From assembly GCA_963746235.1 (NCBI GenBank), contig CAVVCE010000007.1, positions 19,854 to 83,853 of the forward strand: a stretch of DNA of 64,000 nt. Reading direction: 5' to 3'. The notes under the pieces were generated by a model. That model made no database searches and was not told the origin of the DNA. It worked only from the letters and a program-made list of their open reading frames with translations. The position numbers and the translations under genes were made by a program. Of the stretch, positions 1-64,000 are shown one piece after another (within the stretch, counting starts at the first letter, position 1; every line of letters starts with the position of its first letter). Source of the stretch: an uncultured Alphaproteobacteria bacterium (lineage in GTDB: Bacteria; Pseudomonadota; Alphaproteobacteria; Rhizobiales; Xanthobacteraceae).

Positions 1-203
1 CGCATGATCGCGAAAAGTTGCTGACTTTTCGGAACGATAGCGCTTGTGCCGCAGGCCGCCATCACGTTTCTGCTCCAAAAGCATGGTATCGCTTGATGCA
101 TGGGCGGCATTCTCCGTGGCCGCATATTCCCTGGGTTGCGTGCCCTGGGGAGCAATGAGATAATCGCGAAAGGGGGGCGCTGGCAGAAAGCCGGTGCAGC
201 GGG

Positions 204-623
204 ATGACTATGACCTCATCGAACGCTCCTGACCTGGCTGGAGGCGGTTCCTGGGACCTGAAGGGTGTAAACATCCTTCTGGTCGAAGACTCCTGGCATC
301 TCGGCATCGCCCTGAAGAACCTGCTCAAGGCTTGGGGCGCAGATGTGACCGGCCCGGTCGCCACCGCGGCCGAGGCCGATCGCGCGACCTCCGAGCAGAC
401 CCCCGCGGTCGCCCTGGTCGATTTGAATCTGCGCGGCGGCGAGCGGGCTTACGACCTGATCGACCGGTTGCATGACCGCGGCATCAGCGTCATCGTGACC
501 TCCGGCTACGAGGTGCTGCCGCGGCCGCCGGCGAAGGCGGTGGCCATCCTTCAGAAGCCGTTCGGCGAGGCGCAGCTCCTCGCGCTCCTGCGCCCGCTGG
601 TCGCACAAAAGGCGGCGCGGTAG
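204..623 (+). CDS. Single-domain response regulator (CheY-like receiver)
   Basis: 139-aa ORF with receiver signatures ILLVEDS, ALVDLNLRGG, VIVTSGY, LQKPF. It lies near an HWE-type kinase. Confidence 0.85.
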   Translation: MTMTSSNAPDLAGGGSWDLKGVNILLVEDSWHLGIALKNLLKAWGADVTGPVATAAEADRATSEQTPAVALVDLNLRGGERAYDLIDRLHDRGISVIVTSGYEVLPRPPAKAVAILQKPFGEAQLLALLRPLVAQKAAR

Positions 624-644
624 ACGCGTGCAGCGTGGGCGTGA

Positions 645-998
645 ATGCGTGACCGCATGGCATCAATCTCCCGCGGCTGTCTGCTCGCCCTGGCGATCGG
701 GCTCGGGGTCTGCGGATGTTCGAGCGCCTCCCGGCTCGGCGAACAGCAACAAACCATGGCGCCGACCTCCCTGGCGTTGCAGGCCGGCGACTGGATCAAG
801 GTCACGGTGGCCGGGGAGACTTCACTCAGCGGTGACTTCCAGATCGATCCGACCGGCACCGTCCTGCTCCCGCTGGCCGGCCCGACCAAGGCGGCCGGCA
901 TGACCCCGACCGCGCTCGCGGAAGCTTTGACGAAGAAATATCGCACCGAATACGTGAAAGATCCGAAGGTCAGCGTTTCCGGCCCCAGAGGTGGTTAG
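645..998 (+). pseudogene. Polysaccharide export lipoprotein (Wza/Poly_export-like), N-terminal part only
   Basis: Lipobox LGVCGC followed by a Poly_export-like stretch (GDWIKVTV..., DPTGTVLLPLAGPTKAAGMTPTALAEAL...YVKDPKVSV). It stops at 117 aa with no SLBB region, and the next gene starts about 100 nt later. Confidence 0.5.
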
Positions 999-1094
999 GT
1001 TAGGTCGTCGGGTCGGCGAGGCCGTCGCGTAGCTGCGACCCGGACGGGGCGCGGGCCACACCCCATTCTTGGTCGTTCGCCTTGGGATCGCCGC

Positions 1095-3011
1095 TCAGGC
1101 GCGGTCGAGCGGAATGACGATCGTGCAGCGCACCCCTTCGGGGGCGATCACGAGGTCGACGGTGCCGCCGAGCTCGTGGGGGATGAGATCGCGGATGAGG
1201 CTGGTGCCGTAGCCCGATTGCGCCGAAGGCGCGACCGGCGGTCCGCCGGTTTCGCGCCATGCGATCGCCAACGTCGCGCCGGCGGCGTCGGCCGGGCGCT
1301 CCCAATGCACGGACACCCGGCCATCGGGGCTCGAGAGCGCGCCGTATTTGGCGGCGTTCGTCACGAGTTCGTGAAGCACCATCGCCACCGCCTGGGTTGC
1401 CGCCGCGGTGAGCATCACGTCCGGGCCGCTGACCGTCATGTTCGCGTCCGTCGCATAGGGCGCGAGCTGGTGCCGGACGAGTTCGGTAAGGCCGGCGCCG
1501 TTCCACCGGCTCTGGCTGAGCAGCGAATGGGCCGTGGCCATGGATTGGATGCGGCCGTCGAGGGTCTGGATGAACTCGTCCATGGAGCGGCTGCCCTGGC
1601 GGGTATACATCGCGACCACGGCGACCCGAGCGAGGATGTTCTTTACGCGGTGGTCGAACTCCGCGATCAGCATGTCCTGGCGCTGTTCCGCGCGCTTGCG
1701 CTCGGTGATGTCGCGCGTCAGCCCCTTGAGAAGCACGAAGCGCCCGGCCGCGTCGAACTCGGCGCGCGACGTTTCCTCCAGCCAGACCTCCTGGCCGTCG
1801 GCGCGAATGAAGCGGAAGGTGAGCGCCTGGGAGGATTTGTCCGGGCGGACCTCGCGGATATGCGCCTTGAAACGCTCCCGGTCATCCGGATGGACCCGCT
1901 CCAGAAATTGGGTTGCGGTAAACGGCTCCTTCGGATCGAATCCCAGGATCTGCCCGGCGTTATTGCTGCGCCGCAGCGCGCCGGTGAGGACATCCCATTC
2001 GAATGCGGTCACCGCTCCGGCCGTCAGCGCCTCCTGCAGCCCGGTCTCGCTCTCCGTCAGCACGCGCTCGTGCTGGCGGCGCTCGGCGAACAGGGCGGCC
2101 AGCACGAATGCGCAAAGCGACACCGCCAGGATGCCGGCCTGGGCGCCGAGGATGCGGTCGGCAGGCAGCAGGCTCTGCTCGCCGAACAGGCCGATCCCGA
2201 AGGTCGTGGTCAAGACGATCGTGAGGGAGACGATGAATCCGGCTGCCGCGGAGAACACCGGCCGGCAACGGGCCGCAAGCCACAGCAGCAGCGGGAACAG
2301 CAGGGCGACCGGCACGACGGTCGCCCACGGCTCCTGCGGCAGGGCGATGACGAGCGCGCCCATCACCGCCAGGGCCGCGAGCGCGGTGCCGCCTTCGATG
2401 AGCTCGCTGCGCGGCGGCGGCTCGCGCACGGCCGCGGCGAGCCCGATCAGCAGCGGTGCGACGGTGACGATGCCCAGCGCGTCGGACGCGAACCAGTGGT
2501 GCCAGGTGGTCAGCAGCGGTGCCGTCGAGTGCTCGAAGAGCTTGAACCCGATCGTCCCGCCGATCCCCGAGGCGGCGCTTCCGACGATCGCCGCCGCCAG
2601 CAGGCCCAGCACGTGGCGCAGCCGGTCGAAGCTGAAGTCCGGGCCGAAATAACGCTCGATCAACGCGGCGGTGAGCACCGCTTCCCCGGCATTGCAGAGT
2701 GCGAAGACGACGGCCCCCGGAAAGCTCCGGTCGCCCATGAGGTTCGCCACGATGGTGGCGACGACCGCCCCTGCCGCCACCGGCCATCGCGCGGCGGGCC
2801 CGAGGGCGATCAGAGTGCCGGCGGAGACACCTGCGGCGGGCCAGAACACCGCCACGCCGTCGGGCTTGGTCAGCAGCAGAAGGCTGAGCTGCGCCGCCAG
2901 CAAATAGCCGATGCCGACCGCAGCGGCGAGCCCGGCCGAGCCCACCCACGGCTGCCTTTCAGCGGCGGCGGACCACTTGCCTTGGGCCCGCTTTCGCAAA
3001 TTCCGCAGCAT
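1095..3011 (-). CDS. Sensor histidine kinase, MASE1 membrane domain - PAS - HWE/HisKA_2 kinase core
   Basis: 638-aa ORF. It has a polytopic N-terminus, a PAS-like segment (AFEWDVLTG...), an H-box FDHRVKNILARV typical of HWE/HisKA_2, and an HATPase region HELVTNAAKYGA...GYGTSLI. Confidence 0.85.
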   Translation of the reverse strand: MLRNLRKRAQGKWSAAAERQPWVGSAGLAAAVGIGYLLAAQLSLLLLTKPDGVAVFWPAAGVSAGTLIALGPAARWPVAAGAVVATIVANLMGDRSFPGAVVFALCNAGEAVLTAALIERYFGPDFSFDRLRHVLGLLAAAIVGSAASGIGGTIGFKLFEHSTAPLLTTWHHWFASDALGIVTVAPLLIGLAAAVREPPPRSELIEGGTALAALAVMGALVIALPQEPWATVVPVALLFPLLLWLAARCRPVFSAAAGFIVSLTIVLTTTFGIGLFGEQSLLPADRILGAQAGILAVSLCAFVLAALFAERRQHERVLTESETGLQEALTAGAVTAFEWDVLTGALRRSNNAGQILGFDPKEPFTATQFLERVHPDDRERFKAHIREVRPDKSSQALTFRFIRADGQEVWLEETSRAEFDAAGRFVLLKGLTRDITERKRAEQRQDMLIAEFDHRVKNILARVAVVAMYTRQGSRSMDEFIQTLDGRIQSMATAHSLLSQSRWNGAGLTELVRHQLAPYATDANMTVSGPDVMLTAAATQAVAMVLHELVTNAAKYGALSSPDGRVSVHWERPADAAGATLAIAWRETGGPPVAPSAQSGYGTSLIRDLIPHELGGTVDLVIAPEGVRCTIVIPLDRA

Positions 3012-3331
3012 GTTGCACCCTCACGCGAATTGTAGCACAGGAAATACAACGCAAGTCGAGATGGAGTTTGGTCGCGGAGCGGCTATGCGCCGGTGCCGCC
3101 GGCGGCGACGGAATGGGTGGGCTCATGCCCGCCGGGAGGAGAATTTGACTGGGGGGCGGCGGCGAGGGAGGATGAGAATGCCGGTCCTGCTTCTGCGCGA
3201 GGATGCCGCGAATTCGACAAGCCGAAACGAATAAACGGCCTAAAGGGCCAAAAGGGGCGCGGGTATCGAGCGCCAGCCGCGCCGCCGACGTGTCCGCATG
3301 ATTGGTGCAATGATTGGGCAGGGAGACATAG

Positions 3332-3523
3332 ATGGCAAAGAAAACGGTGAAGCGGCGGGAGTGGACGAAAGAGGACGTCCGCACGCTCAAGAGCCTCGCG
3401 CGGGAGAAGACCAAGACCCCGGCGATTGCGCGCAAGCTCAAGCGCAGCGTCGGGGCGCTGTATCAGCAGGCCTCCAAGCTCGGCGTCTCGCTGGGAGCGC
3501 CGCGCAAGAAGCGGAAGAAATAA
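3332..3523 (+). CDS. Small basic protein, possible SANT/Myb-like HTH
   Basis: 63-aa ORF preceded by a GGGAGA RBS. Sequence is lysine/arginine-rich: EWTKEDVRTLKSLAREKTKTPAIARKLKRSVGALYQQASKLG. Confidence 0.5.
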   Translation: MAKKTVKRREWTKEDVRTLKSLAREKTKTPAIARKLKRSVGALYQQASKLGVSLGAPRKKRKK

Positions 3524-3549
3524 GCGCAAGCCGCGACACGGATCGCATC

Positions 3550-3575
3550 GGCTCCGGCTCGTCCGGGCCGGAGCC
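3550..3575 (+). terminator. GC-rich hairpin downstream of the small basic-protein gene
   Basis: GGCTCCGGC (3550-3558) pairs with GCCGGAGCC (3567-3575) across an 8-nt loop. There is no U-tract, so function is uncertain. Confidence 0.3.
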
Positions 3576-3776
3576 CCGCGCCCGCTGTCGGTTGGCGGCC
3601 GGCGCAGGTTTCGCGTGTAGCTGACCACGCTGATTTCGGCCCGCGCGATGGCCCATTTTTTGCCCACAATTTTATTCGGCCGGCAGGTCCTACCGGGATC
3701 ATAAGGGCGGCCGGGCGCCGACGCGGGGCGCGCACCCTACTGTGCCTCGCGGCCTGAAACTGGTTAGGAGAGGCGC

Positions 3777-4309
3777 ATGCGCATTGCCGTCGGTGCAGTC
3801 GTCTGATCTGCGGCTTGGTGCCGCCCGGCTTGGTGTCGCCCGGCTTGGCACAACCGAGCCGGGCGATGGCCCGGCACGCGCAAGTCTTCCACGGGCAAGT
3901 CTTCCACAGGCAGGTCTTCCACGCGCAAGTCGCCGCGGGGTGCGGATGGATCGGTGTCCAGGTCAGTCCGATGACGCGGGCATTCGCCGACAGCCTCGGC
4001 ATGGCGGAGCCCTACGGCGCAATTTTTGACCAGCCGGAAGCCGGAAGCCCCGCCGCGGACGGGGGAATCCAGGCAGGCGATGTGATCACCGCCATCAACG
4101 GCTCGCCGGTCATGCGTTCCAGCGATTTCGCCGCGATGATCGCCGCGCTGGCACCGAACACGACGGCCTATCTCACCACATCTCGCGATGGCCAGACGAT
4201 CGAGGTCATGCTGATGACCGGCTCGGGCAAATGCCCGGGCGCGCAGCACGGCGGCGTGCTCATTCCCGCCGGAGCAAACCTCGGCCGGCTGAGCGACGGA
4301 CTGGGATAA
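3777..4309 (+). pseudogene. Secreted PDZ-domain protein, apparent -1 frameshift inside the signal peptide
   Basis: ATG at 3777 gives MRIAVGAVV then a stop. Shifting one base joins it to LICGLVPPGLVSPGLAQPSRA... in the 3815..4309 ORF, and together they form a good signal peptide. PDZ core: GIQAGDVITAINGSPV... Confidence 0.55.
3811..3931 (+). repeat. Two adjacent 15-bp in-frame tandem repeat arrays
   Basis: CGGCTTGGTGNCGCC x3 (3811-3855) and GCAAGTCTTCCACNG x3.5 (3880-3931). They encode PGLVx and QVFHx pentapeptide repeats. Confidence 0.9.
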
Positions 4310-4356
4310 GGCGTCGGCTTTCGGCGGCGGCACGCGCTTGGATCAGTTCGCTCGGA

Positions 4357-5217
4357 TCAATTCTGCGTTCGCTTGAAATATTTCAAATCCGGCGGCGGCT
4401 GGTCCTTTTTCATCGGCATGATGGTGGTGCCGTCGGCGCTGCGGAAATAGACCTCGGTGCCGATCGTGATATGGGCCTGACCTTCGTTGCAATTGTCGTT
4501 GGCCCACCAGACCTCTGCCCGGCGTTTGAAGGTCTTCACCACCGTCCACGGCCGGGTCAGGGAATTGTCGATCGTCGTCATCTCGACGCGCAGGATGCCT
4601 GGATCGCTCTTGTCGCTGGAGATCCGCTCGGTGATGACGCCCTCGTCGTCGGCGGCCATGGGCATGCCGGACTGGTCCCACACGCGCGGTCCGCGCACAT
4701 GCCGGGTCTCGACCTCGAGCGTGTCGAAGCGGCCGTCGCCGTCGCTATCGAGCCATTTGCCGATCGAGTAGCCGGTGAACCAGGTTTCCTCAGTCTTCGG
4801 CCAATCGCGTCCGTCGGTATAGATGCGGCGCGGCGAAAATTCGGTCCGCTCGAACAGCATGTGGGTGACGCCCGGCGAGATCAGAAATTCAAACGGCGAC
4901 ACGCCCGACATCATCCTGGGCATCGCCTGCGGCAGGCAGGTGTAGCCGGTGTCGAGTCCATGACCGCCGGCATCCTGGTCCTTGATGCTGGCCTCGAACT
5001 GCGCCTGGTATTCGGGCTTCAGCGGCGCCTCCTGTTTGCGCAGCGGCTTCGACTGGTCGTAGCGCGGATTGCCGCCATAGGTGCGCGTCCACTGGCCCGA
5101 CCAGTCGGGGAACTTCGATTCGTCGTGCGCCGATGCGGCACTGCACGCCACGCCCAGCGAAACCGCCAGTGCGAACGCACCAATCGAACGTCGATCGAGC
5201 ATCATCTTCCTCTCCAT
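4357..5217 (-). CDS. Secreted conserved protein of unknown function (paralog A)
   Basis: Signal peptide MERKMMLDRRSIGAFALAVSLGVACSAASA. Shares motifs with ORF 10236..11096: FTDGRDWP, GYSIGKW.D.DGDGR.D.LEVETR, LTRPWTV.K, PPPDL.YFK. Confidence 0.7.
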   Translation of the reverse strand: MERKMMLDRRSIGAFALAVSLGVACSAASAHDESKFPDWSGQWTRTYGGNPRYDQSKPLRKQEAPLKPEYQAQFEASIKDQDAGGHGLDTGYTCLPQAMPRMMSGVSPFEFLISPGVTHMLFERTEFSPRRIYTDGRDWPKTEETWFTGYSIGKWLDSDGDGRFDTLEVETRHVRGPRVWDQSGMPMAADDEGVITERISSDKSDPGILRVEMTTIDNSLTRPWTVVKTFKRRAEVWWANDNCNEGQAHITIGTEVYFRSADGTTIMPMKKDQPPPDLKYFKRTQN

Positions 5218-5440
5218 CGCCAATCCGGCAAGCCTGCGCTGCGCCGCTGTCTGGGGGGCTGCGCCACTCCCCGCTTGGGCAGGCCTTATCATGCGGCCGC
5301 AGCGGCCGCCACAGACCATGTACGACATGCCGATCGCTGGAATACCGCGGCTGCCGGCGTTGCGTCGACGCTCTCATGCCGGCGACCGGAGGACGCAGTG
5401 CGTTGGGCAGACCCTGCCGTTCCGCTCCCACGACCACAGC

Positions 5441-6892
5441 TCAGAGCCCGCTGCGGAACGCCTGGTAGGTCTTGCTGTTGCGCAGCGCCACGGCGCCGCC
5501 TTCGATCAGCAAGTCGACCTGATCGGCCGGAAGGGTGAGCCGCGTCGCCACCGCCTCCAGGACGGCGGCACGGGCCGGCCCAAGGCGCTCGAAGCTCACG
5601 CGTTCGATGAAGGCGTTGAGATCGTCGCATTTCCAACCCGCAGGCACGCCGATCCGGGCGCGGTCGGCCGGCGACAATCCGCAGCGCCAGTGCCGCACTT
5701 TCGCGCTCCACTCGGCAAGCAGCGTGGAGAACGCCGCGTAGCTCGAGCGCACGCTCGCATCGATGGCTGTGTCGGCGGCCGCCGCCACCAGCTCGGTACC
5801 GCTCGGCCCCTCGAGGCTGTTGGCCCAATTGCCGGACAATCCGCGCCCGGCATCGACCACCAGGACCATTATCCGGCGCACCCGCACCGCCTGCTTTTCA
5901 GTCATCGGATCATGCGCCCGCTGCGCCGACAATATCCCGATGCTGAATCCCGACAGGCCGAAATTGTCGACCAGCCCGCCGTCGAGCAGCTTCACGTATT
6001 TCATCGAGCCGTCGTGATAGCGCGCGGTCGCTTCGGCAAACGAGCGCAGCAAAGGCTGCGCATCCGGATTGCGCCGCGCGCGCTCGATCCAGTCGGGCAG
6101 CCGGGTCGAGCAGCCGCCGGGAAAGGTCTCCAGCACGATGGGCGCGAACGCCAGCGGCACCGCCGCCGAGGCCGCCACCGCATCGGCGATCTTGTAGGAG
6201 CGGATGTCGCTGCACAGCGCATCGAACGCGACCGGGCCGAACACGAACGGCGTGCGGTTGTAGATGTCGGATGCGTTGATCCAGACCTGCGGCCGGTGCC
6301 CTCGGCCGAGCGCATCGAAGGTCGCGCCGTCGAACAGGTTCTCATCGAGCCAGCGCGGAAACTGGTTGTCGTTGACGCCGCCGTTCAAGGCGCGGCCGAT
6401 GTTGGCGAGGCTCACCGCGGTCTTGAGGTTTTCCTCCGCGTTGCGCAGCAGGAACCGCTCGCGGAAGTCCGCGAGCGCGGCGCGCTGCTTCAAGCCGAAA
6501 TAGGCCGCGGTGATCGATCCGCCGGAGACGCCGGAGACGAAGTCGACGCGGTCGAGCAGCGATTTCGCGGACGGGCCCGAACGGGCGCGATCGAGCTCCT
6601 GCAACACGCCGAAGGAAAATGCGGCCGCCCGGGTGCCGCCGCCCGAGAACGACAACATCAGGAGGACATCGTCGTCGAAGCTCGGGTCCATCCGCCCGAT
6701 GTCGTAGACGGGCACCGGGCTGAGCAGCGGCCGATTGGCGGGGAGATTGTAGACCGACGCGCAGCCCGCCACCGCAAGCGCGCCTGTCAGCAGCAACAGC
6801 GTGAAGATCCGAAAGCGCAAATTGATGATCCCCCACCTCCTGCTTTGGCTATATCGGCCCTGCGCGCCCCATGCGCAACCCGGCCAAGACAC
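5441..6892 (-). CDS. Patatin-like phospholipase, probable lipoprotein
   Basis: Motifs GGGTRAAAF (oxyanion), GVSGGS (GxSxG) and DGGLVDN (DGG), with lipobox LAVAGC. The true start may be the TTG at 6820 after a GGAGG. Confidence 0.8.
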   Translation of the reverse strand: MSWPGCAWGAQGRYSQSRRWGIINLRFRIFTLLLLTGALAVAGCASVYNLPANRPLLSPVPVYDIGRMDPSFDDDVLLMLSFSGGGTRAAAFSFGVLQELDRARSGPSAKSLLDRVDFVSGVSGGSITAAYFGLKQRAALADFRERFLLRNAEENLKTAVSLANIGRALNGGVNDNQFPRWLDENLFDGATFDALGRGHRPQVWINASDIYNRTPFVFGPVAFDALCSDIRSYKIADAVAASAAVPLAFAPIVLETFPGGCSTRLPDWIERARRNPDAQPLLRSFAEATARYHDGSMKYVKLLDGGLVDNFGLSGFSIGILSAQRAHDPMTEKQAVRVRRIMVLVVDAGRGLSGNWANSLEGPSGTELVAAAADTAIDASVRSSYAAFSTLLAEWSAKVRHWRCGLSPADRARIGVPAGWKCDDLNAFIERVSFERLGPARAAVLEAVATRLTLPADQVDLLIEGGAVALRNSKTYQAFRSGL

Positions 6893-7109
6893 CGGCCAAG
6901 CAGATACCTTAGCCGAGCCGCGGCAAAATATCCTACCTCGGGGTTCGCCGTCGTGCGGCGCCTCCGAGATGACACCGTAAAGGCGCGGTGCTGCTCAGCT
7001 TTGTTCTTGCTTGGCCCAGAAGGCGATAGCCGTCGTCGGCCGTCGGCGCGCCCATGATGGGTTTCGCAAGAGGCTCAACCCATCCTACGAGCCCTTACGA
7101 GGCAGGCCC

Positions 7110-7881
7110 CTACCGGTTCCTGAACTTCGCCGGGCGCTTCTCCACGAAGGCGGCCATGCCTTCCTTCTGGTCTTCGGTGGCGAACAGGGAATGGAACACC
7201 CGCCGCTCGAACTGCACGCCTTCGGCCAGCGGGACCTCGAAGGCGCGGTTCACGGTTTCCTTGGCGACCATCACCGAAGGCAGCGACATTGCCGCGATGG
7301 AAGCGGCCGCCTTCATCGCCTCGTCCATGAGGTCGGCGGCGGGCACGATGCGGGCGACGAGGCCTGCAGCGCTCGGCCTCGGCGGCGTCCATCATCCGTC
7401 CGGTGAGGAGCATGTCCATGGCCTTGGCCTTGCCGACGGCGCGGGTCAGGCGCTGGGTGCCGCCGATGCCGGGGATGATGCCGAGCTTGATTTCCGGCTG
7501 GCCGAACTTGGCGTTGTCGGCGGCAATGATGAAGTCGCATAGCATGGCCAGCTCGCAGCCGCCGCCCAACGCAAAGCCCGCCACCGCCGCGATCACCGGC
7601 TTGCGCGCATGGGCGATGCGATCCCAGGTGGCGGCGAAATTGCCCATGAAGGCTTCCATGTAGGTCTTGGTCGCCATCTCCTTGATGTCGGCCCCGGCGG
7701 CGAACGCCTTTTCCGATCCGGTGACGACCATGCAGCCGATGTCCGCATCCGCCTCGAAGGCATCGACGGCGGCGGCGATCTCGGCGATCATCGCGGTGTT
7801 GAGCGCATTGAGCGCGTTCGGGCGATTGAGGCGGATCAGTCCGACCCGGCCCGTGGTTTCGACGATGATGTGCTGGCTCAT
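7110..7881 (-). pseudogene. Enoyl-CoA hydratase/isomerase (crotonase), interrupted by a +1 frameshift near 7368
   Basis: The N-terminal 170 aa ([21 protein letters not shown]...[11 protein letters not shown]...[11 protein letters not shown]) are in one frame. The C-terminal part ([13 protein letters not shown]...[12 protein letters not shown]) is in the frame of ORF 7110..7346. Total length is 3n+1. Confidence 0.8.
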
Positions 7882-8064
7882 GGCGCGGCCCTCGTTGCGT
7901 TTCAAACGCGTAGCCGAGCCCGGCAGAGCTGGCAATCGGAGCTGCGAAATGGTTAACGCGGCGTCCTCGCTCTCCCGTTTACGAGGGGCGGAGTCGCGGC
8001 CATCGAAAGCTTAAGAAGTCCGTGGTAAGAGCGCGGCCGAACCGATGCCGCCAGACCACGCAAG

Positions 8065-9261
8065 ATGACCAGTGCACCCCCCGATGTCTATTCGCAGGCC
8101 GACCTCCTGGTCGGATCGTACGAGCGCGCCGGCTACGCCCGGGTGTCGCCGTCGATCCTGCAGCCTGCCGAGCCGTTCCTCGACCTCGCCGGCGAGGACA
8201 TGCGGCGGCACATGTACCTCCTCGCCGATTCCGCCGGCCACGAATTGTGCCTGCGGCCCGACCTCACGATCCCGGTCGCCCGCGACTACCTCGCCTCGTC
8301 GGCGTCGGCGCGGCCGGCGGGCTTCTGCTACCTCGGCGCGGTGTTCCGCGACCCCGGCTCCCGCTTCCCCCTGGGCTCCGGCTTTCCCTTGGGCTCCGGC
8401 GAATTCCTCCAGGCCGGCATCGAATCCTTCGGCCGGGCCGACACCGCGGCCGCCGATGCCGAGGCGCTGTCGCTCGGGCTGGAAGCCACCGCCCATTACG
8501 GCATCGCCGATCCCGCGATCCTCACCGGCGATGTCTCGCTGTTCTCCGCGCTGATCGCAGCGCTCAAACTCGCCCCGGCATGGAAGCGGCGCCTGCTCAA
8601 GGATTTCAACCGCAAGGCGACGCTCGCCGAGGATCTCCAGCGCCTCGCGCTGGCGCCCGTGAACGGCCGCCCCGAGCACCAGGGCGTGCTCGCCGCGCTG
8701 GCCGACGCCAATCCCAAAGCGGCCCACGCGCTCGTCACCGATCTGCTGTCGATCGCCGGAATCAGCGCGGTCGGCGGGCGCTCCATCGGCGAGATCGCCG
8801 ACCGTTTCGTCGAACAGGCCGAGCTCGGCGCCTCCGATGCGCTGCCGGGCGAGACCCGCGCGCTGATCGAGCGGTTTCTCGCGGTCGCCGGCACGCCCGA
8901 TGACGCGGTGGCGGCGTTGCGCGCACTCGTGGAGGACGCCGGCATCTCGCTCGACCCCGCACTCGATCTGTTCGAGAGCCGCACCGGCTTTCTCGCCGCC
9001 AGCGGCGTCGATGTCACCCGCATCCGGTTCGAGACCGGCTTCGGCCGCGGCGTCGACTACTACACCGGCTTCGTGTTCGAGCTGCACGACAGGCAGGGCC
9101 GTGCCGACGGCCAATTGGTCGCGGGCGGCCGCTATGACGCCCTGCTGACCCGGCTCGGCAGCACCCGGCCGGTCCCCGCCGTCGGCCTCGCGGTGTGGAT
9201 CGAGCGGCTCGCCGCGCTGGGAGCCGGCGTCGCAGGTAGTGCGTCGCGGGGCCGGTCATGA
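8065..9261 (+). CDS. hisZ: ATP phosphoribosyltransferase regulatory subunit
   Basis: 398-aa HisRS-like paralog ([34 protein letters not shown]). Its stop overlaps the hisG start (ATGA at 9258-9261). Confidence 0.85.
8356..8406 (+). repeat. Imperfect 18-bp in-frame tandem repeat inside hisZ
   Basis: GGCTCCCGCTTCCCCCTG / GGCTCCGGCTTTCCCTTG / GGCTCCGGCGAATTC, encoding [17 protein letters not shown]. Confidence 0.85.
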
Positions 9262-10232
9262 GCGCCCTCGTTCTCGCGGTGCCGGCCAAGGGCCGGCTGC
9301 AGGAAAACGCCGAGCGGTTCTTCGCCCGCGCCGGGCTCGAACTGGTCAAGCCGCGCGGCGTGCGCGACTACCGCGGCGCCATTGCGCGGCTCGACGGCGT
9401 CGAGGTCGCGTTCCTGTCGGCGTCCGAGATCACCCAGCAGCTCGCCGCCGGCGCCGTGCATTTCGGCATCACCGGCGAAGACCTGGTGCGGGAGATGATC
9501 CCGGCGGCGGATGCCAAGGTGGTGCTCATCGACGGCCTCGGCTTCGGCCATGCCAATGTGGTGGTCGCGGTGCCCGAGGCCTGGATCGACGTGCGCAACA
9601 TGGCCGATCTCGACGACGTCGCGACCTCGTTTCGCCTGACGCATGACCGCCGGCTGCGGGTCGCGACCAAGTACATCAATCTCACCCGCGGCTTCTTCTC
9701 CGGCCACGGCATCGTCGACTACCGCATCGTCGAGAGCGCCGGCGCCACCGAAGGCGCCCCCGCCGCCGGCACTGCCGAGCTGATCGTCGACATCACGACC
9801 ACCGGCACCACGCTCGCCGCCAACGGCCTCAAGATCGTCGAGGACGGCACGATACTGCGGTCCCAGGCCAACCTCGTCGCCTCGCGCGCGGCGTCCTGGG
9901 GCGAGGGCGAACTCAGCCTCGCCGCGCTGATCCTCGACCGCATCGAGGCGCAGGCGCGCGCGCGCCGCTACAAGGAGGTGCGCACCCGCTTCGCCGGCTG
10001 CAACGACACGCTGCTCGATCTCGCCAAGTCGAAATTCGGCGTCGCGACCCCGTTCGGCGGCCCGACCTCGTCGGGCATGCTGACGCTGCACTGCCCGCCC
10101 GACGCCATCCATCGCCTCGCGATGTTCCTGCGCGAGCACGGCGCCGAGAGCGTCATCGTGGCGGACATCGAATACGTCTTCACCCGCGACAATCCGCTGT
10201 TCGCCAAGCTCGCAGCTTCTGTCGGGGCGTGA
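9258..10232 (+). CDS. hisG: ATP phosphoribosyltransferase (324 aa, extended C-terminus)
   Basis: N-terminus [17 protein letters not shown], core TKYINLTR and [19 protein letters not shown], translationally coupled to hisZ. Confidence 0.9.
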
Positions 10233-10235
10233 GGC

Positions 10236-11096
10236 TTACTTCTGCGTCGGCTTGAAGTACCGCAGATCGGGCGGCGGCTGGTCCTTGCGGGCCGGCATCA
10301 GCATGCCGTCGCCGCTCATGTAATAATTGTCCTTGCCGATGGCGATGTAGGCGCTGCTCTCGGTGCAGTAGGATTCGTCCCATTCGAGACGCGAGGTCTG
10401 CTCGAGCACATATTTCTTGTCCACCGTCCAAGGCCGCGTCAAGGCATGGTCGATCACCGTGATCTCGTCGTGCAGGACTTTCGGATCGGCTTTGTCGCGG
10501 TGGATACGCTCCTTGAAGATGGACTCGTTGTCGAAGGCCAGCGGCAGGCCGGTCGCGTCATAGGCACGCGGGCCTTTGAACGGGCCGCGCGTTTCGACTT
10601 CGAGCAGGTCGTAGCGGCCGTCGCCGTCCTGGTCGATCCATTTGCCGATCGAGTAGCCCGCGAAGGTGGCCTCCGCGTCCTTGGGCCAGTCGCGTCCGTC
10701 GGTGAAGATGCGGCGGAAGTGGTCCGAGCCGCCGATCAAGACATAAGTGGCCTCCGGCGTGACGACGAATTCCAGCGGCCGGAATGCGATCATCATCAGC
10801 GGCATGCCGGCGGGGAGGCACAAAGCGTGGCCGGCAAAATTGCCCTGGCCGCCCTTGGCCTGGTCCGCGAGGCTCGCCTCCAGGACCTTCCGATACTCCT
10901 CCGTCAGCGGGGCTTCCTGACCAAATCCCCATGGCTTGGTCTGGTCGAATGACGGCTGTCCGCCGAGCCCACGGACGACGAACCGCGCCCACGCGCCCTT
11001 CCAGTCCGGATATTTCGCATCATCGGCCGCCTGAGCGCCGATGGGTGTCATCAGCGCCGCCACCACGATTGCACCGATCAAACTGCGACCACGCAT
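10236..11096 (-). CDS. Secreted conserved protein of unknown function (paralog B)
   Basis: Signal peptide MRGRSLIGAIVVAALMTPIGAQA. Collinear with ORF 4357..5217 along its full length. Confidence 0.7.
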   Translation of the reverse strand: MRGRSLIGAIVVAALMTPIGAQAADDAKYPDWKGAWARFVVRGLGGQPSFDQTKPWGFGQEAPLTEEYRKVLEASLADQAKGGQGNFAGHALCLPAGMPLMMIAFRPLEFVVTPEATYVLIGGSDHFRRIFTDGRDWPKDAEATFAGYSIGKWIDQDGDGRYDLLEVETRGPFKGPRAYDATGLPLAFDNESIFKERIHRDKADPKVLHDEITVIDHALTRPWTVDKKYVLEQTSRLEWDESYCTESSAYIAIGKDNYYMSGDGMLMPARKDQPPPDLRYFKPTQK

Positions 11097-11143
11097 TCCA
11101 ACCTCCCTGTAGTCGTGTCTCAACGCCGCATGCGCGTACGGCG

Positions 11144-11214
11144 GACTTGTAGATCATGACTTGCAAGATCATGACTTGTAAGCCCTGACTTGCAGATCAT
11201 GATTTGCAGATGCC
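11144..11214. repeat. Five tandem copies of a 14-15-bp motif GACTTGYA(A)GATCAT in a divergent intergenic region
   Basis: GACTTGTAGATCAT, GACTTGCAAGATCAT, GACTTGTAAGCCCT, GACTTGCAGATCAT, GATTTGCAGATGCC, read directly from the sequence. Confidence 0.85.
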
Positions 11215-11450
11215 GTCACGGCTCTTTTCGCCGGCTGATTTTAACCCATTTTTTTCGACGATGCACGTTTCAGTTGTTCAGAACCGGGCATGTTCCAACG
11301 GGCATGATCAGCCATGTTCCACGGGGGCCGCTACCTGCGGTCGCTCGACGAACCCGCGCAAGGGCGGCCGGGGGCCGGGGAGGCCCTATCAAAGTACGCG
11401 TTCGAGCAGATACGATGCTTCGTCCGGAGCATTGGGGCGGTAAGCACGCG

Positions 11451-12767
11451 ATGACGAATGACCGTCCAGCAGCCACAGCAGCGGCTGTCTCCGTCGCTCC
11501 CACGATCTTATCGCGCGCGGCGCGGCAGAGGATTTTCCTCTACCTCGGCGTCCTGATCGTTCTGCTGGCGTTCGGCGCCCCCTACGGAGGCCTGATCGAC
11601 ATTCCGATCAGCTTCTTTCTCAAGAACAAGCTGCATTTGGAGGCCCACGAGGTGGCCGAATTCCGGCTCGTGTCCGCCATCCCGCTCTACCTGTCCTGCG
11701 TCTTCGGATTCATCCGCGACACCTGGAATCCGTTCGCGATGAGAGACCGCGGATTCGTGCTGCTGTTCGGTGCCATCAGCGCCGGCCTCTACGCCGCCTT
11801 TGCTTTCACCCCCATTACCTATGCGACGCTCCTCGTTGCGGTCGTGCTGTTGACGGCTTCATTCCTTTTCGTCGCAAGCGCCCAGAACGGACTGACTGCG
11901 ATGATCGGCCAGCAGCATGCGATGTCCGGTCAGGTCAGCGCGGTGTGGAATATCTTCGGTTCGCTCCCCACCGTCGCGGCCCTCCTCCTCGGCGGCACTC
12001 TCAGCGGCTTTCTCGAAGACAGGAACGCCGACCAGGCCGCCCGCATCCTGTTTCTGGTCGGCGCGGCGATCATGGCATCGGTGGCCGCTTACGCCGTGTG
12101 GAAGCCGAGAAGCGTGTTCGACAACGTCCGCGACGAACAGGGGACCGTCGCGCATCCGCTGAAGGATCTCGAAAGACTGGTGCGGCATTGGCCGGTCTAC
12201 CCGGCTTTGCTGATCTGGGTGTTATGGAACTTCGCGCCCGGCTCGGTCACGCCGCTTCAGTATTACCTCCAGAACACTCTCCACGCCGAGGACGCCCAGT
12301 GGGGTCAGTGGAACGCGATTTTCGCCGCCTCCTTCATTCCGACCTTCATGGTGTTCGGCATCCTCTGCCGAAGGTTTCCCTTGAAGACCCTGCTGGTGTG
12401 GGGGACCGTCGTCGCGATTCCGCAGTTGGTTCCGTTGCTCTTCATTCATTCGGTGACGGGAGCTTTGATTGCGGCGGCGCCCATTGGCCTGATGGGCGGC
12501 GTTGCCACCGCGGCCTATATGGACCTGATCATCCGCTCCTGCCCGCCGGGCCTGCAGGGAACGACGCTGATGATGTCTGGCGGCCTTTACTGGATCGCCT
12601 CACGATTTGGCGATGTCCTGGGGACGAAGCTTTATGACCACTTTGGCGGCTTTGCCGCTTGCGTGATCGCGATCACCGTCGTCTACGCCCTGATCCTCCC
12701 GGCCCTCCTGCTGGTGCCCAAACGCCTGATTGCCACCGCCGACGGGCAAGCACCCGCTGGCGTGTGA
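11451..12767 (+). CDS. MFS-type transporter, BT1 (folate/biopterin transporter)-like
   Basis: 438-aa polytopic protein starting MTNDRPAATAAAV... with about 12 predicted TM segments. The BT1-like assignment is from memory of family N-terminal motifs (FFLKNKL..., FIRDTWNPF). Confidence 0.65.
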   Translation: MTNDRPAATAAAVSVAPTILSRAARQRIFLYLGVLIVLLAFGAPYGGLIDIPISFFLKNKLHLEAHEVAEFRLVSAIPLYLSCVFGFIRDTWNPFAMRDRGFVLLFGAISAGLYAAFAFTPITYATLLVAVVLLTASFLFVASAQNGLTAMIGQQHAMSGQVSAVWNIFGSLPTVAALLLGGTLSGFLEDRNADQAARILFLVGAAIMASVAAYAVWKPRSVFDNVRDEQGTVAHPLKDLERLVRHWPVYPALLIWVLWNFAPGSVTPLQYYLQNTLHAEDAQWGQWNAIFAASFIPTFMVFGILCRRFPLKTLLVWGTVVAIPQLVPLLFIHSVTGALIAAAPIGLMGGVATAAYMDLIIRSCPPGLQGTTLMMSGGLYWIASRFGDVLGTKLYDHFGGFAACVIAITVVYALILPALLLVPKRLIATADGQAPAGV

Positions 12768-12831
12768 GCGCCCGCTGGCTTGTGAGCAAAGGGGATGCCG
12801 CCGAGCCGGCGCCCGGCGTCGGAGCCCGCCG

Positions 12832-13383
12832 TCAGGTCAGGTCTTCCCGCGCCGGCCGGCGGGTGCGGAACACGACGAAATGCGACATGGTGAAGTTGAC
12901 CACGAAGCTGGCCAGGATGGCGGCACCCTTCGCGGCGAGCAGCGGCATGAACTCGGCGGCGATGACCAGGGTCGTGGTGTTGGCAATGTCGCCGAGCACG
13001 CCCGAGGCCAGGAAGGTTCCGTACGACTTCCAGCGCAACTGCCGTCCCGATTCCGCCGCGAAGGTGATGTGCGAATTCATGACATAGGAGCACGACACCG
13101 CCACCAGCCAGGAAATGGTGTTGGCGGCGACGAGCACGATGCTTTCGTGGCTGGTGCACTGGCAGCCGTCGGCGAATGCGTCGAGCGGCCGCAGCGCCGC
13201 CGGCGTGGCGTTGAGATAGGAATAGGCAGGCAGGAAAACAGTCGTATCTATCAAGGCGTTGACGACGCCGATCAGCGCGAAGCTCACGGCCTTGCGGAGC
13301 ATCACGAGATGCGGCTCGACCAGGGCGGCGGCGCGAGGAAAGACGGCGCGGAAGCACTCGATCGGAATCTCGATTGGAATCAT
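12832..13383 (-). CDS. GtrA-family membrane protein
   Basis: 183-aa ORF from MIPIEIPIE with four hydrophobic segments. GtrA-like pattern FALIGVVNALIDT...SYVMNSHITF...FVVNFTMSHFVVF. Confidence 0.8.
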   Translation of the reverse strand: MIPIEIPIECFRAVFPRAAALVEPHLVMLRKAVSFALIGVVNALIDTTVFLPAYSYLNATPAALRPLDAFADGCQCTSHESIVLVAANTISWLVAVSCSYVMNSHITFAAESGRQLRWKSYGTFLASGVLGDIANTTTLVIAAEFMPLLAAKGAAILASFVVNFTMSHFVVFRTRRPAREDLT

Positions 13384-13509
13384 GCGCCCTCGCTTAGCAC
13401 GTCCGGTGCTGCACTGCGATGCGGCACAGCGATGCTGCGTTCTACTAAATGGACCCCGTCTTCGGGCTATGATGTTTCCGACACGGCACGCGGATGCGAC
13501 GGAAAGACG

Positions 13510-14566
13510 ATGAGCCCTGACCAACGAGACGGCGCCAGCACCATGGTCCGCCGCCATCCCGCCCCGGGTGGTGTCGGCCTGTCGATCGTCATTCCCGTCT
13601 ATAACGAGGCGGCGGGCCTTGCCCGCCCTGCATGCGCGCATCTGCAAGATCGCCGCCGGGCTCGCCGCCGAGCGCGGGCTCGCCTGCGAGATCATCTATG
13701 TGGACGACGGCAGCCGCGATACGTCGCTCGCGGCGGCGCTGGCGTTGCCGGCGCAGGCGGTCGACGTCCAGGTGGTCTCGCTGTCGCGCAATTTCGGCAA
13801 GGAGGCCGCGCTGCTCGCCGGCCTCGATCATGCCCGCCTCGGCGCCGTGCTGTTCATGGATGCCGACGGCCAGCATCCGCCGGCGCTGATCGAAACCCTG
13901 GTCGGCCATTGGCTCGATGGCGGCTACGACGTCGTCTACACCGCCAAGGCCCATCGCGACAACAAGTCGATGATGATCCGGCTCGGCGTGAGAGCATTCT
14001 ATTCCCTGATCAACTGGGGCGCGCGCCAGCCGATCCCCGAGGATGCCGGCGACTTCCGCCTGCTGTCGCCGCGCGCCGCGGCGGCGCTGCGCCAGATGCC
14101 CGAGCGCAATCGCTTCTTCAAGGGCCTGGCAAGCTGGATCGGCTTTCGCCAGCTCCGGGTCGATTACGATCCGGCCGAGCGCACCCATGGGCGCACCAGC
14201 TGGAGCCTCGGCTCGCTGATCGGGCTCTCGGTCGAGGGGCTGACCTCGTTCTCGGTGGCGCCGCTGCGGATCGCGAGCCTGCTCGGCATCCTGCTGGCGG
14301 CCGGCGCGCTGGTGTTCAGCGTCTGGATCCTGATCGAAACCTTCGTCTATGAGCAGACGGTGCCCGGCTATCCTTCGCTCATCATCGGCATCATGGTGAT
14401 CGGCGGCGTGCAACTCCTGATGATCGGCGTGATGGGCGAATACATCGGCAAGGTGCTGTCCGAGCTCAAGCGCCGCCCGGTCTATTTCGTCGCCGAGCAC
14501 AGCGTGAAGCGGGCAGCGGCCGGACGAACGGCCGGACGCCGCGGAGGCGGCGCGGAACGCGGCCGA
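13510..14566 (+). pseudogene. Family-2 glycosyltransferase (polyprenyl-phosphate sugar synthase, ArnC/GtrB/LgmA-like), +1 frameshift near 13620
   Basis: LSIVIPVYNEAAGL is in frame 1. ALHARICKIAAGL...IIYVDDGSRD...FMDADGQHPP...two C-terminal TM segments...VYFVAEH are in frame 2. That frame runs without a stop into the next gene. Confidence 0.8.
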
Positions 14567-15404
14567 ATGAAGCCCCGCCGGTTCTGGCTGTGCGCCGACG
14601 ATTACGGCATCTCCCCGGCGGTGAACCGCGCCATCCGCGACCTCATCGCGCGCGGCCGCATCAATGCGACCTCGGTCATGGTCGGCGCGCCGAGCTTCGA
14701 TGCGGGGGAGGCGCGCGCACTCGATCGCCGCCGCCGAAACCGCCGGGACGCGCGCCGCGCTCGGCCTGCATTTCACTCTCACGGCGCCGTTCCGGCCGCT
14801 GAGCGCTTATCGTCCGGTTGCGGCGGACGGGGCGTTCCTGCCGCTGCGGCAGATGCTCGTGCGCGGGCTCGCGCGCGCGCTCGACGGCCGCGCCGCCGGT
14901 GTGGAAGCGGAGCGCCAGATCGAGGCGTTCCACTTGGCATTCGGGCGGCCGCCGGACTTCATCGACGGCCATCAGCACGTTCACCTGTTGCCGCAGATCG
15001 GCGACGCGCTGCTGGCGGTGATGAAGCAGCGCACGCCGGCCGCGTGGGTCAGGCAATGCGGGCGCGCCATGCCGCTCGCCAAACGGTGGGGCGACCGCAA
15101 GGGACTGCTGCTCGACGTGCTCAGCCTGCGCATGCGCAAGCGCAGCCGCCGCCTCGGTGTCGCCACCAATCCCGCCTTTGCCGGCACCTATGATTTCAAC
15201 CGCGCCACCGGCTACGACGCCGCGTTCGCGTCATTCCTGGACGGCTTGCCCGAAGGCGGTCTGGTGATGTGCCATCCGGGCATCGTCGATGCCGAGTTGG
15301 CGCGCCTCGACGGCTTCACCGCCATGCGCGAGCAGGAGTATGCGTTCTTCGCCGGGGAGCGCTTTCCGCAGTTGCTGGCGCAACGCGGCTTCGTCCTGGC
15401 GTGA
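14567..15404 (+). pseudogene. YdjC/ChbG/HpnK-family carbohydrate deacetylase, +1 frameshift near 14715-14725
   Basis: MKPRRFWLCADDYGISPAVNRAIRDLI...MVGAPSFDAGEARAL is in one frame. IAAAETAGTRAALGLHFTLT...DGHQHVHLLP...VMCHPG continues in ORF 14664..15404. Confidence 0.8.
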
Positions 15405-15583
15405 CGCAAGCGCGTGCTACGGCGGCACGTGCGACGAAGCCGAATGAACGATCGTTCATCGATGATGTTGTACAACGATGATGTTGTTCGTTGATATTAA
15501 TGCCAGCACCGTCCCACTTCCGGCGCCGGCAAGTCACCCCATATGAAAGCCGCGCCGGGCCTACCGGCCAGAGGAGAGCATTC

Positions 15584-16393
15584 ATGACCCCGCAGGAACA
15601 ACAGCTCGTCGCAGACCTGTTCGACCGCCTTGCGTCGCTGGAGGGCGAGCGCCGCGATCCCGATGCCGAGCGCGTGATCCGCGAAGGGCTCGCCCGTGCG
15701 CCGAACGCGATCTACGCGCTGGTGCAATCGGTGCTGGTCCAGGACGAGGCGCTCAAGCGCGCCAACGCCCATATCGAGGAGCTCGAGCATGCGCGGGCCA
15801 GCGAGCCGGCCCCGGGCGGCGGCTTCCTCGACAGCATGCGCAATGTGCTCACCGGGCGCGATCCGCGCGGCTCGGTGCCCTCGGTGCGGCCGGGCGGCCA
15901 GGGCACGAGCGGCGCTTGGGGCCCGCGGCCGGATGCCGCGCCGGCCTATCCGCCGGGCTATCCGCCACAGCAGGGTTATCCCCCTCAACCGGGTTATCCG
16001 CCCCAGCCCGGCTATCCGCCGGGCCGCGGCATGATGGGAGGCGGTTCGTTTCTCGGCACCGCTGCGGCGACGGTCGCAGGCGTGGTCGGCGGCTCGATGC
16101 TGCTCAGCGGCATCCGCTCCGCGTTCGGCAGCGGCGGCGGCAATCAGACATTCGGCAGCGGGTTGCCTTGGAACAGTTCGGGCGGCGGCGAACTCTCCCG
16201 TGACGCCGGCGTCGGCGATGTCGGCGGTCACCGCGGCGGTTGGGGCAATGCAGACGCCCGACAGGACGCCCAGCAGGATGCCGACGACGATCGAGATCAA
16301 AACGACGATGCCCAGCAGGACGCCGCCGACGATCAAGATATGATCGACGATGCCAGCGATGACTCCGCTGATTTCGATAGCGACGTGGCGTAG
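15584..16393 (+). CDS. DUF2076-family protein
   Basis: RBS GAGGAGAG. N-terminus MTPQEQQLVADLFDRLASLEG...VQDEALKRANAHIEELE, then GYPPQx repeats, a Gly-rich hydrophobic segment and an acidic tail. Confidence 0.75.
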   Translation: MTPQEQQLVADLFDRLASLEGERRDPDAERVIREGLARAPNAIYALVQSVLVQDEALKRANAHIEELEHARASEPAPGGGFLDSMRNVLTGRDPRGSVPSVRPGGQGTSGAWGPRPDAAPAYPPGYPPQQGYPPQPGYPPQPGYPPGRGMMGGGSFLGTAAATVAGVVGGSMLLSGIRSAFGSGGGNQTFGSGLPWNSSGGGELSRDAGVGDVGGHRGGWGNADARQDAQQDADDDRDQNDDAQQDAADDQDMIDDASDDSADFDSDVA

Positions 16394-16513
16394 CGCGTGA
16401 TCCCGAGAAGGCTTCTCGGGCGGACAATGCGCAGCCCCAAGGGCATATCGATTGCGATCCGATCGAAGCTCGAGCGGATCGGGCCCTTTGGCGCGGCTTT
16501 TTCAACAGGCCGT

Positions 16514-16561
16514 GGGCGGGCTCGGCCCGCCCCATTGTCGTACTGGGGCGGGTTCCGCCCC
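16514..16561. terminator. Two tandem GC hairpins between convergent genes, each followed by CATTGTC
   Basis: GGGCGGGC-TCG-GCCCGCCC (16514-16532) and GGGGCGG-GTT-CCGCCCC (16545-16561). No U-tracts. Confidence 0.35.
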
Positions 16562-16578
16562 ATTGTCATGTCGACGCC

Positions 16579-17286
16579 TCACATCACGATCACCCGGGCG
16601 CCGACGGGGACGCGGCCGTAGAGATCGATCACGTCTTCATTGCGCATGCGGATGCAACCGGAAGACACCTGGGTGCCGATCGTCCAGGGCTCGTTGGAGC
16701 CGTGGATGCGGTAGAGCGTATCGCCCAGATAGAGCGCGCGGGCGCCGAGCGGGTTGTCCGGTCCACCGGCCATGTAGTGCGGCAGATCGGGCCGGCGGCG
16801 CAGCATCTCGTCCGGCGGGCGCCACTCCGGCCATTCCTTCTTCATGGTGACGCTCTTGACGCCGGCCCAGGTGAAACCCGGGCGGCCGACGCCGATGCCG
16901 TAGCGCACCGCCTTGTTGCCCGGCTCGACCAAGTAAAGCATGCGCTCGGGGGTGTTGATGATGACGGTGCCCGGCTTCTCCTCGCCGTTATAGTCGACGA
17001 CCTGCCTGACGTAGCGCGGATCGGCGGCGTACCGCATGGCATCGGCATCGGGTGCGTAGGCTTGGCGTTGGGGCGCGGCGGACTGTGAGCCGCCGGAGAA
17101 CAGGAACTCGATCAGGCCGCCGCCTAGGCCCGCCGCGGCGGCATCGGCAGAGGCCGCGATGACCGCGGGGCCCGCCATGAGGGCGAGAACCCAGGTGCGA
17201 AAATGCGGACGCGAAGAAACGCGAGGGTCGAGACCGGAAGAGGCGAGACCGGGAGGATCGAGACTGGGGAGATCGGGACATGACAT
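16579..17286 (-). CDS. L,D-transpeptidase (YkuD domain)
   Basis: YkuD motifs IHGSNEPWTIGTQVSSGCIRMRNEDV. N-terminal signal-like segment WVLALMAGPAVIAASADA. Confidence 0.85.
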   Translation of the reverse strand: MSCPDLPSLDPPGLASSGLDPRVSSRPHFRTWVLALMAGPAVIAASADAAAAGLGGGLIEFLFSGGSQSAAPQRQAYAPDADAMRYAADPRYVRQVVDYNGEEKPGTVIINTPERMLYLVEPGNKAVRYGIGVGRPGFTWAGVKSVTMKKEWPEWRPPDEMLRRRPDLPHYMAGGPDNPLGARALYLGDTLYRIHGSNEPWTIGTQVSSGCIRMRNEDVIDLYGRVPVGARVIVM

Positions 17287-17494
17287 GGGGGCGTACTCGC
17301 TACATTTCGCCGCGTGGAGCGGACAATGCGCTCCAGAACTGGCCACCCGCGCATTATGAAAAGAAACCACCACCGATCGGTAAATAAAAATTGCCGAAAA
17401 AGTAAGTATATCCACACACGATCTGTTCATCACGACATGGTTTATTCCAGGTAAATCCGCAGTCTCATGGTTAATATGCTGCTTATGTTCATGG

Positions 17495-17509
17495 TTAAAA
17501 GGCTGTTAA
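17495..17509. promoter_or_regulatory. CtrA-box-like motif TTAA-N7-TTAA upstream of the L,D-transpeptidase gene
   Basis: TTAAAAGGCTGTTAA lies in an AT-rich spacer that also holds three TCATGGTTWA repeats (about 17437, 17464, 17488). Pattern match only. Confidence 0.25.
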
Positions 17510-17521
17510 ATCTGTCGAATA

Positions 17522-18814
17522 TTATCGATGGCCGAGGTTGAATAGACTGTTCTCACCTCCGCCCTCACCTCCGCGATGCTTCAGAACAAGATGGCTCATC
17601 ATGCCCGTCACGCGCGAGCCTTCCCCGGCGGCGCCCGAGATCACGAAGAACGACGCCAGCGCAACCGCGGCAAAGCAGGCGGTGACGCCGAGGGCCGCCG
17701 CGTCCGACACGCGTTCGACTACGAAGGCGAGCACCAGCGGCGCCGCCGACTGCATGGCGAGCCATGGCGCGGCGAGCCGTCCCATTAGCCGGCCATAGCC
17801 GGCGGCGCCGAACATGGTCAGCGGGACGGTTCCGCGGGCGATGGTGATGAGGCCATTGCTGACGCCGAACATGATCGCGAACAGCGCCGCCGGCACCGCG
17901 GAAATGCCGGCCAATGCGAGCAAGACGAATGCGCACAGCACCAGCGTCACCGCCGACCGCGCGATGGCGAGCGGATGGGTGTTGCCGCCGAAGGCGAATT
18001 CGAACAGTCGCGACGCCACCTGGGACGGGCCGAACAGCGCTCCGATCGTCACCACCGTGCCGGCGTCGATGCCGGCACGGCCGAAGATCGCGAGCAGGTG
18101 CGCCGACATTCCCGACGGAACGAACGAATAGGCGGCAAAGCCGGTCGCCACCAGGACGAACGGCAATCCCCTGGCCGGCAGCACCGCGGCGGGCAGCGGC
18201 GCGCCCGCGCGCGCCGGCGTCTGCAGCTCCGGCCGCTGGCGCGGCAGTGCGAACCAGTGCAGCGGCGCGGCGACAAAGGCGAGCAGGCCGGCATAGAGAA
18301 GATAGGTGGTGCGCCAGCCATAGGCATCGAGCAGGACATGGGTCGCGGGCCAACTCACCGTCGAGGCGAAGCCGCCGGCAAAGGTGAGCAAGGTGATCGG
18401 CCGCCGCGCGCCGGCCCCGAAAATCCGGCCCAGCGTGGCGAACGCCGCATCATAGAGCGAGGCCGAAAGCGCGATGCCCAGCACCACCCAGACGCCCAAA
18501 TAGACCGCGCGATTGTCGCTGCGGGCGAGCGCGAACAGTCCGGCCGCACCGACCAGCGATCCCGCCGTCATCACGATCCCGCCGCCGTAGCGGTCGATCA
18601 GCCGGCCGACGGTCGGCGAGGCGAGGCCTCCGCTCAACAGCCCGATCGAGAGCCCGCTCATGCAGAACGCGATCGACCAGCCGAGATCGGCGGCGATCAG
18701 CGGCATCGTCAGGACCGGTGGATAGAACAGCGTGCCCCAGGCCAGGATCTGCGTCACGCCGAGCACGGCGACGGCGCGCCAGGGACCGCGCAGGAACTCG
18801 CGCAGGCGTGACAT
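17522..18814 (-). CDS. MFS transporter
   Basis: 430-aa ORF from MSRLREFLRGPWRAV with 12 hydrophobic segments and an MFS loop motif GRLIDRYGG. Confidence 0.8.
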   Translation of the reverse strand: MSRLREFLRGPWRAVAVLGVTQILAWGTLFYPPVLTMPLIAADLGWSIAFCMSGLSIGLLSGGLASPTVGRLIDRYGGGIVMTAGSLVGAAGLFALARSDNRAVYLGVWVVLGIALSASLYDAAFATLGRIFGAGARRPITLLTFAGGFASTVSWPATHVLLDAYGWRTTYLLYAGLLAFVAAPLHWFALPRQRPELQTPARAGAPLPAAVLPARGLPFVLVATGFAAYSFVPSGMSAHLLAIFGRAGIDAGTVVTIGALFGPSQVASRLFEFAFGGNTHPLAIARSAVTLVLCAFVLLALAGISAVPAALFAIMFGVSNGLITIARGTVPLTMFGAAGYGRLMGRLAAPWLAMQSAAPLVLAFVVERVSDAAALGVTACFAAVALASFFVISGAAGEGSRVTGMMSHLVLKHRGGEGGGENSLFNLGHR

Positions 18815-18989
18815 CGGCGCATGATAGGCGGCGGGGGCGCCGTGGCGCCAGGGGCGGATCAAAATGACAGGTCCATGACGAGATCGCCGACGAAATCGCC
18901 GTCGCCGCCCTCTTGCGCGCCGGCTGCTGCAGTGCGAAGCAGCGCGGTGTGGAAGTTCCCGACTTGGTGAGACGGCGGAGCGCGAAACA

Positions 18990-20750
18990 ATGGCTGGGAC
19001 ACTTCCGATCTCGGTCGCCGAACGCAGGCTGACGGTCACCCGCTGGGACCTGCTCGCGGTGCTGCTGGTGCTCGGGGTCATGGTGTTCCTGGCCGAAGCG
19101 AGCCGCCACCTGCTGGCGCCGCTCACCGACCTGCAGATGACGCCGATCTCGCTCGACCCCGCGAACCTGCCCGAATATGCGGCGCGCACCACGCTGCGCA
19201 TGCTGGCGGCGTTGGTGCTGTCGCTGGTCTTCACCTTCACCTATGCGACGCTCGCCGCCAAGAACAAGCATGCCGAGCTGCTGCTGGTGCCGCTGCTGGA
19301 CATCCTCCAGTCGGTGCCGATCCTCGGCTTCATCTCGGTCACGGTGGTGTTCTTCATGTCGCTCGTCCCGGGACGGGTGCTGGGCGCGGAATTCGCCGCG
19401 GTGTTTGCAATCTTCACCAGCCAGGCCTGGAACATGGCGTTCAGCTTCTACCAGTCGCTGCGCACCGTGCCGACGGAGCTGGTGGAGGCGTCGCACGTGT
19501 TCCGGCTGTCGCCCTGGATGCGGTTCTGGCGCCTCGATGTGCCGTTCGCGATGCCCCAGCTCATCTTCAACATGATGCTGTCGATGTCGGGGAGCTGGTT
19601 CTTCGTCGTCGCTTCCGAGGCGATCAGCGTCGGCAACACCACGATCACGTTGCCCGGCGTCGGATCCTACATCGCGCTCGCCATCGAGCAGCGCAGCCTG
19701 GTTGCGGTCGCCTGGGCGATCGGCACCATGCTGGTGGTCATCCTCCTGTATGACCAATTGCTGTTCCGGCCGCTGGTGGCGTGGTCGGACCGGTTCCGCT
19801 TCGAGCAGGAGGCCGGCGCCCTGCCGCCGCGATCCTGGGTGCTCGACGTGCTGCGCCGGTCGGGCGTGGTCGCGCGCCTCGGCGATCAGCTTTCGCTGGT
19901 GTGGCGGCGCTCGCTCCCCCGCCGTCTGCTGCATTCCAACGCCAAGCCGACCAACGCCAAGCCCACCAACGCCAAGCCGATGGTCGCGCGGCCCGATCGG
20001 GACGACCGCTGGATCGCCCCGCTGTGGACCGCCGCCGTCGCCGCCCTGGCACTGCTCGCGATCTGGCAGATCGGCCGCTTCATCGCCGACGGCGTCAACC
20101 TCGCCGAGGTCGGCAAGGCGCTGCTTCTCGGCGTCGCGACCCTGGTGCGGGTCGTCGTGCTCATTGCGATCGCGAGCGTCATCTGGGTGCCGATCGGCGT
20201 CGCGATCGGCATCCGTCCCCACCTCTCCAATCTCATCCAGCCGGTGGCGCAGTTTCTCGCGGCGTTTCCGGCGAACCTGCTGTTTCCGATCGCGGTCTCG
20301 GCGATCGTCGCGTTCCGGCTCAATCCCGATATCTGGCTCAGCCCGCTGATGATCCTGGGGACCCAGTGGTACATCCTCTTCAACGTCATCGCCGGCGCGG
20401 CTGCGATCCCGGCGGAGCTGCGCGACGCCGGCACCAATCTGCAGGTCCATGGCTGGCTGTGGTGGCGCAAGATCGGGCTGCCCGCGGTGTTTCCCTACTA
20501 TGTGACCGGCGCCATCACCGCCTCCGGCGGCTCGTGGAATGCCAGCATCGTCGCCGAAGTCGCGACCTGGGGAGACGTGCGCCTGCAGGCCAACGGCCTC
20601 GGCGCCTATATTGCGGTGGCGACCGAGGCGGGCGATTTCCACCGCATCGTCCTCGGGATCGTCATCATGAGCAGCTTCGTGGTGGTCATCAACCGGGCGT
20701 TCTGGCGCCCGCTCTACTGGTACGCCGAACGCAAGTTCCGGCTGGGATGA
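18990..20750 (+). CDS. ABC transporter permease, duplicated (two BPD-type permease halves; nitrate/sulfonate/taurine family)
   Basis: 586-aa ORF with two homologous halves, each with an EAA-like loop (ELVEASHVFRLSPWMRFWRLDVP / ELRDAGTNLQVHGWLWWRKIGLP). ATGA overlap with the ATPase gene. Confidence 0.8.
   Translation: MAGTLPISVAERRLTVTRWDLLAVLLVLGVMVFLAEASRHLLAPLTDLQMTPISLDPANLPEYAARTTLRMLAALVLSLVFTFTYATLAAKNKHAELLLVPLLDILQSVPILGFISVTVVFFMSLVPGRVLGAEFAAVFAIFTSQAWNMAFSFYQSLRTVPTELVEASHVFRLSPWMRFWRLDVPFAMPQLIFNMMLSMSGSWFFVVASEAISVGNTTITLPGVGSYIALAIEQRSLVAVAWAIGTMLVVILLYDQLLFRPLVAWSDRFRFEQEAGALPPRSWVLDVLRRSGVVARLGDQLSLVWRRSLPRRLLHSNAKPTNAKPTNAKPMVARPDRDDRWIAPLWTAAVAALALLAIWQIGRFIADGVNLAEVGKALLLGVATLVRVVVLIAIASVIWVPIGVAIGIRPHLSNLIQPVAQFLAAFPANLLFPIAVSAIVAFRLNPDIWLSPLMILGTQWYILFNVIAGAAAIPAELRDAGTNLQVHGWLWWRKIGLPAVFPYYVTGAITASGGSWNASIVAEVATWGDVRLQANGLGAYIAVATEAGDFHRIVLGIVIMSSFVVVINRAFWRPLYWYAERKFRLG
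19938..19979 (+). repeat. 15-bp in-frame tandem repeat (NAKPT x2.8) in the inter-domain linker of the permease
   Basis: AACGCCAAGCCGACC / AACGCCAAGCCCACC / AACGCCAAGCCG. Confidence 0.9.
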
Positions 20751-22064
20751 CGAGGGCGATCGCAATGAGCGCAACAGCCGGCCTGCTCGAAATCGATTCC
20801 GTCCGCCAGGCGTTCCCGCGGCCCGACGGCGGCCAGCTCCTGGTTCTCGACGACATCAACCTCAAGCTCGCCGAGGGCGAGATCGTCGCGCTGCTGGGAC
20901 GGTCGGGCTCGGGCAAGTCGACCTTGCTCCGGCTGGTTGCCGGGCTGGCGCGCCCGACCGCCGGCTCGCTCAGCTATCTGGGCGAGCCGATCACCGGCCC
21001 GGCGCCGGGCATCTCCATGGTGTTCCAGTCGTTCGCCCTGTTCCCCTGGCTCACGGTGCTGGAGAACGTCGAACTCGGCCTGGAGGCGCTGCATGTGCCC
21101 GACGCCGAGATCAGGCAGCGCGCGCTCGCCGCCATCGACCTGATCGGGCTCGATGGCTACGAATCCGCCTATCCGCGCGAATTGTCGGGCGGCATGCGCC
21201 AGCGCGTCGGGTTTGCCCGCGCACTCGTGGTGCATCCCAACATCCTCCTGATGGACGAGCCGTTCTCGGCGCTCGACGTGCTGACCGCCGAAAACCTGCG
21301 CACCGACTTCCTGGAGCTGTGGAGCGACCGCCGTCTCCCCATCAAGGGCGTGATCCTGGTCACCCACAACATCGAGGAGGCGGTGCTGATGAGCGACCGC
21401 ATCCTCCTGTTCTCGCGCAATCCCGGCCACATCATCGAGGAGATCAAGGTCGACCTGCCGCAGCCGCGCAACCGGCTGGAGACGCGGTTCCGCGAACTGG
21501 TCGAGCGCATCTATGTGGCGATGACGGCGCGGCCGGCCGCAGCGCCGCGCACCGCGCCGCCTCCGGAGCGCGGCATCGACGCCGTGCTGCCGCGGGTGTC
21601 CGCCAACCTCGTCTCCGGGCTGATCGAGGCCGTGGCGGGTCCGCCCTATAACGGCAAGGCCGACCTGCCGCTGATTGCGAGCTCCCTGCACATGGAGGTC
21701 GACGACCTGTTTCCGGTCGCCGAGACGCTGCAGATGCTGCGTTTCGCCGAGATCGAGCGGCGGCGACATCCGCCTCACCGATGCCGGCAAGCAGTTCGCC
21801 GACGCCGCGATCGACGACCGCAAGCGGCTGTTCCAGCGCCAGTTGCTCACCTATGTGCCGCTCGCCGCCCATATCCGCCGGGTCCTGCAGGATCGCGCCA
21901 ATCACATGGCGCCCAAGAGCCGGTTCCTCGACGAACTCGAAGACCACATGATCACCGAATCCGCGGAGCACACCCTGCGGGCGGTGGTGGCGTGGGCACG
22001 CTATGCGGAAGCGTTCGCCTATGACGATGAATCCGGCACCTTCAGCCTGGAGAATCCGAGCTAG
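20747..22064 (+). pseudogene. ABC transporter ATP-binding protein with C-terminal AAA-associated domain, +1 frameshift near 21757-21763
   Basis: Walker A GRSGSGKST, signature LSGGMRQR, Walker B ILLMDEP. The C-terminal domain continues as GGDIRLTDAGKQFADA... in ORF 21675..22064. Length is 3n+1. Confidence 0.8.
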
Positions 22065-22084
22065 CCTGCGAGACCAGGATCGCG

Positions 22085-22353
22085 ACCTACCCCGTGCTCA
22101 AGCTGGTCGGCGGCAACATCGGGCTGGTCGACGAACCGGCGCTGACCGCGCTCAACATGCGCTACGCGACGATTACTCCACCGACTGCGCCAAGGGCATC
22201 GAGCGCTGGAACAAGATCATCGCGCGCAGCGGCGTCGATTTTCGACTGGCACTTCCCATGTGGCATTGGGGCGGGCGAGGGGCGACCGTCAAGCCTGATC
22301 CGGACGTTGCTGCGCGGAAGCCAACACTGAGGACAATTGATTTCAATAGATGA
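22085..22353 (+). pseudogene. Internal fragment of an unidentified enzyme gene (possibly BoxB-type di-iron oxygenase C-terminal region), frameshifted and truncated
   Basis: PVLKLVGGNIGLVDEPALTALNMRY in one frame is followed by DDYSTDCAKGIERWNKIIARSGVDFRLALP in another. There is no start and no proper C-terminus. The family guess is from memory only. Confidence 0.35.
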
Positions 22354-23116
22354 AATTGGGTTCGTTCTGCCAAAAGCAGCCCTTTGAGGTCGGCGAGCCC
22401 GCTGATTTCTGGCGTGTGCGGTCATCCGCCAACGCATCGCGCAGACGCTGCGCCATCGGCGCGTTGAGTGTGGCTTCAATCCGCGAGCCAGCCAGGGGTG
22501 GGGTCCCTCGCCAAGTTGCCTCTTCAACGAAGTCGGGAACTCCGGGTGTCTGTCCCCCGCCTATATGGGTGGGGCTGTCGTCCGCGCTCACAAGCTAGTT
22601 CCACACCAGGCCCAAGCCGTTCCAAGAGGGTTGTTTTGGATGAATTTGCCCAGATTTCGTGGCAAAAAGCTCGATCCCGTGGCCCCGGGAAAGCGTCCAA
22701 TTCTCGGCCGGAATCCGTTTAAGTAATTAAAATCACTTATTTAAATCAAGGTTGAAGCCGCCTGTGTAGTGTCAACATGAGGCCTGTAGACAAAAAATAC
22801 ATCCGATATGCTTCCTTTGCGTCGGAACTGCCGTTTTTATTATGCTAAAACAATGGCTTAGTCAACCATGAAAACGTTGCACGAGTGTGGGAGCACAACA
22901 TCAAGCGAATGGCGTATGGGTCATCACCCTCCTGTGACACGTCCACGCCCATAATTCAACGATAAGCCAGTGTAATCAAGGGGATGGTCAGGCTTGATTC
23001 GGCCTATCACATCACGGGGCGATATGTAGGGGCCTGCGTCCCGCGTCTACATATCTTTTTGCGCGATTATCGAATGATATGATCGTTTTTAGACGCTTCA
23101 TTATTTTACCGGTTAT

Positions 23117-23714
23117 TCATATGACCGCGCAGACCGCCCCAGGATACCTCCTCAACCCTATTGTGATACCGGCGGAATTCACCACCTTGCCCCACCCACT
23201 TCTCGGTTTTCGGGGCCGAACTCCAGACTTCAGCCGGCGGACTGACAAACATCTCGGCGCCCAGATGGGCCATTCCCACTCGGGCCGTCGTGTCAAGATC
23301 AGGGCCGACCAGCCCTTGGGATCTCGCACTCCATTCTGATGCGGCCTTGGCAGCACCGACGGGCCCCGCAGGAGCGCCTCAGCGGGCCAACGCCGCTCAA
23401 CGTCTTCCGGGCGATACCGACCTTGCCGTCCTCGATCGTAACCCAGGACTGGCCTTCCGCGTGGAGCGTTACTCGGCGCGGTCAAGCCGCATGATCGTCT
23501 TGCAGCAGCGCGACCAGTTTTCTTCCTCAATGCGTGTTGTCCTCGCGAACCACCCCGACCTGGTTTCGACCCGCAAGGCCCCGTCGGGTCTAACCGCTTG
23601 ACTGAATGCGATGAAATCCGGCAGCTCTCCGGGAGCCGTGTATTGCTCGAGCTTGCAGGATTTCTTGACGATGGCTTCGCGACGCATGTAGTCGGTCCGG
23701 CTTAAGCCCCTCAA
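23117..23714 (-). pseudogene. Decayed gene of unknown family (needs three reading frames)
   Basis: Protein-like stretches lie in consecutive frames: MRREAIVKKSCKLEQYTAPGELPDFIAF..., then LHAEGQSWVTIEDGKVGIARKTLSGVGPL, then MAHLGAEMFVSPPAEVWSSAPKTEKWVGQGGEFRRYHNRVEEV. Confidence 0.3.
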
Positions 23715-23901
23715 TTATTTACTGCACCGGCAACCCGCAAAAGTCCCAGCCTCCTAATCTCACTGCGCCACGGGATCCGGTGCCTCCAAAATCGTAAGGA
23801 CCCTCTCGCAAAACAGCTCGATCAAGCGAGAGTTGTGTAAGATATCTGGGCCAAAGGGGCTACAGCGAAGGCCAAGCCTGCCGCCCGCTTGATTGCCTGG
23901 G

Positions 23902-24258
23902 CTAATGGTTTAGGTGCCGGCGTCGCTTCCGCCGAGAGGCACGAGGTGGGTTCTGAACGGCCTGCAAAGGTGCCGGCGAAGGAGATTGGGCGGATACTGA
24001 TTCTTCCTCAGGCGAGACGGCTGTTGGAGCGGCGTGAAAGCCTGGGCCGTCCGGCATTGGATCGTCGTTGCGGCGGCCGGTTGCAGAACCTTCTGATATC
24101 CACGCGATCCTCTCCTGATTTTCAGCGTGCATCAGATAACGCTGCGAAAGGCGGTCGTAATAGTCGCGAAAGAAGGGGTTCACCGCATCTCTGGATAGTT
24201 CGGAAAATTTGGCCGCATTGCTTCGATAACGTACAGCTGCGCTCAATGGATCGGGCAT
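23902..24258 (-). CDS. Hypothetical protein
   Basis: 118-aa ORF with a helical N-terminal half (AAVRYRSNAAKFSELSRDAVNPFFRDYYDRLSQRYLMHAENQ). No recognised domain. Confidence 0.4.
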   Translation of the reverse strand: MPDPLSAAVRYRSNAAKFSELSRDAVNPFFRDYYDRLSQRYLMHAENQERIAWISEGSATGRRNDDPMPDGPGFHAAPTAVSPEEESVSAQSPSPAPLQAVQNPPRASRRKRRRHLNH

Positions 24259-24442
24259 AACACGCTCCCATACGCTTCTACATGCCCCTACCCGTGCATC
24301 GGTAGTTGCGGAATTCCACAGAGCAAGGGAACTAACCGTGGCGATTTGACGGCCGCGTCGGGCGGCCGCTGCTTCGCGGCAGCGCTGGCGGGCGCGGCAG
24401 TGCAGCGGGCCGGAATCACCGGCCAGCTCCAGCCTGCAAAGC

Positions 24443-25011
24443 TCAGGCTTCGAGGATTGCCACGATTTCCATCGAACGCGGATCCACGATTACGATTTGG
24501 TCGCCGATCATGAAATAGTCGTATCGCGCCATGCCGGTTGGATGGCGAAGATCGCCTGGGGAACCGGAACGAAGTGAACCGAACGCGGCAACGGCCTTCC
24601 AACTGCCACGTCAAAATCGACCTCATTGACCCGCGGTGTGTTCCGCTCTCCTGCAAAGACCGCATGGAGGCGAGTCCGCTGCTCGGGCGAAATGTCGAAC
24701 CGCACCCCTGGCGGGGGCCGCCCCTTGACCGGTCGTATTGCGGCCATTCCCGCGATCTTCCGTCGGCCGGGCTTCTATTGGACCTGACCCGTATGATTCG
24801 GGCCCGATTCGCCTCGCTGTTCCGCGGAATTTCTGCGGCTGTCCTCGCCCGCCCCATTTTGCGCCGGCGCGCTCCCATTGTGGGTAGCCGCGCCACCCGG
24901 AACCGCGCCTGCGCCCTGGTGCACGCCGGGCGCCCCATTGGTAGCCGCTCCCCAGCCCAGCAGACCTCTTGCGGCGAATATCACTTGGCTGAGCTGAAGG
25001 TCGCCGTCCAC
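24443..25011 (-). pseudogene. DUF1236-family protein gene with an in-frame TAG and a -1 frameshift
   Basis: ISPEQRTRLHAVFAGERNTPRVNEVDFDVAVGRPLPRSVHFVPVPQAI..PAWR, then in another frame YDYFMIGDQIVIVDPRSMEIVAILEA. A Gly/Ala-rich N-terminal part is separated by a TAG at 24772-24774. Confidence 0.6.
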
Positions 25012-25130
25012 GGGAACGGGCGGAGGCTATGTTATGCCGGGGAGTGTCATCTTCGGCCCGGAGCGGGGCGCGGCACAGTTCTCAGTCCGATGGCGGCGCC
25101 TTGATGTTCAGGTAGACCGTCTCCGCAGAT

Positions 25131-25604
25131 CTATTCTGGAAGATCTTGCAGCGACACGGCTTCCAAAAACGCCATATCGAACGCCGTTGCCGCCGACCGG
25201 CGGCGCGACAGCGCGCGACGTTCATACCGATCGAGGCTTTTGAGCTGACGCACCTGTTCGCAGACGAGCAGTTCGGCCTGCACCGCCCCCGGTTCGCTCC
25301 CGGTTTCCTCGTCCAGCGCGAGCAAACAGGCGTGGTATCGGGCCTTGCGTATACGATCAAGATCGATCTGCGCCTCGGCGAACCTGCGGGCCATTTCGAG
25401 CACTCCGGGGCTCGCGGTCTCTCCCACGATGTGGCGCGCGAGTTCCTCGACCTGCTCGGACAGTCGGGGATCGGAGACGACCGAGACGCTGAAACCGTGG
25501 CGGCGCGCGTTGCGGGAGGCGCGCGCCTTGCCCCACCGCGTCCGCGGGCCGGTACTCAATCGCGCGTTGTTCCAGTTCGCCTCGATCTGCCGCAACGTGC
25601 TCAT
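25131..25604 (-). CDS. Conserved hypothetical protein (second gene of a two-gene cassette)
   Basis: 157 aa. N-terminus LRQIEANWNNARLSTGPRTRWGKARASRNARRHG recalls a family common on alphaproteobacterial mobile DNA. ATGA overlap with the upstream ORF. Confidence 0.55.
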   Translation of the reverse strand: MSTLRQIEANWNNARLSTGPRTRWGKARASRNARRHGFSVSVVSDPRLSEQVEELARHIVGETASPGVLEMARRFAEAQIDLDRIRKARYHACLLALDEETGSEPGAVQAELLVCEQVRQLKSLDRYERRALSRRRSAATAFDMAFLEAVSLQDLPE

Positions 25605-26278
25605 GCGACCTCGCGGCGCGTCGGATCATTGTCTGCGCCCGGATCCGGATCATTTTCTGCTTTTTTGACCTGCCCCTCTCCATTCGCTCCCGAGGCCGGA
25701 TCTCCGGTGATGCCTGAGACTGGATCTCCGGCGATTTCTGAGGCCGGCCCACCAGTGGGGCCGGCGGCTCCGCAGACCGGCGCATGTTCGCTAAAATCCC
25801 CTTCGATGATATCGTCTGACGCCTTGCGGAGGCGTGCGGCCAGGATTTTCCGATAGCTTTCGATTTCATTCAACATTGCCGTCCGGCGGCCTTCTGCCAC
25901 CTCGAGCAACTTATTGATGCTCTCAAAGGTCTCCAGGCGTTCGAGGAACAATTCTGCCTTGCCCAGAGCCGTTGCATAATACAGCTCGTTATGGGCTCGA
26001 ACGCTCGGGTTGATTTGGTGGCGCTCTTCCTCCTTAACAGGGATGACCTGCGCTTGGTATTTCCGCAGCTCCCGTATATTCCAGGTATAATCGGCGACAT
26101 CCTTGAGATAGATCCACTCAATCGCATTCGCCGGCTCGACAGCTTGGGCCATCGCCACGGCGAGCTTCCAATAGTCTTCCTGGCTTTCAGACGGATGGAC
26201 CGGCGGCGGTCCCCACAGCTTCTTGATGGCGGCGGGCATCTGCGTCGTCCCTCTGATGATCAACTGCTTTTTGGCCAT
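25601..26278 (-). CDS. Conserved hypothetical protein (first gene of a two-gene cassette)
   Basis: 225-aa ORF with lower GC, a helical core (IEWIYLKDVADYTWNIRELRKYQ) and an acidic Gly/Pro-rich tail. Confidence 0.55.
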   Translation of the reverse strand: MAKKQLIIRGTTQMPAAIKKLWGPPPVHPSESQEDYWKLAVAMAQAVEPANAIEWIYLKDVADYTWNIRELRKYQAQVIPVKEEERHQINPSVRAHNELYYATALGKAELFLERLETFESINKLLEVAEGRRTAMLNEIESYRKILAARLRKASDDIIEGDFSEHAPVCGAAGPTGGPASEIAGDPVSGITGDPASGANGEGQVKKAENDPDPGADNDPTRREVA

Positions 26279-26577
26279 ACGACAACTCCACGGCGTTGCG
26301 CCCGAACCCTACCGAACCACAGACCGCGACCCCACCAAAACGAGGCGCCACGGATTCACATTTCTGCGCCGCGCCGATTTTGTCTGGGTCGCCGGTTTAG
26401 GCGAAATCCATCCAGGGCAATCCTCTTCTTCCACACCGTTTTCCGGGCGGGACGTCCTGTGGCTGTGCCTCGACCCGATCCATCGACACGTCGACTTTTT
26501 GAACTTTGATTTGACGTTTTGTCTTGGATGCCGCATATTAGACCAATCAATATGACTAGTCAAACGGAGAGTCGCTT

Positions 26578-26823
26578 ATGCGCGAATTCCAGGCCTCCGA
26601 AGCCAAGGCGCATCTGGCCAGCCTGCTCGATGCGGTTGAGCGCGGCGAGACCATTGTCATCACCCGACATGGCAAGCCGATCGCACGCATCGTGCCGGAG
26701 GCCGATCTTCGTCAGGCCGAAATCAATCGCGTGATTGCTGAGATCGAGGAATTTCGTAGGACCATGCCGTCCATTCCCCTGAAGGAACTCGTCTCGGCGC
26801 GTCACGAAGGACACGAATACTGA
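26578..26823 (+). CDS. Phd/YefM-type antitoxin
   Basis: 81 aa: MREFQASEAKAHLASLLDAVERGETIVITRHGKPIARIVP. Its stop overlaps the start of the PIN toxin gene. Confidence 0.85.
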   Translation: MREFQASEAKAHLASLLDAVERGETIVITRHGKPIARIVPEADLRQAEINRVIAEIEEFRRTMPSIPLKELVSARHEGHEY

Positions 26824-27224
26824 TGCCGTTCGTCATTGACGCGTCGGTGGCGGTCTGTTGGTTCATCCCCAACGAGCGCCATCCCATCGCCGACGCTGGA
26901 TTTCAAAGGATCAGGCTTGATCCGGCGGTCACCTCGGTCCTGTGGTGGTATGAGATTCGCAATGTGCTGATGGTCAACGAGCGGCGCGGGCGCCTGGACA
27001 ATGAAAAGACTGCTCGCGTACTTCGCTTGCTCCGGGGGCTTCCGGTCGCGATGGACACAGACGTCGAGGAAGAAGCGCTGATGCAACTGGCCCGGCGGCA
27101 CCGCCTCACGGTGTACGACGCTGCCTACCTGGAACTCGCGCTGCGCAAAGGGTACCCGTTGGCGACGCTCGGCGCCGCGCTCGCGAACGCTGCGCGGGCC
27201 GAGGGGGTTCCCTTGCTCGGGTGA
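26823..27224 (+). CDS. vapC: VapC PIN-domain toxin
   Basis: 133 aa. PIN acidic residues D6 (VIDAS), E44 (YEIRN) and D99 (VYDAAYLELA) are present. The fourth conserved Asp position reads LATLG (Gly117). Confidence 0.85.
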   Translation: MPFVIDASVAVCWFIPNERHPIADAGFQRIRLDPAVTSVLWWYEIRNVLMVNERRGRLDNEKTARVLRLLRGLPVAMDTDVEEEALMQLARRHRLTVYDAAYLELALRKGYPLATLGAALANAARAEGVPLLG

Positions 27225-27618
27225 CGGCGGACCTGAGCAAAATCTGCCAGATAACCGTCGGGCGCGAGGCTGTCAGTAGCGCGAGGCGGTGCGCAGTGTG
27301 CGCGCGAGGCGGTCGAGGAGGCCATCGCGCAGACGCGTATCAGGGATCGACGGGCGCTGACCGGTCACGATTATCAACTCGCGGCCGTGGCCATCATCGA
27401 CGGTCGGAGCCACTGTCCGCGATCGACCAAATTCTGCACGATTTCGGCGAAAACTGTCGGCCAATCGTTGAGCAGTTCTTCGCCGAGATCGCCCGAAATC
27501 GCATTCGCCGCGGAGCCCTTTGTCTGGGCCAAGTCTGCCGGTGAAATCCTCGAAGGTCGCCAAAACGAAACAAGTGTTAGAGTCAGTACACAGTCGTCTC
27601 ATGTCTTTGGTTGAGCAC

Positions 27619-27825
27619 TCATCCCACGCTCGCTATCTGCTCGGTGAGGGGTACACTTTCGGCGAGCCAAGCTTCGCGAGGCGTCAGCGAATGGTCTAGC
27701 CCGCAGTAGGGACAATGAGCGATGATCGTCGCTTCCGAAACGAGCCCCAACGTCTCGGTATCCGTGTCTACGCCCGCGGGGAAATTGCGATCCGTCATCG
27801 GACATCGCAACATCAATCGTCCCAT
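27619..27825 (-). CDS. Small Cys-pair (zinc-ribbon-like) protein
   Basis: MGRLMLRCPMTDRNFPAGVDTDTETLGLVSEATIIAHCPYCGLDHSLTPREAWL, with a CP...CPxC arrangement. Confidence 0.5.
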   Translation of the reverse strand: MGRLMLRCPMTDRNFPAGVDTDTETLGLVSEATIIAHCPYCGLDHSLTPREAWLAESVPLTEQIASVG

Positions 27826-27967
27826 AGAGAGCCCTCCCATTCGTCTGGCGCGCGACGCTTGCATCAGGAGCGCGCCGACGAACAAACTCGCCGGCGGAGG
27901 ATTGGTTCCAATATTGCCGTGTCTGAACTGCAGGGGCTATGCCCCGAGCCCCGTGCGCGACGGTCGC

Positions 27968-28216
27968 TTACTCCCGTTCGTGTTCGCGCGGCTTCCTATC
28001 GGCCGCAAAGACCATCGCCGCGACGCACTCATCGAACTCGGCGTATAGCCTGGCCTCCGTAGTTTGACGAACATTTATGCCGGTATCCAATTGGGCCAAC
28101 AATTCGAGGAGCCCCGGCGAAAGCGGCTCCATCAGGTCGTACTTTTCCCGGAGCGCCTCTCCGAGTTTGGATCGGACAGCTACAAAATACGGGCGCTCTT
28201 CAAAATCGCCTTCCAT
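27968..28216 (-). CDS. NepR-like anti-sigma factor candidate
   Basis: 82 aa. LGEALREKYDLMEPLSPGLLELLAQL resembles the NepR core (LG..LR..YD....P.P..F..LL..L). Confidence 0.45.
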   Translation of the reverse strand: MEGDFEERPYFVAVRSKLGEALREKYDLMEPLSPGLLELLAQLDTGINVRQTTEARLYAEFDECVAAMVFAADRKPREHERE

Positions 28217-29142
28217 GACATCACCGCTGCGAGAGACAGGTCGTAAAGCGGCAACGCGATCTCTCTTCCAATAGTTCCTGGAACAACCTCGCCGGATCTC
28301 CCCGGTGTCGTTAAGAGATCAGGCCGTCGAGGTCATTTCGCCCCAATCACGTCCGGCTTAAGTCCGGCGAGGCCTTTGGGCACCGTGCTGGATCACCTCG
28401 TCAGCAGTGCCACAAAGCGTTTCCGGGAAGGCCGAGCGCTTGGCGGTCTTGACGGTGCCTCGTCATCGCGTTTAGGCGCTCCCTGATGCGTCGGGGCGCC
28501 ACAGTTCACCCAGCGGAAACCCAACTCGCCCCTTAGCCGGAGGTTGCTCGCCGAAGGCATTGACATTGCGATAGGCAGACAAATTATCCGCGTGTCGCAC
28601 TCGACGATCACCGAACCTTGCCCGGATTTTGACGAGAATGTCGTGGACGCCTCTTTCTTCACCCCCATCATGCCTGAGCATTGCGGCCGCATGGACCGGT
28701 GCCGCCATCGATGGTTGGCGAGGCCTATCGTGGTCTTGAATGAAGAGGCGGGTTGGCTGGCCAATATTCTCCGGCATCCTTTTTTACAACGGTCCGGAAT
28801 GAAGGGAGTGGTGGGGGCACGCTTGCGGCGAGGGCGTCGCCTCTGGCGCCTTGTTTATGTTGGTGACGGCGACGACGTTTCATCCCTTTCGCCGCCTCTT
28901 GACCAGCCCTATAAGCGCGCGCCGCGCCAAACCATCGGCGTCCGCCTTGCCCGGCACGAGACCACCAAGATTTGCTCAGTCGTAAAGCACGGGAGCGATC
29001 TTCCACCTCAAGCAAGCCCACTCGCATGCGCAGCCCTTCGCCTCGGATAATCGTTTGTTAAGTGAGACGCCAATATAACTGCCACGGGATCTCCTACAGC
29101 GTTTCTACAATTTTGCTGAGGAGCTTGGGGGACCATCTCAAG

Positions 29143-30240
29143 ATGAAGCACCTTGCGACGGTGGATAAAGCGGTTATCGCCGCATCGATTGCTGGGGTGG
29201 GACTTGCGATCGCTATCACGGGCTGTGGCTTCTTGCTCGGCAGATGGGTTTACTCCACGCCAAACTTCGCGCTGGAATCGGCGTCGGGGGACGTTGTGGC
29301 AAGGTCTGCCTCGGCCGCAGTCGGCACCCTGGCAGCCGCGCCCACGGCAGATGAAACAACGGGCACCCTTCGGCTGATTGCGCCAGTCGCGGTTTCCGCA
29401 ATTGCGCAGGCACCCAAGGCGGAAGCCCTCCCAAATCTTGTAACCCCCGTTTGCCTCAATCCGAACGCCATGGGCGTCGCCAGGGTGGTTGAGATCGACA
29501 CGACCGGCGGACCAGGTTTCGGATTCCAGCACTTCAAGTCCTACGATTTTCTGAACGATCGAGAAGTGGTGCTGACCTTCGACGACGGTCCCTGGCTCGG
29601 CCACACGCCGGCGGTGCTCAAGGCGCTCGCCGACCAATGTGTGCGTGCGACGTTCTTTTCAATCGGCAAGCATGCGACCTATTATCCTGAAATCCTCAAG
29701 AGGGTTGTCGCCGCCGGCCATACCATCGGCAGCCACACCTGGTCCCATGCCGATCTGCAGGCAACCGTAAGAAATGAGGGTCTTGAGGCCGCCAAGGAGC
29801 AATTCGAAAAGGGCGCCAGCGCGGTGCGGATGATGGCCGGAGTGCCGATCGCGCCGTTCTTCCGCTTCCCCGACCTGCGCCACCCGCCGGAAATGCTCAC
29901 TTATCTCGGCGAGCGCAACGTCGCGAGCTTCTCCACCGACGTCGATTCCTGGGACTTCAAGATCAAGAAGCCTGAAGAGCTCACGAAGGCCCTGATGGGA
30001 AAGCTGCGTAAAGCAGGGAAGGGCATCGTTCTGATGCACGACTTTCAGAAGGTGACGTCAATCGCGCTTCCGCAAATCCTCGAGCAGCTTCACCAGGAAG
30101 GCTTCAAGGTCGTGCACATCGTGCCGAAAGAGATGCTCAATACACTGCCACAATACGACGAGGCGGTGCTCAAGGAGAACAAGCTTCCGACTTTGATGAG
30201 CCGGCGGTCGGCCAGCGTGGTGCGAACCATCCCTCAGTGA
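29143..30240 (+). CDS. Polysaccharide deacetylase (NodB homology domain), membrane-anchored
   Basis: N-terminal TM/lipobox-like AIAITGC. NodB motifs LTFDDGP, HTWSH, LMHD. Confidence 0.85.
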   Translation: MKHLATVDKAVIAASIAGVGLAIAITGCGFLLGRWVYSTPNFALESASGDVVARSASAAVGTLAAAPTADETTGTLRLIAPVAVSAIAQAPKAEALPNLVTPVCLNPNAMGVARVVEIDTTGGPGFGFQHFKSYDFLNDREVVLTFDDGPWLGHTPAVLKALADQCVRATFFSIGKHATYYPEILKRVVAAGHTIGSHTWSHADLQATVRNEGLEAAKEQFEKGASAVRMMAGVPIAPFFRFPDLRHPPEMLTYLGERNVASFSTDVDSWDFKIKKPEELTKALMGKLRKAGKGIVLMHDFQKVTSIALPQILEQLHQEGFKVVHIVPKEMLNTLPQYDEAVLKENKLPTLMSRRSASVVRTIPQ

Positions 30241-30316
30241 TTCTCCCGCATGCTCGCCGGCCGCTCGTCGACAGCCTTTTGAGATGGGTGGCTGACCAAA
30301 AGCCTGAGGCCAGCCG

Positions 30317-31810
30317 ATGGGCACGCCGCTTCAAGTTCTCGCGTTCTTCCTGCTGGGGGCGCTCGCAGTCGTCGCCGCAAAGGAGGGTGGCGGGCCGCGT
30401 CGCCCCTCGTGGCGCCTAACTGCGACAGGCTCGCTTCGCCATACCGACGTTCCTGGCACGTCATCAACAGTCGATGCCGACGCTGGCCCGCTGAGCATTC
30501 CGAATGCTGCGCTGGAGCCGGTTGGGTGGGGCGACCTCGACGGCTGGACGAGCGACGATCACGCTGTTGCGTTTGCGACGTTCAATGCAAGTTGTCGTGC
30601 GATCGTGCGCGCGGTCGCTTTCCGCGCAGAATCCGCGACCGATCACGCAGCAGATCCCCGACCGGTACGCGCCGCACTCGAGCAGGTCTGTAGCCGTGCG
30701 GTCAAGGCTGGCGGACTCGGTTCCGAGGCGGCGCGGCAGTTCTTCGAGACCAATTTCGTGCCGGTGCGAATCCGCAAGCTCGGAGATCCCGCGGGCTTCG
30801 TCACTGGTTATTACGATCCGATCGTCGATGGCTCGCGATTCCCGACCAGGGAATTCACGGTGCCTTTATACCGTCGTCCTCGCGACCTCGTGGCGCAGGG
30901 AGTCCCCGAAGGCGGGCCGTCACCCAACACCGGACGCGTCTTCCGACGCACGCCGACCGGCAAGCTCGTGCCGTATTACGATCGCGCGGAGATCGAGGAT
31001 GGGGCACTCGACGGTCGACACCTCGAAATCTGTTGGTTGCGCACCGCGGCGGAGGCGCTGTCGATCGAGATGGAGGGATCAGGACGTGTCCGCCTCGAGG
31101 ACGGCTCGATGCTGCGCATCAGCTATGACGCCCACAATGGTTATTCCTACGTCCCGGCCGGTCGGGTGCTGATCGAGCGCCACTTGATGCCGCGAGAGGA
31201 TGCGTCGGCGCAACGCATCCACCAATGGATGCACGACCATCCCGAAGGGGCCAAGGAGGTCCGTCGGCAGAATCGTCAGACCGTGTTCTTCCGCATCGTC
31301 GGCTTGGACGACGACACAGAGACGATTGGCGGACAAGGCATTCCGCTGTCGCCTGGCCGTTCGATCGCGGTTGACCAGGCCTTGCACAGATATGGCACGC
31401 CGTTCTTCATCGAGGCCGATCTGCCGCTCGCGAGCCCAGTCAACCGGTCGTCGTTTCGTCGTATCATGATCGCACAGGACACCGGTTCTGCGATCGTCGG
31501 GCCGGCACGGGCAGACCTCTATTTTGGCGCCGGGAACGAAGCGGGCCGGGTGGCCGAGCGCATTCGGCAGAACGGGCGTTTTACCATCTTGCTGCCGCGC
31601 GAAATTGATCCGACTGCGGCCGGCGCGCGTATGCCGCTGCCGCCGGTGAAGGCTCTGCGATCGGAGCCCGCAATCCAACCTGCCACGAATCTCGCTGGGT
31701 CAGGTGAGCGCGGCGGTGGCATAGCCGCTGCTGCGAAGCACGAAAACGCCCGACGGGAACTGGTCACATCGACGCGCGACCGGCGGGCGGATCTCCCGCA
31801 AAACCCGTAG
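30317..31810 (+). CDS. mltA: Murein transglycosylase A (MltA + 3D domains)
   Basis: FFETNFVPV, GYYDPIVDGS, EGSGRVRLEDGS, SIAVDQALHRYGTPFFIE, IAQDTGSAIVGPARADLYFG. Confidence 0.85.
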   Translation: MGTPLQVLAFFLLGALAVVAAKEGGGPRRPSWRLTATGSLRHTDVPGTSSTVDADAGPLSIPNAALEPVGWGDLDGWTSDDHAVAFATFNASCRAIVRAVAFRAESATDHAADPRPVRAALEQVCSRAVKAGGLGSEAARQFFETNFVPVRIRKLGDPAGFVTGYYDPIVDGSRFPTREFTVPLYRRPRDLVAQGVPEGGPSPNTGRVFRRTPTGKLVPYYDRAEIEDGALDGRHLEICWLRTAAEALSIEMEGSGRVRLEDGSMLRISYDAHNGYSYVPAGRVLIERHLMPREDASAQRIHQWMHDHPEGAKEVRRQNRQTVFFRIVGLDDDTETIGGQGIPLSPGRSIAVDQALHRYGTPFFIEADLPLASPVNRSSFRRIMIAQDTGSAIVGPARADLYFGAGNEAGRVAERIRQNGRFTILLPREIDPTAAGARMPLPPVKALRSEPAIQPATNLAGSGERGGGIAAAAKHENARRELVTSTRDRRADLPQNP

Positions 31811-31848
31811 GCGGCAATGTGATCCTGCTTGTGGTCGTCCCCGTACGC

Positions 31849-32511
31849 TCAATCGTCCCTATGAGCCGTGCTGATCTTCGAAGCGGCGACTCTCTTGTTC
31901 GCGACGAACAGCACCGCACCAATTATCAGCGCGAGCGCGCCGCCGAACAGTTGTCGGAAGGTAGCGCTGGCCAGCATCAGCAACGACACCGCTATCTCGA
32001 GTACCGGTCCCAGCGTGCCCATCGGGACTACGAGCAGAGCCGGTCCTACCGCGCCACCGAACGTCTGTGACGCAATCGGATCGCCGCTGTGCTGACGCTG
32101 ATGTAAGTCACGAGCCGCGCGATTGCGCTCGCGACGGCCAAGATGGAGAACGATCCCGATAATGCGAGCCCCAGTGCCAATATCGCCGTCAAGATAACCG
32201 CGTTTGATGGTTATAGTAGCCCATGTAGAGCTCCGAAGAACCAGCTCTCCGTTTTCTGCCAACGCGAAGAGCACGCGGGACCCCGTCAGCACCGTGCCCA
32301 TGTTATTGCCGGTCATCGCGATTACCGTGCCTCCGCTGATCAGGAGCGCCCCGGCGGCCCCCATGAATAGCAAAGACGCGTCTGCGAACGGTGTTGCCGA
32401 TGTCGACACATTAGGCAGCGTCCCCATCGCGACGATCTGCGCCAAAGTCGTGACGACCGTGCCGTCCTCAATACTGGCCCGCGAGACTGACCTGCGTTCC
32501 GCCACCAGCAC
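31849..32511 (-). pseudogene. Amino-acid permease (APC family) C-terminal remnant
   Basis: Permease-like stretches GGTVIAMTGNNMGTVLTGSRVLFALAENGEL and PVLEIAVSLLMLASATFRQLFGGALALIIGAVLF are separated by non-membrane junk. The N-terminal two thirds are absent. Confidence 0.45.
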
Positions 32512-33577
32512 CTGTCAGATCCCACTTCAGGAAGCTATTGTCGGTGGTGGTGTGAAGGGAGACCCAGTGACCAGGCAGAACGATTCCCTGCCAATGCTGA
32601 ATCCAATAGCAGGTCGGTCCGCCAATGCAGAACGGAGTGGTGCAGGCGCAATACCAGTAGTATCCCGTCATCGTCGCGTTGACGGTCCCTTCCGATCCCA
32701 CCATGGCGATTCCGGTTCCTTGATTCACTTTGTGGTCCGTACTGCCAACGGCCCAATCCCAACCTTGAGCACAGAACTGGGAGCCGTTGCAGAAAGTCTC
32801 TCGGAACCAGGCCTGTTCAGAGGCATCGCGGACCTGAATGCCGGCCCCAGCACCGCCATCCCCCGAACCGCTGGCCCCGGCATCGAGCGGGGCAATCGTC
32901 GATTGGGCCATTCGCACCTGGGGGCGTCCGTGAGCGTCAAGGATCGTCTGCGGAACCGCCGACGAACTTCCAGCCACATGGCGATAGCAATCCAGGCAAC
33001 CCAGGCTCCGTACCTCGGGACCCACGGCCGGAACATGCACTCTGTTTCGCCCGACCTCGACCGTGCCGGTCCACCCCGGCTTGAACTCGACAAATTGCAG
33101 CGAATGCCCCTCCGCCAAGGAGAGTGAGGCTAAGACGACCGGCGGACTGGCCGAACCTATGCTACCATGCGGTCGGCCGTGCTGGGTCTGACCACCCATC
33201 CCGCCGCGCCAGGCGTGCTTTCCTGCTGCCTGGCCGGCTTGTCCCTCAACGGGTAGTGCAGCCATCCCGTGTTGGAAATGAGAACCCCGCTCGGAAATGC
33301 CGGCCAAAAGCGACGCCAGGACTATGGCCTCGGGACTCGTGCTCTGTTTTAGGGTAAGGCGTACGTACTCATGCGTGTGTTCCTGACACGGCGCCTTTCC
33401 CAACCAATCCACTTTCTCGATCATTTTGGCCGGAACTGGAATCCAATGCGCGCAGGACGCTCCCGGCGCAAACAGGATGACGTGCGGATCCTCGCCCTTT
33501 TTGGCCATCCCGGTTAGCACGATTGGCAATGTCGAAGACGCGAGTGCTTGGGCAAACTCTTCGCCGGTAAAAGACAT
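32468..33577 (-). CDS. Hypothetical protein with Cys/Trp/Tyr-rich C-terminal domain
   Basis: 369-aa intact ORF with no signal peptide. It has a Gly/Gln/His low-complexity linker and the C-terminus FCNGSQFCAQGWDWAV...GYYWYCACTTPFCIGGPTCYWIQHW. No family recognised. Confidence 0.55.
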   Translation of the reverse strand: MSFTGEEFAQALASSTLPIVLTGMAKKGEDPHVILFAPGASCAHWIPVPAKMIEKVDWLGKAPCQEHTHEYVRLTLKQSTSPEAIVLASLLAGISERGSHFQHGMAALPVEGQAGQAAGKHAWRGGMGGQTQHGRPHGSIGSASPPVVLASLSLAEGHSLQFVEFKPGWTGTVEVGRNRVHVPAVGPEVRSLGCLDCYRHVAGSSSAVPQTILDAHGRPQVRMAQSTIAPLDAGASGSGDGGAGAGIQVRDASEQAWFRETFCNGSQFCAQGWDWAVGSTDHKVNQGTGIAMVGSEGTVNATMTGYYWYCACTTPFCIGGPTCYWIQHWQGIVLPGHWVSLHTTTDNSFLKWDLTGAGGGTQVSLAGQY

Positions 33578-33682
33578 GGCAACCCTCCTTGAAAATCCTC
33601 GCGACGTGTCCAGGGCGGAAGCCCAGCCACGAGCCGATGAACGATGTAGTACCGTTGCGGAACGATCAGCGCGTCGGACAGG

Positions 33683-34726
33683 CTACGGCCAGATCGAATC
33701 GAGCAATTGAGCCAACCGGGCGCCCGCTTTGGCAAGCTGTTTTTCCTTCAGTCGATTCTCGCCCTTCGTGTAGGTGTCGGGATCGTCGAATTCGACAGAC
33801 CACTTGTGGGCGCCGGTACCCGCGAAACCGAGCCCGGTGAAAGCGGATTGCGCTGCGATGACCGTGTCACTGGCCCACACAGCGGCCCAGCTTTCCAGCT
33901 GCCCGGAAGTGCGCGGTACCGCTTTGGCCTCGGCGACCAGGGCTTCTTCGGCGCTATTGCCGAATCTATTTGGAATAGCGTCCCAGTCGGCATGCAAATT
34001 TCCGTGTTGCGTCTCGCTGATGCGATTGCCGCCGGCCGTTTCAGAGTTCTTATCGAATGTGCCTACATCTGGATTTACCGGACTACCCGCCGCGTCCAAA
34101 TAAATGGCGCCCACGTGCAGCGGCTGGTGCAGATCCCCCACAAAGTGCGCCAACAAGAACAATGCTTCTTTTTTGTCTTTGATCGAAAAAGGCAGCGGCG
34201 CCGAATTGTTCTGGAGTACCAGGATGATCGCATTGATAGCGCTCACCACGTCGTGGTCGCTCGTTCCAACATCCTTGCGATCATAGGTGTTGTGCTGAAT
34301 TGCTACGTCCGCGAAGTGAAATGCCTTGTGGCAATCGGTTGGCTTGTCCTCGTAGGTGCAATTGCTCCAGTTGCGGGAGACGTAGTCGACCATCCGCTGG
34401 GAGTCTGCTGCAAATGCCCGGCACGACGCTTCGAAATGTGGATCGGGCTTATACTCGAATGACCCATCGTGGCGACGCACCACATCTTTCGCGCAATCAG
34501 GCCATGTCGACGCAACCCGCAGCTCAAATCCCAGAATGTTTGCGACTTCTTGTTTCGCATGATCGTTCAAAAGCTGATCAGCAATGGACCCAACGACCTG
34601 GTGGCCTTCGGGGCCCCAGGCGAGCGCCGCTTGCGGTTGCGCGAAGATCAGGGCGAGAGCGATTCCGAGGAACGCCAAACCAGCATGCTGGCGTCCGAGA
34701 CTGATGCAAGATCGTGGCTTGGCCAT
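33683..34726 (-). CDS. Secreted S1/P1-family nuclease
   Basis: The signal peptide ends ...AQPQAALA followed by WGPEGH (mature N-terminal Trp). Motifs HFADV and FVGDLHQPLH. Confidence 0.85.
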   Translation of the reverse strand: MAKPRSCISLGRQHAGLAFLGIALALIFAQPQAALAWGPEGHQVVGSIADQLLNDHAKQEVANILGFELRVASTWPDCAKDVVRRHDGSFEYKPDPHFEASCRAFAADSQRMVDYVSRNWSNCTYEDKPTDCHKAFHFADVAIQHNTYDRKDVGTSDHDVVSAINAIILVLQNNSAPLPFSIKDKKEALFLLAHFVGDLHQPLHVGAIYLDAAGSPVNPDVGTFDKNSETAGGNRISETQHGNLHADWDAIPNRFGNSAEEALVAEAKAVPRTSGQLESWAAVWASDTVIAAQSAFTGLGFAGTGAHKWSVEFDDPDTYTKGENRLKEKQLAKAGARLAQLLDSIWP

Positions 34727-35068
34727 GATTTTCCCCTTTGGACGTCGGACGGTCGAACGCCCCATTGTCTGCGACAGACGACGAATCGAATGTGAACTAC
34801 CGCACACAATTAGAGGGCAGCGGGCCATCGGGTTCGCTTGGCAGCGAACCCCGTCGGTCCCGGTTCTCAACCGTTCCCTACCTGCAGCCTGGTCGGGCGG
34901 CGCCATGAAAAGCTGTACGGCCCGGCCGGGCGGCGTGCCGTACCGGCGCCGAGTTACCGAAGACGGCAACCGCCGGTCGCCGCCTCCACGCAAGTTCGCC
35001 GCGACATCTCGGCGCCGTTGACGCTCTCAGCTCTCAGCGAGGAAGGCTTGGTTCTCTGCCCCCGGGGC

Positions 35069-35290
35069 TCAAATTTTTCGTCGTGACGTCGCTTCATGGC
35101 GGGCGGCTTGATTTGGATCGACGGGAAACCCGTTTTGGCGGATGCCCTCGAGCGGCCACGCGGCGGCCGAGGCGGTGGCGGGATAGCGAACGGCCCAGTA
35201 ATAGCCGCGGCGAGTGAACAGGCACACGGCCGCGCCATCCCGGCGCACAATCAGCCGGTAGCCGTCTGCTTGACCTCGTGAGGTGGCGCG
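35069..35290 (-). pseudogene. ATP-dependent DNA ligase fragment (adenylation motif I region)
   Basis: GQADGYRLIVRRDGAAVCLFTRRGYYWAVRYP resembles KxDGYR...RLFSRNG.DWT.RFP. The motif-I Lys is replaced by Gln. About 70 aa only. Confidence 0.45.
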
Positions 35291-35372
35291 GCATTCATTT
35301 GGAACTTTTCGCGGCAGCCGGGAGTTCTTTGCTGCGATCAGTGTCCTCGATCGGTTTCTCAGGAGCAAAAAG

Positions 35373-35606
35373 ATGAATAAGATTTTTGGGTGCGCCGCGA
35401 TTGCGATCGCGTGTCTCGCCATAATAGCACCAGCCGAGGCCAAAGGATGCATCAAGGGCGCATTGGTGGGAGGCGCCGCGGGGCATTTTGCCGGACATCA
35501 TGGTCTTATCGGCGCTGCCGCCGGTTGCGCGATCGGCCACCACGAGGCAAACAAGCCCCAGCGCACTCAACCGACAACGACCGGCAGCGCCCCACAGCCT
35601 AAGTGA
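35373..35606 (+). CDS. Small secreted glycine-zipper protein
   Basis: RBS AGGAG. MNKIFGCAAIAIACLAIIAPAEA signal, then GALVGGAAGHFAGHHGLIGAAAGCAIG. Confidence 0.6.
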   Translation: MNKIFGCAAIAIACLAIIAPAEAKGCIKGALVGGAAGHFAGHHGLIGAAAGCAIGHHEANKPQRTQPTTTGSAPQPK

Positions 35607-35864
35607 CCGTCATGGGTCCGTTTCCGTCAAACTACCGTGCCTGTCGCGACGCGCTTAGATAGAGAGCATCAGCGACAGTCACGTGGAATACGCCGACGCC
35701 GCTGGCGTTCCGAGGCGGTTAAGATCGAGCGACTACTGGAAGTGCATGGCGTCCGCCACCGCCTCCCCTTAGTCTGTGATCCTCCACTGCAACAAGAGCA
35801 TCGCAATATCTCTGGGGCCTCGAACGATTTGATTCCGACCTTCAACACCGACAACTTGCTTCCC

Positions 35865-36713
35865 TTACGGAGAACAAGGGAGGTGACCCGTAGCGTCGCC
35901 ATGGCGGCTGATGGTTCTGTTTGCTCGACTGTAGCCGTGCCCCCAATTGCGCTTAATGCCCAATAGCCACCCTTCGAGCCGAGGATCGGAGCCGCCGCAG
36001 AGCGTACCTAGGCCGCGATCGATGACGATCGCCTGGGCGCTTCCCATGAAACTGCGCAGAAAGTCGTGTGGCTGCAGCCAATCGGCTGGCGGGGCTTCGC
36101 CGGGGATGATCTCGTGGCCAAATGAAGGGAGACGCGCGATGACATCGGCGGAAACGTCGATTCGATCGAGATGCGGTTGCCCCTGAGAACGCGCACGCGA
36201 GAGGCATCGATCGCCTGCTGCGGGCTCATGCCGGTCGATCATATTAACCAGTATCTGCACTTGGCCTTGTGGTTGCATAGGCGCCCATGCGGCCGAAAGT
36301 CGTGCGAAGGTCGTCCCGCGGGAAGAATGCTATGTCGAGGCCGCTTGCCTGGCGCGATCGCGTTGGGATGTCCAGGTTCCGGTAGAACTCGGCCGCCCGA
36401 TTATGAAGGATGATGCCGGTGTCACCGGCCACTATGCCCGCGCCGAAAATGTCCGAAATGCTGGTGATGAAGGAGACGGCATTGCGGTCTTTGTCGACCA
36501 CGGTGAAGTAAGTCGTATTGCCGCGAAGCGCGCCCGCAGTCGGCGCCGGGCCCGGTCTATGCGGATCAGGCCCCGCCGCGATGTGATGAATGCATCGGAG
36601 AGCAATTGGTCGACATCGACGTGTCCAAAACGCGGGTCGCCAATGTGGCGGCGGGCATCAAGTTGTAGTCGGGGCGCCGATTCGAACTCATTGTCTGCGA
36701 CTGAATTGGTCAT
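35865..36713 (-). pseudogene. Gamma-glutamyltransferase, N-terminally truncated and multiply frameshifted
   Basis: Three overlapping minus-strand ORFs carry GGT blocks: VVDKDRNAVSFITSISDIFGAGIVAGDTGIILHNR and GSAQAIVIDRGLGTLCGGSDPRLEGW. Confidence 0.7.
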
Positions 36714-37119
36714 CGTCTGCCGCAGAGCTTCGTGGCCGGCGTCGGCAGAGAGGCCCAGCCGCTCGGAACGAGTTCGGGTTCGTGCGGCGAATTTGCAGAT
36801 TCGACGCTACGGCTTGACCCGCTTCCCGCGAAGGCAGCGGTGTGGCCGTTTGTTGCATCCGTTCGGAAGCAATCGGTAGTGAATTTGAGAGTATTGATTT
36901 GGACTGATCGACCCACGGGAAACGCGCAGCCCCCCGCCTCCACCGACCGGGTGGTGTTCTAATTCGAGGACACCTTCACTGAGCGACGATACTTGATAAT
37001 CAGCGCTGGCTGATACAGGATGCTTTTGGGTGGTCCGGCGAAGAGGTCAAGTCAGGCCGTAAACGACGGTATCGTGGGGAGCTTCCCGCAGTTGCTGGCA
37101 GCCAACGCTAGGATAATCC

Positions 37120-38121
37120 GTGGAGATCACGAGGCGTAGCATGCTTGTCGGTGCTGCCGTTGCGGGGGGCGTCGCTACCTCCGCGCTTGCGGAGTGGGCA
37201 CCGAACCCGATCTATCCTGATCCAGCCTTCAAGGTGCTCGATCCGAGCTTTCTCAAATACCGCCCTACCGTCGTCGGCGTCGAGCGGCTCGCCACTGGTC
37301 TGTCCTGGAGCGAGGGACCAGTCTGGTTTGGCGACGGACGATATCTGATCTGGAGCGACATTCCCAACAACCGGCTAATGCGCTGGGAAGAGGCAACAGG
37401 CGCCGTCGGGGAATTCCGAAACCCTTCAAACCAAGCGAACGGCAACACGCGCGACCGCCAGGGCCGCCTGATTTCTTGCGAGCACCGCACCCGCCGTGTC
37501 ACCCGTACCGAATACAACGGCGAGATTACGGTGCTGGCCGACCGGTTCGAGGGCAAACGGCTCAATTCGCCAAACGACGTGGTGGTAAAATCAGACGATT
37601 CGATCTGGTTCACCGATCCGCCTTACGGCATTCTCAACAACTTCCTTGGGAGTGTTGAAGATCAAGAGCTACCGATGAACGTCTATCGCCTCGACAAGAC
37701 TGGGCGTCTCGCCGTGGTAGCCGAGGGCATCAAAATGCCCGACGGGCTCGCCTTCTCGCCCGACGAAAAGACGCTCTACATCATCGAGGATGGTTCGATG
37801 CCGCCTGCGATCCGGGCCTATGACGTGGTGGGGGACGGCGCGCGCCTCGCCAACGGCCGCGTGTTCATCGGTATCGAAAAGGGCCGTGGAGACGGCTTGC
37901 GCGTCGACGTCGATGGAAATCTGTGGTGCGGATGGGCTCTCGATGGCCTCGATGGCGTCATGATCTTCAATAAGGCCGGGGCACCTATCGGCCACATCGA
38001 GCTGCCAGAGCGTTGCGCCAATGTTTGCTTCGGTGGTTATCGCAGGAGCCGCCTGTTTATGGCGGCCAGCCGATCTCTCTATGCGGTGTGGGTCGGTACA
38101 TCCGGGGCGCCCGGAGGATGA
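37120..38121 (+). CDS. SMP-30/gluconolactonase/LRE-family protein with Tat-like signal
   Basis: RRSMLVGAAVAGGVATSALA, SEGPVWFGDGRYLIWSDIPNNR, NSPNDVVVKSDDSIWFTDP, PDGLAFSPDEKTLY. Confidence 0.85.
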   Translation: MEITRRSMLVGAAVAGGVATSALAEWAPNPIYPDPAFKVLDPSFLKYRPTVVGVERLATGLSWSEGPVWFGDGRYLIWSDIPNNRLMRWEEATGAVGEFRNPSNQANGNTRDRQGRLISCEHRTRRVTRTEYNGEITVLADRFEGKRLNSPNDVVVKSDDSIWFTDPPYGILNNFLGSVEDQELPMNVYRLDKTGRLAVVAEGIKMPDGLAFSPDEKTLYIIEDGSMPPAIRAYDVVGDGARLANGRVFIGIEKGRGDGLRVDVDGNLWCGWALDGLDGVMIFNKAGAPIGHIELPERCANVCFGGYRRSRLFMAASRSLYAVWVGTSGAPGG

Positions 38122-38717
38122 GGGCCCGCCGCGCTCGACTTTGCTAAGCCGCAGTCGCGCCGACGAGGTGACCGAGTAAGTCGCAACTTCGCCTTTGGGT
38201 CAGTGGAAACGCACACAGCCTCGGTCAACAACAGCGACCCAAAAGCGCTCGGGAGGTGTCGCGTGTGCCGCAATCGCTTCACACCTTTGTGCGCTGCACC
38301 GTGGACCAACCGTACGACAAAGTCATCAAGGCGGTGTAAGATTTAGGACGTCGGCGATGGCGCAACGCATCCGTCGTCCGCGGGCGCATCTACTGATGAC
38401 TGACCAGCCGTAATGGAGTGCGGAGCATGGTCACCGCAATCATCAGCGTCCTCCTGCTGTTAGTCCCAACCGATGCTGTTGGCAGGTCGTCTCCCTGAAA
38501 GCCGAGGACGCTCGGTAAGGGGGTGGCGTGGCTGGCCTTCGCAATTGGGCCATTTGCGACGTTGGCTGTTTGGCTGCTTCCCCACCAACATCCCGGTGCC
38601 TGCTAGACGATCCTGTGAACGAATAAAACCTCGCCATCTCGTGCCTTGGCCGCGATCGTCACCATCCCGCCTAGTCCCGTGTCGGCGGCGACGCCAAGCG
38701 CATATTACGGCAGTCCG

Positions 38718-39269
38718 TCAATCCTTCCACTTAATCGAACAACCCATCGACGGCATCTGCTCTACCGGGCCGCGGCCCTTTTCTGCTACCTGCTTCATCG
38801 CCTCGAAGAGGTCGCGACGGACGTTTGGGATGGGTGTCGTTCGAGAGGCATCGAGCCTTCCGCGATACTGCAACTCGTCCCGTGCGTTGAAGCCAAAGAA
38901 ATCGGGCGTGCATTGGGCGCCGTAAGCGCGCGCCACCTCCTGCGTCTCGTCGATTACGTAGGGGAAGGTGAAGCCATGGCTGGCGGCAAATGCCTTCATG
39001 TTGTCGAAGGAGTCCTCCCTGTAGGTCGCGGTATCGTTCGGCATGATGGCGATGGTGCCGACACCAAACTCGCTCAGTGCCCCTGCCTCCTGCACAATCC
39101 GGCCAATGCTGGATTTCACATAAGGACAGTGATTGCAGATGAAAATGACGAGCGTACCCTTCGCCCCACGCACATCGGAGAGCGAATAGGCCTTTCCGTC
39201 GACACCCTTGAGCGCGAACTCGCGCGCCCTCCAGCCGAAAGCGCAGATGCTGTTCTGCGTTGGTGCCAT
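38718..39269 (-). CDS. Thioredoxin-fold redoxin (AhpC/TSA-like thiol-disulfide oxidoreductase)
   Basis: 183 aa: TLVIFICNHCPYV (CxxC-type motif), FPYVIDETQEVARAYGAQCTPDFF. Confidence 0.8.
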   Translation of the reverse strand: MAPTQNSICAFGWRAREFALKGVDGKAYSLSDVRGAKGTLVIFICNHCPYVKSSIGRIVQEAGALSEFGVGTIAIMPNDTATYREDSFDNMKAFAASHGFTFPYVIDETQEVARAYGAQCTPDFFGFNARDELQYRGRLDASRTTPIPNVRRDLFEAMKQVAEKGRGPVEQMPSMGCSIKWKD

Positions 39270-39630
39270 TACAAGTCCTCCACGACTGGCGACTTCCGGT
39301 CACTTCGTCACCCGATGAGAGCGCCAACCCCCTGCGCCCCACTCTGGCTGCACGGCGCAATCTGTTTTCGATCCACAGGCGCGCGGGTGAATGACGGTCG
39401 CCCGCCGCCCGCCAGTCAACCACCTGCCGGGCCACATCGCGGACTCATGGAGACGCCCACGAGGCGCATCTTGGACGATCGAGCCTTGCAGACAAGCGAC
39501 TTATCACAGCAAGTCTAGACAGAACATTCTTCTTTGTTCCTCCCGGCAACGTGCACACGGCTCCGCGGTTCAACGTGGCATGTGGCCTCTGAAACGGGGA
39601 TACGGCCATTCGGGGCGCCGCGAGGCTGTG

Positions 39631-40695
39631 TTAAGCCCAGAATGCCTTCACGCGATCGGATTCCTTTGCCGCACGGTCGTATCCCGCCCTGAGGGCGGGG
39701 CCGATCTCGGCCGGCGAGACCAAATTCACCTGACCCGGATTGGCGGCGATCAGAAGCGTCCTGGTCCCGGCGGCTTCCAAATCCTTGATCTCCTGTTGAA
39801 TGCCGTTCGGGATATTCGAAAAGCGCGGACCGCTGCCACGGCTCCCGTCGGTGAGGGAAACCACCAAGGCACGTTTGGCGCCGGCCAACAGATCGGAATG
39901 CGTGCTGGACGAACTCATTCCGCCGTCCATGCAGATACGGTCGCCGATCCATGTCGGGCCGAAAATACCCGGCAGGGACATGCTGGCCGATACCGCGTGG
40001 GAAATCGGAATCTGGTTTTCCTCTGAAACGACGAGCCGTTCTCCGGTGTAGCAGTCCATTGTCGTCGCGTGGAACTTCGGGCTGGGCCACGACCGGTTAC
40101 CGGTCATGAGTTCGATCATGTCCTGTAGCTTGGACACTGGAGGGTTCCTTGCCGCCATGGCGCAGCGGCCGATCGACTGGATGGTAGAGAGGCTGCCGTC
40201 GTTGACGGCTCTGCAGATATCGACGGCGCGCGTCTGGCCCGGATTGGGCTTGGGCGTCGGCACCAGGGCCGCAAGGATCCGCGGAAAGTCGCCGAAGAAG
40301 TCGAATTCGCGGGTCAGCCGTTCGAGATGGCCGCCCGCGATCGTGCTGCCCACGACCGATCCGGCCGACGTACCGACGATGACATCGGGCACTTCATATG
40401 GCAGGCCTTGAGCACGGAGCCCGTAGGCGAAGCCGAGCATCCAGGCCACGAAATATTCGCCGCCGCCGCCGAGTGCCAGTGCGCGATCCTTGCCCTTTCC
40501 GAGCGAGCGGGCGGCCGGAACCGGCAAGGGCACCGCCAAATTATCGCGGAAGGTGATGTCTGGTGCGGTGGCCGGCGCGCCCGACGGGGCTTGCGCGGAC
40601 GCCGTTCGCGATGAGAACGCGAAAGCGGCGACTGTTCCCAAGACCAATTCACGCCTACAAACAGGCAAGAGCCCGGGCACTTCGGTTTTTAACAT
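39631..40695 (-). CDS. Patatin-like phospholipase with N-terminal export signal
   Basis: LALGGGGEYF (oxyanion), GTSAGS (GxSxG), DGGMSS (DGG). N-terminus RRELVLGTVAAFAFSSRTASAQA. Confidence 0.8.
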   Translation of the reverse strand: MLKTEVPGLLPVCRRELVLGTVAAFAFSSRTASAQAPSGAPATAPDITFRDNLAVPLPVPAARSLGKGKDRALALGGGGEYFVAWMLGFAYGLRAQGLPYEVPDVIVGTSAGSVVGSTIAGGHLERLTREFDFFGDFPRILAALVPTPKPNPGQTRAVDICRAVNDGSLSTIQSIGRCAMAARNPPVSKLQDMIELMTGNRSWPSPKFHATTMDCYTGERLVVSEENQIPISHAVSASMSLPGIFGPTWIGDRICMDGGMSSSSTHSDLLAGAKRALVVSLTDGSRGSGPRFSNIPNGIQQEIKDLEAAGTRTLLIAANPGQVNLVSPAEIGPALRAGYDRAAKESDRVKAFWA

Positions 40696-41012
40696 TGTGC
40701 TTCTCCGTTGGTCGCAACCAACAACGGTTGCGCCGGCCCGAATTCCGACCGACGATACAGGACGGCTGCCGTTCTTCCTGCCTCACGCAGCAACCACATT
40801 GGTAGGTGCCGTAGTGCCGGTCCACCTGTCCCACAATCCGATTACGGCGCGGCCCTTCTCGTCGACGGCACTCCCAATTCCTGCTCTCGCCACTGTTCCG
40901 GCCGGCGAGGACCCGGCGCCAAAACACGCCTTTCCAATATTGAGAGGTGCCACCTATTGTTTGCATATACGCGTAAGCCGTGCGAACTGGCCGAAGAGAG
41001 ATGGGCCCGGCG

Positions 41013-41189
41013 TCATTTGCCGACAGACGCGAGCTGCGAGGCGATTGCGCTGAATGTCGCTTTCAACTGCGATCCAAGCGTGTTCACGACGTGAATGATC
41101 GCAACTGCAATACCGGCCGCGATCAAGCCGTATTCGATGGCCGTTGCGCCGGATTGATCTTTCGCAAATTGCTTCGCAAGCTCGACCAT
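41013..41189 (-). CDS. Flp/Fap-family type IVb pilin (orphan)
   Basis: 58 aa: MVELAKQFAKDQSGATAIEYGLIAAGIAVAII... with the canonical G/ATAIEY processing motif. No tad/cpa genes nearby. Confidence 0.8.
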   Translation of the reverse strand: MVELAKQFAKDQSGATAIEYGLIAAGIAVAIIHVVNTLGSQLKATFSAIASQLASVGK

Positions 41190-41786
41190 GCGAGTCCTCT
41201 GTTGGCAATGCGATACCGGCACCAAACCTAAAGGCGGCCTCGTTTCCAAAGCGCTAATCCGACTGGAGAAGCCGCCCCGTCGCAGGATCGTCCTGAACGA
41301 AACGTTGATCTCGTCAAGTACCAACGGGTCGCCAGCCGGAACGGCGAGTTGCAGCCGGCTTGCGCTCGATCTGGGTGTCATCCTCAACGGGGCATAAGGT
41401 GCGCGGTCGAAGCGTCCAGCGAAGCCGACTTCCGAAGGACGAGCCGGCCTCTAAAGGAAGTCGAGCCCAAGCATAACAGCTTCGCGGGAGTGGGGCACGC
41501 CACAAACTCGGGGCCTTTTGAAAATACGTAGGCCTGCCTGGCCGCAACTCGGCATCCCCCAGTCGCATGACCGTCCCGCGGCTGGGCGACCAAACGACCA
41601 TCCCCACAAACGACCATCCCCTCTTCGCGTGACGCGCCGGCTGATGTAAATTCATACACGAGCTGTCAGCTGGACGTGCCGAAGTCCTGCAAATCAACGA
41701 CAGCGTTGGTGCCTTCGGCAGGCGCTGTTTGCAAGAAATTGAACAATCTTGCGGGTGCCGTCAGCACCGCTTTTGAGAGGACGCCC

Positions 41787-43069
41787 ATGAGAACGTCGCA
41801 GGCTGTTTTCGCAATCATCGTTGCTGGCACTTTATGCTTTTCATTCGCGGCGCGGGCTGCGGACGCTCTGCCGCGCGCCAAGCCGGAAGAGGTCGGCATG
41901 TCCTCCGGGCGCCTTTCGCTGATCGACAAGGCGATCAATGGCGAGGTCGCGGCGGGGCAGCTCCCCGGTGCGGTGCTCGCCATCGCGCGGCGCGGGAGGC
42001 TCGTGTACCTTGAGGCATTTGGCTATCGCGACAGGGCGACCGGCGCGCCGATGACGACCGACGCTATCTTCAGCATCGCGTCGATGACCAAGCCGATGGT
42101 GGCCGTCGCCGCCTTGCAGCTTTACGAACAGGGCAAGCTGCTGATGGACGATCCGCTTTCGAAGTATTTCCCGAAATTCGCCGATATGCAGGTCGCCGTG
42201 CTGGACGCGGGCAAGGAAAGCATCATCCAAAAAATGCCGGCGGTGCGGAAGATCACCATTCAGGATCTCTTCCGGCATACGTCCGGCCTCAGTTACGGGA
42301 ACAGCGGCACAACCGTTCTACACAAGATGTACCCGGTATCGAGCGGCACGGCATCCCAAACCCTGAGTGGTGTTGAATTCCTCGACCGGCTCAGTTCGCT
42401 GCCTCTCGTGTATCAGCCCGGCACGGTTTGGGAATATGGGTTCGGTCTTGATGTTCTCGGACTTGTCATCGAATCGATAACCGAACAACCGCTGGGCCAA
42501 TATATGCAGGAGAATTTGTGGAAACCTCTGGGGATGTCCGACACTGGCTTCGTCGTCCCCGCCGACCAGGCATCGCGATATGCTCACCCGCTGCCCAACG
42601 ATCCCGTGACCGGACAGCCGCAAGCGGTGCCCATGCGGCTGCAAAAGCCGAAATTCGAGTGCGGCGGCGGGTGCGCCGCTTCCACGGCGGGAGACTACTT
42701 GCGCTTTGTCTCCATGCTGGTCAACAAGGGCCAATATGGCGATACGCGCATCCTTGGCCGCAAGACGGTCGAATACATGCTGTCGAACCAACTCGGGCCG
42801 GACGTCAGAAGAGTCAGTTGCGAAACAGCGGCTCGATCCATGCCGATTATGGTTTCGGACTATCGGTTGCGGTCCGCGTCACTCCGGGGATCGCGTCCAG
42901 CACCGGTTCTGTCGGCGATTTCTCGTGGCCCGGGGCATTCGGCACTTACTGGTGGGGCGACCCGCGCGAGGAACTGGCGGTGGTGTGGATGACACAAACG
43001 CCGGGATCGGCGCGGGGGAAATATCAGCGAATGATCAGAGCGATGGTCAATAATGCCATCACCGATTGA
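41787..43069 (+). pseudogene. Serine hydrolase (class C beta-lactamase/esterase family), -1 frameshift near 42806
   Basis: Signal peptide, SMTK (SxxK) and YGN motifs. The C-terminal ADYGFGLSVAVR...WPGAFGTYWWGDP is in ORF 42518..43069. Length is 3n-1. Confidence 0.8.
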
Positions 43070-43626
43070 CCGTTCTCGCCTCGACTTATGCGGATGAGGT
43101 CCAACGGGCCCGGATGAAACCGGGCTACTTTCATTCCTCCAACGCTGCACGATTTTGGCTATTGATCGGGCATCCAGACGGAGTAATAGCTCCAATGCTC
43201 ACCCTGGTAAGCTCCGAAAACCCTTGCCGGAGAGCGCGAGCGCATGGCGTGGCTGATCGCGAGCGGGTCTCCCTAAATAGTCATGCAAACGAGCCGTATA
43301 GACTGGCGGTCCAGGATGATTTCATTGATGCGTGCGCTGCTTTGTGGACTGCCGAGCGCGTCTACGGGCGAAGCAAAACGCATTCCGCCGATCGTTGACG
43401 CTCGCGGCCTCCACATCGCAATTTGAATTTAAGGAGCGAGGGGGCGGTTGCATCACGGCGGCGGTGATCGCGACAACGCATCGCCTAGAGGCGAATTGAA
43501 GTCGGTACAGAGCGACGCAGCCGGCGAAGTGTCGGCTGGCCCCGCCTCAATCGCTGGCCGCGTGACAGCGAGGCACGTGAAGGTCGTCTTCGGCGGTAAA
43601 TCCGACAACGGTCATTCCACGAAGGG

Positions 43627-44136
43627 TCAGATTTTTCGGCTATCGTAGGCCCAATGCAGGAGAGCCTGGCGCTGGCGCGGACGGCAGAAAAGGTCACCTG
43701 GCTCGCAGTGCCGCTCGATCTGCCGCACGTGCCGCCGCATCGCTTTCCATCGCTTGATCTGCCGTCGGTCTTCATCGGGCATCCGACGGCCGATGTAGTA
43801 ACGGCAATACCATTGGAACCAACCGCGCGGGTCGTCCGGATGAAGCCATCCTTTGTGGCGCCAGACAGATAGTGGTTGGCTGGCGTCAACGCCGTAAAAA
43901 TTGAGCGAGCAGTCGCGATGAGTTGGGGAAAGCCTGGCACCAACGAACCAAACTTCCGGAAACTCTTCTCGCGTATCCGTCATGTACTTGCCGCAAAAGA
44001 CGCCGAGCCGGAGCATCTGTCGCGGCGTGAGATCGGGCTTGAACTCCGGATCGAAATTGCGGCCGATGGGGGCGATTCGCGCGTAACGGTAGTCTTTCTG
44101 CATTCTGTCATTCACGACGACGGTGCGTTTGCGCAT
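43627..44136 (-). CDS. Conserved hypothetical protein (widely distributed uncharacterised family)
   Basis: 169 aa: FDPEFKPDLTPRQMLRLGVFCGKYMTD...DPRGWFQWYCRYYIGRR...RQALLHWAYD. Confidence 0.6.
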   Translation of the reverse strand: MRKRTVVVNDRMQKDYRYARIAPIGRNFDPEFKPDLTPRQMLRLGVFCGKYMTDTREEFPEVWFVGARLSPTHRDCSLNFYGVDASQPLSVWRHKGWLHPDDPRGWFQWYCRYYIGRRMPDEDRRQIKRWKAMRRHVRQIERHCEPGDLFCRPRQRQALLHWAYDSRKI

Positions 44137-44413
44137 TCTGCGTCCTTTTTTCGGGCGAAGTTCCGCTTCGCTCGAACGCTTTTGCGTTTGGAGGAGCCAA
44201 TTCTACCGCGACGACGTCTGGGACCGCCAGACCCGCTTCAGCCCCGATCCGAAAGGGAGCCAACCTTCGGAGCCGATCATGCGGCGCGCAGCACGACCCC
44301 GAATGGCCGCGCCGGCCGCATGAGGCAAGATCGGAAGCGCTCCCGTCGTCTCCGATGTTGTCGCGCTCTATGCTGTGCTACGGCATTTGGGTCCAAAATT
44401 GGGTCCATCCCCT

Positions 44414-44761
44414 ATGATTGAGGTGCCGATAAGCCGGCCGATACCCGCAGACCTGCGCGCGAGTTTTCTTGAAGCGGTAGAAGGCCTCCTTCCCTATTGG
44501 CGAGGCGCTCCGCCGGAGCCGGAGGTGACATGGGACCGGAAGCCGTATCCGATCAGCGCAATCTGCAATTTCGTGAACAATCCGAATTTTGTTCCGGAGC
44601 AAATGCCGCCCGTGCTCATCGTCTTGATCTGCGACCTGACAGACGCAACCCTTCCGCCGCTCGCCGACCACACCTATCAGGGAGGGGCGCGCTACGTCGC
44701 CGAAATCATCGAACGGCGCCGACGGCAATTTCGATCCAGACTCGGGGGACCATTGCTCTAG
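44414..44761 (+). CDS. Hypothetical protein
   Basis: 115-aa ORF from MIEVPISRP, divergent from the previous gene. No recognised motif. Confidence 0.35.
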   Translation: MIEVPISRPIPADLRASFLEAVEGLLPYWRGAPPEPEVTWDRKPYPISAICNFVNNPNFVPEQMPPVLIVLICDLTDATLPPLADHTYQGGARYVAEIIERRRRQFRSRLGGPLL

Positions 44762-45031
44762 GAGCAACCGAAAGGGATGATGCTTGGCCGCCGAGAACTG
44801 CCTCGATCCGAAAGACAGAGTCGCTGATGCTGGATGCACGATCGCGTCAGGTCCCGGATTTGCTTATTTTCTGATGTGATCCTGCAGCGGGCCGGCGATC
44901 GAGGCCACCCACCGCAGCTGGGCCGCGAAGCAAAAACGCCCGCCAAATCCAGACGTTGCTATGTCGCGACGATGAGCGGTTTGGCGCATGGCGTTCGCAG
45001 GAACCTTCGAGAACGAAAATAGGAATATAAT

Positions 45032-45241
45032 TCAAGATAGAGTGCGGCTATTTTCTCGCCAGAGAGCGGCGAGAAACTCAAGAAGGGCCATCTTTCCCGC
45101 CGCTCTTGCGGTCCCTTCCGATCTGAAATCGCCTTTCCGCAGACGAGCCGGAAGAGGCGCGCCATTGCGATAAACTTCCCATTCCCATGGCGAATGTGGA
45201 TTGGGCTGGGCCACCACAATCGTATAGTTTTCTTCGCTCAT
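45032..45241 (-). CDS. Small hypothetical protein
   Basis: MSEENYTIVVAQPNPHSPWEWEVYRNGAPLPARLRKGDFRSEGTARAAGKMALLEFL. It lies in frame behind a resolvase HTH remnant. Confidence 0.4.
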   Translation of the reverse strand: MSEENYTIVVAQPNPHSPWEWEVYRNGAPLPARLRKGDFRSEGTARAAGKMALLEFLAALWRENSRTLS

Positions 45242-45261
45242 GTCCGCAGGCTCGGTATCGG

Positions 45262-45640
45262 AATCGGTCGCCAAGGTACGATAGACCGACGCTCGGCCGA
45301 CCTCCAACGCTTTCGCGATCTCCGACGCTCCCCGCGGCCCTCGGCCTTCACGCACCCTGACCGCAGCTTGGGCGTTGGCTACGGGCCGTCCAAAGCGGTC
45401 TCGCGGACGTTGACGCCGCGGTCGCCGCCCGGGTTCGGGGTGCGGTCATGCTTGCAGCCGCGCGAGCAAGCGTCGCACCTGAGCCGCCTCCCATACCCCT
45501 GCCGCCCGCGGTCCGAACGCCGCGTCGATTTGATTCTTCAGCGATACCGCTCAAAGTCGATTGCCCGCGCGTCTCGGTGTCCTTGATGGTGGGCGCAAGG
45601 TCGACCGCAAACCGGCGCGCGTGTGACGCACCGACCTCCG
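45262..45640 (-). mobile_element. Serine-recombinase (resolvase/invertase) C-terminal remnants
   Basis: One piece is an HTH fragment, GASEIAKALEVGRASVYRTL. A second piece, RRFAVDLAPTIKDTETRGQSTLSGIAEESNRRGVRTAGGR, continues in another frame as VWEAAQVRRLLARLQA. No catalytic N-terminal domain. Confidence 0.5.
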
Positions 45641-45846
45641 AGCCGGCCCTGTGGCTGCGAAAAGGACCGCTTCGATTGCTCCAATCCGTGAACGACAGGA
45701 TGATCGGCGACCAACGGGGCTGAGCGCGTTAACGACGATCCCTTCTGCACACTATTTCCGCTTGACCCAAAATAACGGTCAGATATCTTGTTTATACAAA
45801 AGTAATGCAACTGTATTTTGATTGAATCAACCTTTGGTGGAGCTAC

Positions 45847-45996
45847 ATGACAGTCATAGCAATGCCGAGAAAGCGCCAGGAAGCCGATGCGGAATATCGT
45901 CAGCGAATGATCGTCAACGCCGTCGCGGCTTCCTTCATCGCCTTGTTGATAATCAGCGGGTATTGGGTGGTGAGCGCGCTGGCGGGAGCCTTCTAA
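45847..45996 (+). CDS. Small single-TM membrane protein
   Basis: 49 aa, below the track cutoff: MTVIAMPRKRQEADAEYRQRMIVNAVAASFIALLIISGYWVVSALAGAF. RBS GGTGGAG upstream. Confidence 0.4.
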   Translation: MTVIAMPRKRQEADAEYRQRMIVNAVAASFIALLIISGYWVVSALAGAF

Positions 45997-46131
45997 ATCG
46001 ATGTCCAGGCGGCCCGCCAAATGGCGGCACGAACGGCAACGGTGGCGCGTCACTCTTGGATCTCGCACCAGTGTGATAATTCGGCAACCAACGCGCCCTC
46101 CAATTGGCCTACGCTCCTCTTGCCCTCATGG

Positions 46132-46184
46132 GCATTTCCTCTTTGAAGCATTTCCTCTTTGAAGCATTTCCTCTTTGAAGCATT
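46132..46184. repeat. 16-bp perfect tandem repeat x3.3
   Basis: GCATTTCCTCTTTGAA repeated head to tail, immediately upstream of the terminator hairpin. Confidence 0.95.
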
Positions 46185-46189
46185 AGCTT

Positions 46190-46216
46190 GCCCCGCTTTT
46201 TGCGGGGCTTTTTCTT
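46190..46216 (+). terminator. Rho-independent terminator
   Basis: GCCCCGC-TTTTT-GCGGGGC followed by TTTTTCTT. Confidence 0.8.
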
Positions 46217-46563
46217 GTATGCCGAGCATGATCGACAGCTTGGGGGTGTAAGTCCTTTACCCAGCCTGATGGCGGCGAAGGGTTAGCGAAGCGCAAGGGC
46301 GTCGTCGCGAGGCGAGGTCTGAAAGAAGCGTGGAGCAAAGCCGCGACCCGATGGATAAGAACCGGATAACGAGGCCTCCCCGGCCGGACGAGCGAGCGAG
46401 TGATCGCGAAGTCCACTGCCATCCCCCCAACGCCGCCCTCGCGGCGCTCGGCTTGCCTTTCCTCGTGCCCACCAAACCGAGTAATTTACCGAACCGCCGT
46501 GTACGGACCCGTACGCACGGTGGTGTGGGAGGGGTGGGTCGTGAGGCTCCCCCCTATCCCGAT
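46217..46563 (+). mobile_element. ORF-less, truncated-architecture group IIC intron ribozyme (DI, DV, DVI)
   Basis: Conserved IIC blocks GUUAGC..CGCAAGGG..GUCUGAA.GAAGCG..GCAAA and AAGUCC...CUGCC. DV 46491-46527 is GAACCGCCGUGUACGGACCCGUACGCACGGUGGUGUG, with a CGC triad and a 2-nt bulge. DVI has a bulged A at 46556. The element starts 8 nt after the terminator stem. The 3' end is uncertain (46563-46567). Confidence 0.7.
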
Positions 46564-46784
46564 TTACGGTTGCACTATGGGCTCAACCGAGCCCTGCGCA
46601 TCGTCGGGCCGTACGGTTCTCGACTTTGAACAAGTCTCGCGAAGGACCGCACCAGTAGGCCGCGCCGAGCCTCTTTGATAGCGGCTTCCAGACCCATGGC
46701 ATAGGCCTGCCGAAACACGGTCATGCCGTCTGCCTCGGTCTGTTCGTTGAGGGCTTGGCGCGTTGGCGTCGCCGTTGCACCGGA

Positions 46785-47025
46785 TCAGTTGCCGCTGGCG
46801 GTCATCACCGCCTGACAGGGCTTGCTGATGCGCGGCTTCTGCTGCCTGAGGCAGGAGATAATGCGATCGAGACTCCCGATCGCGGAGACGCAGTAGCGAA
46901 ACACATCCCCGGTGCAGGCGGCGCGCGCCTCGGCTTCGCCGACCGCAAAGCTCGGGGTCGAGGAGGCGGCGAGCACCAGCGAGAGGACAATAGAAGCCGA
47001 GGTCAGTTTCCGAAATTTGTTTCAT
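46785..47025 (-). pseudogene. Small secreted Cys-rich protein, +1 frameshift just after the start codon
   Basis: ATG AAA CAA at 47025, then a one-base shift gives FRKLTSASIVLSLVLAASSTPSFA (signal peptide) + VGEAEARAACTGDVFRYCVSAIGSLDRIISCLRQQKPRISKPCQAV. Confidence 0.5.
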
Positions 47026-47595
47026 GAGAGCCCTCCAAGGTTGACCTGTTCCCAACCCCATAACGCTCGCACGCGAGATCCTGGAGTACCGTGATCGCCC
47101 TCACACAACGCATCTGGCCGGTGGGTACCGATCCTGACGATCGAGCACACGAGACAGTGCCCAGGGAAACGGTTCAGGTTCAACCGTTGAGGTCCAGAAG
47201 GGGGCGCAGCGGGTGACCGGACACGGCAACTGGAAGCCAAGTATCACACTAACCTACATGTAAGCCATTGAAATATATCACTTATGTCATGCAGGCGACA
47301 GTCTCAGCCGAATAGATGCTTCCTGTGATGTGAAACAATGATCGTGAGTTCCTCAAGATGGAACCGCTCGCGGGCACGAAGGTTGTTTCGGGAGGCCGGT
47401 GCGCAGGATGAGCGTAGCCAGCCATGCGAATTCCGCTGAAGGCGCCGGCCCTCGACCACCGGCAGGGTGCGGCCTGACGCTGTGCGAGCATCGTCGGCAC
47501 TTGGAGTCACCGGCTAGCGCGCTAACACCGGTTGTCATGAGGCACCCGCCGGCGAAACGGCGTCTCCTCGCGGCGTAGGCAGAAGCAGGGGGACG

Positions 47596-49503
47596 ATGCA
47601 AGAAGCACTATCCGACCCGGCAGACCGCTCAATTCCGTCGCAAGAGCCACTGGAACAGGGGAAACGCAGTCTTCTGATAAGGCGGTTCTGGTCGACGGCC
47701 ATCGGCTTCTGGGGTCGTCACGGGAGGCCCACCGCATGGATGTTATCTGCCGCGGTTCTAGCCATCATCCTATTCAACCTCGCAATGCTCTACGCCATAA
47801 ATTTGTGGAACCGGAAAATTTTCGACGGTCTGCAGGCTCACGACGCTGCGGCCGTCCTCTTCCTCTCGCTGATTTATTTTCCGCTCCTCATAGCAAGCGT
47901 GGGCTCGACCGTCGTCCAAGTCTATGTGCGCATGACGCTGCAGCGGCGATGGCGGGCGTGGCTCAACGGTCGGCTCGTCGACCGCTGGCTGGCCAATGGC
48001 CGATACTATCTGCTCAATCTGGTGAGCGGCGACCACAAGAATCCAGAATTCCGCATCGCCGAAGACGTGCGGATAGCCACAGAGGCGCCGGTCGAATTCG
48101 TCGCCGGAGTGACGACTGCATTCCTCTCCGCGGCGACCTTCGTGGCGGTACTGTGGGCGCTTGGCGGCACTCTCGATGTCCACGCGGGCACGGTCCATAT
48201 CGTCATACCGGGGTTCCTCGTGGTCGCCGCGGTGCTCTACGCGCTGTTGGCCAGCGGCTCCATGGTGCTGATCGGACGCCGTTTCGTCCCGGCATCGGAA
48301 GCTAAGAACCAGACCGAGGCGGAATATCGTTATGTTCTGACCCGGTTGCGTGAGAACGGCGAGAGCATAGCGCTGCTCGGCGGCGAGGAAGAGGAGCGCG
48401 CCGGCGTCGACCGCTCGCTCGGCAATGTTTTGCGGGCGTGGCGCGACCTCTGCTTTCAAAACATGAAAACCACAATGGTGTCGCAGACCAGCGGCTACAT
48501 CGCACCGGTGCTGCCGATCATTCTGTGCGCCCCCAAGTTTCTCGCCGGTGAATTGACGCTGGGCCAGGTCATGCAGGCGGCTTCGGCGTTTACGATCGTG
48601 CAGACCGCATTCAACTGGCTGGTGGACAACTATCCACGGCTTGCCGATTGGGCCGCATCGGCGCGCCGCGTTGCCTCCTTGATGGTATCAATAGACGCGC
48701 TGGAGCAGGCGGAAACCGGCGAAGAGCTCGGCCGGATCGAGCGGACCGAGGGCGAGGGGCCGGCTGAGCTGCGATTGCACGATCTCTCGGTTACGCTGGA
48801 TGATGGCACTGCGGTCGTCGACGAAGCCGAAGTCGCCATCATGCGCGGAGAGCGGGTGCTGATCGCGGGCGAATCCGGCACCGGAAAAAGTACGCTGGTC
48901 CGCGCCATTGCGGGGCTGTGGCCGTGGGGCGGCGGCCGAATCGAGTTGCGCCGTGGCGCTCGCATCTTCTTTTTGCCGCAGCGCTCATACGTGCCAACCG
49001 GCACGCTGCGTCGCGCCGCAAACTATCCGGACGCCGCCGAAAGCCGCAGCCGTGAAGACATCGAGGCGGCGTTCCGGCATGTCGGGCTCGATCATCTGAT
49101 CGATCGCCTCGACGAGGAGGCGCCTTGGGACCACACGCTCTCCGGCGGCGAGAAGCAACGCCTTGCCTTTGCCCGCGTTTTTCTCCACAACCCCGACATT
49201 ATTGTGCTCGACGAGGCGACCGCTGCTCTCGATACGGAAAGCCAGGACCGGCTCATGCAACTGATCTCCAAGCAGCCGTCCGAGACGACGCTGATAAGCG
49301 TGGGACATCGTCCCGAACTTGAGTCCTATCATAGCCGGAAGGTCGTCCTGGAGCGCCGGCGCGGCGAGACCCGACTTGTGAGCGACATCCGTCTGGCACC
49401 GAAATTCGGCCTGCGGGAATCGCTTTTACGCTGGTTGCCATGGTCGACATCAAGAAGGCCCGTAAAGAAAACAGAGGTCGCGGCGCCATCCGACGCGCCT
49501 TGA
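47596..49503 (+). CDS. Fused ABC transporter (SbmA/BacA-like TMD + NBD; YddA-type)
   Basis: 635 aa. N-terminal TMD with FWGRHG..., NPEFRIAEDV. NBD has Walker A GESGTGKST, signature LSGGEKQR, Walker B IIVLDEA. Confidence 0.85.
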   Translation: MQEALSDPADRSIPSQEPLEQGKRSLLIRRFWSTAIGFWGRHGRPTAWMLSAAVLAIILFNLAMLYAINLWNRKIFDGLQAHDAAAVLFLSLIYFPLLIASVGSTVVQVYVRMTLQRRWRAWLNGRLVDRWLANGRYYLLNLVSGDHKNPEFRIAEDVRIATEAPVEFVAGVTTAFLSAATFVAVLWALGGTLDVHAGTVHIVIPGFLVVAAVLYALLASGSMVLIGRRFVPASEAKNQTEAEYRYVLTRLRENGESIALLGGEEEERAGVDRSLGNVLRAWRDLCFQNMKTTMVSQTSGYIAPVLPIILCAPKFLAGELTLGQVMQAASAFTIVQTAFNWLVDNYPRLADWAASARRVASLMVSIDALEQAETGEELGRIERTEGEGPAELRLHDLSVTLDDGTAVVDEAEVAIMRGERVLIAGESGTGKSTLVRAIAGLWPWGGGRIELRRGARIFFLPQRSYVPTGTLRRAANYPDAAESRSREDIEAAFRHVGLDHLIDRLDEEAPWDHTLSGGEKQRLAFARVFLHNPDIIVLDEATAALDTESQDRLMQLISKQPSETTLISVGHRPELESYHSRKVVLERRRGETRLVSDIRLAPKFGLRESLLRWLPWSTSRRPVKKTEVAAPSDAP

Positions 49504-49728
49504 CGCCATGCCAAATGGTTTCTGTTGCGGCAAGGCGCGTAGGGGTCGCTTCGCGATAGATCGGGCAGCGGGTGCAAGCGGCTTCAGCCTCATCCGCCTT
49601 GAGAGATGTGGGTGCTTTGATCATGGCGGAGAATGACTTCGAAACGGTCCGGTTTCCGCGCTGGAAGCACGGAACCATTCGTGATCGTTCTTGTTTCTCA
49701 CCCGGCGCCCGCATCATGGAGAGTGGTC

Positions 49729-49908
49729 ATGCTGAACCTTGTTATTACGCTTCTCGTCATCGCCCTGATTGCCGGCCTTCTGGGCTTCGGTGGAATTGCC
49801 GGCGCTGCCGTCGGCATCGCGAAAATCATATTTTTTGTCGCGCTCGTTCTCTTTATCGTCTCGCTTGTGTTCGGTGGATTACGTGGCAGCTTCAACCGTC
49901 GCCTCTGA
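49729..49908 (+). CDS. DUF1328/UPF0391 small membrane protein
   Basis: [50 protein letters not shown], with a GGAGAG RBS. Confidence 0.8.
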
Positions 49909-50297
49909 GGGGTCTTAGACCCATCGGGCGAAACTATCCTCGCGATCCAGCCCGACGAATACGACGGAAGAGTTAGGCGCGGCCACACAGTTGATGGGAC
50001 GCCCGACACGCGGCGAATTCGAAGTGGCTTATTCAAACGGTCAAATTCCACCGCTGCCTCTCAGGACGTCTCGTCCCGAACCATCACACGCCGGTGGTCC
50101 TTGAACGTGATCCGCCTGCCACACGCTGCGAGGCGAGTCCCTATATCGCTCCTCGCTTCCGGCAAGAACTTGCCCGTGGCACGACGCAACTTTGGAACGG
50201 GCGAAGTGGATTTCCTGAAGCTGTTCTGCAAGGGATTGAGTCAGCGACTGACCGAAGTCCGTGTTCTGTCGAACTCCGGGCAGCAGCGGCGCAGCAA

Positions 50298-50444
50298 TCA
50301 GCTAAAATAACCATCATAGATCGCAGTAAAAAGTCCAATTACAAGAAGCGTGCTTACGAGCAAAACGACCAACGCCGGCCGCCCAAGAAATCCACCGCGG
50401 GCTTCTACCGGTGTCCTGGTGATACGAACATCTGAGTTGTCCAT
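50298..50444 (-). CDS. Small single-TM protein
   Basis: 48 aa from MDNSDVRITRTPVEARGGFLGRPALVVLLVSTLLVIGLFTAIY. Confidence 0.35.
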   Translation of the reverse strand: MDNSDVRITRTPVEARGGFLGRPALVVLLVSTLLVIGLFTAIYDGYFS

Positions 50445-50821
50445 AAAGGCGTCTCCGTTTTGAATCGCGGGAAACGAACGGGGACGAGAACGGTTCCAAC
50501 CCTGGGGTCGCCGCCACATCGTCGAGCGAAGTATTGGCTGAGGCAGCCCGGGCGCTCAAAAGCCGAATAGAATCTTCAGCGCAATTTTCTGGACGAGGAT
50601 TGCCGAACGCGGGCCAGATCGGCAGTTGACGCGCGACGACAACGTCGAGGCCGCCGCTCATGCGCGACGGATCCCGGGTCGGGTCGTCCAGTTCCGCCGG
50701 GAGCAGATTGTAGAAATAATCGAAGCCCTGAGGAAGACACGAAGCTGCTCGCCCTTCCAGCGGATTTTTTGGCGATGAGTGTCGTTAGATACAATCCGGA
50801 CGTTACCGGCCGACGTAATTC

Positions 50822-52438
50822 TCATCCTGCAAGTAAATCCAGTAGCTTCGAGAACTTTGCGCTAACAGTGTTTCGACCACAATTCTTTGCCGTGTACAAT
50901 GCTGCATCAGCTTGCTCGAGAAGTATCCTCGGATCACCATCGGCATCCGCGGAAAGCGAGGCGACGCCAACACTGATGGTAACTCGACCCAACCCTCCCT
51001 GATTGTTAGGAATATTGAGCTCCACAACCGCCTCTCTCAGCCGTTCCGCAATCTTCAGGGAACTTTCTGCGTTCTCTGACGGAAGCACCACAGCAAACTC
51101 TTCTCCGCCGTAACGAGCGATGAAATCACCTGGACGCAACGCGTCTCGTGCAAGGCATGCGGCCACTTTTTTTAAGCAGGCATCGCCCTCAATATGACCG
51201 AAGCAATCGTTGAAGCGTTTAAAGTAATCCACATCGATCATAAGCAATGAAAGCGGCTCCCCGGACGAAGCACTCGCGGCCCATTCCCGCTCCAGCCTTG
51301 CGTCGAACTGACGCCTGTTGGGAAGGCTCGTCAAGCTGTCGACCTGAGCAAGGTGGTCGAGACGCTGATTTTTCGCCATGAGATCGTTTTCACGGTTCGC
51401 GAGCTCGGCTGCCATTCGACTGAGCGCGCGCTCGAGGGGAGCAAATTCTGGCGGCACGTTCAACGAAGAATCGGTTGCCTCATAGTCCCCCCGTCCATAC
51501 CGAGCTGCCATTTCGACGAGCTTACGCAGAGGACGCACAATGAAATAGTCGCCCCCAAACCAGGCACCCACCAAAGCGATGAATAGAGCGGCCAAAACGG
51601 CCACATAGGCGAGCCGCATCTGCCGGTTGACAGTTTTGAGCACTTGCTCTTCGTCGATTCCGACTGCGAGATAGGCGTTTGTATCGCCCAGCCTCACCGA
51701 TCCAAAGATCCGGCGCACACCGTCGAGCCCGATTCCGTCAAAACTTGCCGATTGATCGCTGAGAATTTGTTTGACAAGCGGATAATCGTGAATGTCTTCT
51801 CCGGTCGGTCGTTCGATCGCCGGAAACCGCGTTACCAGTGCTCCGGCTTCGGTCACTATAAGTGCGGTCGCCCCGGGGCGCTCCTTCAGCTCCGCGGCGA
51901 GACTCTCTATAGAGGCGAAATTCAGCGATGCAATCACCACAAATTCTGCACCGCCGTCCGCTTGGCGCTTCGGAAGCGCGGCTAGTAAGACCGGTTTGCG
52001 CAGTCTTGCACTCACTATGACATCGCTAACAGCAAGCTTCATCGAGGCGATCGCCGTTTGAAAATATCGCCTCTCGGCCAGGTCAACACCGACCAAAGCC
52101 GGTGCGGTCGAGCAGAATATGATACCCGCCGGCGAAGCAAGTGATAATGCATTGATGGATTCGTCGGCACGAATAAGTTCCTTCATCACGTTCGCGCAAA
52201 CGCTCGCATCTTTGCCAAATCTCGGCTGAGCGACAATGGCGGCGGTCATCACAATTCTCGCGGCGTCGAGAATCTGCGCCTGCATCTCTGATTCGTGACG
52301 AGCCAAATCGAGCAACGAGGTTCCGGTTATTTTAAACCGATCAGAACGCGCGATTTCCAGCCCTCTGACTCGCTCGCCAACAATTGGGGCGGTTACCAGG
52401 AGCACAAGGATCAATATTCGCAGGCGGAGGCTCACCAT
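50822..52438 (-). CDS. Diguanylate cyclase with periplasmic Cache-like sensor and HAMP
   Basis: Two TM segments flank a Cache-like region. GGDEF domain with GGEEF active site and an RPGD (RxxD) I-site. Confidence 0.85.
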   Translation of the reverse strand: MVSLRLRILILVLLVTAPIVGERVRGLEIARSDRFKITGTSLLDLARHESEMQAQILDAARIVMTAAIVAQPRFGKDASVCANVMKELIRADESINALSLASPAGIIFCSTAPALVGVDLAERRYFQTAIASMKLAVSDVIVSARLRKPVLLAALPKRQADGGAEFVVIASLNFASIESLAAELKERPGATALIVTEAGALVTRFPAIERPTGEDIHDYPLVKQILSDQSASFDGIGLDGVRRIFGSVRLGDTNAYLAVGIDEEQVLKTVNRQMRLAYVAVLAALFIALVGAWFGGDYFIVRPLRKLVEMAARYGRGDYEATDSSLNVPPEFAPLERALSRMAAELANRENDLMAKNQRLDHLAQVDSLTSLPNRRQFDARLEREWAASASSGEPLSLLMIDVDYFKRFNDCFGHIEGDACLKKVAACLARDALRPGDFIARYGGEEFAVVLPSENAESSLKIAERLREAVVELNIPNNQGGLGRVTISVGVASLSADADGDPRILLEQADAALYTAKNCGRNTVSAKFSKLLDLLAG

Positions 52439-52701
52439 GGAGCCACATCAAAAACTCTGCGTGAAAAGAAACCAGCCAGCATTGATTCATTCCCTCGCGA
52501 GCACCTTGTTTGACGCCGAACAATTACTCGGCGCCGATACTCATCCACAGCATAACAAGTACAGAAATCCGGCGTTGTAAGTATTGTAAGACATAATAGC
52601 ATGGTGTACGCGCAGACTACTATCGCAGCGATCTTGGGAACGTCCTAGATACCGAAGGCTTCGCGTCCCCGGAACCGCCGTTTCTCCCGGATCTCGTCGA
52701 T

Positions 52702-52860
52702 TTATTTGCCGGCAATCGCGAGCCGCGGGCTGATATTCCAAGACGAGACCCTCGACTGAGTGCCAAGGATGTTCACAACCATGATCGCGACGGAGATGGT
52801 GGCTGCGATCAAGCCGATGGCGGCGGCACTAAATCAAACGCTTGATGAGTCTCGTTACAT
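52702..52860 (-). pseudogene. Decayed Flp-pilin gene
   Basis: RLIKRLI in one frame, then a stop, then SAAAIGLIAATISVAIMVVNILGTQ in another. It resembles M.RLI.RF..DESGATAIEYGLIAA.ISVAII but the processing motif is destroyed. Confidence 0.3.
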
Positions 52861-53516
52861 GTTGTTCCTGGTGTTTAGGCTGACTACGGCCGATTGAGTT
52901 CCGTGTGGCTGCCGCTGTTGGCTGGCTAATTTGACGCCAACCCAACGCTAATGACCAACTGTTGTGGCGCGGTTAATTGGGACATCAGAGGCGGCTGTTC
53001 CGATTTGCTTATAAAGAGTCCACTTCCTAATTGCGTACATATGGACTCAATTGGACCGCGCGGCACGATATGCCGAGATGGGCTCAAGGTGCGAACCGGC
53101 GCGCACGTCGCTACAGGATCTGTTACATGAGTTTCGGTCAGGCTTGCAGGCCACAGCCGGGACGGACTGTGACTGAGGATACCGGGTTAGCTTTCCCTAA
53201 AGTCCCATCCTTCTTGGAACCGTCGAGCTAGACCAGGATGCCCAGCGTCTTAGGCCATGGCTTTGACCGAACAGGCCACCGTGAGTTCGCCAATCTGGCC
53301 CCACGGCTTCGCGAACGCTGGTATCCCTCCCAGCCGCTAGTGCATTCATCGGGATCGCCCGCCCATTCGCGCTCGTCTGTTGGATCGCCCCGCGACGCAA
53401 AGTATGGCGAAATGCCGCCAACGCTACAAAGTTCCCTCATGCCGCGCTATGAACGCGAATATTTCCGTGTGGACCAATTGATGCTCTGTATCTAAAACTG
53501 GCGCCGGCGCCGCCAC

Positions 53517-54797
53517 GTGGCCGCATGGCGCATGTACATCCGGGGAGCCGTTGTCTTGTTCGACCCATTCCGTCAGCCCTCGTTGGGGGAAGGGCCGGAA
53601 GGCCCAGCCAATCCAACTCTTGAGGGATCTCCGAACGGAATGCCCAATTCAGCCGCAGGGACAGCGGTCGCACCGGACTTCCTGGTTGGCGGCGGCGAAA
53701 TGGGCGCGCTCATGCGCGCGAAGAACTGGGCCGATACGCCACTCGGGCCGGCGGAGGTTTGGCCGCAAAGCCTCAAGACCGTCGTCCGTATCCTGCTGAC
53801 CTCGCGCTACCAGATGTGGATGGGCTGGGGCGCCGAACTGACGTTCTTCTACAATGACGCCTATCGTCCGACGCTGGGCGTCAAGCACGCGTGGGCCCTG
53901 GGTTCGTCGGCCCGCGACGTCTGGCGTGAGATTTGGCCCGACATCGGCCCGCGGATCGAGCATGTGCTCAAGAACGGCGAGGCGACTTGGGACGAGGGGC
54001 TTCTGCTTTTCCTCGAGCGCAGCGGCTATGCGGAAGAGACCTATCACACCTTTTCGTATTCGCCGTTGGCCGACGATAACGGCGCCGTCGTCGGCATGCT
54101 CTGCGTCGTCATGGAGGAGACCGAACGGATTATCGGGGAGCGGCGCCTTTTCACCCTGCGGGAGGTCGCGGCGGACATTGCGGGAAAGCAAAGCCCGACC
54201 GAAGTGCTTGCTGCGGTCGGACGTCAGCTTGGTGCCAACCTCAAGGACCTGCCGTTCACGCTTACGTATTTGTTCGACAGCGGCGGCATTGCGCGCCTCG
54301 CGTGCGCCACCGGGGTCCCGTCAAGCCATCCGATTGCACCGCCTGCGATCGATCCGGCAAGCGCCGATCCCAAGTGGCCCGTCAATGATGTTCTGACACG
54401 GCGGACGAGCTTGACCCTCGGCGTCGAGCCGCTCTTCGGCGGGGTGCCCCGCGGAGATTGGGATAAGCCGCCCCGTGAAGTGGTCATCGCGCCGATCGCG
54501 CGACAGGGACAGGACGCTCCAGCCGGTTTCGTTGTGGCCGGTGCCAATCCGTACCGCCCCCTCGACGCAACCTATCTCGGGTTCATCGATCTCGTCGCCG
54601 GCCAGATCGCCTCTGGTCTCGCTAACGCCAACGCATACGAGGCGGAGCGCCGCCGCGCCGAGGCGCTTGCCGAGATCGATCGCGCCAAAACTACGTTCTT
54701 TTCCAACGTGAGTCACGAATTCCGGACGCCGCTGACCTTGATGCTCGGCCCCCTCGAGGACGTTCTAGCCAAATCCGATACCAGTTTGCTCGTCTGA
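53517..54797 (+). CDS. Hybrid sensor kinase, N-terminal segment (sensor/GAF region to first H-box), separated from the rest by a +1 frameshift
   Basis: GEMGALMRAKNWADTPLGP...GAF-like region...FFSNVSHEFRTPLTLMLGPLE. A stop at 54795 falls inside the HisKA helix. Confidence 0.8.
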   Translation: MAAWRMYIRGAVVLFDPFRQPSLGEGPEGPANPTLEGSPNGMPNSAAGTAVAPDFLVGGGEMGALMRAKNWADTPLGPAEVWPQSLKTVVRILLTSRYQMWMGWGAELTFFYNDAYRPTLGVKHAWALGSSARDVWREIWPDIGPRIEHVLKNGEATWDEGLLLFLERSGYAEETYHTFSYSPLADDNGAVVGMLCVVMEETERIIGERRLFTLREVAADIAGKQSPTEVLAAVGRQLGANLKDLPFTLTYLFDSGGIARLACATGVPSSHPIAPPAIDPASADPKWPVNDVLTRRTSLTLGVEPLFGGVPRGDWDKPPREVVIAPIARQGQDAPAGFVVAGANPYRPLDATYLGFIDLVAGQIASGLANANAYEAERRRAEALAEIDRAKTTFFSNVSHEFRTPLTLMLGPLEDVLAKSDTSLLV

Positions 54798-54810
54798 TCA
54801 CCGGTCGCTG

Positions 54811-57800
54811 GTGGCCGTCGCCCACCGCAACGGCATCCGGCTACTCAAGCTCGTCAATACCCTCCTCGATTTCTCCCGCATCGAGGCCGGACGTGTCCAG
54901 GCCAACTTTGAGCCGGTCGATTTCGCCGCCTTGACGGCGGAACTCGCCTCCAACTTCCATTCCGCGGTTGAAAAGGCCGGGCTTCGCCTGGTCGTCGATG
55001 GCTCGATGCTGCCCCAACCGATCTACGTCGACCGCGACATGTGGGAGAGGGTCGTTCTCAATCTGGTTTCGAACGCGTTCAAGTTCACGTTCGAAGGCGA
55101 GATCACGGTCGAGACCAAGCCGTCTTCCGACGGCACCTGCGCCGAAGTCACAGTTCGCGATACCGGAACCGGCATTCCGGCCGAAGAGCTGCCCCATCTG
55201 TTCGAGCGCTTCCGCCGCGTCGAGAGCGCCCGTGGCCGCTCGATTGAAGGGAGCGGCATCGGCCTCGCCCTGGTCCAGGAACTGGTCAAGCTTCATGGGG
55301 GCACCATTCGGGTGGCCAGCCAGGTCGGCCAAGGCACCGCCTTCACGGTGGCGATCCCGTTCGGCAGGGCCCACCTGCCGGCTGAACGGGTCGGCCGGTC
55401 GCAGACGCCAGCCGCCACCACCAATGCGCGCGCCCAGGCCTATATCGACGAGGCCCTGGGTTGGCTGTCTGGTGACGCGGGCGAACCCGACGCGTTGCCG
55501 CCGCCGACTTCGCAAGATGTCGAAGACGTTACCGCCGTTGCCGGGGCTGAAAATCGGCTGATCCTGCTGGCCGACGACAACGCCGACATGCGGAACTACG
55601 TGCAGAGACTTCTGCGGACAGCGGGCTTCAGGGTTGAAGCCGTAACAGACGGCGAAGAGGCTCTGGCCGCGGCGCGGCGGGTGAAGCCGGATCTGGTCCT
55701 TTCCGACGTAATGATGCCGAAGCTCGACGGTTTCGGCCTGCTCTCCGCCTTGCGGACGGATTCCAGGTTGCGCGACACGCCGGTACTTCTTCTATCGGCA
55801 AGGGCCGGTGAAGAGGCCAAGATCGAAGGACTGTCGGCCGGGGCGGACGACTATCTGACCAAGCCGTTCAGTGCGCGCGAGTTGCTCGCCCGGGTGCGCG
55901 CCAATCTCGACATGGCAGTGCTGAGGCGCGAGGCCGTACGGGTCGAGAACGAACTGCGGGTCCAAGCGCAAGTAGCCAAGGACCGCGCCGAAAGCATACT
56001 GGCCAGCATCAACGACGGGTTCATGGCGTTGGACCAGCATTGGGGCTTCACCTACATCAACGCTGCCGCCGAGCGCATGATAGAGCGGGCCGGCGCGGAG
56101 TTGATTGGCAAGAATTATTGGCAGGAATATCCCGCAAGCGTCGGCACCACGCTTGAGACCAATTATCGGCGCGCCATGGTGGATCGGACGAGCGTCGCAT
56201 TCGAGCACTTCAATGCCTTGTGGCGCCGTTGGTTCGATATCCGCGCCTATCCGGCGCGCGACGGCGGCCTGTCGATCTATTTCCAGGACATTACCGAAAG
56301 AAAGCGCGCCGACGACGCGCTCCGCCGCATCAACGAGACGCTGGAGCTTCAGGTCGCCGAACGCACGGCCGAATTGCGGGCCAAGGAAGCGCGACTGCGG
56401 ACCATCTTTGAAACCAGCTTCATCTATCAGGGCTTGATGTCCCTTGACGGCACGCTGCTCGACGCCAATGCGACGTCGCTTGCAGGGATCGCGGCAGCGC
56501 ACGAGGACGTGGTCGGCAAGCCGTTTTGGGATACCCCCTGGTTCACCGGCACTCCGGACATGCCGGACAGGGTGCGAGCCGCCATCCCGATCGTGGCCGG
56601 CGGCGAAATCGTTCGCCAGGAGATACGAGTGAACCTTCCGGTGGGGGGCTGGCGATGGTTCGACTTCCAGATCCGGCCCGTCCGCGACGCGGGCGGCGCG
56701 ATCGTCGGCATCGTGCCCGAGGCGGTCGAGGTCACCCAACGCCGGCAGGCCGAGGAGACACTGCGACAGGCCCAGAAAATGGAAGGCATCGGTCAGCTCA
56801 CCGGTGGCGTCGCGCACGATTTCAATAATCTCCTGACTATCATCGTCGGCAACCTGGAGACGCTGCAGCGACAGCTGAAGGCGCAAACTCCGGATGTCGC
56901 AAATCTGGAACGCCCCGTCGACAACGCCATGCGTGGAGCGCAGCGGGCCGTGTCGCTGACCCAGCGCCTCCTCGCCTTTTCCCGCCAGCAGCCGCTCGAT
57001 CCCAAGCCGGTGGAGGTCAGCCGGTTGGTTACCGGCATGTCGGATCTGCTGCGGCGGACCATCGGAGAGCAGATCGCCGTCGAAACCGTGCTCGCCGGCG
57101 GCTTGTGGCGAGCGAATATCGATGCCAATCAGCTGGAAATCGCGATCATCAATCTGGCAGTCAACGCCCGGGATGCGATGCCCAACGGCGGCAGACTGAC
57201 CATCGAGACGTCGAACGCACTGCTCGATGAGAGCTATTCTGCCGATCAAGCCGAGGTGGTGCCCGGGCAATACGTCATGCTGGCCGTGACCGATAGCGGA
57301 ACCGGAATGACCCGCGAGACGCTCGTCAGGGCGTTCGAGCCGTTCTTTACCACGAAGGACGTCGGACACGGCACGGGCCTCGGCCTTTCCCAGGTATACG
57401 GCTTCGTCAAGCAGTCCGGCGGCCATGTCAAAATCTACAGCGAGGTGGGTGAAGGAACGACGGTGAAGATCTATCTGCCTCGCCTGTACTCGGACGAGGC
57501 GACGGCGACGGAAGAAACCATCGAGAAGATAGCGCGCGGGCATTCCGGCGAGACCGTCCTCATGGTGGAAGACGACGATGACGTTCGCGCCTACACGCGC
57601 GGGATCTTGCGCGAGCTTGGATACGACGTTCTGGACGCACCGAACGGAAAAGTAGCGCTCCAGGTCCTCGACCAGCACCCCGAAATCCAACTTCTATTTA
57701 CCGACGTCGGATTGCCCGGCGGCATGAACGGGGGGCAGCTTGCGGAGGCGGCGCGCCAGCGGCGGCGCGGGCTCAAGGTCCTGTTCACTACCGGATATGC

Positions 57801-58296
57801 GCGTAACGCGATTGTGCATGAAGGGCGCCTCGATCCGGGGGTGCAGCTGATCACCAAACCCTTCACCTACGCGGCGCTGGCCGGGAAAATAAGGGACATG
57901 CTTGATGCACGTGCCGGTGCGTCGCGCATTCTCGTCGTGGAAGACGAGCTTTTGATCCAAATGCTGGCAGTTCAGAATCTTGAAGAGCTCGGTTTCAAAA
58001 CCGAGGTCGCCGGCTCGGCGGCCGAAGCCAAGAGCAAGCTGCGATTGATCAATGGTGAGGTCGACGCCGCAATTATCGATATTGGCCTACCGGATGCCAA
58101 AGGCGACGTCCTCGTGAACGAGTTGCGCGCTATCTATCCCACGCTTCCAATCGTGATTGCGAGCGGACACCACGAAGCCTCGCTCCGCGAGCGATTCAAG
58201 AACCAGCAATTCATAAGCTTTCTGACCAAGCCGTACACGGTCGAGCAGTTGTGCTCGGCGCTTCGCTTCATCGGCATTTTCTCTCAGGCGCCCTAA
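54811..58296 (+). CDS. Hybrid sensor kinase, main segment: rest of HisKA-HATPase, REC, PAS-PAS, second HisKA-HATPase, REC, REC
   Basis: RLLKLVNTLLDFSRIEAG, LVSNAFKFT, DTGTGI, GSGIGL; REC ILLADDN...SDVMMPKLDG; PAS x2; AHDFNNLL, NLAVNARDAM, DSGTGM, GTGLGLS; then two more REC domains. Confidence 0.85.
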   Translation: MAVAHRNGIRLLKLVNTLLDFSRIEAGRVQANFEPVDFAALTAELASNFHSAVEKAGLRLVVDGSMLPQPIYVDRDMWERVVLNLVSNAFKFTFEGEITVETKPSSDGTCAEVTVRDTGTGIPAEELPHLFERFRRVESARGRSIEGSGIGLALVQELVKLHGGTIRVASQVGQGTAFTVAIPFGRAHLPAERVGRSQTPAATTNARAQAYIDEALGWLSGDAGEPDALPPPTSQDVEDVTAVAGAENRLILLADDNADMRNYVQRLLRTAGFRVEAVTDGEEALAAARRVKPDLVLSDVMMPKLDGFGLLSALRTDSRLRDTPVLLLSARAGEEAKIEGLSAGADDYLTKPFSARELLARVRANLDMAVLRREAVRVENELRVQAQVAKDRAESILASINDGFMALDQHWGFTYINAAAERMIERAGAELIGKNYWQEYPASVGTTLETNYRRAMVDRTSVAFEHFNALWRRWFDIRAYPARDGGLSIYFQDITERKRADDALRRINETLELQVAERTAELRAKEARLRTIFETSFIYQGLMSLDGTLLDANATSLAGIAAAHEDVVGKPFWDTPWFTGTPDMPDRVRAAIPIVAGGEIVRQEIRVNLPVGGWRWFDFQIRPVRDAGGAIVGIVPEAVEVTQRRQAEETLRQAQKMEGIGQLTGGVAHDFNNLLTIIVGNLETLQRQLKAQTPDVANLERPVDNAMRGAQRAVSLTQRLLAFSRQQPLDPKPVEVSRLVTGMSDLLRRTIGEQIAVETVLAGGLWRANIDANQLEIAIINLAVNARDAMPNGGRLTIETSNALLDESYSADQAEVVPGQYVMLAVTDSGTGMTRETLVRAFEPFFTTKDVGHGTGLGLSQVYGFVKQSGGHVKIYSEVGEGTTVKIYLPRLYSDEATATEETIEKIARGHSGETVLMVEDDDDVRAYTRGILRELGYDVLDAPNGKVALQVLDQHPEIQLLFTDVGLPGGMNGGQLAEAARQRRRGLKVLFTTGYARNAIVHEGRLDPGVQLITKPFTYAALAGKIRDMLDARAGASRILVVEDELLIQMLAVQNLEELGFKTEVAGSAAEAKSKLRLINGEVDAAIIDIGLPDAKGDVLVNELRAIYPTLPIVIASGHHEASLRERFKNQQFISFLTKPYTVEQLCSALRFIGIFSQAP

Positions 58297-58788
58297 TTCA
58301 ACGCTGACTTAGTCTGGTACGAACGCGACGCTGTTTTTGTCGGTGTTATGCTCGGACTTTTTTAACGCTTGGGTTGCCCGTTCTCTGCTACTACCGTACC
58401 ACGGTGGTGGAGGGCCGAAAGCCTGAGTCAAATAGACAAGACGGAAGCCAAGCGACTTCATCTCGAAAAACTAGCCGACATACGGAAAGCCAAACAAAAC
58501 AAAGCCACGGCGCCTGTGGGAGAGCAGTTCGATTCTGAGCGCCTGAGGAAGGCGATCCTATATCTCAAGAAACACCCGAAGCGCTAGTCCGCATGCTCGG
58601 CGCAGGCGCGTCGGCTGCCGCCCAAGCGCTGAAGAGGGCCGGGCCGCGCCTACCCACCGCCAAATCTAGGGAGCAAACGGGCAAGGAGGCACCATGCGAC
58701 CGGTACACCCGGGCAGCGACCGGCGTCGCCGAACGCCGGTTTATCCAAAGCGCCATGGGTGCATGGTCGAGGCTTGAATCGGGCAGCG

Positions 58789-59283
58789 CTACACTTTCGC
58801 GAGGCCCTTGTCCGTCAACTCCGCCGCGGAGAACGGCGCCTTCTTCTTCTGGCTTCGGTGAGTTCGTCCGTCGTGCGGCGGCGTGGTCTGAAAGTCGCAA
58901 ATCGGGCAAACCTCGGCTTGGGCGCGTTTAGCTTTTACGGTCGCACCATTGGCTTTTTTGCGGCTGTTCGCCTTCGATGCTGCCGAACCTGTAATAAGAA
59001 AATCCTCGACTTTCTTGCCGGACTTGATCGCCGCGGTCAGCCACCGCGGCTTCAATCCGCGTCCGGCCCAGGTCTCAGCGGGATTGTCGGGATTGCGGTA
59101 TTTGGGCGCGACGGCGCCGTATCCGCGAGTGCTCTTCGAGGATTTTCCGCCCTGAAAGCGCCCTAGCTTTGACAGCGAAGATTCGAGCGCTTTGCGCTGT
59201 TCGAAGACTTTGGAAGAGAGGGCTGCTTCGACCTGTTCTTTCAGCGCAACGAGCTTTTCAATGGACATCGACTTCAACGCCAT
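58789..59283 (-). CDS. H-NS-like nucleoid protein with ~60-aa C-terminal Cys/His extension
   Basis: Coiled-coil N-terminus. H-NS DNA-binding motif YRNPDNPAETWAGRGLKPRWL. Extra tail ...CPICDFQTTPPHDGRTHRSQKKKAPFSAAEL. AT-rich upstream region. Confidence 0.75.
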   Translation of the reverse strand: MALKSMSIEKLVALKEQVEAALSSKVFEQRKALESSLSKLGRFQGGKSSKSTRGYGAVAPKYRNPDNPAETWAGRGLKPRWLTAAIKSGKKVEDFLITGSAASKANSRKKANGATVKAKRAQAEVCPICDFQTTPPHDGRTHRSQKKKAPFSAAELTDKGLAKV

Positions 59284-59784
59284 GCGTATTCCTCCGACTA
59301 CGGATATCTGAAAATGTAGTCCAAATATCGCATCTAAATTATTTCTTCACAAAAGAAAAGCCCAAACACAAAGTGATACAAATTGATAGGGCTAAGTTGT
59401 CGGTTAGGAGATTGCAACCGAGCGCTGATATGCTGCAGCGAGATCACGGCCGACGACGTCGCCTCAGTCGCCTCGCGGACGCCACCCGAGAGCCATGACT
59501 CGGACTCCCTCGGATTTGTAAATGCCGGCGTTGTTGCCGTAACGGGCAAGCGGGTTCGGCGACAGGGGACCGAGATCGGCCTCCACTCAAACTCGCAACG
59601 GCGGAGCCAGCGTGGGTCGACTGTCAAAAATGTCACGTGACCTCGGACTGTTTTCTGCCCATAAATAAGAACGGAAGTTGGGAGCCGAGTTGAACCGGTT
59701 ACCCCGCATTCACGGGCCGAGGGTATTTGCGCAGCCCATTTGCTCCCAGCCACACAAGAACGATAAGAGACCGGGAGGAGCGTC

Positions 59785-59970
59785 GTGAATGACGCCCAAC
59801 GTCTGCGCTCTCAGGCGGAGCTGTGTCTGCAGATCGCGCGATTGATGACCGACCGCACCGCGGCGAATCAATTGCACACCAAGGCGGCTGACTATCTCAC
59901 TCAAGCCGTCGAACTGGAAATCAAACCAGCCGCGCCACCGCGCAACACTACGCCATTGGGGGGGCGGTGA
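59785..59970 (+). CDS. Small helical hypothetical protein
   Basis: GTG start after a GGGAGGAG RBS: MNDAQRLRSQAELCLQIARLMTDRTAANQLHTKAADYLTQAVELE. Confidence 0.4.
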   Translation: MNDAQRLRSQAELCLQIARLMTDRTAANQLHTKAADYLTQAVELEIKPAAPPRNTTPLGGR

Positions 59971-60206
59971 TGATCTCCTTCGTGGCGTTGGCATTCGTGC
60001 GTATGGAAGGTGGCCTGGTGCCCGGCGAGGAGGTCGAGTGTCCGCTTCCGGGCGTTGCGATCCGGCGCGCCCAAGCGATGTCGAGCAATGCGGCGAATGC
60101 CGGCGCGGTCGCCTTCGTGCGGCAAAGCCCCGACCTCGACGCGTTCGGGGACGCGGTGGTCCTAAAAGCGTTTGGTGAAGTGCCCGAAGATTTCGATATT
60201 GCCTGA
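59967..60206 (+). CDS. Small hypothetical protein, translationally coupled to the previous ORF
   Basis: GTGA overlap. 79-aa ORF with no recognised motif. Confidence 0.35.
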   Translation: MMISFVALAFVRMEGGLVPGEEVECPLPGVAIRRAQAMSSNAANAGAVAFVRQSPDLDAFGDAVVLKAFGEVPEDFDIA

Positions 60207-60514
60207 CGGCTCCTTCGCCGCAAACCGGAAGCCCTATCACCGGCAAAGCAGGCTCTCGTGCCCGAGAAGTCAGCCGCTTCGCGCGACCAACTGCTCCGCG
60301 AACTCACCCGCCTTGGCTCTCGGCGCTGCGGCCTGGGCGCAACGCGCACTCGTCGAGAAAAACACCCTTACAACCTTGGATTCCGGTCTGGTGGAGGCTG
60401 CATTCGCGGCGAAATTGGCCGCCCGCTTTTCCTTTGTGGCTTTGCTTTGGTCGCCCCGCTCGTGAGCTGATAGTTGTGTCGCAGTCCATCCAACAGGCCA
60501 CCGCCTCCTTAGCC

Positions 60515-60826
60515 TCAAGTGCTTCCGTTTAGTCCTTCCCGTTGAAGTCGACGATAGTGCGTCCGAATGGCGGAGTTGTCGCCTGAGGATGCCGTCGCGA
60601 ACTGTCGTCCACTCATATGCGTTTGATTAATCGTTGGCGCAGATCTTGATCGGCGGCTCCCGTCTATCGCCGCACACAGCGCCAGAGAAATGAGGTGGGT
60701 CTCCATTCGAGGTTGCCGAACTCGGCAGAGAGGCGGCACGGAACAGCGCCTTGCGCGCACGGCTGACGACAAAAGGGCGCCGCCGGTGACGAGGATGGTC
60801 TTCATTTGCTTCGCGCTCGCTGTCAT
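60515..60826 (-). pseudogene. Possible Rossmann-fold (SDR/NmrA-like) gene remnant
   Basis: Only the N-terminal MKTILVTGGA is recognisable and the remainder is not protein-like. ATGA overlap with the upstream XRE remnant. Confidence 0.25.
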
Positions 60827-61148
60827 GCCGCAGCCGTCATCGCGATCGCTTGTTCTTTGTCGGTGAATAAAATCCCAGCGTGCTCGAAGGCTTCCTGGAT
60901 CCGGACCAATGCCGAAATGTAGCCAGCGATTGGGTGTTGGCTTTTTCGATACGTTGGATCGTGGCCGTCCCGACCCAGGCAGCGTTCGATAGATCCTCCT
61001 GTCGCCAGCGTTGGCGTCGCTGCTGCACCCGATCAGCGGCCGCTAGTGTCGGATTTCTGCAGCAGTGTTCCTCACGACGCGGCCGGCCTTCATCGCGCGC
61101 GAAAAGGCCGAGGCCGAGGGGCTGATGCCCGAGGCCGCAGTCCGGCAC
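60823..61148 (-). pseudogene. XRE-family HTH regulator, frameshifted with an internal stop
   Basis: QEDLSNAAWVGTATIQRIEKANT is in one frame and HPIAGYISALVRIQEAFEHAGILFTDKEQ in another. An upstream TAAEIRH is followed by a TAG. Confidence 0.5.
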
Positions 61149-61151
61149 CCG

Positions 61152-63545
61152 TCATGAATGAGGCACGACCAACGGCGTCGGGGCCACCGAACCCGACGCC
61201 GTCGGATCGGTGATCATGGCGCCGCAATGGCCATCGGAGCCGGCGCTGAAATTGGCCGCATACTGCCCGAGCAAGGTGAGGTTGAAGATGTGCCCTCCCC
61301 CATCGACGCTCGCCGGACCGCCGCCATCGGCGCCGGAGGTCTGTTGCATCCAGGGCATGGCGCCGGATGACGAACCGAATCCCAGGCTCCGCAAGTCGAC
61401 CCCGTCCCCGAGATCGAAGCCGGAAATGACGCCGGCAAACTGCGACAGCAGCGAATCGAGCTGCACCATGCCGCCGCCGGAGAAGAAGACCCCCCGGTCG
61501 GTGTCACCGCCGCTATTCGTACCGGTGCCCCCGCTGATGCCGAGTTCGTAGCCGCCGGAAATCACGGTGGCGGCGCTGCCCGGCGCGGTGTCGGCAAGGC
61601 TGCTGCCGGAGTTGGTCCCCGCGCTGGCGGCCACAGTTCCGCCGCTGGTGATCGGCGGATCGGTGATCAGCGTGCCGCCATGGCCATCGGAGGTCACGCT
61701 GAAGTTCCCCGACGTGTACGAACCGACCAAGGTGAGGGTCATGGAACTCTTCCCCTCCTTGACGGTCAGCGTGCCGCTGGCATTGGCCCCGGAGGTCTTT
61801 TGCGTCCAGGACAGGGTGCTGCTGGATGCATTGAAGGCGAGCCCTCCGAGGTCGATCGCGTCGCCGAGATGGAAGCCCGAAATGGTGCCGACGATGTGCG
61901 CCCCTGAATCGAGGTGCAGCATGCCGCCGCTGGAGAAGACGACACCGCTGGCGGAGCCGCCCGACGCCACCTCCAGCGTGCCGCCGCTGATCTTGGTGGC
62001 CACCGCGGTGCCGCCGCTGCTGACGAGCTCGTAGCCGCCGCTCGTGATGATCGTGCCGCTGGCGCGGCCGGCGCGCAGCACCGTCTCCTGGCCGCTGGCG
62101 AGGAGGGTGCCGGAAGTCGTGCCGCCGGACACGATTTCCGTTCCGCCACCCGACACTGTCGTGCCGATGGCCGTGCCGGCGCTGCGAACCAACTGCGACC
62201 CGGCAAAGATCACCGCGCCGCTGGCGAACCCGGAGTCGATCTGAAGCCCGCCGGAGACGAGCGTTCCGCGGTCGGTGCCGCCCTTGCTGATGGTCTCCGA
62301 GCCGCCGGCGTAGACGGTCGTCGCGCTGGCAAGCCCATGGCTCAGCACCGTCAGCGAGGCGCCGCTGGAGACGACGGTGCTGCTGGCGGTGCCGGCGGAG
62401 GAGACGACTTCGACACCGCTGACCAGCGTGGTCGAGATGGTCACGCCGAGATCGGTCTGCGAGCCACCGCTGAGGACGGTGGTGCCGCTGGCAGTCCCGG
62501 TGCGGCTGACCGTCTCCAGCCCGCCATTGAGCGTCACCCCGATATCCCTGCCGGACACGCGGGCAGTGCCGCCTTTGTTGACGGTCGTGCCGATGGCGGT
62601 GCCGCCGGACAGGACGTTGATGATGCCGCCGCTCTTGACGAGGACGCCGCCGCTGGTGTGGCCGGACGAGACCGTCAGGGTCTGGCCGCTGCTGACGATG
62701 ACCGAGTTGATCGTGACGTCGGTGCCGCCGTTGCCGTCGGAGGACACGATGACCTGGGCGCCGCCGAAATTCTGCGTCGGATCGAGTTGCAATTGAATGG
62801 TCTGGCTGCCCTCCACGACCTGCAGCACGTTGCCGGAGAGGATCTGGCCGGTGCCGCCGGAGACAAAAGCCACCGACGCCAGATCGATCGTGTCACTGCC
62901 GGTGAAGCCGCTGATCGTCGCCGACGGCATCGCCGAGCCGAAAATCTCCAGCGTGCCGGTGCCCGAAAAGGCGATCGCGCCGCTGACCACGGCACCGGAC
63001 TCGAGCACCACCATGCCGCCGCTGACGACGGTGTTGCTGGCCGTGCCGCCGGACGAAATCACCTGCGAGCCCGTGAAGACGGTGTCGCCGGTCGCGACTC
63101 CGCCCGACAATACGGTCTCGATGCCGCCGCTGATCCGGGCGCCGACATCGCTGCCGCCGGTATCGACGATCTCGGTGCCGCCGCTGCTCACCACGGTGCC
63201 GCTCGCGGTGCCGGAGGTCACGTATTGCGTGCCGCCGCTCTGCACCACCGTCCCGCTCGCCGTGCCGCCGCTGACCTGCTGGACGCCGCTGGCGCTGACC
63301 ACCATGCCCACGGCAACGCCGCCGACCACCGCGGTGCCGCCGCTGGAGACGACGTCGCCCGTCGCCGTGCCGCCCGAGAACACCTCCTCGACGCCGCCGC
63401 TCCTCACCACCGCGCTGACGCCGGTGCCGCCGCTGCTGATGACCTCGGTGCCGCCACTGCTGAGCACCGTCGCGCTCGCGGTGCCGCCGGACTCCACGCT
63501 CTGTTGCGCGCCAGAAACCGTGGCCCCGCTCGCCAGGCCGAACAC
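61152..63545 (-). CDS. Giant SGGT-repeat (beta-helix-like) surface/secreted protein, C-terminal segment
   Basis: Tens of ~19-aa repeats (G.ASGT.V.SGGT..V.SG) plus three copies of a ~100-aa module ISGF..GD.IDL...L.L.G.Y...NF...SDG.GGT.ITDP. Confidence 0.8.
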   Translation of the reverse strand: MFGLASGATVSGAQQSVESGGTASATVLSSGGTEVISSGGTGVSAVVRSGGVEEVFSGGTATGDVVSSGGTAVVGGVAVGMVVSASGVQQVSGGTASGTVVQSGGTQYVTSGTASGTVVSSGGTEIVDTGGSDVGARISGGIETVLSGGVATGDTVFTGSQVISSGGTASNTVVSGGMVVLESGAVVSGAIAFSGTGTLEIFGSAMPSATISGFTGSDTIDLASVAFVSGGTGQILSGNVLQVVEGSQTIQLQLDPTQNFGGAQVIVSSDGNGGTDVTINSVIVSSGQTLTVSSGHTSGGVLVKSGGIINVLSGGTAIGTTVNKGGTARVSGRDIGVTLNGGLETVSRTGTASGTTVLSGGSQTDLGVTISTTLVSGVEVVSSAGTASSTVVSSGASLTVLSHGLASATTVYAGGSETISKGGTDRGTLVSGGLQIDSGFASGAVIFAGSQLVRSAGTAIGTTVSGGGTEIVSGGTTSGTLLASGQETVLRAGRASGTIITSGGYELVSSGGTAVATKISGGTLEVASGGSASGVVFSSGGMLHLDSGAHIVGTISGFHLGDAIDLGGLAFNASSSTLSWTQKTSGANASGTLTVKEGKSSMTLTLVGSYTSGNFSVTSDGHGGTLITDPPITSGGTVAASAGTNSGSSLADTAPGSAATVISGGYELGISGGTGTNSGGDTDRGVFFSGGGMVQLDSLLSQFAGVISGFDLGDGVDLRSLGFGSSSGAMPWMQQTSGADGGGPASVDGGGHIFNLTLLGQYAANFSAGSDGHCGAMITDPTASGSVAPTPLVVPHS

Positions 63546-63603
63546 GTCCTGGAAGCCGCCGCTGATCCGGGCGCCGCTGTCGGCACCGCCGACACTGACG
63601 GTT

Positions 63604-64000
63604 TCAGAACCGCCGGCTCAATATGATTTCGCCGACCGCGCGCCCGCCGGACGACACCACCAGATCGCCGCCGCTGGATACGGTGTCGCCGCTGGCGACG
63701 CCGCCGAAGGCGACGTATTCGGTGCCGCTGCCGATCTGGGCGCCGAAATCCTTGCCGCCGCTGCCGACGATCTCGACGCCGCCGCTGAGCAGCGTGCCGC
63801 TCGCGGTGCCGCCGAGAACGCTCTGCGTGCCGCCGGAATAGATCGACGTGGCGCTGGCGAGGCCGGCCACGGTCTGCGAGCCGCCGCTGAGCGCAGCGCC
63901 GATCGCCGTGCCGCCGGACGACACGGTCTGGGTGCCTCCCGACAGCACGCTGTCGCTGGTGGCGACGCCGCCCGAGCCGATGGTCTCCTGGCCGCTGGCG
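63604..64000 (-). CDS. Same giant repeat protein, upstream segment (runs off the window), separated by a frameshift at 63607-63617
   Basis: The same repeat type (SGGTQTVSSGGTAIGAALSGGSQTV...). The frame stays open to the window edge. The downstream frame opens at 63617. Confidence 0.75.
   Translation of the reverse strand, partial: ASGQETIGSGGVATSDSVLSGGTQTVSSGGTAIGAALSGGSQTVAGLASATSIYSGGTQSVLGGTASGTLLSGGVEIVGSGGKDFGAQIGSGTEYVAFGGVASGDTVSSGGDLVVSSGGRAVGEIILSRRF

Follow-up and report, generated by a model that had tools for sequence, protein, structure and literature searches.

The window analysed here, the whole stretch of 64 kb of DNA, contains a gene-poor, non-syntenic region of about 4.5 kb (window positions 43000-47550) flanked by a beta-lactamase-family gene (41676-42992) and by a gene encoding an SbmA/BacA-type ABC transporter (47596-49503). 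The closest homologues of the transporter are all metagenomic (L072-L074, with 92%, 88% and 82% amino acid identity) and share only that gene with the window; the closest named organism is a Rhodoplanes, at 71% amino acid identity. For the transporter protein and two other proteins of the window, no database record was found. Contigs from the same population (L097-L103, 95-99% nucleotide identity) cover 41653-45740. The region between the flanking genes contains only short ORFs, without Pfam matches apart from a weak one to a resolvase-type HTH fragment (45032-45355, - strand; PF02796, E=0.004), and includes a Cys-containing ORF of 63 aa (46785-46976, - strand). Comparison of the window with L097 revealed indels of about 180 and 300 nt within the population, and the region looks like variable or degraded mobile DNA. 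It also contains a 29-codon ORF (45907-45996, + strand) encoding a strongly hydrophobic peptide, MIVNAVAASFIALLIISGYWVVSALAGAF, in a local patch of lower GC content (0.54) about 200 nt upstream of a series of 16-nt repeats. The repeats (46132-46184, + strand) form 3.3 perfect tandem copies of GCATTTCCTCTTTGAA, each with an anti-Shine-Dalgarno-like UUCCUC, and lie directly 5′ of a terminator stem-loop at 46190-46208.

Behind this terminator lies a 347-nt group IIC intron sequence (46217-46563, + strand). The terminator and the parts of the element, including the remnant of the ORF for the intron-encoded protein (IEP), are as follows:

46190-46216, + strand: intrinsic-terminator hairpin with the U-rich tail TTTTTCTT (terminator scan; stem-loop at 46190-46208)
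46217-46415, + strand: intron 5′ block, intron positions 1 to about 199 (homology to a Rhizobium etli intron, L001, and RF02001)
46413-46415, + strand: deletion junction CCA (pairwise alignment to L001)
46416-46490, + strand: remnant of the 3′ end of the IEP ORF, then sequence up to domain V (tblastn and nucleotide comparison)
46491-46527, + strand: domain V (DV), intact (RF00029 match)
46528-46563, + strand: domain VI (DVI) hairpin, ending in ...CCCGAU (RF00029 alignment; aligns with the 3′ ends of relatives)

The initial annotation of this DNA had recognised group IIC features here, had described them as a miniature, ORF-less ribozyme and had proposed a covariance search with Rfam models. 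In a scan of the whole window, only two Rfam matches exceeded the gathering score, and both fall within the element: RF02001 (group-II-D1D4-3) at 46301-46463 (55.8 bits, gathering score 32, E=1.8e-8) and RF00029 (DV-DVI) at 46492-46563 (45.1 bits, gathering score 40, E=1.2e-5). Hence the segment is IIC intron sequence, with a match far above chance, and the IIC features are borne out where they had been placed. The element starts at 46217 with GUAUGCCGAGCAUG, and its 5′ block comprises the GUAUG 5′ end, the 5′ strands of domain I (DI) and of the DI arm and a complete EBS1 hairpin (46386-46414; loop at 46396-46403, EBS1 GAG at 46398-46400), as well as a GNRA-capped hairpin and the UCUGAAAGAA segment, with which the RF02001 model begins. 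DV carries the IIC-type CGC catalytic triad, including its G.U pair, and a bulge on the 3′ strand. In DVI, A46556 is unpaired, 7 nt from the ...GAU end at 46563. The triad and the bulged A are thus seen as the annotation had described them.

The position of the element relative to the terminator is that of an inserted IIC intron. IIC introns are known to target terminators (PMC1702495). The terminator scan delimited a 7-bp, all-GC stem at 46190-46208 followed by TTTTTCTT, and the element begins 8 nt past the stem, the spacing that had been noted before. Among 15 members of the family, the intron 5′ end likewise lies 6-10 nt past a GC-rich hairpin, and in most of these 15 relatives positions 3-6 of the EBS1 loop covary with the final 3-4 bases of the exon (e.g., the EBS1:exon pairings CCGG:CCGG, CAUG:CAUG, CGGG:CCUG and AGA:UCU). 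In the window, the last three exon bases (IBS1, CUU, 46214-46216) are complementary to the EBS1 GAG at 46398-46400, indicating that the parent intron was matched to this site. The terminator targeted by the intron may be part of a small RNA gene. RF00519 (mmgR/suhB sRNA) gave a match at 46147-46223 of 24.6 bits against a gathering score of 41; because this match is sub-threshold and its first hairpin is mispaired, an upstream sRNA was not adopted as a feature. A bona fide mmgR match (45.6 bits with RF00519) was seen in Bradyrhizobium sp. 190 (NZ_JADPJL010000054.1; L022 3966-4047, - strand), about 80 nt upstream of a truncated IIC intron copy of the same family (3884 downward). In that copy the RF02001 region is complete (110 bits) and homology stops after it; it is another relic, located downstream of an sRNA gene.

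The origin of the element was revealed by comparison with its relatives. A distant blastn search of 72,556 plasmids gave matches in 451 records, in nearly all of which positions 1-207 of the query were matched and DV-DVI was matched separately, about 1.8 kb away. The best relative is L001, a 1879-nt intron of the Rhizobium etli 8C-3 plasmid pRsp8C3c (NZ_CP017244.1; L001 2501-4379), which contains an IEP ORF of 461 aa (2914-4299) and scores 135.8, 47.7 and 41.2 bits with RF02001, RF01998 and RF00029, respectively. By pairwise alignment, the left part of the element with the adjoining exon (46208-46423) corresponds to L001 2493-2706 with 92% identity, and the 5′ block is likewise 92% identical to positions 1-206 of the R. 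etli intron. The right part (about 46413-46564) corresponds to L001 4229-4380 with 75% identity under permissive scoring, its final 107 nt reaching 82% under default scoring. The two blocks are collinear with L001, the left one stopping at L001 2698 and the right one restarting at 4229-4231, and about 1,533 nt of L001 are missing from the element. At the junction, the CCA at 46413-46415 is present in both parental sequences (GAAGUCCA/UGGUC on the left, GCCA/UUGCC on the right). These breakpoints were taken from pairwise BLAST; a global MAFFT alignment of the element with ORF-less relatives misplaced DV.

The sequence just past the junction is coding debris. Positions 46426-46476 encode PNAALAALGLPFLVPTK, a conserved C-terminal motif of the intron-encoded protein, which is 59-69% identical to the LPNAFFxxLGLPxL motif of nine full-length relatives (tblastn against the IEP C-termini). 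At the DNA level too, the segment between the junction and DV aligns with the IEP ORF tails of full-length introns, and about 17-22 C-terminal codons of the IEP remain. Both termini are therefore collinear with a full-length intron, the interior is gone and ORF debris lies at the junction. Together, the two blocks and the encoded C-terminal motif indicate that a single deletion of about 1.53 kb in an ORF-containing intron gave rise to the element. It could be argued that the deletion arose during assembly and that the true genome carries a full-length intron at this site, since the source lineage is apparently uncultured or poorly represented and all of the metagenome contigs from the same population end before the element. 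However, the blocks share only 3 bases at the join, far too short for a collapse by a graph-based assembler, and the diverged ORF tail past the junction differs from those of all relatives retrieved, making an artefact so improbable that it can practically be set aside.

The deletion removed ribozyme parts together with the protein gene. Homology to the full-length intron ends just past the EBS1 hairpin, so DI is incomplete: in the RF02001 alignment, the 3′ strands of the DI arm lie past this hairpin in the full-length relative, where the window has ORF debris. Gone are these 3′ strands, the DI closing helices, DII, J2/3, DIII and the IEP; the ribozyme is short of about 280 nt (DII, DIII and the 3′ half of DI). 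The match of the element to the IIC intron, which had been proposed to hold block by block, thus holds for the 5′ block, DV and DVI and fails for these 280 nt. Accordingly, RF02001 scores 55.8 bits here compared with 135.8 bits in L001, 110 bits in L022 and 137.7 and 122 bits in L002 and L043 (in either order), all with a complete RF02001 region, and the 3′ third of the alignment in the window has low posterior probability and mispaired positions. By manual count on the structure lines, both partners are kept in 14 of the 48 RF02001 pairs (those of the first hairpin and of the EBS1 hairpin), and about 34 pairs have lost their 3′ partner. RF01998, which we take to cover DII, J2/3 and DIII, gave no match in 46100-46700 even at E<=10, as against 47.7-62.7 bits in L001, L002 and L043. 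Neither a reverse transcriptase (tblastn with a related intron protein, best E=0.64), the lack of which had been pointed out earlier, nor any other intron piece (blastn with two related introns) was found in the 64 kb, and the element itself has no RT/maturase gene in domain IV, as a mobile retroelement would.

In group II introns, DI serves as the scaffold onto which DV docks, and J2/3 makes the catalytic triplex with the DV triad. With the DI partners lost and without DII, J2/3, DIII or a reverse transcriptase, neither the DI scaffold nor the J2/3-DV triplex could presumably be built, and, judged from this anatomy, no activity is to be expected of an RNA without J2/3, DIII and half of DI. 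This bears directly on the proposal that the element is a functional, self-sufficient miniature IIC ribozyme which splices or cleaves with a reduced DI and DV. The significant covariance matches, the undecayed DV, DVI, EBS1 hairpin and 5′ end and the fit of EBS1 to the flanking exon are in keeping with it. Against it, in addition to the deleted pairing partners and the silence of RF01998, the sequence that joins the 5′ block to DV is coding debris of the protein gene and not a structured RNA linker, the natural ORF-less ribozymes of the same family measure 610-660 nt and keep all of these parts, and there is no homologue of the same architecture to show covariation. An apparent rescue of the structure, in which GCUCGGC (46447-46453) would pair with the 5′ GCCGAGC (46221-46227) to re-form the DI closing helix, was rejected: the former stems from the conserved ALGL codons of the IEP C-terminus and is also found at the equivalent place in the full-length introns L013, L025, L033 and L040. 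A miniature ribozyme is therefore highly improbable. What stands of the initial description is an IIC-derived element without an ORF behind a terminator; in place of a miniature ribozyme there is an internal deletion of about 1.53 kb, which left IEP codons behind and took the DI 3′ strands, DII, J2/3 and DIII with it.

No second copy with this junction was found in the window, in the 72,556 plasmids, in 68 GTDB loci or in a metagenome scan. None of the 451 matching plasmid records reaches 80% query coverage. The GTDB loci, retrieved with a family-conserved 31-mer from one genome per species, belong to Acidobacteriota, to delta-proteobacterial and Dehalococcoidia MAGs, and to Mesorhizobium, Bradyrhizobium and Methylocystis; none of the 68 matches the middle segment or the flanks of the window element, and none is from the source locus. 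In metagenomes, a pattern of GAAGTCC, 55-85 nt and DV (i.e., the end of the EBS1 hairpin 55-85 nt before DV) returned 22 loci, mostly full-length introns whose IEP tail chances to hold GAAGTCC. No mini was found among the 22, the classifiable ones being full-length or ORF-less forms of about 600 nt. Neither an empty site nor a site with a full-length intron was found among the transporter-homologue loci L072-L074 and the population contigs.

The searches recovered a decay series of the family: some eleven ORF-less elements that are complete (610-660 nt), one 1430-nt partial deletion (L012) and, in Bradyrhizobium, fragments of the 5′ part (L003, L022 and L026). The ORF-less elements occur in Acidobacteriota MAGs (L014, L047, L049, L054, L063 and L070), in Mesorhizobium delmotii (L043, 5467-6118) and on pNGR234b of S. 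fredii NGR234 (L002, 279743-280354). L002 and L043, the two that were checked with Rfam, have the full set of models (RF02001 122-138 bits, RF01998 54-63 bits). The ORF-less copies examined have their own hairpin upstream and an EBS1 loop fitted to their own exon end, and several copies can occur per MAG (e.g., three on CAWDSK01 contigs), which suggests mobility of the ORF-less form, as in HYER-type elements. In addition, a Desulfobaccales MAG (JBEKDQ010000065.1) contains an independent 364-nt mini of the same intron family (L046 4536-4173, - strand), composed of about 113 nt of the 5′ end, some 190 nt left over from the coding sequence of the IEP C-terminus, DV and DVI, behind a GC hairpin. 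Its breakpoint, at intron position ~113, and its parent are unlike those of the window element, hence the two are independent deletions and not a propagating lineage.

This second mini was considered together with the possibility that the window element is a non-autonomous mini-intron, spliced or mobilised in trans by the protein, and perhaps by the missing RNA domains, of a full-length sibling that may lie elsewhere in the genome. Both of its ends and EBS1 are kept, and L046 has a similar layout. Yet in reverse splicing the catalyst is the intron RNA itself, which here is without half of DI and without J2/3 and DIII; moreover, no same-junction copy came to light in the plasmids, GTDB loci and metagenomes, the breakpoints and parents of the two minis differ, and the window holds no helper intron. 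Such a mini-intron is very unlikely. A related reading, of still slightly lower probability, is that end-plus-end minis such as the window element and the 364-nt L046 are not inert debris. They might arise at insertion, through a jump of the reverse transcriptase from the tail of the ORF into domain I, or they might be non-autonomous elements that keep precisely the EBS1 hairpin for target recognition and the catalytic DV-DVI, and that a full-length sibling still helps to splice or move by providing the missing RNA domains and the protein in trans. Repeated independent deletions of the interior are in line with ordinary decay, and template jumping of the reverse transcriptase during insertion would also account for them.

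The retained ends are nearly pristine. The 5′ block deviates at one of the 121 columns that are conserved in at least 95% of 34 distinct relatives, the mean of the relatives being 0.85. The sole deviation, G3 to A at 46219, lies inside the conserved 5′-terminal motif and gives GUAUG instead of GUGUG (consensus GUGYG; among the 34 distinct relatives, GUGUG is found in 30 and GUACG in one). DV-DVI shows no deviation at 34 conserved columns (46 distinct relatives). As the retained ends are undecayed, the deletion is recent on the timescale of the family. The pristine ends fit a recent deletion but would also fit continued selection, and the retention of the EBS1 hairpin, DV and DVI, together with the similar end-plus-end layout of the L046 mini, counts against the element being a mere relic.

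Another reading is that the relic has been co-opted for some other role, its stable DV and DVI hairpins serving, for example, as extra 3′ structure for read-through transcripts from upstream or as part of a small RNA. The element lies directly past a terminator that follows three repeats containing UUCCUC, next to the sub-threshold RF00519 match (24.6 bits), and Toro et al. (PMC4181065) speculated that intron fragments that are conserved may be retained close to transcribed regions. However, conservation of the relic was not found in the plasmids, the GTDB loci or the metagenome scan, nothing indicates a specific function, and the predicted fold is no more stable than that of shuffled sequences (z=-0.52), a test that also failed on an intact relative. 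Indeed, the MFE z-score was dropped as a test of structure, for it does not discriminate in this GC-rich family (-0.52 for the mini, -0.73 for an intact 652-nt ORF-less relative). Co-option of the relic has little probability.

Overall, the element is very probably an internally deleted relic of a class C (IIC) group II intron retroelement, most likely dead, rather than a miniature ribozyme. The parent, a full-length intron measuring about 1.9 kb and carrying the protein gene in domain IV, would have reverse-spliced 8 nt past the terminator hairpin, guided by the hairpin and by the 3-bp EBS1-IBS1 pairing GAG:CUU. As the alignment shows, a single deletion over the CCA microhomology then removed about 1.53 kb; it starts just past the EBS1 hairpin (at about intron position 199) and stops some 22 codons short of the end of the protein gene. 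The deletion may have occurred in place or during cDNA synthesis, as both fit. Left behind are some 199 nt of the 5′ end, a remnant of the C-terminal codons of the protein, DV and DVI, a relic that presumably neither splices nor moves and that may persist because it is harmless behind a terminator in gene-poor intergenic DNA.

The locus should hence be labelled as a group IIC intron remnant and not as a ribozyme gene. Its value is modest: it offers a clean and apparently young example of the decay of a bacterial group II intron by a single microhomology deletion, in which the protein gene and part of the ribozyme were removed together, and it is a trace of earlier intron activity in an alphaproteobacterial lineage that is poorly sampled. 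Were the mini to splice or move, the minimal group II core would have to be redefined, but nothing found points there.

By descent the element is a IIC intron, and it falls outside the complete ribozymes, the retroelements and the ORF-less/HYER elements. With full-length IIC introns (e.g., that of R. etli pRsp8C3c, B.h.I1 of Bacillus halodurans and O.i.I1 of Oceanobacillus iheyensis), it shares the CGC triad, a DVI with a bulged A, a position a few nucleotides past a terminator hairpin and a short EBS1-IBS1 pairing, and its 5′ 199 nt are 92% identical to the R. etli intron. Unlike them, it has lost about 1.53 kb comprising the 3′ half of DI, DII, J2/3, DIII, the 5′ side of DIV and nearly all of the RT/maturase ORF. 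The HYER class consists of ORF-less IIC ribozymes with nuclease activity, HYER1 being 637 nt long, according to PMC12990946, which cites Liu et al. 2024 Science. The window element resembles these and the ORF-less IIC elements in having no protein gene, in its IIC lineage, in the same conserved 5′ block and DV-DVI and in its position behind a hairpin. However, ORF-less elements have a full D1-D5(6) in about 600-650 nt, with non-coding sequence upstream of DV and without coding remnants or the IEP-tail motif, whereas the window element, at 347 nt, is about 280 nt shorter, has a truncated DI, is RF01998 negative and carries an IEP tail.

[quoted passage not shown] Those mini-introns are numerous, lie inside essential genes, are without DV and are excised with presumed trans factors, whereas the window element is intergenic, single-copy in the data searched and has kept DV. 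Closer parallels are found among bacterial remnants. Bacterial genomes commonly contain group II introns that are truncated, fragmented or internally deleted (PMC2504315, PMC4181065; such bacterial introns are documented in PMC4424553 too), and non-mobile derivatives are thought to be short-lived (PMC4424553). In Sinorhizobium meliloti, the remnants include FRE652 and a copy of RmInt1 with an internal deletion of nt 1520-1844 (PMC4181065), and in Bacillus cereus E33L, copies of B.c.I7 have an RT ORF reduced to its first 13 and last 28 bp (PMC2504315). RmInt1 belongs to another class (IIB3) and its breakpoints differ, and B.c.I7 lost the ORF alone, unlike the window element, in which the deletion removed ribozyme domains as well. 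Like these documented remnants, the element is the truncation or deletion product of an ORF-containing intron, betrayed by what remains of its ORF, and it lies, as they do, in the intergenic or mobile DNA of soil alphaproteobacteria and other bacteria.

Follow-up and report, generated by a model that had tools for sequence, protein, structure and literature searches.

Within group II introns DI must fold as a scaffold, and J2/3 and DIII contribute to the catalytic core. Introns of class IIC are known to target intrinsic terminators (PMC4424553, PMC8919778). [quoted passage not shown] In the window, by which we mean the whole 64-kb stretch of DNA that was analysed, a copy of a IIC group II intron of 347 nt occupies 46217-46563 on the + strand and starts right behind an intrinsic terminator (Table 1). 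Its closest relative on the 5' side is L001, a 1879-nt intron on the Rhizobium etli 8C-3 plasmid pRsp8C3c. The assignment to class C (IIC) is based on the terminator target and on the IEP of L001, which has RVT_1 and GIIM domains and lacks an endonuclease domain. We consider it very probable that the element is an internally deleted IIC intron, and as such an ordinary relic of a known kind.

The 3' end of the element lies at 46563 (…CCCGAU), where the alignability of all relatives stops and beyond which the sequences diverge. Two Rfam models match within the element, namely RF00029 (DV/DVI) at 46492-46563, with 45.1 bits against a gathering score of 40, and RF02001 (group-II-D1D4-3) at 46301-46463 on the + strand, with 55.8 bits; no further intron or IEP signal was detected with Rfam in the 64-kb window. 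A first-pass annotation, made from the letters of the DNA, had placed the start of DV at 46491, which is confirmed by the sequence and by the RF00029 match, and had counted 38 nt between 46453 and 46490, exactly as they stand. The four motifs on which it built its model of DI (GCCGAGC at 46221-46227, TTGGGGG at 46240-46246, CCCCCAA at 46424-46430 and GCTCGGC at 46446-46452) can likewise all be read in the sequence.

Table 1. Coordinates of the features of the intron copy and of the terminator that precedes it (positions in the window).
Feature	Position	Strand	Remarks
Intrinsic terminator and U-tract	46190..46216	+	Stem-loop GCCCCGC-UUUUU-GCGGGGC at 46190-46208, UUUUUCUU at 46209-46216; terminator scan
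Retained 5' part of DI	46217..46423	+	Intron positions 1-206
GCCGAGC	46221..46227	+	Genuine 5' strand of helix I(i); covariation in relatives
Deletion junction	46423..46425	+	Within the C-run CAUC/CCCCCAAC; DI homology ends at 46423, IEP ORF homology from 46425
3'-end remnant of the RT/maturase ORF	46424..46490	+	…P-N-A-A-L-A-A-L-G-L-P-F-L-V-P-T-K-P-S-N-L-P
DV, apparently intact	46491..46525	+	RF00029; identical to DV of L002, L132 and L254-L256
DVI with bulged A (CCUAUCCC) and intron 3' end	46526..46563	+	RF00029 alignment

The retained part of DI contains the GUAUG 5' end (G3>A), the 5' strands of I(i), I(ii) and Id, the hairpins Ia and Ib, the Ic arm and an EBS1-type hairpin at 46386-46414. 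Two features of functional IIC introns are present, these being a DV hairpin that is followed by DVI with a bulged branch-point A, and insertion in the sense orientation directly downstream of an intrinsic terminator. The conserved GUGYG 5' end has become GUAUG; G3 of this motif does not vary among the 29 aligned relatives, and GUGUG is what the orthologous copy L258 has. A complete DI, with I(i), I(ii) and paired Id stems, is not found, and neither are DII, DIII and the J2/3 linker, as the stretch from the junction to DV consists of ORF-tail sequence only. The RT/maturase ORF that is housed in DIV of functional copies (RVT_1 and GIIM, no endonuclease domain) is represented by ~22 C-terminal codons. 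The element does not correspond to an ORF-less intron either, which would have all six RNA domains with a stub of DIV: here DI is truncated and DII/DIII are absent.

The extent of the loss was established by comparison with full-length relatives. In blastn searches the plasmid relatives align to 46204-46423 and resume at ~46490 after 1.6-1.8 kb, in which an ltrA gene (RT/maturase) is annotated. Positions 1-206 of L001 are 91.8% identical to 46217-46423 and its positions 1771-1879 are 81.7% identical to 46457-46563; relative to this intron ~1.53 kb is absent from the element. The element was aligned with the 5' ~285 nt of 29 relatives, 23 of which come from metagenome contigs and 6 from plasmids (alignment A1), and the consensus structure of DI in these relatives, obtained with RNAalifold, comprises 77 pairs, 42 of which show compensatory changes. 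In every relative CCGAG (A1 columns 6-10) pairs with CUCGG (columns 277-284) inside the conserved CUUACCUCGGGAG, and this helix, I(i), covaries across the family (GAG/CUC, GGG/CCC, GUG/CAC and AAG/CUU), as do helix I(ii) next to it and the Id stems. In the window the true closing strand CUUACCUCGGGAG is missing. The element is collinear with the family as far as …GAAGUCCACUGCCAUC (46423), beyond which nothing is common to both. All 35 of the local consensus pairs of DI are kept, and 42 of the 77 consensus pairs have their 3' partner beyond the junction and have gone from the element; even in a forced alignment only 19 of these 42 form in the element, by chance, against 97% in the relatives. 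The RF02001 score is 121-141 bits in intact relatives against 55.8 in the element, a fall that results from the missing 3' partners of DI, and the alignment of this model over 46424-46463 of the element contains mismatches and has low posterior probability. RF01998 (DII/DIII) was undetected in the window even at E<=10, and matches to it are present in L001, L003, L136, L176 and L202. DI of the element is truncated, not closed, with the break falling inside DI at intron position ~207 (46423/46424).

The sequence that follows the break, 46424-46490, is leftover IEP coding sequence. It is 97% identical to the last ~22 IEP codons of related copies (…FPNAALAALGLPFLVPTKP…). Over 46425-46563 identity amounts to 97.1% for L254, 92.9% for L256 and 85.9% for L255, and all three alignments set in precisely at the junction; the sequence that precedes it in the relatives is …AGCAACAGYCCCGCCCTG…GCATTCCC (codons S-N-S-P-A-L-x-x-A-F-P), at which place the element has DI sequence. 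The matching sequence in L254-L256 encodes the C-termini of the proteins P0122-P0124 (…SNSPALxxAFPNAALAALGLPFLVPTKPINLPNRR…); P0123 reads …GSPHGPWRLSNSPALTLAFPNAALAALGLPSLVPTKPINLPNRRVRTRTHGGVGG…, its N-terminal part being GIIM domain, and P0122 and P0124 are similar. C-terminal IEP fragments were also returned by a protein search with a spurious 99-aa ORF that crosses the junction, and a profile HMM made from the last 60 residues of 32 IEPs and run against all six-frame fragments of 45800-47000 has its single best match at PNAALAALGLPFLVPTK (E = 0.007). Read as codons, GCUCGGC (46446-46452) represents Ala-Leu-Gly of the conserved …LGL… motif, CCCCCAA (46424-46430) represents Pro-Asn, and the 38-nt stretch 46453-46490 represents the last ~13 codons before DV. 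GCUCGGC is already present, unchanged, in the ORF of L254, and was therefore not created by or for the deletion.

The position of the IEP stop varies among the relatives. In the lineage nearest to the 3' half of the element, L254:181-417, L255:1039-1350 and L256:144-455 (P0122-P0124), the frame continues through DV (…NLPNRRVRTRTHGGVGG…) and stops in DVI, and in L001, L002, L127 and L132 the stop is found 5-10 nt before DV. Comparison with L001 and L127 had suggested that the ORF remnant is shifted by 1 nt ahead of a TAA stop at 46482-46484, a reading that was dropped; L254-L256 (P0122-P0124) read through DV in the frame of the element.

The 7-nt complementarities between the 5' end of the truncated DI and the tail are chance matches of genuine DI 5' strands to leftover coding sequence. 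The MFE fold of 46217-46563 contains both helices, and its stability is that expected of an arbitrary tail: when the 67-nt tail is shuffled, the whole element has z = +0.14, with 50% of the shuffles equally stable, and DI plus tail has z = -0.54, with 27% equally stable. Dinucleotide shuffles of the tail contain a perfect complement of at least 7 nt to the first 35 nt in 14% of cases and two 7-mer complements in 3.5%; two nested 7-nt complements are thus mildly unusual, viewed post hoc. The GGGGG of the second helix forms part of a local hairpin with covariation across the family (A1 columns 26-30 with 38-42), in which the middle pair is A-U in 15 sequences and G-C in 12. Moreover, UUGGGGG arises from a strain-specific A>G change at 46244 that is absent from L001, UUGGAGG being found in the ortholog L258 and in most relatives, and without this change the UUGGGGG/CCCCCAA helix has a central mismatch.

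These results bear on most of what the first-pass annotation had proposed for the RNA. It took GCCGAGC/GCUCGGC for the helix that closes DI, but the real partner of the first strand, CUCGG in CUUACCUCGGGAG, has been deleted and the 3' arm consists of IEP codons; the UUGGGGG/CCCCCAA helix that it placed inside the first has to be given up as well, as GGGGG belongs to the local covarying hairpin and the A>G at 46244 is specific to the strain. It had advised a search for covariation among homologous copies, and the covariation found in 29 relatives supports the family's own DI helices and not the proposed closing helix. Its statement that only DII-DIV are missing is borne out for DII/DIII, whereas its intact DI is contradicted by the 42 of 77 pairs that have no 3' partner. 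Nor can DI and DV be regarded as retained in a form sufficient for catalysis, as was suggested, with the 3' strands of I(i), I(ii) and Id missing from DI.

We looked for the junction of the element in other copies. In a blastn search of 72,556 plasmids, among which 455 records contain relatives, no record covers 80% or more of the element. There are 0 exact matches to the junction sequence GTCCAYNGYCATCCCCCCAAYGCC in metagenome contigs, and the junction is spanned by no protein among 5.8 billion, the best coverage (59%) being that of the 3' part of the orthologous locus itself; these junction searches required exact or near-exact matches. A blastn search of the plasmids with 46416-46500 alone gave no match, this query being too short for that database. 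The pattern GCGAAGTCC N{58,88} CCGAACCGCC over genome contigs found at least 120 loci, none of them element-like among the matches listed, and is too loose for GC-rich genomes to be informative on uniqueness. That the junction is unique to the element is supported, but not proven, by these searches. The several copies with a common short DI-DV linker that the first-pass annotation foresaw for a maintained family were found neither in plasmids nor in metagenome contigs nor in proteins. It had also considered that relatives might carry the same insertion with DII-DIV and IEP in full: relatives with all of these parts do exist (L001, L002, L130, L132 and ~20 metagenome loci), none with the junction of the element, and copies of the same insertion are visible only as contigs that are broken inside the intron.

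Relatives in metagenomes were sampled with the pattern GAAGYCC N{60,90} DV, which mostly caught the GAAGCCC motif in DIV of ORF-less relatives and not the EBS1 hairpin, and which provides a sample of relatives but does not test directly for mini forms. Between DI position 207 and DV there are 339-451 nt in ~47 metagenome loci that are ORF-less with complete DI and DII/DIII, 1591-1675 nt in ~20 metagenome loci that carry an IEP, and 67 nt in the element.

Several other arrangements of related introns were encountered in the course of this sampling. The ~47 ORF-less IIC introns, found among L133-L252, are ~620-730 nt long and have complete DI, DII/DIII and DV/DVI (RF02001, RF01998 and RF00029), for example L136:2766-3385, L176:1647-2290, L202:1947-2586 and, on a plasmid, L003:1479-2090. 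This sample is biased, in that the motif used to find it, GAAGYCC at 60-90 nt from DV, is apparently conserved in DIV of the ORF-less lineage. Fragments of the same family include L131:2616-2767, which is cut after ~152 nt and adjoins an IS21 element, and L127:2601-4439, a copy without the first ~32 nt; L182:2305-2623 and L197:815-1118 have large internal replacements or deletions, with junctions that are unrelated to that of the element. Head-to-tail pairs of related introns are represented by L236:155-1061, L133:1688-2515, L160:2162-3143 and L141, in which at most a few nt separate the 3' end of one copy from the 5' end of the second, as though the next intron had used DV/DVI of the preceding one as its hairpin target.

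The insertion itself is of the kind seen in relatives, as L001, L002, L131 and L132 likewise begin right after a U-tract. Two contigs are orthologous to the flanks of the element. L258, with 95.9% identity over 44963-46280, passes from terminator to intron at the same point (the terminator, then GUGUGCCGAGC…) and runs out after 64 nt of intron sequence; for L253 the identity is 92.3%, over 46453-47600. Each of the two contigs thus breaks off within the intron, at the equivalents of 46280 and 46453 respectively. The insertion behind the terminator is common to the strains represented by L258 and L253 and therefore predates their split. At 78 family-invariant columns of DI the element has 2 changes (G3>A, and C>U at A1 column 143), compared with 0-3 in intact relatives, and its DV/DVI scores like those of intact copies. 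The retained parts have barely decayed, so long neutral decay is unsupported; the deletion may be recent, or the retained pieces may be constrained. Their state of preservation fits a fairly recent deletion.

The surroundings of the intron differ in conservation. The ABC transporter gene at 47596-49503 has 81-87% DNA identity to the metagenome contigs L124, L125 and L126, with homology that stops at ~47543; the best matches of its product are metagenomic (92%), and the nearest named one is from Rhodoplanes (71%). These three contigs are collinear with the window only from 47543 onward and carry no information on the intron site. L124 and L125 have an AI-2E transporter gene upstream instead, and the intron-bearing stretch of small ORFs (~44963-47543) is conserved only in the closer strains L258 and L253. 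Exact matches are on record neither for the ABC transporter nor for the 49-aa upstream protein; members of the cluster of the latter (P0141, P0143, P0147 and P0149) come from contigs of 2.4-5.8 kb. Just upstream of the targeted terminator, at 46132-46184, there is a perfect 16-nt tandem repeat, GCATTTCCTCTTTGAA x3.3, of which the ortholog L258 has only ~1.3 copies; the array has therefore expanded recently. The CU-rich UUUCCUCUUU units, together with a sub-threshold mmgR/suhB match at 46147-46223 (24.6 bits against a gathering score of 41), suggest a possible small RNA gene ending at the terminator 46190-46208. On the - strand, a small Cys-rich ORF at 46785-47027, listed with 63 aa and a GTG start, has an in-frame extension that resembles a signal peptide (KFRKLTSASIVLSLVLAASSTPSFA, read by eye) but lacks an ATG in frame. 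At L253:332-571 (- strand), near the place expected for its ortholog, a gene of 79 aa is called; the Cys-rich ORF may have a start-codon or frameshift lesion, or a non-canonical start.

Taken together, the sequence comparisons point to a simple history. A IIC intron RNP would have inserted in the sense orientation just behind the U-tract of an intrinsic terminator. Later, one internal deletion of ~1.5 kb would have started directly behind the EBS1 hairpin of DI and reached far into the ORF, sparing its last ~22 codons, and would have taken the 3' fifth of DI, DII, J2/3, DIII, the 5' side of DIV and ~95% of the RT/maturase gene. What remains is 207 nt of DI fused to the last ~22 ORF codons and followed by DV and DVI, an RNA that is predicted to form neither the DI closing helices nor the catalytic core and that encodes no protein. 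At the breakpoint only a C-run is common to both sides; a GCCATC 6-mer lies a few nt upstream in the ORF of L254 and gives no exact match to the observed junction. Origin in one event is what we infer for the deletion. The remnant RNA should be catalytically inert, because it is without the DI closing helices, DII, J2/3, DIII and IEP and its 5' GUGYG is mutated, and, lying behind a terminator, it is probably hardly transcribed.

The first-pass annotation had left the choice between a deletion relic and a naturally minimised ribozyme, the latter being what had drawn its interest. It is the relic that our results favour, and it is extremely unlikely that the element is a minimised and maintained mini-intron, with new helices that close DI and allow it still to splice, or with splicing or mobilisation in trans as a non-autonomous element. 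Such a ribozyme would account for the adoption of both helices in the MFE fold, for two 7-mers being found in as few as 3.5% of shuffles, and for the retention, with little mutation, of the 5' end region, the EBS1 hairpin, DV and DVI; the insertion is moreover common to related strains, and ORF-less relatives, presumably served by IEPs in trans, are common. However, both helices have IEP codons for their 3' arms, codons that also occur, with 97% identity, in relatives that carry the ORF; one of the helices needs the strain-specific A>G at 46244, and the fold energy is no better than with a shuffled tail. Forty-two covariation-supported pairs of DI are missing together with J2/3, DII and DIII, the conserved G3 of GUGYG is mutated, the same architecture or junction occurs in no other copy found, and from DI position 207 to DV the natural ORF-less relatives still have 339-451 nt, as against 67 nt here. 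We give equally little credence to a maintained non-autonomous mini-derivative, present with the same structure at the orthologous site in strains that have diverged. Intact IIC copies would recognise, splice or mobilise it in trans, or it would act as a structured 3' element behind the terminator, and its truncated DI would be held together by the chance pairing of GCCGAGC with GCUCGGC.

The same architecture could in principle be the product of assembly, with DI of one repeat joined to the ORF tail of another and a full-length or different intron in the actual genome. The organism, an uncultured alphaproteobacterium, has no close cultured relative, as judged from the matches of the ABC transporter (metagenomic 92%, Rhodoplanes 71%), and the orthologous contigs from two metagenomes break inside the intron, which marks it as a troublesome repeat for assemblers. 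Such an artefact is nevertheless very unlikely, given that DI position 207 and the ORF tail have only the short C-run in common at which a collapse could occur, that the junction is clean, and that both flanks are collinear with L258 and L253. An internally deleted relic is thus the reading that we retain.

As such the element matters little in itself, truncated and inactivated copies being the majority state in bacteria (PMC4424553). A minimal bacterial ribozyme made of DI, DV and DVI would, if true, be of real interest for the minimal catalytic core of group II introns, and this reading is for practical purposes excluded here. The locus does illustrate that in GC-rich intron remnants leftover coding sequence can mimic domain-closing helices via 7-nt complementarities, and that domain boundaries need prior alignment to full-length relatives.

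Among known systems the element is most readily compared with the full-length IIC intron L001 of R. etli pRsp8C3c. Like this intron it lies directly after an intrinsic terminator, the 206 nt at the 5' end of DI are 92% identical, and the EBS1-type hairpin, DV, DVI and the CCCGAU 3' end are the same. In contrast to L001, it is without the 3' ~60 nt of DI (the closing helices), DII, J2/3, DIII and most of DIV, as well as ~95% of the RT/maturase ORF, and its 5' end is GUAUG instead of GUGUG. It probably also resembles O.i.I1 of Oceanobacillus iheyensis, another bacterial class C intron. With the truncated or inactivated bacterial copies (PMC4424553) it shares the character of a non-functional retroelement fragment outside housekeeping genes, although it represents an internal deletion with both ends kept and not the more familiar truncation at one end; the other fragments that we found (L131, L127, L182 and L197) do not have its junction in common. 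The ORF-less IIC derivatives of ~620-730 nt, such as L003 on plasmid pNGR234b of S. fredii NGR234, belong to the same ribozyme lineage and likewise have no IEP gene, but these keep a complete DI, DII/DIII and a DIV stub, whereas the 67 nt that precede DV in the element are the tail of an ORF.
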